From Thermotalea metallivorans (GTDB lineage: Bacteria > Bacillota > Clostridia > Peptostreptococcales > Thermotaleaceae): DNA of 24,000 nucleotides. Made by a program: the position numbers and the translations under genes. The notes beneath the pieces are model-generated. The model had not been told where the DNA came from. It ran no database searches and saw only the letters and a program-made list of their open reading frames with translations. The stretch covers positions 74,144 to 98,143 of the forward strand of contig NZ_LOEE01000046.1 in assembly GCF_001562415.1 (NCBI RefSeq), in the 5' to 3' direction. Shown one piece after another: positions 1 to 24,000 of this stretch (positions are counted from its first letter, which is position 1; every line of letters begins with the position of its first letter).

Positions 1-1431
1 CCCTACCGTGGCTTGATCTGTTTGTTCTACCCTCCAATTGTTCTTTCTGTTGGCCAACTCATCCTTGATCTTTTTCTCCTCATCCCTGATTTTCGCTGCC
101 TTCTCAAAATCTTGAGCGCTAATGGCCTCCTCCTTCTCTTTTAACAATTCTTCCAGCTTTTCCTCTAAATCTTTTAATTCCGGCGGTTGGGTTACCATCT
201 GCAATCTTACCCTGGATGCAGCTTCGTCGATCAAATCTACCGCCTTATCGGGCAAGAATCGATCGGTAATATACCGATGGGATAACTCAGCGGCGGCCTT
301 TAGCGCTTCATCAGTAATCTTTACACGATGATGGGCCTCATATTTATCCCTCAATCCCTTTAGAATCTGCATGGTTTCCTCCACTGTAGGCTCTTCTACA
401 ATGATAGGCTGGAACCTTCTCTCCAAAGCAGGATCTTTTTCCACATGCTTTCTATATTCATCTAGGGTAGTGGCTCCGATCGCCTGCAATTCTCCCCTTG
501 CCAATGCAGGTTTTAGAATATTGGAAGCATCAATGGCCCCTTCTGCGGCCCCTGCGCCGATCATGGTGTGCATTTCATCAATGAACAGGATCACATTTCC
601 TGCTTTTCTCAACTCCTCCATAACCTTTTTCAGCCTATCTTCAAATTCTCCTCTGTATTTGGCACCTGCGACCATGGAAGCCAGATCCAGGGTAACAACC
701 CGCTTGTTTCTAAGAATTTCAGGTATATTGCCTTCTACAATCCTTTGGGCCAACCCTTCGGCAATGGCCGTCTTGCCCACACCAGGCTCGCCGATGAGGC
801 AAGGATTATTTTTTGTTCTCCTGCTAAGAATCTGAACAACCCTTTCAATTTCCTTTTCTCTTCCGATGACCGGGTCCAGCTTCCCCTCTCTGGCCATTTC
901 CGTTAAATCTCTGCCATATTCATTCAGGGTAGGGGTATTTTTTTTATGATTTGTCGTATAGGTATTGGCCTCCATATCTTTATTAGAAACCGAGTTCCCC
1001 AACAGTTTCATAATTTCTTCCCTGGCCTTCGACAGGCTTACACCGCTATCCACCAGTATTTTGGCAGCAATGCCTTCTCCTTCTCTGATTAATCCCAACA
1101 GCAAATGCTCTGTTCCAATATAATTATGCCCCAAAGCCCTTGCTTCTGCAAAGCTTAATTCAAACACCCTTTTGGTTCTGGGTGTAAAGCCGAGAAGTTG
1201 GGCCCCATCTTCATTTCCAAAGCCAATCATGTCCTCAATCTTTTTCTTCAACTGTTCCGTGCTGATTCCCAAGACCATCAACACCTTTGCCGCAATACCT
1301 TCTCCTTCCTTTAGGAGCCCTAACAGCAAGTGTTCTGTGCCTACATAATTATGCCTTAAATTTTGTGCTTCCTCTTGTGCTAATAAAATCGCCTTCTGCG
1401 CTCTTTCGGTAAATCTTCCAAACATCGCCAT
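1..1431 (-). CDS. clpC: ATP-dependent Clp protease ATP-binding subunit ClpC (N-terminal ~477 aa; the 3' end runs off the window)
   Basis: Absent from the ORF track because it is open to the window edge. My minus-strand translation from the ATG at 1431 gives [51 protein letters not shown]..., followed by a second Clp_N repeat ([25 protein letters not shown]). Walker [12 protein letters not shown] is encoded around 770-800. It is the last gene after ctsR-mcsA-mcsB. Confidence 0.93.
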
Positions 1432-1492
1432 ATTGGTAACACCTCCAATAGTTATTTCCTAAAAAATTCATCCATACATGTGTTTTCCTTTC

Positions 1493-2527
1493 TTAACCCT
1501 TTTTTTGAATCTTCTCCCGTATGAGGGCCGCTCTGCGGATATCCCTTTCATGGGCACTCAGAGGTTTTCCTGCTATTTTTTGCAGGTATGCCCCCTGGGA
1601 CATCACCATGATTTGATTGACCACATCCATAGAAATCCCCTTGATAATTTGGGTATCAATGCCCAGCCTCAAATCCGATAAAAGTTGCATACATTCTTGA
1701 GAACTTAAGATTCTTGCATTGGCTAAAACTCCAAAGGACCTGTAGATACGATCTTCCAACTGGATAGGGTTGCTGGACAACAGTGTATTTCTTGCATCCC
1801 TTTCTTTTTGTATAATTTGTAATGTCACATCCTTCAGATTGCTAATAATTTCTGCCTCATTTCTACCAAGGGTAAGCTGATTGGAAATCTGAAAGATGTT
1901 GCCCAAAAACTCTGTTCCTTCTCCATAAATCCCTCGCACCGCCAATCCAATCTGACCAGCAGCTTGCAGGATTCGGTTGATATATCCTGTCATGGTTAAA
2001 GCGGGCAGATGCACCATCACCGAGGCTCGAATCCCCGTTCCTACATTGGTGGGACAAGATGTCAAATAGCCCAACTGCTCATCAAAGGCATACTGAATCC
2101 TTTCCTCCAATACATCATCGATTTTATCTGCAAGATCCCAAGCTTCATTCAATTGGAGTCCTGGCAGCAAACATTGAATGCGAATATGATCTTCTTCGTT
2201 AATCATAATACTGACAGATTCATCCCGATTCAAAAGAACAGCACTTTTTTCCCATTGCTCTGCCAGATGGGAGCTAATCAGGTATGTTTCTACCAACACT
2301 TGCCTTTCCAAGGGGGGCATTTCCTCTAATTCATATAATTTAAATTCATTTTTCAAAGTCGTATTCCCTTCGAGAATCCCGCTGCTGACCTTCTGGATCA
2401 GCTCCTTGCTTTTATGCTTCGTCAGGGCGATAGGAAAAGGAAAATCCTCGATGTTTCTCGCCAAACGAATTCTGCTGCTAATAATAATATCACTTTCAGG
2501 TCCCATCTGTTCCATCCACCTTGCCAT
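1493..2527 (-). CDS. mcsB: Protein arginine kinase McsB (ATP:guanido phosphotransferase family)
   Basis: 344-aa ORF with guanidino-kinase-like motifs (SCPTNVGTGIRASVMVHLPAL). Sits between mcsA and clpC. RBS AGGGGTGA lies upstream of the ATG. Confidence 0.92.
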   Translation of the reverse strand: MARWMEQMGPESDIIISSRIRLARNIEDFPFPIALTKHKSKELIQKVSSGILEGNTTLKNEFKLYELEEMPPLERQVLVETYLISSHLAEQWEKSAVLLNRDESVSIMINEEDHIRIQCLLPGLQLNEAWDLADKIDDVLEERIQYAFDEQLGYLTSCPTNVGTGIRASVMVHLPALTMTGYINRILQAAGQIGLAVRGIYGEGTEFLGNIFQISNQLTLGRNEAEIISNLKDVTLQIIQKERDARNTLLSSNPIQLEDRIYRSFGVLANARILSSQECMQLLSDLRLGIDTQIIKGISMDVVNQIMVMSQGAYLQKIAGKPLSAHERDIRRAALIREKIQKKG

Positions 2528-2539
2528 CGCTTTTCACCC

Positions 2540-3052
2540 CTAATTCAGACTATTCAACTGACTTTCCATTTCACGAATTTGATCCCGCAATACAGCCGCC
2601 CGTTCAAACGCTTCTTTTCGGATAGCATCATCCAGCTCACTTTTCAGCCGCTTAATTTCCTTTTTCAGTCTTATGTTGCCTCCAGCCCGTTTTGGTACTT
2701 TTCCACTATGCACTTCGCTGCCTTGAACCCGCTTAATCAATGGAAACAATTTTTCGCGAAATGCATTATAGCACTGGGCACAACCTAGCCTTCCCAACTG
2801 CTTAAACTTACCGTAGGTCATTCCGCATTGGTCACACTTAGTTGTCTTGATATAATCTACTTTGATCGGAGAATCTTGAATGGAGTCCAACAGCCCTGTC
2901 AGGAAATTGTTGATGGAAAAGGAAGTATCAAAGGGCATTTCTTCACTTTGCTTGGCGCACTGTTCACAGAGATGAAGCTCTGTTTTCTTATCATTCAATA
3001 TTTTGGTCACATGGACCGTGGCAGTTCTTTTATTGCAATTTTCACATAACAT
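2540..3052 (-). CDS. mcsA: McsA, activator of protein arginine kinase (Zn-finger repeats plus UVR motif)
   Basis: Repeated CxxC pairs (CENCNKR...CEQC, CDQCG...CAQC) and a C-terminal UVR-like segment (FERAAVLRDQIREME). The track start (TTG at 3070) overlaps ctsR. I prefer the ATG at 3052, which is preceded by GGAGGGaataaa and lies 1 nt after the ctsR stop. Confidence 0.88.
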   Translation of the reverse strand: MLCENCNKRTATVHVTKILNDKKTELHLCEQCAKQSEEMPFDTSFSINNFLTGLLDSIQDSPIKVDYIKTTKCDQCGMTYGKFKQLGRLGCAQCYNAFREKLFPLIKRVQGSEVHSGKVPKRAGGNIRLKKEIKRLKSELDDAIRKEAFERAAVLRDQIREMESQLNSLN

Positions 3053-3053
3053 T

Positions 3054-3524
3054 TTATTCCCTCCCATCAAAGATAAAGACTGCTGCCAGCATATTTTTAA
3101 ATATGTTGGCCCGAACCTGATCCTTCATATTTACCGGAATGTTGATGCTCCGGTCATTTACAGCAGCAGCCATGAGCCTTCCTTCTCTTTCCGAAATCCA
3201 TTTCTTTTCCACCAATCGACGGATGATTCCTTCTGCTTTTACCCTGCCGATGGCATCTCCAATTTCTTCCATCAATATCTTTAGGTATTGGTTTTTATCC
3301 ACATTGACCTTTACAATTTTAATGCAGCCTCCCCCACCCCTTCTGCTTTCAATCAGATATCCTTTGTCCACTGTAAATCTCGTCATGAGTACATAATTGA
3401 TTTGAGACGGCGCACAATGAAAATAATCGGCCAACTCATTTCTTTGAATTTCTATGGCACGGTTGTTTGATTCCTCCAACAATTCCTTAATAAAGGCTTC
3501 AATAATATTGCTTAGCCTAGACAT
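3054..3524 (-). CDS. ctsR: CtsR, transcriptional repressor of class III stress genes
   Basis: Sequence MSRLSNIIEAFIKELL...AIEIQRNELADYFHCAPSQINYVL...RRGGGG is typical of CtsR. The track ORF start (3587) falls inside the promoter -35 and the ORF reads through the CtsR box. The ATG at 3524, preceded by GGGGAGatgatt, is the realistic start. Confidence 0.92.
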   Translation of the reverse strand: MSRLSNIIEAFIKELLEESNNRAIEIQRNELADYFHCAPSQINYVLMTRFTVDKGYLIESRRGGGGCIKIVKVNVDKNQYLKILMEEIGDAIGRVKAEGIIRRLVEKKWISEREGRLMAAAVNDRSINIPVNMKDQVRANIFKNMLAAVFIFDGRE

Positions 3525-3538
3525 AATCATCTCCCCAT

Positions 3539-3555
3539 TTTGACTTTCTTTGACT
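3539..3555 (-). promoter_or_regulatory. CtsR operator (heptad direct repeat AGTCAAA-GAA-AGTCAAA)
   Basis: The minus strand reads AGTCAAAGAAAGTCAAA. This fully matches the published CtsR box consensus (A/G)GTCAAANAN(A/G)GTCAAA. It starts 3 nt downstream of the -10. Confidence 0.9.
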
Positions 3556-3558
3556 TTT

Positions 3559-3587
3559 ATTTTAAAAAATTTTCCATTCCTTTTCAA
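3559..3587 (-). promoter_or_regulatory. SigA-type promoter of the ctsR operon (TTGAAA - 17 nt - TAAAAT)
   Basis: Minus strand: TTGAAAaggaatggaaaatttttTAAAAT, followed directly by the CtsR box and the RBS. Confidence 0.8.
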
Positions 3588-3678
3588 GGATGATTTTTAC
3601 TTATTTTTGCAAAATATATCTTATTTGTTTAAAATTTCTCTATTTTTCATTTCTCTTTATCTATTTTTACCACTGAAC

Positions 3679-3701
3679 AAAAAAACCAATCATAGGATTG
3701 G
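3679..3701 (-). terminator. Rho-independent terminator downstream of the 80-aa ORF
   Basis: Minus strand: CCAATC-ctat-GATTGG followed by TTTTTTTG. Confidence 0.65.
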
Positions 3702-3705
3702 CTGA

Positions 3706-3948
3706 TTAATTGTGTTTTTTTCTGTGGGCAATGATATGATATTTTTCCCCCTCATGTCCTCCTTTGGGCAATACTTCAAATCCATGATCCCGCAGTATGT
3801 CAAGGATATATCCTGCCCGGTGGGATTCGACGGCATCCATGGTGATGATCAATTCATCCTCCGGCCCTACCTTCTTTATAATTTCTAAAAGCCTCCCATT
3901 GGCACTAAGCCCCAATTCCCCGTTATAATGAATGAAACGATCACTCAT
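3706..3948 (-). CDS. Small hypothetical protein (80 aa, soluble)
   Basis: Intact ORF with an AAAGGAGG RBS (minus strand) upstream and its own terminator. I do not recognise a family. Confidence 0.6.
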   Translation of the reverse strand: MSDRFIHYNGELGLSANGRLLEIIKKVGPEDELIITMDAVESHRAGYILDILRDHGFEVLPKGGHEGEKYHIIAHRKKHN

Positions 3949-4100
3949 TCTTTTGCCTCCTTTGTCATTTGCTCCTCTTTAGTTTTTGCAACCATCTCCA
4001 TATTATTCAAGCTTGTTCATGGAAAAATTCATAGACAGACGAAAGGCAAAGCAGCATCACCATCAGGAGCCCTATCTCAAAGGTTTTTCTGCAAAATGCA

Positions 4101-4122
4101 GATGGAGCCTTTTCGCTCCATC
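4101..4122 (-). terminator. Hairpin just downstream of the EF-G paralog stop
   Basis: GATGGAGC-(6 nt)-GCTCCATC. On the minus strand it is followed by tgcATTTTgc, which is only a modest T-run. Confidence 0.5.
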
Positions 4123-4129
4123 TCCATCA

Positions 4130-6196
4130 CTATTTTTCCGCCTTGGCAGCTTCTATTACTTTTTGGCTCAGATGTTGAGGCATTTCGTCGTATCTTTCAA
4201 ATCTCATGGTAAAGCTTCCCCTTGCCTGGGTCATGGATCTTAGGTCAATGGCATATTTCAACATTTCTGCTTGGGGTGCTTCCGCAATAACTCTTTGCAT
4301 GCCGTCACCCAGAGGTTCCATACCTAAAATTCTGCCTCTCCGCTTATTCATGTCTCCCATGATGTCCCCCATATACTCTTCTGGAACAGTGATTTCCACA
4401 TGCATAATCGGTTCGAGCAATACCGGCTTCGCTGCTTCCATACCCTTTTTAAATGCCAAGGATGCTGCAATCTTGAAAGCCATCTCCGAGGAGTCCACAT
4501 CATGATAGGATCCATCATACAGGGTAGCTTTTATATTCACTACGGGATATCCTGCCAGGACACCGCATTCTAAGCACTCCCTCAATCCCTTTTCTACCGC
4601 AGGTATATATTGTTTTGGCACAGACCCGCCAAAAATTTCTTCTGCAAATACAAAATCTTCTGTAGCAGGCTCAAAGCGTATCTTGACGTCTCCATACTGT
4701 CCATGGCCCCCTGACTGTTTCTTATGCTTGCCTTGCACATCGGATTTTCCCTTGATGGTCTCCCGGTAGGGAATCTTTTGATCCACCAATTGCACATCTA
4801 CACCAAATTTTTGTTTTAGCTTGTTGGTAATCACATTGATATGGATATCTCCCTGTCCGCCGATAAGAGTTTGCTTTGTTTCCGGGTTTCTTACCACTAC
4901 GAAAGTCGGGTCTTCCTCTGTGAGACGGCTTAATCCTGAACCGATTTTTTCTTCATCACCCTTTGCCTTTGGCTCCACGGCCATAAATAAAGTAGGCTCC
5001 GGAAACTCAATCTTGTGATATCGGACAGGATGGTTTTTATCACACAGGGTATCTCCCGTAGACGCATGCTGCAGTTTTGCAATGGCCGCTATATCTCCAG
5101 CCACAACTTTGTCCACAGGCACTTGGGTTTTTCCTCTTAATACGAACAAACTTCCTACCTTTTCTACCTCATCCTTCTCAGGGTTATAAACCTCCATATC
5201 CCCTTTTAATTCACCGGAAATGACCTTTATCAGAGAAATCTTTCCTACATAGGGGTCCACTACCGTTTTGAATACAAAGGCAGAAAATGGCCCGGAACTG
5301 TCGATTTTTCTTTCCACAGATGTGCCGCTCTTTATATCAACCCCTTCGTAGGGCTTCATATCCTTCGGGGAAGGCATATAGTCACTGATCATATTCAGCA
5401 GTGTATGAATTCCTATATTATTGACGGCCGAACCTACCAATACAGGCACAACATCTCCCGCCAGCACGCCTTTTCTGAGACCCTCATGGATCTCTTCAAG
5501 GGTAAATTCCTCTCCAGCAAAATATTTTTCCATAAGCACTTCATCGCTTTCAGCCACTGACTCGATAAGCATTTCTCTCACGGGACCAATCATGCTGATC
5601 ATATCATCCGTTAACCCTTTATCTACACATTCTTTGCCGTTGTATTCCCTAGCAATCATATCTACTACATTAATGAAGCCTTTAAAATTATTGGTTTCCC
5701 CAAGGGGTATGGCAAATGGTGCAATGGCCTTTCCAAACTTTTCTCTTAAATCGTTCAATATTTTATCAAAATTAACGTTTTCCTTATCCATTTTGTTGAT
5801 AAAAATGAACTTAGGCATTTTGCGATCACTGGTATATTTCCAAACCTTTTCTGTTCCGACCTCAATCCCTGAAGATGCATCCAGTACAATGATGGCTCCG
5901 CCGGCCACCCTTAAGGCACTGTTGACCTCTCCTGCAAAATCAAAATAACCTGGTGTGTCGAGAATATTATATTTATAATCTTTCCATTCAATTGGAATCA
6001 GTGATGTGCTAATGGATATCTTTCTTGCAATCTCCTCTTTGTCAAAATCCGATACTGTATTTCCATCCTCTACTCTTCCCAATCTATTGATAACCTTTGT
6101 CGTAAACAACATTGCTTCTGTCAAGATCGTCTTACCGCAACCGCCATGACCAATCAATGCTACATTCCTTATTTTATCACTTGGATATCCCTTCAT
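4130..6196 (-). CDS. Elongation factor G paralog, EF-G II / EF-G-2-like subfamily
   Basis: 688 aa with the five-domain length of EF-G. G motifs are GHGGCGKT (G1), DTPGYFDF (G3, with Tyr in place of the catalytic His) and NKMD (G4). The pattern resembles Thermus EF-G-2 (GHAGSGKT / DAPGY), not canonical FusA (AHIDAGKT / DTPGH) or Tet(M). Confidence 0.85.
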   Translation of the reverse strand: MKGYPSDKIRNVALIGHGGCGKTILTEAMLFTTKVINRLGRVEDGNTVSDFDKEEIARKISISTSLIPIEWKDYKYNILDTPGYFDFAGEVNSALRVAGGAIIVLDASSGIEVGTEKVWKYTSDRKMPKFIFINKMDKENVNFDKILNDLREKFGKAIAPFAIPLGETNNFKGFINVVDMIAREYNGKECVDKGLTDDMISMIGPVREMLIESVAESDEVLMEKYFAGEEFTLEEIHEGLRKGVLAGDVVPVLVGSAVNNIGIHTLLNMISDYMPSPKDMKPYEGVDIKSGTSVERKIDSSGPFSAFVFKTVVDPYVGKISLIKVISGELKGDMEVYNPEKDEVEKVGSLFVLRGKTQVPVDKVVAGDIAAIAKLQHASTGDTLCDKNHPVRYHKIEFPEPTLFMAVEPKAKGDEEKIGSGLSRLTEEDPTFVVVRNPETKQTLIGGQGDIHINVITNKLKQKFGVDVQLVDQKIPYRETIKGKSDVQGKHKKQSGGHGQYGDVKIRFEPATEDFVFAEEIFGGSVPKQYIPAVEKGLRECLECGVLAGYPVVNIKATLYDGSYHDVDSSEMAFKIAASLAFKKGMEAAKPVLLEPIMHVEITVPEEYMGDIMGDMNKRRGRILGMEPLGDGMQRVIAEAPQAEMLKYAIDLRSMTQARGSFTMRFERYDEMPQHLSQKVIEAAKAEK

Positions 6197-6510
6197 TTAG
6201 TTTCCCCCTCGCTTATTGTTGTAATATTTAGACAACTAATATTTATAATATTCTTCACTATTCTGAAAATTCCTTTATTTTTGTTGTGGAAAAGTTAATT
6301 TTTTCACCTTTGCCTTTTTCCCACTTTCTTTTTATAGTAAGACACCGCTAAAGTTTGATTGATGCCTTTATGAAGATAATCTTTTTATGCTGCAAATGTT
6401 TTGTTGCCAGTTACCGGTCACCAGTACTGGTAGCTGTTAGCTGATAGCTGACGGTTGCTAATCAGCGGCAACGATTTTTTAAAAATGTAACACTTTTCCT
6501 AAAATCTTTA

Positions 6511-6519
6511 TGTTATAAT
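6511..6519 (+). promoter_or_regulatory. Extended -10 promoter element (TGtTATAAT) upstream of hisC
   Basis: tgttataat lies 48 nt upstream of the hisC ATG. No good -35 is visible, which is compatible with an extended -10 promoter. Confidence 0.55.
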
Positions 6520-6567
6520 TAGTTTGGATATCTTACAAAAATTTTGTAATTGGGGGAGGAAAATAAA

Positions 6568-7698
6568 ATGGCGATTCAGCACAGAACAGAAATTGCCGAT
6601 CTTCAACCTTATAAACCCGGCAAACCCATTGATGACGTAAAAAGAGAGTATGGTTTAACCCATGTTGTAAAACTGGCATCCAATGAAAATCCTTTAGGTT
6701 GTTCCCCAAAGGTCATGGAAGCTATCCGGCAAGCATTGGATAGCCTCAGCCTATATCCCGATGGCAACTGTACAGAGTTAAAAACCGCCTTGGCTGCCAA
6801 GTTCGGCTTAAAGCCATCCCAGATTTTGCCCAGTGGCGGATCCGATGAAATGGTGGATATGATTTCAAAGGCCTATGTCAATCCTGGCGATGAAGTCATC
6901 GTAGCGGATATCACCTTTCCCAGATATATGGCTACGGCAAAAATGATGGGAGGTACCCCTGTGGTTGTCCCATTAAAGAACTTTACCTATGACTTGGACG
7001 CTATGTATCATGCCATCACGGACAAAACAAAACTTATATGGCTATGCAATCCAAACAACCCCACCGGTACCATGTTTGGAGAAAAGGCCCTGATGGAGTT
7101 TCTGGACAAAGTACCTCAACACATTATGGTCATCTATGATGAAGCCTATAACGAATATGTAACGAGGAGAGATTATCCTCAAGAAGCCTGTCGTTTGATC
7201 GATAAATACCCCAACATCGTGGTTATGAGGACTTTCTCAAAAATCTACGGTTTGGCAGCCCTTCGGGTGGGCTATACCATTGCCCGTGAAGAGATTATCA
7301 CGACACTGAACAAAATCAGAAACCCTTTTAATGTCAACACCCTGGCACAAAAAGCAGCCATTGCTGCCCTGGCGGATCAAGATTTTATTCAAAAGGCTTA
7401 TGCCTTAAATAAGCAAGGAAAAGAATATCTTTATCAAGCCTTTGATCAAATGGATATATCCTATGCCCCCTCAGAGGCAAACCACATTTTTTTCAACTGT
7501 CGGTATGATGCTCAGGAAATCTTTGAAGAACTGCAAAAAAGAGGTGTCATTATACGCCCCATGTTTGCCACCTATGCAAGGGTATCCATTGGAACCATGG
7601 AAGAAAACCAATTGTTCATTGAAACATTGAAGGAAGTTTTCAATATATTGGAGACAAAAAAGGAAGCAGCCTGTACATGCTGCTGTGATTGCAAATAA
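6568..7698 (+). CDS. hisC: Histidinol-phosphate aminotransferase (class II PLP aminotransferase) with a Cys-rich C-terminal tail
   Basis: Motifs LASNENPLG, NPNNPTG and RTFSKIYGLAALRVGY (PLP lysine motif). The ATG at 6568 is preceded by GGGGGAGGaaaataaa. The track start at 6550 is a TTG that overlaps the RBS. Confidence 0.88.
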   Translation: MAIQHRTEIADLQPYKPGKPIDDVKREYGLTHVVKLASNENPLGCSPKVMEAIRQALDSLSLYPDGNCTELKTALAAKFGLKPSQILPSGGSDEMVDMISKAYVNPGDEVIVADITFPRYMATAKMMGGTPVVVPLKNFTYDLDAMYHAITDKTKLIWLCNPNNPTGTMFGEKALMEFLDKVPQHIMVIYDEAYNEYVTRRDYPQEACRLIDKYPNIVVMRTFSKIYGLAALRVGYTIAREEIITTLNKIRNPFNVNTLAQKAAIAALADQDFIQKAYALNKQGKEYLYQAFDQMDISYAPSEANHIFFNCRYDAQEIFEELQKRGVIIRPMFATYARVSIGTMEENQLFIETLKEVFNILETKKEAACTCCCDCK

Positions 7699-7701
7699 CA
7701 A

Positions 7702-7737
7702 AGAAAAAAGTGGAGTGCCTCTGCATTCCACTTTTTT
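7702..7737. terminator. Bidirectional intrinsic terminator between convergent hisC and the NIF3-like gene
   Basis: AAAAAA-GTGGAGTGC-ctct-GCATTCCAC-TTTTTTT. An A-run and a T-run flank a ~9-bp stem that includes one G-U pair. Confidence 0.8.
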
Positions 7738-7744
7738 TCAATGA

Positions 7745-8566
7745 TTATTCTATGATACCGGACATTCTGATCACTTCTAAGCCTCTCTTTTCAAGCTCTC
7801 GGATGAAAATATTCAAGCCGATGGAATCACTGGCCATATGTCCTGCCACAATCACATTTCCGATATTTTGCTTTTCTACCTCTTCCCGTACATCGTCGGG
7901 AACATGCATACAGATAATCGTTCCCACACCTGCTTCAAAGTATGCCTTGAATACATCGGCTCCCCCATTGGTACCTCCTGCCATGAGCACGGCCACCTTA
8001 CCGGCATAATCTCCCTCACTGCCTACCCGAATGACAGGTCCTGCCGGGGTATGCCGATATTCATGGATCTCATTCAAGTATTCCATAAGATCTTTCAGCG
8101 TAGCCTTCGGATGCCCTTTAATTTTTTCGTTGATATGATTTTGTACAAATTTCTCCGTAATTATATCCGCGGGCAAATGAATATTCATATAGGGCATCTT
8201 CAATAATTTTGCCGCAGATCGTACCTTGTCATAGTTTTTCCCATGGGAAGCTCTCTCAAGGATTCCTATCTTCTTCTTCAATGCCTTCTGGGCCTTGTTG
8301 ATGGGTACCCCAAATTCCACCATTTTGTCGATCTGGACAGCCATCACCTTATGAAAATAAACTTCCTGCTCCCCCGTATGGGGATGATGGCTGATCACCA
8401 AATCCATGCCCAGTTCCTTTGCCAGCAAAAGCTCTGGGGTTTCCATATCAATGCCAATTAATACTTTTTTGATGTCATTTCCTTCTACAGAGATTCCGGA
8501 ATCCCAGGGAATTTCTTGCAGCCCCGCCAGTTCCAAGGCTATGTTCATAATTTCCGTTGTATTCAT
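7745..8566 (-). CDS. NIF3-family (DUF34 / dinuclear metal centre) protein
   Basis: The N-terminal pattern ...GISVEGNDIKKVLIGIDMETPELLLAKELGMDLVISHHP... and the C-terminal GHMASD match NIF3/YbgI-type motifs. Start is either the ATG at 8566 or the GTG at 8572. Confidence 0.7.
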   Translation of the reverse strand: MNTTEIMNIALELAGLQEIPWDSGISVEGNDIKKVLIGIDMETPELLLAKELGMDLVISHHPHTGEQEVYFHKVMAVQIDKMVEFGVPINKAQKALKKKIGILERASHGKNYDKVRSAAKLLKMPYMNIHLPADIITEKFVQNHINEKIKGHPKATLKDLMEYLNEIHEYRHTPAGPVIRVGSEGDYAGKVAVLMAGGTNGGADVFKAYFEAGVGTIICMHVPDDVREEVEKQNIGNVIVAGHMASDSIGLNIFIRELEKRGLEVIRMSGIIE

Positions 8567-9030
8567 TTCCACATCGCTCCCAGTACAAAAAAATTTTTAT
8601 ACACATATTTTATTTTATATTTTTTATGATCCTATGGCAATATTGGTTGCTGTGGTTTTCGCTACGCCCATCTACATTATATAATGAGCAACAATTTATG
8701 TCAAATATTTTTTATTTTTGCCATGCTATTTTTTCTTTTTTCCATTTCTTCCTACTTTTATACTCATATATCCTCGCCCCTTGGACACTAACTGTTTCAT
8801 CCTTTCCTTCTCCCTAAACTGCAACCGCACCCATCAAAATCCATAGCCTCAACCCCGGGACAAAAATTCTAATATATTCCTTCTAAGATACGTCCTATCC
8901 ATAACTATACTTTATCATGCTCAAAAATATTCTTCCTTTCATAGTATAAATTAGATGGCAATACCTCTCCCGGAATATCGATACATGATAATAGGTCACT
9001 TGTATTATCACTAAGAAAGGAGACGATTTG

Positions 9031-9615
9031 ATGAGAAACTTTTTTTATTCCCATCCTTTTGCGGTACCATTCCTACCCTTTGGGTACAGGTATGAACCCT
9101 ATCATTTTATACAAAGCAGCGGCAGTCCCAGTAGTAAAAATATTGCCGTAGCATGTATGCGGGGAGGACCCTTGGCCCCTGATCTGAAGGGTGTAGTTTA
9201 TTTTAAAGATGTTCCCGGAGGCACGGAAGTTTATGCAAATATCAGCGGCCTTCCTCCTTATCTGCCCGGCGACAAAAACAAGGATCCCATCGGGCCCCAC
9301 GGCTTTCATATCCATGAAAAGGGCGATTGTACCGTAGGCAATCCAGAAGACCCCTTTCGGGCAGCAGGAGAGCATTGGAACCCTACAAACCAACCCCACG
9401 GAAACCATGCAGGCGATTTCCCTGTGTTGTTTTCCAACGACGGCATTGCCAGGATGACATTCTTTACAAATAAATTCAAGGTCCAGGATATTATCGGAAA
9501 AGCCGTCATCATTCACCAAAGTCCCGATGACTATAGAACCCAGCCCGCCGGTGATGCAGGCAAACGTCTGGCTTGCGGCATCATTCAGTATTTTTTTGAC
9601 GGCCTGCCCTTCTGA
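9031..9615 (+). CDS. sodC: Cu/Zn superoxide dismutase family protein (no signal peptide)
   Basis: Motifs GPHGFHIHEKGDC, AGEHWNP, HGNHAGDFP, VIIHQSPDD and RLACGII. All Cu and Zn ligand positions and the disulfide Cys pair appear present. RBS AAAGGAGA lies 7-8 nt before the ATG at 9031. Confidence 0.88.
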   Translation: MRNFFYSHPFAVPFLPFGYRYEPYHFIQSSGSPSSKNIAVACMRGGPLAPDLKGVVYFKDVPGGTEVYANISGLPPYLPGDKNKDPIGPHGFHIHEKGDCTVGNPEDPFRAAGEHWNPTNQPHGNHAGDFPVLFSNDGIARMTFFTNKFKVQDIIGKAVIIHQSPDDYRTQPAGDAGKRLACGIIQYFFDGLPF

Positions 9616-9650
9616 TTTTCCTCCTGCTGTCCAAAGCAGAAAATACTTGA

Positions 9651-9696
9651 TGGTATAGAAGGGCCTTATCTGATCAGATAAGGCCCTTCTATACCA
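9651..9696. terminator. 46-nt perfect palindrome between convergent sodC and the GRE activase gene
   Basis: tggtatagaagggccttatc|tgatca|gataaggcccttctatacca. It overlaps the stop codon of the minus-strand activase gene. There is no strong T-run on either side. Confidence 0.6.
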
Positions 9697-10528
9697 TCAC
9701 TACATTTTTGCATCCATTTTTTTCCGCTATGGCAACCAATTCCTTCATCAATTCCTCCGTGGGCTCCTTCCAAATCTTTGCGCCCTCTCGAACGCCAACA
9801 GATCGAAACCAAATCAGCTTGTATCTGATATTGGGATCTAAGGTTGCAATCAATCGGCTGATTTTGTCTACATTTTTTCGGTTATCCAGCAACTCCGGGA
9901 CAATTACCGTTCTAATTTCATAAAGCTTGTGGATTTCCGCCAAATATCGAATATTTTCAATCACTGGCTCGTTGCCTTTTCCCGTAAGCATCCTATGTTC
10001 CTCCCCATCGTAGGATTTCAAATCCACCATGGCCATATCCATGGTAAGGGCCATCTCCTTCATCTGCTGCAGGGGAACAAAGCCATTGGTATCCAGGAAA
10101 GCAGTAAGTCCCATCTCCCTGACTCTTTTAAAAATTTCTATGACAAAAGCAGCTTGGAGGGTACATTCTCCTCCCGACAGGGTAACTCCCGAAATAAATC
10201 CCCCTACCTTCCTTATATGGTCCATTATTTCTTCCACATCCATTGTTTGCACCTTGGGAGAACTATCATAGGGACATGCTCGGATACAACCGTCACAATC
10301 CCTGCATAAATCTTGTTTCCATAGGATCTTTCCTCTCTCCAGCCCTAGGGCGGCGTAGGGGCAAGCTTTTATGCACTCGCCGCAATGGCTGCACCGTCGG
10401 ATAGTTTCAGGATTATGGCAATAGATACAATCAAAATTGCATCCCTGCAGAAAGATTACCGTCCGATTTCCTGGTCCATCCACAGCACTGAAAGGTAGAA
10501 TTTTATGGACATACCCTTTAAGCATCAT
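9689..10528 (-). CDS. yjjW: YjjW-type glycyl-radical enzyme activating protein (radical SAM with two auxiliary 4Fe-4S motifs)
   Basis: CNFDCIYC (CX3CX2C), CSHCGECIKACP and CRDCDGCIRACP. The start overlaps the stop of the upstream GRE gene (AATGATGCTTAA). Confidence 0.88.
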   Translation of the reverse strand: MMLKGYVHKILPFSAVDGPGNRTVIFLQGCNFDCIYCHNPETIRRCSHCGECIKACPYAALGLERGKILWKQDLCRDCDGCIRACPYDSSPKVQTMDVEEIMDHIRKVGGFISGVTLSGGECTLQAAFVIEIFKRVREMGLTAFLDTNGFVPLQQMKEMALTMDMAMVDLKSYDGEEHRMLTGKGNEPVIENIRYLAEIHKLYEIRTVIVPELLDNRKNVDKISRLIATLDPNIRYKLIWFRSVGVREGAKIWKEPTEELMKELVAIAEKNGCKNVVMV

Positions 10529-12014
10529 TCTTGATAACCTTTCTTTCCAGAAGTCTTTGGTTTTCTACGGCCTCCAGCCCTAATGCCACCGTGTCCTGCA
10601 ACACCGGTTCCCCTGCCTTTCGCTTTTTCATCTCTGACTTTTTCACCAAATACCCGGTAACCCTCATCAAATCATTGTCGCCGGAAGAGAAAGCAAACAT
10701 CCGCATGCCTTTTTCCATGGCTCCCCGGATGATATCCAGAACAAACTCCGGATTGTTTTTTGCCGTGCTTTCAAAAGTAAAAATATCACTGATTCCCGAC
10801 GGAAAAAGAGGATGAAACTTGGCAGCATAAAGGATATGATCCAGAAGTTCTGGTTCATCTCCTATAGGAATTCTACAACCGGCAGTGGCATCTATATCGG
10901 CTGAAATGCCCGATTGAGCATGAAGTAAAAATCTTTGCCCTGTTCCCTGACAATAAAGATTTCTATGCTGATTTACCGCTTCCTCGATTTTTTTCACGAT
11001 CTGGTAACCTAATTCCTTGGCCTTTTCACTGTGCCCATACCGATCCCTTCGATCCCGGGCATTCAAAAAAAGATTGACACACTCGGCCAATCCGAAGATT
11101 CCAAACATAGCCGTAAAACGATCCTTATGGATAAAGCCCTCCTTTGCCAAGAAACTGCTTTCAAAGAAGCCGCTTTCCTCTACCAAAAAACGAATCCTTT
11201 CATCCATGATTTCTGTCACCAAGCCTACGGCATGGGGAATATATTGTTTGAAAAAAGTCTCTTGATTTCCTGCTTCTTCTGCAAGTCTTTTTAAATTCAG
11301 CCTTACAAGGGTATAACTGCCGCCGCCCACAGGAAGACCATTATAGCAGCTGGCAATCCCGTATTCCTTGCCAAATTCCCTCACAAACATTTCATGGTTG
11401 GCAAAATAAGGCTTTGAAACTTCCAGGCCCGTTTGCACCGCCTCCAGGGCAAAATCCTTGGGCGTATCTTTGCTGTATCTTAAAGTCAGATTGGGAACAG
11501 CATTTTTTAATTCTCTCTCCGCCTTTAGGATCAGCCTTCCTGCTCGGGAATCATGGGGGCCGATATTGGCATGGACAAAGGAATCGGTCAGCGTCCGATC
11601 CATATGGATGAAGAATAATTTGATAATCTTATAAGCCTCCTCTTCATTCACTATAAAGGGTTCCAATAACTGATCCAACACCCCGACAAAGACGGGGAAA
11701 GATGTAATGGAAGGGACATGCTTATAGAAAATCAGAAGATGATTCACGGCTTCCCATAAATCTGCAGGAGGATTCAGCTCCAAAAATTTGCTGCCGATTT
11801 TCATGAGCCTTTCATAATCGGGCAAAATATATCTTGGCCGATAGGGAGCCTTTCCTTCAAACAAGTCGCAAATCACCCGTTTTTCCATGTAGTCTTTAGC
11901 TTCCTTAGAAATATGAAGTACCTCTATACTGTTTTCTGCCTCCCTGGCAAGCTGGAGAACTTTTTGCTGATAGGTTAATCCTTGGTCTTGAACCACGCGG
12001 TAGATATTGTTCAT
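10518..12014 (-). CDS. yjjI: YjjI-family (DUF3029) glycine radical enzyme, substrate unknown
   Basis: 498 aa. A glycyl-radical fingerprint, MRVTGYLVK (RVxGY), sits ~45 aa from the C-terminus. The gene is translationally coupled to a YjjW-type activase, as in the E. coli yjjI-yjjW pair. Confidence 0.8.
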   Translation of the reverse strand: MNNIYRVVQDQGLTYQQKVLQLAREAENSIEVLHISKEAKDYMEKRVICDLFEGKAPYRPRYILPDYERLMKIGSKFLELNPPADLWEAVNHLLIFYKHVPSITSFPVFVGVLDQLLEPFIVNEEEAYKIIKLFFIHMDRTLTDSFVHANIGPHDSRAGRLILKAERELKNAVPNLTLRYSKDTPKDFALEAVQTGLEVSKPYFANHEMFVREFGKEYGIASCYNGLPVGGGSYTLVRLNLKRLAEEAGNQETFFKQYIPHAVGLVTEIMDERIRFLVEESGFFESSFLAKEGFIHKDRFTAMFGIFGLAECVNLFLNARDRRDRYGHSEKAKELGYQIVKKIEEAVNQHRNLYCQGTGQRFLLHAQSGISADIDATAGCRIPIGDEPELLDHILYAAKFHPLFPSGISDIFTFESTAKNNPEFVLDIIRGAMEKGMRMFAFSSGDNDLMRVTGYLVKKSEMKKRKAGEPVLQDTVALGLEAVENQRLLERKVIKNDA

Positions 12015-12046
12015 AAGATTTTTTCTCTCCCTAAATATTTTCTATT

Positions 12047-12073
12047 GTGTTTATTATAACACTAGTTTACAAG
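12047..12073. repeat. Terminal inverted repeat of the IS remnant (yjjI-proximal end)
   Basis: GTGTTTATTATAACACTAGTTTACAAG. The reverse complement of the other end is GTGTTATAATAACACCACTTTACAAG. Confidence 0.65.
12053..12061 (-). promoter_or_regulatory. Candidate outward-facing extended -10 (TGtTATAAT) inside the IS terminal repeat, aimed at yjjI
   Basis: The minus strand reads agTGTTATAATaaacac. This is ~38 nt upstream of the yjjI ATG and is followed by RBS AGGGAGAG. Confidence 0.45.
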
Positions 12074-12176
12074 TTTGCCTAATCAATCTTCCTTCCCTGT
12101 AAATAGCATTTAACAGATTCCTTTATTGAAGCATATATTTTGCTATTTTCGAGGGAAGATATGAAACTGTTTTAAA

Positions 12177-12627
12177 TTAATTCTCTATGAAATAGTTGCT
12201 AAATCCCCAAAATAGCTTTTGCTGATAGAATATGACTTCCATATTCCATCGTATACCATAGGCACGGAGAATTAGATTTTCTGATCCTTTTTCTTTACTG
12301 TATCTAGGATGATGCCTTTAGAGTACCAACTGTCCCACAAAAGAATGCCTGGAAAATCTTTTAAATACTTCATAGCACAGTCAATCATCTCTGATGCCAT
12401 TTGTAACTTGCTCTTTTCTTAGTATAGAGCTTATATCCTAGAGAGAGACTTAGAATTCTATTTTCCCCTTGAAAGGATAAGGGGATAGACCGAACTTCTT
12501 CAACAGAGGTAATAGCTAACATTAGCCAAAGGAAAATATTGAAGCTCCGCTTTTTAAAAAGTGAACGGTATTGCAGTAAATATTGCTCTATAGTTTGAAT
12601 AAATGAATCTTTGGATATACTAAGCAT
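12177..12627 (-). pseudogene. DDE transposase remnant (three fragments in different frames)
   Basis: 12385-12627 encodes the N-terminal 80 aa (MLSISKDSFIQTIEQYLLQYRSLFKKRSFNIFLWLMLAI...). 12272-12400 encodes MASEMIDCAMKYLKDFPGILLWDSWYSKGIILD. 12177-12275 encodes LILRAYGIRWNMEVIFYQQKLFWGFSNYFIEN, which carries a Y-x2-R-x3-E-x6-K (YREK) signature. The fragments total ~155 aa, far short of an intact IS4-type transposase. Confidence 0.7.
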
Positions 12628-12722
12628 ATCAGACGCCTCCTAGGGTGTTGGTTACACAAAATTAGTATTCCTAGGATTCAGGTGTCTGATTTTGTTATTT
12701 TTATCCAATTAATCTTTGATTA

Positions 12723-12748
12723 CTTGTAAAGTGGTGTTATTATAACAC
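12723..12748. repeat. Terminal inverted repeat of the IS remnant (transposase 5' end)
   Basis: CTTGTAAAGTGGTGTTATTATAACAC, the inverted partner of 12047-12073. Confidence 0.65.
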
Positions 12749-12773
12749 GATTCTTTTTGTCTCATAAAGCAGA

Positions 12774-12803
12774 AAGACTCCCTGGTTTTTGCCAGAGAGT
12801 CTT
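12774..12803 (-). terminator. Terminator hairpin downstream of the Cys-rich protein gene
   Basis: Minus strand: AAGACTCTCTGG-caaaaa-CCAGGGAGTCTT followed by tctgcttta. One G-U pair; weak T-run. Confidence 0.55.
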
Positions 12804-12813
12804 CGCAACCATT

Positions 12814-13731
12814 TTAATTGCAAGGTGGTTTTGGTTTTTCATCAATTTGATTCGGGAATAACTGCGGGAATGTTGTACAGATCTGCTCAACATTTGCTTC
12901 AAGTACAGGAAATCCCGTAGACAATACACAAAGCTGAACGGGCACCACAATTTTCTTCTCACAGGTTACACACAAGGCAATAATCAAATTGGCCCTTACC
13001 GTGCCCGTTGCCGGATCCACAAAAATATCCCTTCTGATACTGTTTGTAGCCAGTCTGACCTCGCAGTCTATATTGCAAAATTCTGTGAATCTCGGCAAGA
13101 ATGCACTGTCAAACACAGAGGGCAAACACAACTCAAAGAAATTTGTCAGTACCAGCGGTGCAGTGGGCGATGCAATAGGTGCAATGGCCTTAAGCGTTAC
13201 AGCACACTCTTTATCACAGTCATCCGTAAAGATAACATCTATTTCTATTACAACACTTCCTGAAATGGCTATATTTTGTGTCCCGAAGATGGGTGTTCCT
13301 TTTCCTTCTTCATCGCACTCCTGTGTATTGACAAACACAAGTTTTTCAGAGGGTGTTCCATCGGGCCCTATCACCCGTACATCCTTACCCGATCCATCCT
13401 CTACAAAATCGGCACCGGCCAAAGTTGTACTGGGTGTTGCAACTAAATTTCTGGGGTCATTGATGTTTTCCGGATTAAAGAATTTTCTGCACCGGATATC
13501 TGTTACTGCAATAATCCTTGCCCCTCTTCCCAAGGCAGGTGTAAACAATTGGCCTTCTACAGTCCTCAATCCCTGCAAGTTAAACAATGCCGCATCATAA
13601 ACTTTTTGAACGTAGATAGGCTCCGATACAACCTTTTTCAAATTGCCGTCAAAATGACAGCCCGTGGTCGCTGTGCAGCATCTATCTTCAATAGAAAGAT
13701 TCAAGTTTGCACTCTTTTTATTGCATGCCAT
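12814..13731 (-). CDS. Cysteine-rich hypothetical protein (305 aa, 16 Cys, no signal peptide or TM segment)
   Basis: Intact long ORF. GGAGG lies 10 nt before the ATG at 13731; the track start at 13740 is only 1 nt from the RBS. I do not recognise a family. Confidence 0.75.
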   Translation of the reverse strand: MACNKKSANLNLSIEDRCCTATTGCHFDGNLKKVVSEPIYVQKVYDAALFNLQGLRTVEGQLFTPALGRGARIIAVTDIRCRKFFNPENINDPRNLVATPSTTLAGADFVEDGSGKDVRVIGPDGTPSEKLVFVNTQECDEEGKGTPIFGTQNIAISGSVVIEIDVIFTDDCDKECAVTLKAIAPIASPTAPLVLTNFFELCLPSVFDSAFLPRFTEFCNIDCEVRLATNSIRRDIFVDPATGTVRANLIIALCVTCEKKIVVPVQLCVLSTGFPVLEANVEQICTTFPQLFPNQIDEKPKPPCN

Positions 13732-13813
13732 AATTTTCATGCCTCCTCTCTTATATTGGCGGAAATCGGATTGTCCATTCCCACTATCAATATATGGAGG
13801 ATTTATTTTTTGG

Positions 13814-14647
13814 TTACTCTTTTCTTATTTTTCCACTTTGCTTATTCTCCAGGGCACCTTGCACATGTTTTATATTTTCATTTTCAATTTGAATCAAGAC
13901 ATAGGGGTAGGTAATGACCTGGGTGACCATAGATCCTTTCTCGGGGGCTGCGACATAAGCCGATACATAGGCCCTATCAGGAGTTTCCATGACCACCTTA
14001 TCCACTTCCACCCTATATCCTCCCGTAGATCTTTCTCCACCGCTGATCAGAACGTACATATTTTTGCCCAGCCGAGCATAGTGAACTCCCTTTACATGAT
14101 AATTGGATTCAAACCATTCCTTTAATTGATGATTTTCTTTTATATCCTCGAACATGATTTGCTTATAAGCGATGGTTTTTCCCATGGGCATCTGCTCCAC
14201 CTCCAACACAATCATAACTCTATGGTTTTTTTGATCCCAAGTTACCTTGGCTCCGAGGGCCTCCGCAATGAATCGTACCGGAACTAAAGTTCTGCCCTTT
14301 ATCATTTTGGCAGGAACATCTAATTTTATTTTTTCAGGGATCCCCGTAAAATCGAAATTTTTATGGATATAGGCCTCATCCTTTCCCGCAGGAATTTCAA
14401 TGGCCGTGTACTTGTCTTTCACCCATACGGTAGATGTCTCTTCACTCCAAGCAACTTCCGCCCCTAATCTTTCAAATATCCCCCTTGCCGGCACCAAAAC
14501 CCGATGATTTTCAAGGATGGGATTCACATCAAATTCCATGGCCTCCCCGTTGATTTGGATTTCAATCCTAGGTTGTTCCAAGGCATATCCTTGTATAAAT
14601 CCTGCCAAAAGCATAAAAGTCAAAAAAACGCAAAGCAATTTTTTCAT
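13814..14647 (-). CDS. Secreted protein: copper-amine-oxidase N-terminal ('stalk') domain plus PrcB_C-like domain
   Basis: Signal peptide MKKLLCVFLTFMLLAGFIQGYA. Two stalk-domain half-repeats (NHRVLVPARGIFERLGAEVAWSEE; GRTLVPVRFIAEALGAKVTWDQK). The C-terminal SGGERSTGGYRVEVDKV resembles PrcB_C. Confidence 0.65.
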   Translation of the reverse strand: MKKLLCVFLTFMLLAGFIQGYALEQPRIEIQINGEAMEFDVNPILENHRVLVPARGIFERLGAEVAWSEETSTVWVKDKYTAIEIPAGKDEAYIHKNFDFTGIPEKIKLDVPAKMIKGRTLVPVRFIAEALGAKVTWDQKNHRVMIVLEVEQMPMGKTIAYKQIMFEDIKENHQLKEWFESNYHVKGVHYARLGKNMYVLISGGERSTGGYRVEVDKVVMETPDRAYVSAYVAAPEKGSMVTQVITYPYVLIQIENENIKHVQGALENKQSGKIRKE

Positions 14648-14722
14648 ATCCTATTCTTCCCCCTTTCCCTATCTGCTCCTCAATCATTAGACGATCAAGA
14701 CTTTATACATGTTCCGTCAATA

Positions 14723-15919
14723 CTATGCTACTTTTTTTCCTTGATACTTCACGCCCAAACAGCGATTCATATATTGGCTTGCAATTATCATCAAAATGAT
14801 CATGGCTACTGCCAGAATCCTATGGGCCCAAAAAATATCTGTAGCATCCTTTAATATCCCCATAAATGGAAAGGCAACGGCGGCCGCCACATTAGCCGCC
14901 AAACTTTGAAAAGAAAGAAGGGTAGCCCTCTTATCGGAAGGAATATGTTTATTTAAATATTTAGCAGTAACAGGCCTATACAGACCCCTGGCCATCTGCT
15001 GCAGTAAAATTGCAAAGACACCTATCCAAAGCTTTATGATACTTAATAAAATAAAGGACAAAATCATCAGTGCCGCTATAAAAGTCAAAGTCCTAGGTTT
15101 TGTCAAAGCCATCACGTGATGGCTTCTTCTGGATGTAAAAGCTGCCGTAATATTGAAGATAAAAAAGATAATGCCAAAATATCTTACAGGTATATTTACA
15201 GCTTCCATGTAGGGTTGAAAATACCAAAATCCTACACGATAGAATACAAAAAAAATCATGGAAAACAATAGAACGGCCTTAATTTTTTCATGGGTAAAAA
15301 TATATTGAGCACTCTCTTTCATCTGATCCAGATATTTTTCTCCATAGGGTCCTTTCTTTCCTTCTATGGGCGGTTCTTGAAATCGCAACGCAACAACAAC
15401 GGTAATCATCATGAAAACAATAGAAATGATCATGGGCAGGAAGATATGAACCTCATATACAAAGCCTGCCACAACCGAGCCCACGGCTTGGGCATATAGG
15501 GCAATGCCCCGGGCAAATCCTTCTATCTTCTGATAATTTTCTGTCTTTCCCAATACCTTTAGGGTATCGTATATCAAGGCCCCATCGGCTCCCGATTTTA
15601 ATGTAGCCCCTAAGCTGAATACAATCTCCGCCAACATGAATACGATAAAGTGTTTTCCCAACATGTATATGGACAAACTTACCGCCCACAGGGCTGCTCC
15701 TAAAAGAATGCTGAATTTTCTTCCGAGCTTGTCTGCCAAGGCTCCCGTGGGTACCTCAAATATCACCACCGAAATCGCAGCAACAGATTGCAAAATCATG
15801 ATCTCCGTAAAGGACAAACCCTTGGCAATTAAAAATAAAACAATAATAGGGCCTAAAATCAGCAATTCATGAAATATGGAATAGATATAATAGTTCCTTA
15901 TATTTTTTGCATAGTCCAT
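14723..15919 (-). CDS. MFS transporter (about 12 TM segments)
   Basis: 398 aa, hydrophobic throughout. An MFS-like loop motif, GALADKLGRK, follows TM2. Confidence 0.8.
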   Translation of the reverse strand: MDYAKNIRNYYIYSIFHELLILGPIIVLFLIAKGLSFTEIMILQSVAAISVVIFEVPTGALADKLGRKFSILLGAALWAVSLSIYMLGKHFIVFMLAEIVFSLGATLKSGADGALIYDTLKVLGKTENYQKIEGFARGIALYAQAVGSVVAGFVYEVHIFLPMIISIVFMMITVVVALRFQEPPIEGKKGPYGEKYLDQMKESAQYIFTHEKIKAVLLFSMIFFVFYRVGFWYFQPYMEAVNIPVRYFGIIFFIFNITAAFTSRRSHHVMALTKPRTLTFIAALMILSFILLSIIKLWIGVFAILLQQMARGLYRPVTAKYLNKHIPSDKRATLLSFQSLAANVAAAVAFPFMGILKDATDIFWAHRILAVAMIILMIIASQYMNRCLGVKYQGKKVA

Positions 15920-15972
15920 TCTGTCACCTTCCGCAAAATCCTACAAATGTCATTTTTTTATAATTATTCTAT

Positions 15973-16001
15973 ATTTTATTTAAAAGATTTCACGACGTCA
16001 A
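15973..16001 (-). promoter_or_regulatory. SigA-type promoter for the MFS gene (TTGACG - 17 nt - TAAAAT)
   Basis: Minus strand: TTGACGtcgtgaaatcttttaaaTAAAAT, ~55 nt upstream of the MFS ATG. Confidence 0.65.
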
Positions 16002-16083
16002 TAAGAAAATTTCCTCTGCAAAGACAAAAAATCGACATGCAAAGGAATTGCCCCATACAATCCTGCTGACTATCCAATACTTT

Positions 16084-16140
16084 CTTCCCAAACAAGAAAA
16101 GGATCTTTATGATGACAAGATCCTTTTCTTGTTTGGGAAG
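16084..16140 (-). terminator. Long perfect hairpin (24-bp stem) immediately after agrD
   Basis: cttcccaaacaagaaaaggatctt-(9 nt)-aagatccttttcttgtttgggaag. The inner stem, GGATCTT/AAGATCC, is followed by TTTTCTTGTTT on the minus strand. Confidence 0.7.
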
Positions 16141-16144
16141 TTGA

Positions 16145-16264
16145 TTACTTTAATTCTTCTGGCAGTTCCGGCTGATATCCTAGTAAAGTGCAGGCAGATG
16201 CGGCGCTAGTAAATGCAGCAAAAGTAAGCAGCGTGATAGAAAGTTGCAATAATCTTCTTAGCAT
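16145..16264 (-). CDS. agrD: AgrD-type cyclic (thio)lactone autoinducing peptide precursor, 39 aa
   Basis: Too short for the ORF track. My translation is MLRRLLQLSITLLTFAAFTSAASACTLLGYQPELPEELK. It has a hydrophobic or amphipathic leader, a single Cys, and then [Y]QPExPxEL four residues after the Cys, as in clostridial AgrD. The ATG overlaps the agrB stop (ATGCTAA), and a G-rich SD lies upstream. Confidence 0.85.
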   Translation of the reverse strand: MLRRLLQLSITLLTFAAFTSAASACTLLGYQPELPEELK

Positions 16265-16905
16265 ACTCTCCCCCCCCTTTTCATTTGTATTATATTGAGC
16301 AATTCATCTGACCCTTTCCAGAAAGCATATCCTAACTTTGTTATGGAAAAACTCTGGAATAGCAATCCCAAGGAAGATGCCAAGATAATCATGTTTCCTT
16401 TATGAACGGTCTTAAAATATAGTAATATTGAGGTACTCCAGATGCACAACAGTATCAGGGAATATTTTTTTAACCTATATCTTTTGTTTGGGTCCGTTAT
16501 AGGTTTTGCTGGGGTGTCCGCTGGTGCATACTTGGCCACAGCCCAGAAAGAAAAGAGCATTGTAGAAATTGCAATCGGCATTACGTATTGGTAATCAAGG
16601 GAAATAAATTTTGAAATAAAAGCTAAGACGTTTACTGAAATTACGCTGTATAATTCACAATTTAGGGGACTGGAACAATGGGCCCCCCCTGAAAATGACC
16701 TGAAGACGGAAAATGTAATGATAATCATAAGCGCGGGCCAAAATATGTCGAATATCCACGCAAAGCCAAGGGTCAATGTATAGCCAATGATAGACTGCAA
16801 CAGCACTGTTAAAGAATATTTCAGAATCGCTTCCTGTTTTTTTTCTATGTTTAAATGTTTTTTATACATTCCCAGTATAAGATCAATTAATCTTTCTATT
16901 TTCAT
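16258..16905 (-). CDS. agrB: AgrB, membrane peptidase/cyclase that processes AgrD
   Basis: Polytopic membrane protein with RSFSGGAHCSSPLNC. The His-x6-Cys spacing matches the catalytic His77/Cys84 pair of S. aureus AgrB. I prefer the ATG at 16905, preceded by AAGGAGG; the track start at 16932 has no RBS. Confidence 0.88.
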   Translation of the reverse strand: MKIERLIDLILGMYKKHLNIEKKQEAILKYSLTVLLQSIIGYTLTLGFAWIFDIFWPALMIIITFSVFRSFSGGAHCSSPLNCELYSVISVNVLAFISKFISLDYQYVMPIAISTMLFSFWAVAKYAPADTPAKPITDPNKRYRLKKYSLILLCIWSTSILLYFKTVHKGNMIILASSLGLLFQSFSITKLGYAFWKGSDELLNIIQMKRGGRVC

Positions 16906-17065
16906 TCTCCTCCTTCGTTTGTATTTTCCCATATAGGGTTTATGGTTATATTATAAATCAAAGGTAATGTTGAAATTTGTAGAATCTTGTAACTATTTTC
17001 TTTTTTATATGAAATTGAGACTTTAGTCTTAGCTTGTTGGATTTATATTACATTTAAAAAGAATT

Positions 17066-17103
17066 GGCTCCACAAGGCAATCTTGTAGCTAATTTGTGGA
17101 GCC
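17066..17103 (-). terminator. Intrinsic terminator, ~185 nt downstream of the hydrolase stop
   Basis: Minus strand: GGCTCCACAA-(18 nt)-TTGTGGAGCC followed by aattcTTTTT. Confidence 0.6.
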
Positions 17104-17287
17104 TTATTGTATGTTTACTTCAGCATATCCAGTAAAAATTTCTGCAAAAAGTTGTATAAATAATAAGGATTGTAGTATATTATTGCAAAAACAAACTCCT
17201 CAAAATTTCAATTCTGATTCCTCTCCTTTACAAGATAAGTCCTCAGACAGCTAAAGAGACTTCATGGGGGTTTTGGCAACATGAAGT

Positions 17288-17986
17288 TTAGTCTTGCGCT
17301 ATCTCCTCTATCTCACCAAAAAACGTCCTTACATCCTCCATGATTGACTGGGCTGCAATACTTCTTAAAGCCAAATGGCCCCCTTGCTCATAAAATTTTA
17401 ATTTCTTTTTTTCAGTATCGGCTTTTTTATATATATAATTGGCACTATCACTTCTTACGGTATCATCATCTATTGTCTGTATCACCAATAAAGGGCATTT
17501 TATATTTTTGATGATTGGCTTTGTTTTGAGAAGCAGCGACTTGAATTGAAAAAGTGCTGCCAACGGAATATTTCTCGATGCCTTCAAATATCTTCTGATA
17601 TTTCTATAATCTCTTTTTTTGAAGCCGTTTATAATGTTTAGGCATATTCTTTTCAAATTCCAATAATAAATAGGCGAATTGATTGTCACAAGACCATGAA
17701 TTTTATATTTGATCCCCAGATTCATGGCAATCAAACCACCCATGGAAAATCCTATGACAAATACACGGTCACAGGAAGATATCAGCTGAAGTAGCCCCTC
17801 TTCTGCAGAAGTTAACCAATCGTCATAAGTAACTTCCCTTAAATCCTTTTTTCTTCCCGTATGTCCTTTTAAAGTGGGACATATGACTTGATATCCCCTT
17901 TCCTGCAGATATGCGGCCAAAGGACTCACTTCATGAACACTCCCGCCGAAGCCGTGAATAATAAGGCATCCATTATTTTTTCCCAA
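17288..17986 (-). CDS. Alpha/beta hydrolase (carboxylesterase/lipase-like)
   Basis: HGFGGS oxyanion-hole region and the nucleophile elbow GFSMGG. Size (232 aa) fits small Est/YvaK-type esterases. TTG start preceded by AGGGGA. Confidence 0.8.
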   Translation of the reverse strand: MGKNNGCLIIHGFGGSVHEVSPLAAYLQERGYQVICPTLKGHTGRKKDLREVTYDDWLTSAEEGLLQLISSCDRVFVIGFSMGGLIAMNLGIKYKIHGLVTINSPIYYWNLKRICLNIINGFKKRDYRNIRRYLKASRNIPLAALFQFKSLLLKTKPIIKNIKCPLLVIQTIDDDTVRSDSANYIYKKADTEKKKLKFYEQGGHLALRSIAAQSIMEDVRTFFGEIEEIAQD

Positions 17987-18121
17987 CTTTCATTTCCCCT
18001 TTTTTCACATAATGTCTTTCATAATATCATTCTACAGTAAATACAATATTATCCAACATATGCAGTTGTCAAGCCCATGGAGGAATTGCATCGCCAAACC
18101 CCCATTTATGCCGAATATATG

Positions 18122-18158
18122 GAAAAAGACAGGATTTTATATAGCCCTGTCTTTTTTT
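18122..18158 (-). terminator. Intrinsic terminator after nrdJ (bidirectional architecture)
   Basis: AAAA-AGACAGG-(12 nt)-CCTGTCT-TTTTTT. On the minus strand the stem is followed by TTTTTCC. Confidence 0.7.
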
Positions 18159-18204
18159 CTCCCCCTCATCGGCATTCTTATATATCATCAAGGGAATCAA
18201 TGGT

Positions 18205-21200
18205 TTATCCGCATTTAGAAAATCCACAGCTACGGCAGATCATGCAACCCCCTTCATGTTCTACCTTGGATCCGCATTCTGGACAATCATTCTCTCTTTT
18301 TTCCATGGCAACGGATACTTCTTGGTGATATTCACTCTGACACATCTCTGCCATGGAACATAAGGAACAGTTGCTGGCACAGCGATCGATCGTCTCCTCT
18401 TCTATTTCCAATGCCATGTCTTGCACATTGGGTTCTGTTGATTTTACATGCATATTTAATACTTTCTCCAAGGTTCTGCCGATGGCATCGGGGCAAGATA
18501 ATACCTTGATATCCTTGTTTCCTTTCCCTCTTTGGGTCAGGGTTGAATGGCACCGGATGCCTCGCAGTTGTTCAATAATAGCTTCCACGCTTACTCCGGC
18601 CCGCAATGCAATAGATACAATACGACTGGTTGCCTCGCTTTGACTCGGACAACCACCGGCCCTTCCCAGATTCGTGATCACCTCGCAGATTCCTTCATCA
18701 TCATAGTTTGCAGTAATATATAGATTTCCGCATCCGATCCTTACCTTTTCTGTCAATCCCCTTGTAATCTCCGGCCTCGGTCTCGGCGTAATCTGCGATT
18801 TTGCAGCTGCTGGGGTGACCGCTTCCTCCCTTTCTTCTTTTTCCTTTACAGGCCCGATATTCAATACTTGACCTTCCCTGCTGCCGTCACGATAGATAGT
18901 TACGCCCTTGCAACCGAGGGCATAGGCCAAAGTATACACTTCTTCCACGTCTTCCCTTGTAGCATCATGACGGAAATTCACGGTTTTGGATACAGCATTG
19001 TCCACATATTTTTGGAAGGCCGCTTGCATTCGGATATGCCATACCGGTGAAACATCATGGGCTGTCACAAATATCTTTCGAATATGCTCCGGTATTTCCG
19101 GTATGTGGGCCACACCCCCTCTTTCAGCCACCTTTTCCATGAGCGTCTTTGAATAAAGGCCTTCCTTCTTTATCGTTTCTTCGAATAAAGGATGAGTCTC
19201 CACCAACTTATCATTATCCATGACATTCCGGAAATAGGAAATAGCAAAAAGGGGCTCTATGCCGCTGGAAGTTCCGGCAATAATGCTGATTGTTCCCGTA
19301 GGGGCAATTGTTGTCGTCGTTGCATTTCTCAGTTTTATGCCCTTCTTTTCATAGATGCTGCCTTTATAATAAGGGAATACACCCCTTTCCTCTGCCAATC
19401 TCATGGACATTTCCTTGGACTTTTGATCAATAAATTTCATAATCTCCTCTGCCAGTCTTACGCCTTCTTCAGAGTCATAGGAAATACCTAATTGGATTAA
19501 CATATCTGCAAAACCCATAACGCCTAAGCCAATCTTCCTCGTTCCTTTTGTCATCTCTTCAATGGCTTGCAGCGGATAATTGTTCACATCGATTACATTA
19601 TCCAAAAAGTGTACTGCCAAGTAAACCACTTCTTGTAATTTATCATAATCTATATATTTTTTCCCGCCATCGTCCTTGATCATTCTGGCAAGATTAATAG
19701 ACCCCAGATTGCAGGATTCATAAGGAAGCAGCGGTTGCTCCCCACAGTTGTGGACAATGATACCATTTCCTATAAGAGAATGTGTAATCTCTTCTGAAAT
19801 ATCATATACTTCCGCTTCTTCACTTTCTCTAATGAATTTTACCTTACTTGTATATTTTGTATTTTTTCTAGAAGCACTATTGATTTGTTCTAATTTTTCA
19901 TTCTTCCTTTCATGTAATAGTTTAAAGATTATATGTTTAAAGCTGCAAATATCATTTCCATTTATAATCAATTCGTAACAAGGTGTAGAATCATATTGTC
20001 TTTCTCCTCCGTTTTGTGTTACATAAATAAAATTTGAAGTTTCTTCCTTTGTTCTATCGTAGATGTTGGAGAATATACCGAAATTTAATAACAGCAATTG
20101 TACATCTTGTAAAAGTTCTAAAGAACTTGAACTAATGCGAATGTCCCTGTGATTTTCATCTACATAATTTATTGTTCCGTCTGAGCTGAAAAGTCCGTTT
20201 ATATAAGCTGCTACAGTTTTTTCTGAAGCCGTAAATATTGATTTAGGAACCCTTTTTTCATGGACTCGTTTTGCTTCAAAGCCAAAAGATTTGATTAACT
20301 CTACAAACTCTTTTCTCTTAAACAACAATTGCCATGTTCCATTTTCTCCCTCATTGACAATCCCTTCCCCTGCGCCAAATTTCTCTGCAATTTGCTGCAT
20401 TCTTTCCATGATATATTTCTCATCGGATGAAAAAAACATTCCCACTACTTTTTCATCGACCGTTAACCACCCGTTTCCCGTAAACCATCCCAAAAATAGC
20501 CCCAGTTCTTCGCCAATATCATCGGATACGGCCCAATTTCCTGCTCCCGACTGAACGAATACTTCATCTTCTACACTTAATTTTTCAGCTTCTATCCATC
20601 CCTTCACTGTTAAAATCTTATGTTCCGGTGTTACTTTGATCTTCTGTCCATTATCCAAACAAATTTCTATCGTTTTTTTTGTCCCCGTTTTGAAAACCCT
20701 TGCTTTTCTTAGTGTAACGCCATTTTCATAATATTCTCTTCTATGATGAATCATCTTTCCATTGATTGCTCTATTATCCGTAAGAATGTCAATTTCTCCA
20801 TCTTTATATTTATCAAATACATCCTTGATCTTTTCAAGCCCATTTATTGTTGAAATATAGGTGTCGCCATGAAGACACGGATTCGTACTCTCTATTTCCC
20901 CTATGGCCGGCGTAGGATTGTCTCTGTTTAATCGGTCTAAGAATATAATCCCCGGCTCTCCGTTGGTCCACGCCATATCGACAATCATATCAAAAACTTT
21001 TCTTCCATTGATTCGGCCTGCAATCTTTTTTGTATGGGGATCTACCAAATCATATTCCGTTCCATTCTTTACAGCTTCCATAAAAGCCTCTGTAATCCCT
21101 ACACTAATATTAAAATTTGTAATCTCGTCGTTATCCTTTTTGCACTGGATGAATTCCAATATATCGGGATGATCTACCCGTAAGATTCCCATGTTGGCTC

Positions 21201-21687
21201 CTCTGCGCGTACCACCTTGTTTCACTGCTTCTGTAGCTGCATTAAAAACCTTCATAAAACTGACAGGTCCGGAAGCCACCCCGCCTGTTGAGGCAACCGT
21301 CGATCCCTTCGGCCTCAATCTAGAAAAACTAAAGCCTGTCCCTCCACCGGATTTATGTATAATTGCGGCATTTTTGATAGCATCAAAAATGCCTTCCATG
21401 GTATCCTCTACGGGCAGTACAAAACATGCAGAAAGTTGCCCTAATTCTCTTCCTGCATTCATCAGTGTTGGAGAGTTTGGCAAAAACTCCAGATTGGTCA
21501 TCATATTGTAGAATTTATCCTCTAAAGTCTGAAGGTCGGCATTGGGATTATATATCCTATCTGCCTTTGCAACATGTCTTGCTACCCTTCGAAACATCTC
21601 TTCTACCGTTTCTATCACTTCGCCTTTTTCATTCTTTGCCAGATATCGTCTTTCAAGAACCTTTAAGGCATTCTCTGAAATCTGCAT
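18205..21687 (-). CDS. nrdJ: Adenosylcobalamin-dependent (class II) ribonucleotide reductase NrdJ, interrupted by an intein, with a C-terminal Cys-rich zinc-finger tail
   Basis: N-terminus MQISENALKVLERRYL. The extein junction ESTNP|C...HN|CGEQPLLPYESCNLGSINL restores the conserved TNPCGEQ active-site motif. The C-terminus carries CPECG...CMICRSCGFSKCG. The ATG at 21687 is preceded by AGGAGGtaggatt. The track start at 21771 lies inside the promoter -35. Confidence 0.9.
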   Translation of the reverse strand: MQISENALKVLERRYLAKNEKGEVIETVEEMFRRVARHVAKADRIYNPNADLQTLEDKFYNMMTNLEFLPNSPTLMNAGRELGQLSACFVLPVEDTMEGIFDAIKNAAIIHKSGGGTGFSFSRLRPKGSTVASTGGVASGPVSFMKVFNAATEAVKQGGTRRGANMGILRVDHPDILEFIQCKKDNDEITNFNISVGITEAFMEAVKNGTEYDLVDPHTKKIAGRINGRKVFDMIVDMAWTNGEPGIIFLDRLNRDNPTPAIGEIESTNPCLHGDTYISTINGLEKIKDVFDKYKDGEIDILTDNRAINGKMIHHRREYYENGVTLRKARVFKTGTKKTIEICLDNGQKIKVTPEHKILTVKGWIEAEKLSVEDEVFVQSGAGNWAVSDDIGEELGLFLGWFTGNGWLTVDEKVVGMFFSSDEKYIMERMQQIAEKFGAGEGIVNEGENGTWQLLFKRKEFVELIKSFGFEAKRVHEKRVPKSIFTASEKTVAAYINGLFSSDGTINYVDENHRDIRISSSSLELLQDVQLLLLNFGIFSNIYDRTKEETSNFIYVTQNGGERQYDSTPCYELIINGNDICSFKHIIFKLLHERKNEKLEQINSASRKNTKYTSKVKFIRESEEAEVYDISEEITHSLIGNGIIVHNCGEQPLLPYESCNLGSINLARMIKDDGGKKYIDYDKLQEVVYLAVHFLDNVIDVNNYPLQAIEEMTKGTRKIGLGVMGFADMLIQLGISYDSEEGVRLAEEIMKFIDQKSKEMSMRLAEERGVFPYYKGSIYEKKGIKLRNATTTTIAPTGTISIIAGTSSGIEPLFAISYFRNVMDNDKLVETHPLFEETIKKEGLYSKTLMEKVAERGGVAHIPEIPEHIRKIFVTAHDVSPVWHIRMQAAFQKYVDNAVSKTVNFRHDATREDVEEVYTLAYALGCKGVTIYRDGSREGQVLNIGPVKEKEEREEAVTPAAAKSQITPRPRPEITRGLTEKVRIGCGNLYITANYDDEGICEVITNLGRAGGCPSQSEATSRIVSIALRAGVSVEAIIEQLRGIRCHSTLTQRGKGNKDIKVLSCPDAIGRTLEKVLNMHVKSTEPNVQDMALEIEEETIDRCASNCSLCSMAEMCQSEYHQEVSVAMEKRENDCPECGSKVEHEGGCMICRSCGFSKCG
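19747..20877 (-). mobile_element. Intein (377 aa) with a LAGLIDADG homing-endonuclease domain, in-frame within nrdJ
   Basis: Block A CLHGDTYISTING, block B VTPEHKIL, LAGLIDADG-like motifs LGLFLGWFTGNGWL and AAYINGLFSSDGTI, and blocks F/G EVYDISEEITHSLIGNGIIVHN followed by the +1 Cys. The DNA is visibly more AT-rich than the flanking extein. Confidence 0.88.
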
Positions 21688-21742
21688 AATCCTACCTCCT
21701 ATAACTACATTTGGTATAGCTGCCAAAGTTGGTGTACTAAAT

Positions 21743-21771
21743 ATTGTATCATCTGACCATAGGAATGTCAA
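21743..21771 (-). promoter_or_regulatory. SigA-type promoter of nrdJ (TTGACA - 17 nt - TACAAT)
   Basis: Minus strand: TTGACAttcctatggtcagatgaTACAAT, ~55 nt upstream of the nrdJ ATG. Confidence 0.75.
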
Positions 21772-21868
21772 AACAATATTTGGTTATTCCATGGCATCAA
21801 AAAGAGCTATCAGGGGAAATCACGTCTTATTTATGCCCCTATGCTTTGATAAATAATCAATTTTCCTC

Positions 21869-21913
21869 AAAAAATAGGAAAAGCTCCCCATTCATTTCTT
21901 CGAGAAGCTTTTC
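21869..21913 (-). terminator. Intrinsic terminator after the thioredoxin-fold gene
   Basis: Minus strand: GAAAAGCT...AGCTTTTC (8-bp core stem) followed by cTATTTTTT. Confidence 0.65.
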
Positions 21914-21923
21914 GTGCTATTAT

Positions 21924-22427
21924 CTACGATTTTTTAAGAATTTTTAATATTTCCCTGATTGTATCATTTACATATTCGCCTTTTCTGTATTTTCGCTTCG
22001 CCACAATAATTTCTACCTGCTTGCCCTTTGCCACAACGTCTTTTACCACTTGAGGCTGTTCTATAAAAACACCAATCTCCTGAAAATTCTCATCCATAAA
22101 TACAAACGTAGGAATTTTCGGTTTTCCATTCACGGCATAGTTTTCCATATATGCCTCATTGCCTTCCCGAGAAACAATACGAATTACAATTTTATCATTG
22201 ATATCCGCCATTTTTTGGAGGGCTGGTACATTGATCATACAGTCTGGGCACCATATTTCTCCAAAAACCAATACATGGATGATTCGGTCAATAGTTTTAA
22301 TTTCTTGCACCAGTTCCTCATCAACTTCAATCTGGTGATAGATTTCTAAAGTTTTTTCTTTATGTGTATCCTTATCTCTGTTTACAAATTCCTCAAATGA
22401 AATTCCCTTCTCAAAGAGTGCTTTCAT
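21924..22427 (-). CDS. Thioredoxin-fold protein (WCPDC active site)
   Basis: VLVFGEIWCPDCMINVPAL carries a CxxC redox motif in thioredoxin-like context. I prefer the ATG at 22427 over the TTG at 22436, because the G-rich RBS abuts the TTG. Confidence 0.75.
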   Translation of the reverse strand: MKALFEKGISFEEFVNRDKDTHKEKTLEIYHQIEVDEELVQEIKTIDRIIHVLVFGEIWCPDCMINVPALQKMADINDKIVIRIVSREGNEAYMENYAVNGKPKIPTFVFMDENFQEIGVFIEQPQVVKDVVAKGKQVEIIVAKRKYRKGEYVNDTIREILKILKKS

Positions 22428-22644
22428 ACCCAGCAAATCCCCCCTTCATTCTTGCTTATCCTATAGGGCCCAGACTTTTGAGAAAATAGATTCAGCCTGT
22501 GTTGTCCACTTTTCATAACGTGAAAACCTATTCTATATCTATATATATGATATCCTATGTCTCTTTAGACGTGCAATAGATTTTTATGGTTTCTATGTCA
22601 TTTGGAATATTTTACATCTCTTAAGAATAACAAATCTGCACTTA

Positions 22645-23994
22645 TTATCTTGTTAAACGATATATGGCCTTTGCATATACTTCCAAAGCAATATATAAAT
22701 CCTCCAGCACAATGTATTCATTGGGCTGATGCTCGGTTTTTTCTCTTCCCGGCAGAATTGCGCCAAAGGCAACACAATTATCAATTGCCCTTGCATAGGT
22801 GGCTCCCCCTGAAGATATGGGCTGAGATAGGGTATCCCTTGTTACCTCCTGATATACTTCCATCAATGTCTGAATTAAAAAATGATTTTTTGGAATATAA
22901 ATTGGTTTTAGCCAATCGTATTCCTTATAAGCTAGACCGTATTTGCCAGCTACGGCACTTAGCTTTGATACAATTTCCTCTTTGGTTACTGTCACCGGAA
23001 TTCGAATATCAATAGATAGGGTCTCTTTCTCCCCTAAGTTGATTTTACCTACATTAAATTTAAGCTTTCCGGAATCCTCATCTTCACAGGAACCAAAAAT
23101 TCGTGTAGCAAAGGGATCTTCTTTAATTTCATTGGCAATAAATTCAATGGTCTTTGATGTAATGCCTATTTCCTTTAAGGCAATGGCTAATCGATTGATG
23201 GCATTCACCCCTTTTTCAGCAGCTTGGGCATGCATTGATTTTCCTAATACCTTTACCCCTGAAACAGTTTCCTCAAATTCATAGCCAAGTTCCAACAACT
23301 TATCCTTTAAAGCCTCCTGTTTTTCTCCTGTATACACAATGTTATCCGGCACGGCATTGAAAGAATTTCCACCTTCCAGCACAAGGTCTGTCTCATTCTT
23401 GCTTTCAAGCAAAAGTTGCAGCAACCCTTTTTCTGCATAGATTAAAGGAAAAGTGGAATCAGGTGTAAATCCCATGGAAGGCTTCTCCTCTTTTTCCATA
23501 TACTTTTTCATGTCTCTCCATAATGACTCTTCATCGGTTCCAAAAATAAATCGGAGTCTTTTATGAAATGGAACCTCCAAATCCATCAGTGCCTTCGCAG
23601 CATATACAGCCGCAAGGGTTGGTCCTTTATCATCCTGTGTCCCCCTGCCGTACAGTTTGCCATCTTTTATGACCGGCTCAAAAGGATTATTTTCCCAATC
23701 ATCCAAGCTTCCGGCCGGTACCACATCTAAATGGCCCAATACCCCTACTAACTCTTTACCTTGGCCGATTTCAGCATATCCATAATATCCTTCTGGATCA
23801 TAATATGTACGAAATCCTAATCCTTCACAGATTTCCAAGGTTTTTCTCAGCACTCTGTCAATAGCTTCACCAAAAGGATATTGTTCAGAAGGTTCAGCGA
23901 TAACGCTTGGAATTCTTATCAACTCCTGGATCCCTTGGATCAATTGTGGCTGAAGCACTTCCAGTTTTTCTTTCAGGGCTTTATCTATCAACAT
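22645..23994 (-). CDS. pepV: Dipeptidase PepV (M20 metallopeptidase family)
   Basis: Motifs GHLDVVPAG, GRGTQDDKGP, FGTDEES and GGATYAR. The likely start is the ATG at 23994 (MLIDKALKEK...), but the frame is open to the window edge (GTG at 24000), so the start is not fully certain. Confidence 0.85.
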   Translation of the reverse strand: MLIDKALKEKLEVLQPQLIQGIQELIRIPSVIAEPSEQYPFGEAIDRVLRKTLEICEGLGFRTYYDPEGYYGYAEIGQGKELVGVLGHLDVVPAGSLDDWENNPFEPVIKDGKLYGRGTQDDKGPTLAAVYAAKALMDLEVPFHKRLRFIFGTDEESLWRDMKKYMEKEEKPSMGFTPDSTFPLIYAEKGLLQLLLESKNETDLVLEGGNSFNAVPDNIVYTGEKQEALKDKLLELGYEFEETVSGVKVLGKSMHAQAAEKGVNAINRLAIALKEIGITSKTIEFIANEIKEDPFATRIFGSCEDEDSGKLKFNVGKINLGEKETLSIDIRIPVTVTKEEIVSKLSAVAGKYGLAYKEYDWLKPIYIPKNHFLIQTLMEVYQEVTRDTLSQPISSGGATYARAIDNCVAFGAILPGREKTEHQPNEYIVLEDLYIALEVYAKAIYRLTR

Positions 23995-24000
23995 GTCCAC

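Follow-up and report, generated by a model that had tools for sequence, protein, structure and literature searches.

Can an agrB-agrD gene pair that has no receiver beside it still act as a signalling unit, and if so, where would its signal be received? The question is raised by the minus strand of a 24,000-nt stretch of the Thermotalea metallivorans genome (the window), for which the original prediction proposed a stand-alone signal-production module consisting of an AgrB-like membrane protein and a short AgrD-like precursor peptide. Our analysis confirmed a two-gene agrBD operon, with no local receiver in the window. We consider it very probable that the operon is functional and self-contained and that its receptor is most likely an unlinked kinase.

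AgrB and its catalytic pair

The first gene, agrB (positions 16258..16905, minus strand), encodes a 215-aa predicted membrane cysteine endopeptidase/cyclase that would process AgrD. In a profile search, the protein matched the Pfam AgrB family PF04647 with an E-value of 7.8e-42 and a score of 143.1 bits (cut-off 23), the alignment spanning residues 13-188 and model positions 7-185 of 185. The identification of this protein as AgrB from its GGAH-x6-C signature therefore stands, as the motif FSGGAHCSSPLNC corresponds to H76-x6-C83 and neither residue varies in a 19-sequence alignment of the window protein and 18 homologues. For AgrB of Staphylococcus aureus, Qiu et al. reportedly established in 2005 that H77 and C84 are the catalytic residues, and we take H76 and C83 of GGAH-x6-C to be their equivalents. 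A crude Kyte-Doolittle scan found at least four hydrophobic segments, as in a polytopic membrane protein; the AgrB profile matched no solved structure. Taken from its motif and family membership, the protein should be the enzyme that cleaves and cyclises AgrD.

Public records differ in where they start the gene: GenBank lists a 'hypothetical' protein of 215 aa (KXG74836.1) and RefSeq an 'accessory gene regulator ArgB-like protein' of 224 aa (WP_083525094.1), the length obtained from an alternative upstream ATG at 16932. We favour the 215-aa start because a strong Shine-Dalgarno site (GAAGGAGGAG, 16916-16907) precedes it, the N-termini of homologues coincide with it and KXG74836.1 has this length.

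The AgrD precursor and its predicted ring

Immediately downstream of agrB is agrD (16145..16264, minus strand), whose 39 codons translate to the predicted autoinducing-peptide precursor MLRRLLQLSITLLTFAAFTSAASACTLLGYQPELPEELK, exactly where such a reading frame had been proposed. It had also been described as unlisted, which holds for the ORF track examined at the time, where an ORF-length threshold alone accounts for its absence, and not for other sources: the frame appears in a listing with a minimum of 25 aa, in the Logan gene calls and in GenBank/RefSeq, where the identical protein (KXG74835.1 / WP_083525093.1) is already named 'cyclic lactone autoinducer peptide'. Both genes of the pair are thus already in public annotation, and AgrD is already labelled as an autoinducer in RefSeq.

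The peptide matched the NCBIfam model TIGR04223 ('AgrD family cyclic lactone autoinducer peptide') with a score of 40.7 bits, above the cut-off of 19, and an E-value of 1.9e-10, the alignment covering residues 10-39 and model positions 8-37 of 38. No Pfam family was matched at E-values up to 10, and hence no staphylococcal AgrD model. The Pfam AgrD model is built on staphylococcal sequences and does not define the wider family, so that a miss is expected for a non-staphylococcal AgrD. The three parts anticipated for the peptide, a hydrophobic leader, a single Cys and an acidic Pro-containing tail, are the leader MLRRLLQLSITLLTFAAFTSAASA, the predicted ring CTLLG, in which the nucleophile C25 is followed by TLLG, and the recognition tail YQPELPEELK. 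The P-x-x-P motif of the tail has been described (PMC8748961).

To place this architecture in a family context, we used an AgrB-alignment scan of species-representative genomes, which provided 30 related loci with AgrB proteins 28-44% identical to that of the window; this set does not include the window's own genome, and the best AgrB match in it is 44% identical. Genera represented include Geosporobacter, Anaerosolibacter, Marinisporobacter, Alkaliphilus, Peptoclostridium, Wukongibacter and Maledivibacter. At every one of the 30 loci, an ORF of 39-45 codons starts no more than a few nucleotides away from the agrB stop and encodes a peptide of the same architecture, with the register A-[C/S/T]-x4-YQPxxP. 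The aligned consensus reads MKRRLLQL....LTFLAF.NAASA-C-xxxx-YQPELPE.L; no variation occurs at A24, Q31, P32 or P35 or in the distance between position 25 and YQP, whereas the four residues that follow position 25 are hypervariable. A hypervariable ring held at fixed spacing is the pattern expected if AgrB reads YQPxxP, cuts before the Tyr and cyclises on residue 25. The comparison thereby defines a tight AgrD subfamily, A-[C/S/T]-x4-YQPxxP.

This register supports a five-residue thiolactone, c(CTLLG), as the product of AgrD, and the five-membered ring put forward in the original prediction gains support from the fixed Cys-x4-YQP spacing (30/30 loci). That prediction had set the ring boundaries by comparison with the Clostridium perfringens precursor; published work gives CLWFT as the ring of the C. 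perfringens autoinducing peptide (AIP), with His as the following residue, so the register argument holds. A tail-less peptide has been proposed in that species. For the window, a comparable N-terminus is suggested by A22-x-A24, a nearly invariant motif of the AgrD family located immediately before the nucleophile: cleavage there by signal peptidase would leave a tail-less or very short-tailed AIP.

Could the 39-codon ORF instead be a chance reading frame, with agrB the only real gene? The ORF is short and has no Pfam match, but this explanation is refuted by the comparative data, as the TIGR04223 match lies above the curated cut-off, at all 30 related loci agrB is followed by an ORF that encodes this motif, and a sister strain differs in agrD by two synonymous and no nonsynonymous changes. 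We give this explanation practically no credence. The sister strain is represented by two Logan metagenome contigs, L001 and L002, with an identical AgrD and an AgrB that is 94% identical.

The probable agrBD transcription unit

The two genes overlap by 7 nt (ATGCTAA, 16258..16264, minus strand), as can be read directly from the sequence and as had been noted originally: the agrD ATG is at 16264-16262 and the agrB stop TAA at 16260-16258. A G-rich Shine-Dalgarno-like run (16275-16266) precedes the agrD ATG, and agrB/agrD overlaps of -3 to -9 nt are common among the relatives. This arrangement suggests that translation of the two genes is coupled.

Upstream of agrB, about 70 nt (16940..17010, minus strand) are essentially identical in L001, where the mean column identity of the whole aligned region is 93%, and we regard this segment as a putative promoter or regulatory region of agrBD. 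It contains a perfect -10 element (TATAAT, 16955-16950) with no recognisable -35 element, the -35 position being covered by tandem TACAAGATTC/TACAAATTTC repeats. Because of this combination the segment looks like an activator-dependent promoter; a consensus promoter scan listed no site within 16940-17010. Sigma-70-like sites at 17160-17203 were considered as the agrB promoter and rejected: the hydrolase terminator lies between them and agrB, and the 52-nt segment that contains them is missing from L001. The terminator-like element in question (17056..17103, minus strand) is an inverted repeat, GGCTCCACAA/TTGTGGAGCC (17066-17103), that is followed by a T run (AATTCTTTTT) and is conserved in L001; it would end the upstream alpha/beta-hydrolase gene (17288-17986) and so separate it from agrBD.

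At the other end of the unit, a perfect hairpin (16084..16140, minus strand) begins 4 nt past the agrD stop. A long perfect hairpin had been described here originally; it has a 24-bp stem and a 9-nt loop, and its arms (16084-16107 and 16117-16140) are 100% complementary, with a folding energy of -38.8 kcal/mol and a z-score of -8.8 relative to shuffled sequences. No U tract accompanies the hairpin, which went unrecognised in the scan for intrinsic terminators, so that termination at this point is not assured. At least 12 related loci have a stem of 14-23 bp directly after the agrD stop, with unrelated sequences, and L001 keeps the stem, in which an A-T pair has become G-C by a compensatory change and a G-C pair has become G-U; the hairpin is thus a conserved feature of the 3' end of the agrBD mRNA. 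In the relatives, the genes that come after agrD begin beyond this structure. It is probably either the actual end of the transcript or an element that stabilises it. Two other explanations for the hairpin were tried and set aside. It is not the mark of a deletion, as similar hairpins follow agrD in relatives that keep the kinase, nor is it a repeated element, as its arm occurs only once in the window.

No receiver among the neighbouring genes

Downstream of agrBD is a gene for an MFS transporter (14723..15919, minus strand; Pfam MFS_1). The promoter scan gave it a separate sigma-70-like site, TTGACG-17-TAAAAT, at 16001-15973, in agreement with the earlier proposal that this gene has a promoter of its own. 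It adjoins agrBD in none of the 30 relatives, which places it outside the conserved agr module, and in L001 it is split into two ORFs.

Besides the MFS and hydrolase genes, the window contains clpC, mcsB, mcsA, ctsR, an EF-G paralogue, hisC, a NIF3-like gene, sodC, a YjjI glycyl-radical enzyme with its activase, a PrcB/Cu_amine_oxidN1 protein, an intein-containing class II ribonucleotide reductase, a Thioredoxin_9 protein, pepV and a 308-aa protein without a Pfam match; apart from the last, all are assigned to non-signalling families. By Pfam assignment, kinase, receiver and LytTR domains are absent from all 17 other genes of the window, and phmmer queries with AgrA, CheY and Spo0F sequences brought up neither a receiver nor a LytTR protein there. 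The two approaches agree with the earlier observation that an AgrC-type kinase and an AgrA/LytTR regulator are both missing from the window. Rfam identified no known RNA in the window and hence nothing resembling RNAIII. The locus is accordingly not a complete agrBDCA system, having neither an AgrC-type kinase nor an AgrA-type LytTR regulator, and its 'orphan' status covers about 16 kb downstream and about 7 kb upstream of agrBD. A PepV-based metagenome scan returned only relatives of at most 72% identity, none with agr synteny.

A kinase pair adjoins agrBD in relatives

In 28 of the 30 relatives, agrD and its hairpin are followed by two further genes, here called c1 and c2. The c1 product is a membrane protein of about 160 aa with about five hydrophobic segments, for which profile searches found no Pfam family and no PDB relative. 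The c2 product is a protein of about 290 aa with two TM segments, a SPOB_a-type dimerisation/His domain (HDFNNHLN) and a GHKL ATPase, and its profile aligned with the kinase module of S. aureus AgrC (6e52) across the DHp and CA domains with an E-value of 2.7e-18. The pair has the appearance of an AgrC divided between two polypeptides. Within 10 kb of these loci, only one receiver-domain protein was found, a CheY-like protein at locus L012. The candidate receptor of the subfamily would thus be an uncharacterised five-TM protein together with a short AgrC-like kinase, with the response regulator not nearby. The same agrB-agrD-c1-c2 order is found in a Logan candidate from other samples (P0066), which is a normal locus of this type.

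Neither c1 nor c2 is present in the window, L001 or L002, and the window therefore lacks the agrB-agrD-c1-c2 module of its own subfamily. A tblastn search with 60 c1/c2 proteins detected no remnant in the window, and neither a deletion scar nor a c1/c2 pseudogene turned up in the interval from agrD to the MFS gene. In a neighbour-joining tree, for which no bootstrap support was computed, the window AgrB is nested inside the kinase-bearing clade, which indicates that the absence of c1-c2 is derived.

These observations can be read in two ways. The Thermotalea lineage may have lost c1 and c2 altogether while continuing to make the signal, in which case the peptide could cross-inhibit the AgrC-like receptors of neighbours, serve a non-signalling role or be detected by a non-homologous sensor. 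The regular position of c1-c2 directly after agrD in the relatives, its traceless disappearance from the window and both sister contigs, and the nesting of the window AgrB all fit such a loss, as does the purifying selection that agrBD still experiences without an adjacent kinase (see below). If true, it would be a natural 'sender without a receiver'. We nevertheless judge it unlikely. The absence of the kinase covers the 24,000 nt of the window, and a kinase missing from the locus need not be missing from the genome: of the two relatives in which no kinase follows agrD directly, one, Peptoclostridium litorale, has a c1-c2 pair on another contig, away from any agrBD. P. litorale may therefore be taken as an example, from this same family, of a sender and a receiver that are encoded apart, and an unlinked kinase is the receptor that we prefer for the window as well. 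Profile searches with c1 and c2 gave no row named Thermotalea, but rows bear only the names of cluster representatives, and the cluster with the window AgrB is likewise unlabelled though it contains KXG74836.1, so the missing label is uninformative. Under either reading, sender and receiver modules can unlink or be lost within this AgrB clade, and the c1-c2 comparison offers a concrete route to the receptors of 'orphan' agrBD loci.

Selection on agrBD

Comparison of the window with its sister strain, from which it differs by a dS of about 0.18, gave a dN/dS of 0.15 for agrB, and the housekeeping neighbours have values of 0.07-0.10. The agrBD pair is under purifying selection, with agrB and agrD comparable to these neighbours.

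These values bear on whether agrBD might be a decaying, non-functional leftover of a locus whose adjacent kinase was deleted. Such decay could account for the missing receptor genes that usually follow agrD, and the neighbouring MFS gene is indeed broken in the sister strain. Yet both ORFs are intact and full length and retain all family-invariant residues, the low agrB dN/dS is accompanied by an AgrD that has stayed identical despite the synonymous divergence of the strains, and the promoter region and hairpin are conserved in L001. We consider decay very improbable and return to the functional operon as the preferred reading.

Proposed mechanism

In the model that we propose for the functional operon, how the ring is closed, where the N-terminus is cut, where the transcript starts and ends and what receives the signal are inferred from motifs and comparison. 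A bicistronic mRNA would begin in the conserved region 5' of agrB and be ended or stabilised by the 24-bp hairpin. AgrD would enter the membrane via its amphipathic leader, where AgrB, using His76 and Cys83, would read the YQPELPEEL tail, cut after Gly29 and pass the acyl group to Cys25 to form c(CTLLG). The leader would then be removed, likely by signal peptidase at the A-x-A motif, leaving a tail-less or very short-tailed peptide that, once released, could serve as a cell-density signal. Its receptor would be encoded away from the operon and would most likely be an unlinked AgrC-like bipartite kinase, or else another kinase, as VirS is in C. perfringens.

Comparison with known agr systems

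Loci with agrBD and no linked two-component system are well documented in Clostridia, and the window is an uncharacterised further example. With it, the long list of such clostridial loci gains a predicted AIP, c(CTLLG), from an anaerobe that is thermophilic and reduces metals. It has one unusual trait, which is that the sensor-kinase genes that adjoin agrBD in nearly all close relatives are missing.

In S. aureus agrBDCA, the AgrB His-x6-Cys pair, the three-part AgrD and the five-membered ring are all as seen or predicted in the window, whereas the window locus is without agrC, agrA and RNAIII. Clostridium autoethanogenum has the arrangements agrD1-agrC1-agrB1 and agrD2-agrC2 with no agrA, and thus keeps a local AgrC, whereas the window keeps agrB and agrD only. 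The incomplete loci of Clostridioides difficile and Clostridium botulinum likewise have only the signal-production genes: C. difficile agr1, consisting of agrB1D1 only, is present in all analysed genomes of the species, and the two-component system that senses AgrD1 is unidentified, while C. botulinum has two agrBD loci, agr-1 and agr-2. These differ from the window in the low similarity of their AgrB proteins, neither name being among the AgrB matches (where rows are named by cluster representative), and in their outputs, which are toxins and sporulation.

The agrBD locus of C. perfringens provides a close parallel, as it has no two-component system upstream or downstream and its receiver is the unlinked VirS/VirR. 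The two loci also share a five-residue thiolactone, predicted in the case of the window, a small-residue motif directly before the ring, an aromatic or His residue after it and an active peptide that is probably tail-less. They differ in the ring itself (CLWFT versus CTLLG) and in the host, a pathogen in one case and a thermophilic metal-reducing member of the Peptostreptococcales in the other, and also in that the subfamily of the window normally has an adjacent kinase. By descent, the window belongs with the agrB-agrD-c1-c2 relatives (Geosporobacter, Anaerosolibacter, Marinisporobacter, Alkaliphilus, Wukongibacter and others), with which it shares the AgrB clade (35-44% identity), the A-[C/S/T]-x4-YQPxxP motif of AgrD and the long hairpin directly 3' of agrD; those loci continue with c1 and c2, whereas the window has neither.

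A conserved kinase gene pair downstream of agrD

Among the 30 related loci recovered in the genome scan with the AgrB alignment (L003-L032), 28 carry a conserved pair of genes, c1-c2, on the 3' side of agrD, as for example at L011:10849-12210, L003:10826-12414 and L005:10909-12380. The first gene of the pair, c1, encodes a five-TM protein of ~160 aa for which no relatives were found in either Pfam or PDB. The second, c2, encodes a ~290-aa, 2-TM protein with SPOB_a and GHKL kinase domains and a profile match to the kinase module of S. aureus AgrC. A response regulator within 10 kb is missing from nearly all of these loci. Together, c1 and c2 resemble an AgrC-type receptor divided between two proteins, which would act as an orphan kinase.

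In Peptoclostridium litorale, agrBD (L004, NZ_FSRH01000010.1) and c1-c2 (L110:5508-6861, JJMM01000004.1) lie on separate contigs; this organism is a natural case of sender and receiver modules that are unlinked inside this agr family.

DNA and genes flanking agrBD in the window

Upstream of agrB, a 52-nt segment (window ~17163-17214) between the alpha/beta-hydrolase gene and its terminator hairpin is missing from L001, a sister-strain metagenome contig, and every sigma-70-like hit listed on the upstream side of agrB falls within it. A 17-nt direct repeat (window 16983-16999, AATCTTGTAACTATTTT; 17079-17095, AATCTTGTAGCTAATTT; 88% identity, 96 nt apart) has its first copy in the conserved stretch that precedes agrB and its second within the hydrolase terminator's loop, and may be a regulator site or may reflect chance in AT-rich DNA. 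Downstream of agrD, the MFS transporter gene (window 14723-15919) is intact and encodes 398 aa; the same gene in the sister-strain contig (L001:8270-9467) is split into two ORFs of 275 aa and 129 aa, through either a frameshift or an assembly error.

The window also encodes an intein-interrupted class II-type ribonucleotide reductase (18205-21771, minus strand; Ribonuc_red_lgN, lgC and TSCPD), the intein of which carries a LAGLIDADG homing-endonuclease domain. A Cys-rich 308-aa protein (12814-13740, minus strand) gave no Pfam match, and its exact sequence as read was not in the protein collection; its gene adjoins an unusually long gap of 799 nt (12015-12813) without a large ORF. Positions 1-3587 (minus strand) hold the class III heat-shock operon ctsR-mcsA-mcsB-clpC, ordinary in Bacillota, with clpC continuing past the window start.

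The predicted ring-forming residue of the AgrD subfamily

In the AgrD subfamily alignment (A3), the column of C25, the predicted ring-forming Cys of the window AgrD, is occupied by Cys in 18 members, Thr in eight (L003, L004, L005, L010, L013, L017, L022 and L031) and Ser in four (L016, L020, L030 and L032), and the spacing from this residue to the YQP that starts the recognition tail is strictly constant across all three kinds of member. Ser lactones are known; we know of no characterised AgrD peptide with Thr at the ring-forming position, and such a residue would imply a threonine-lactone ring.
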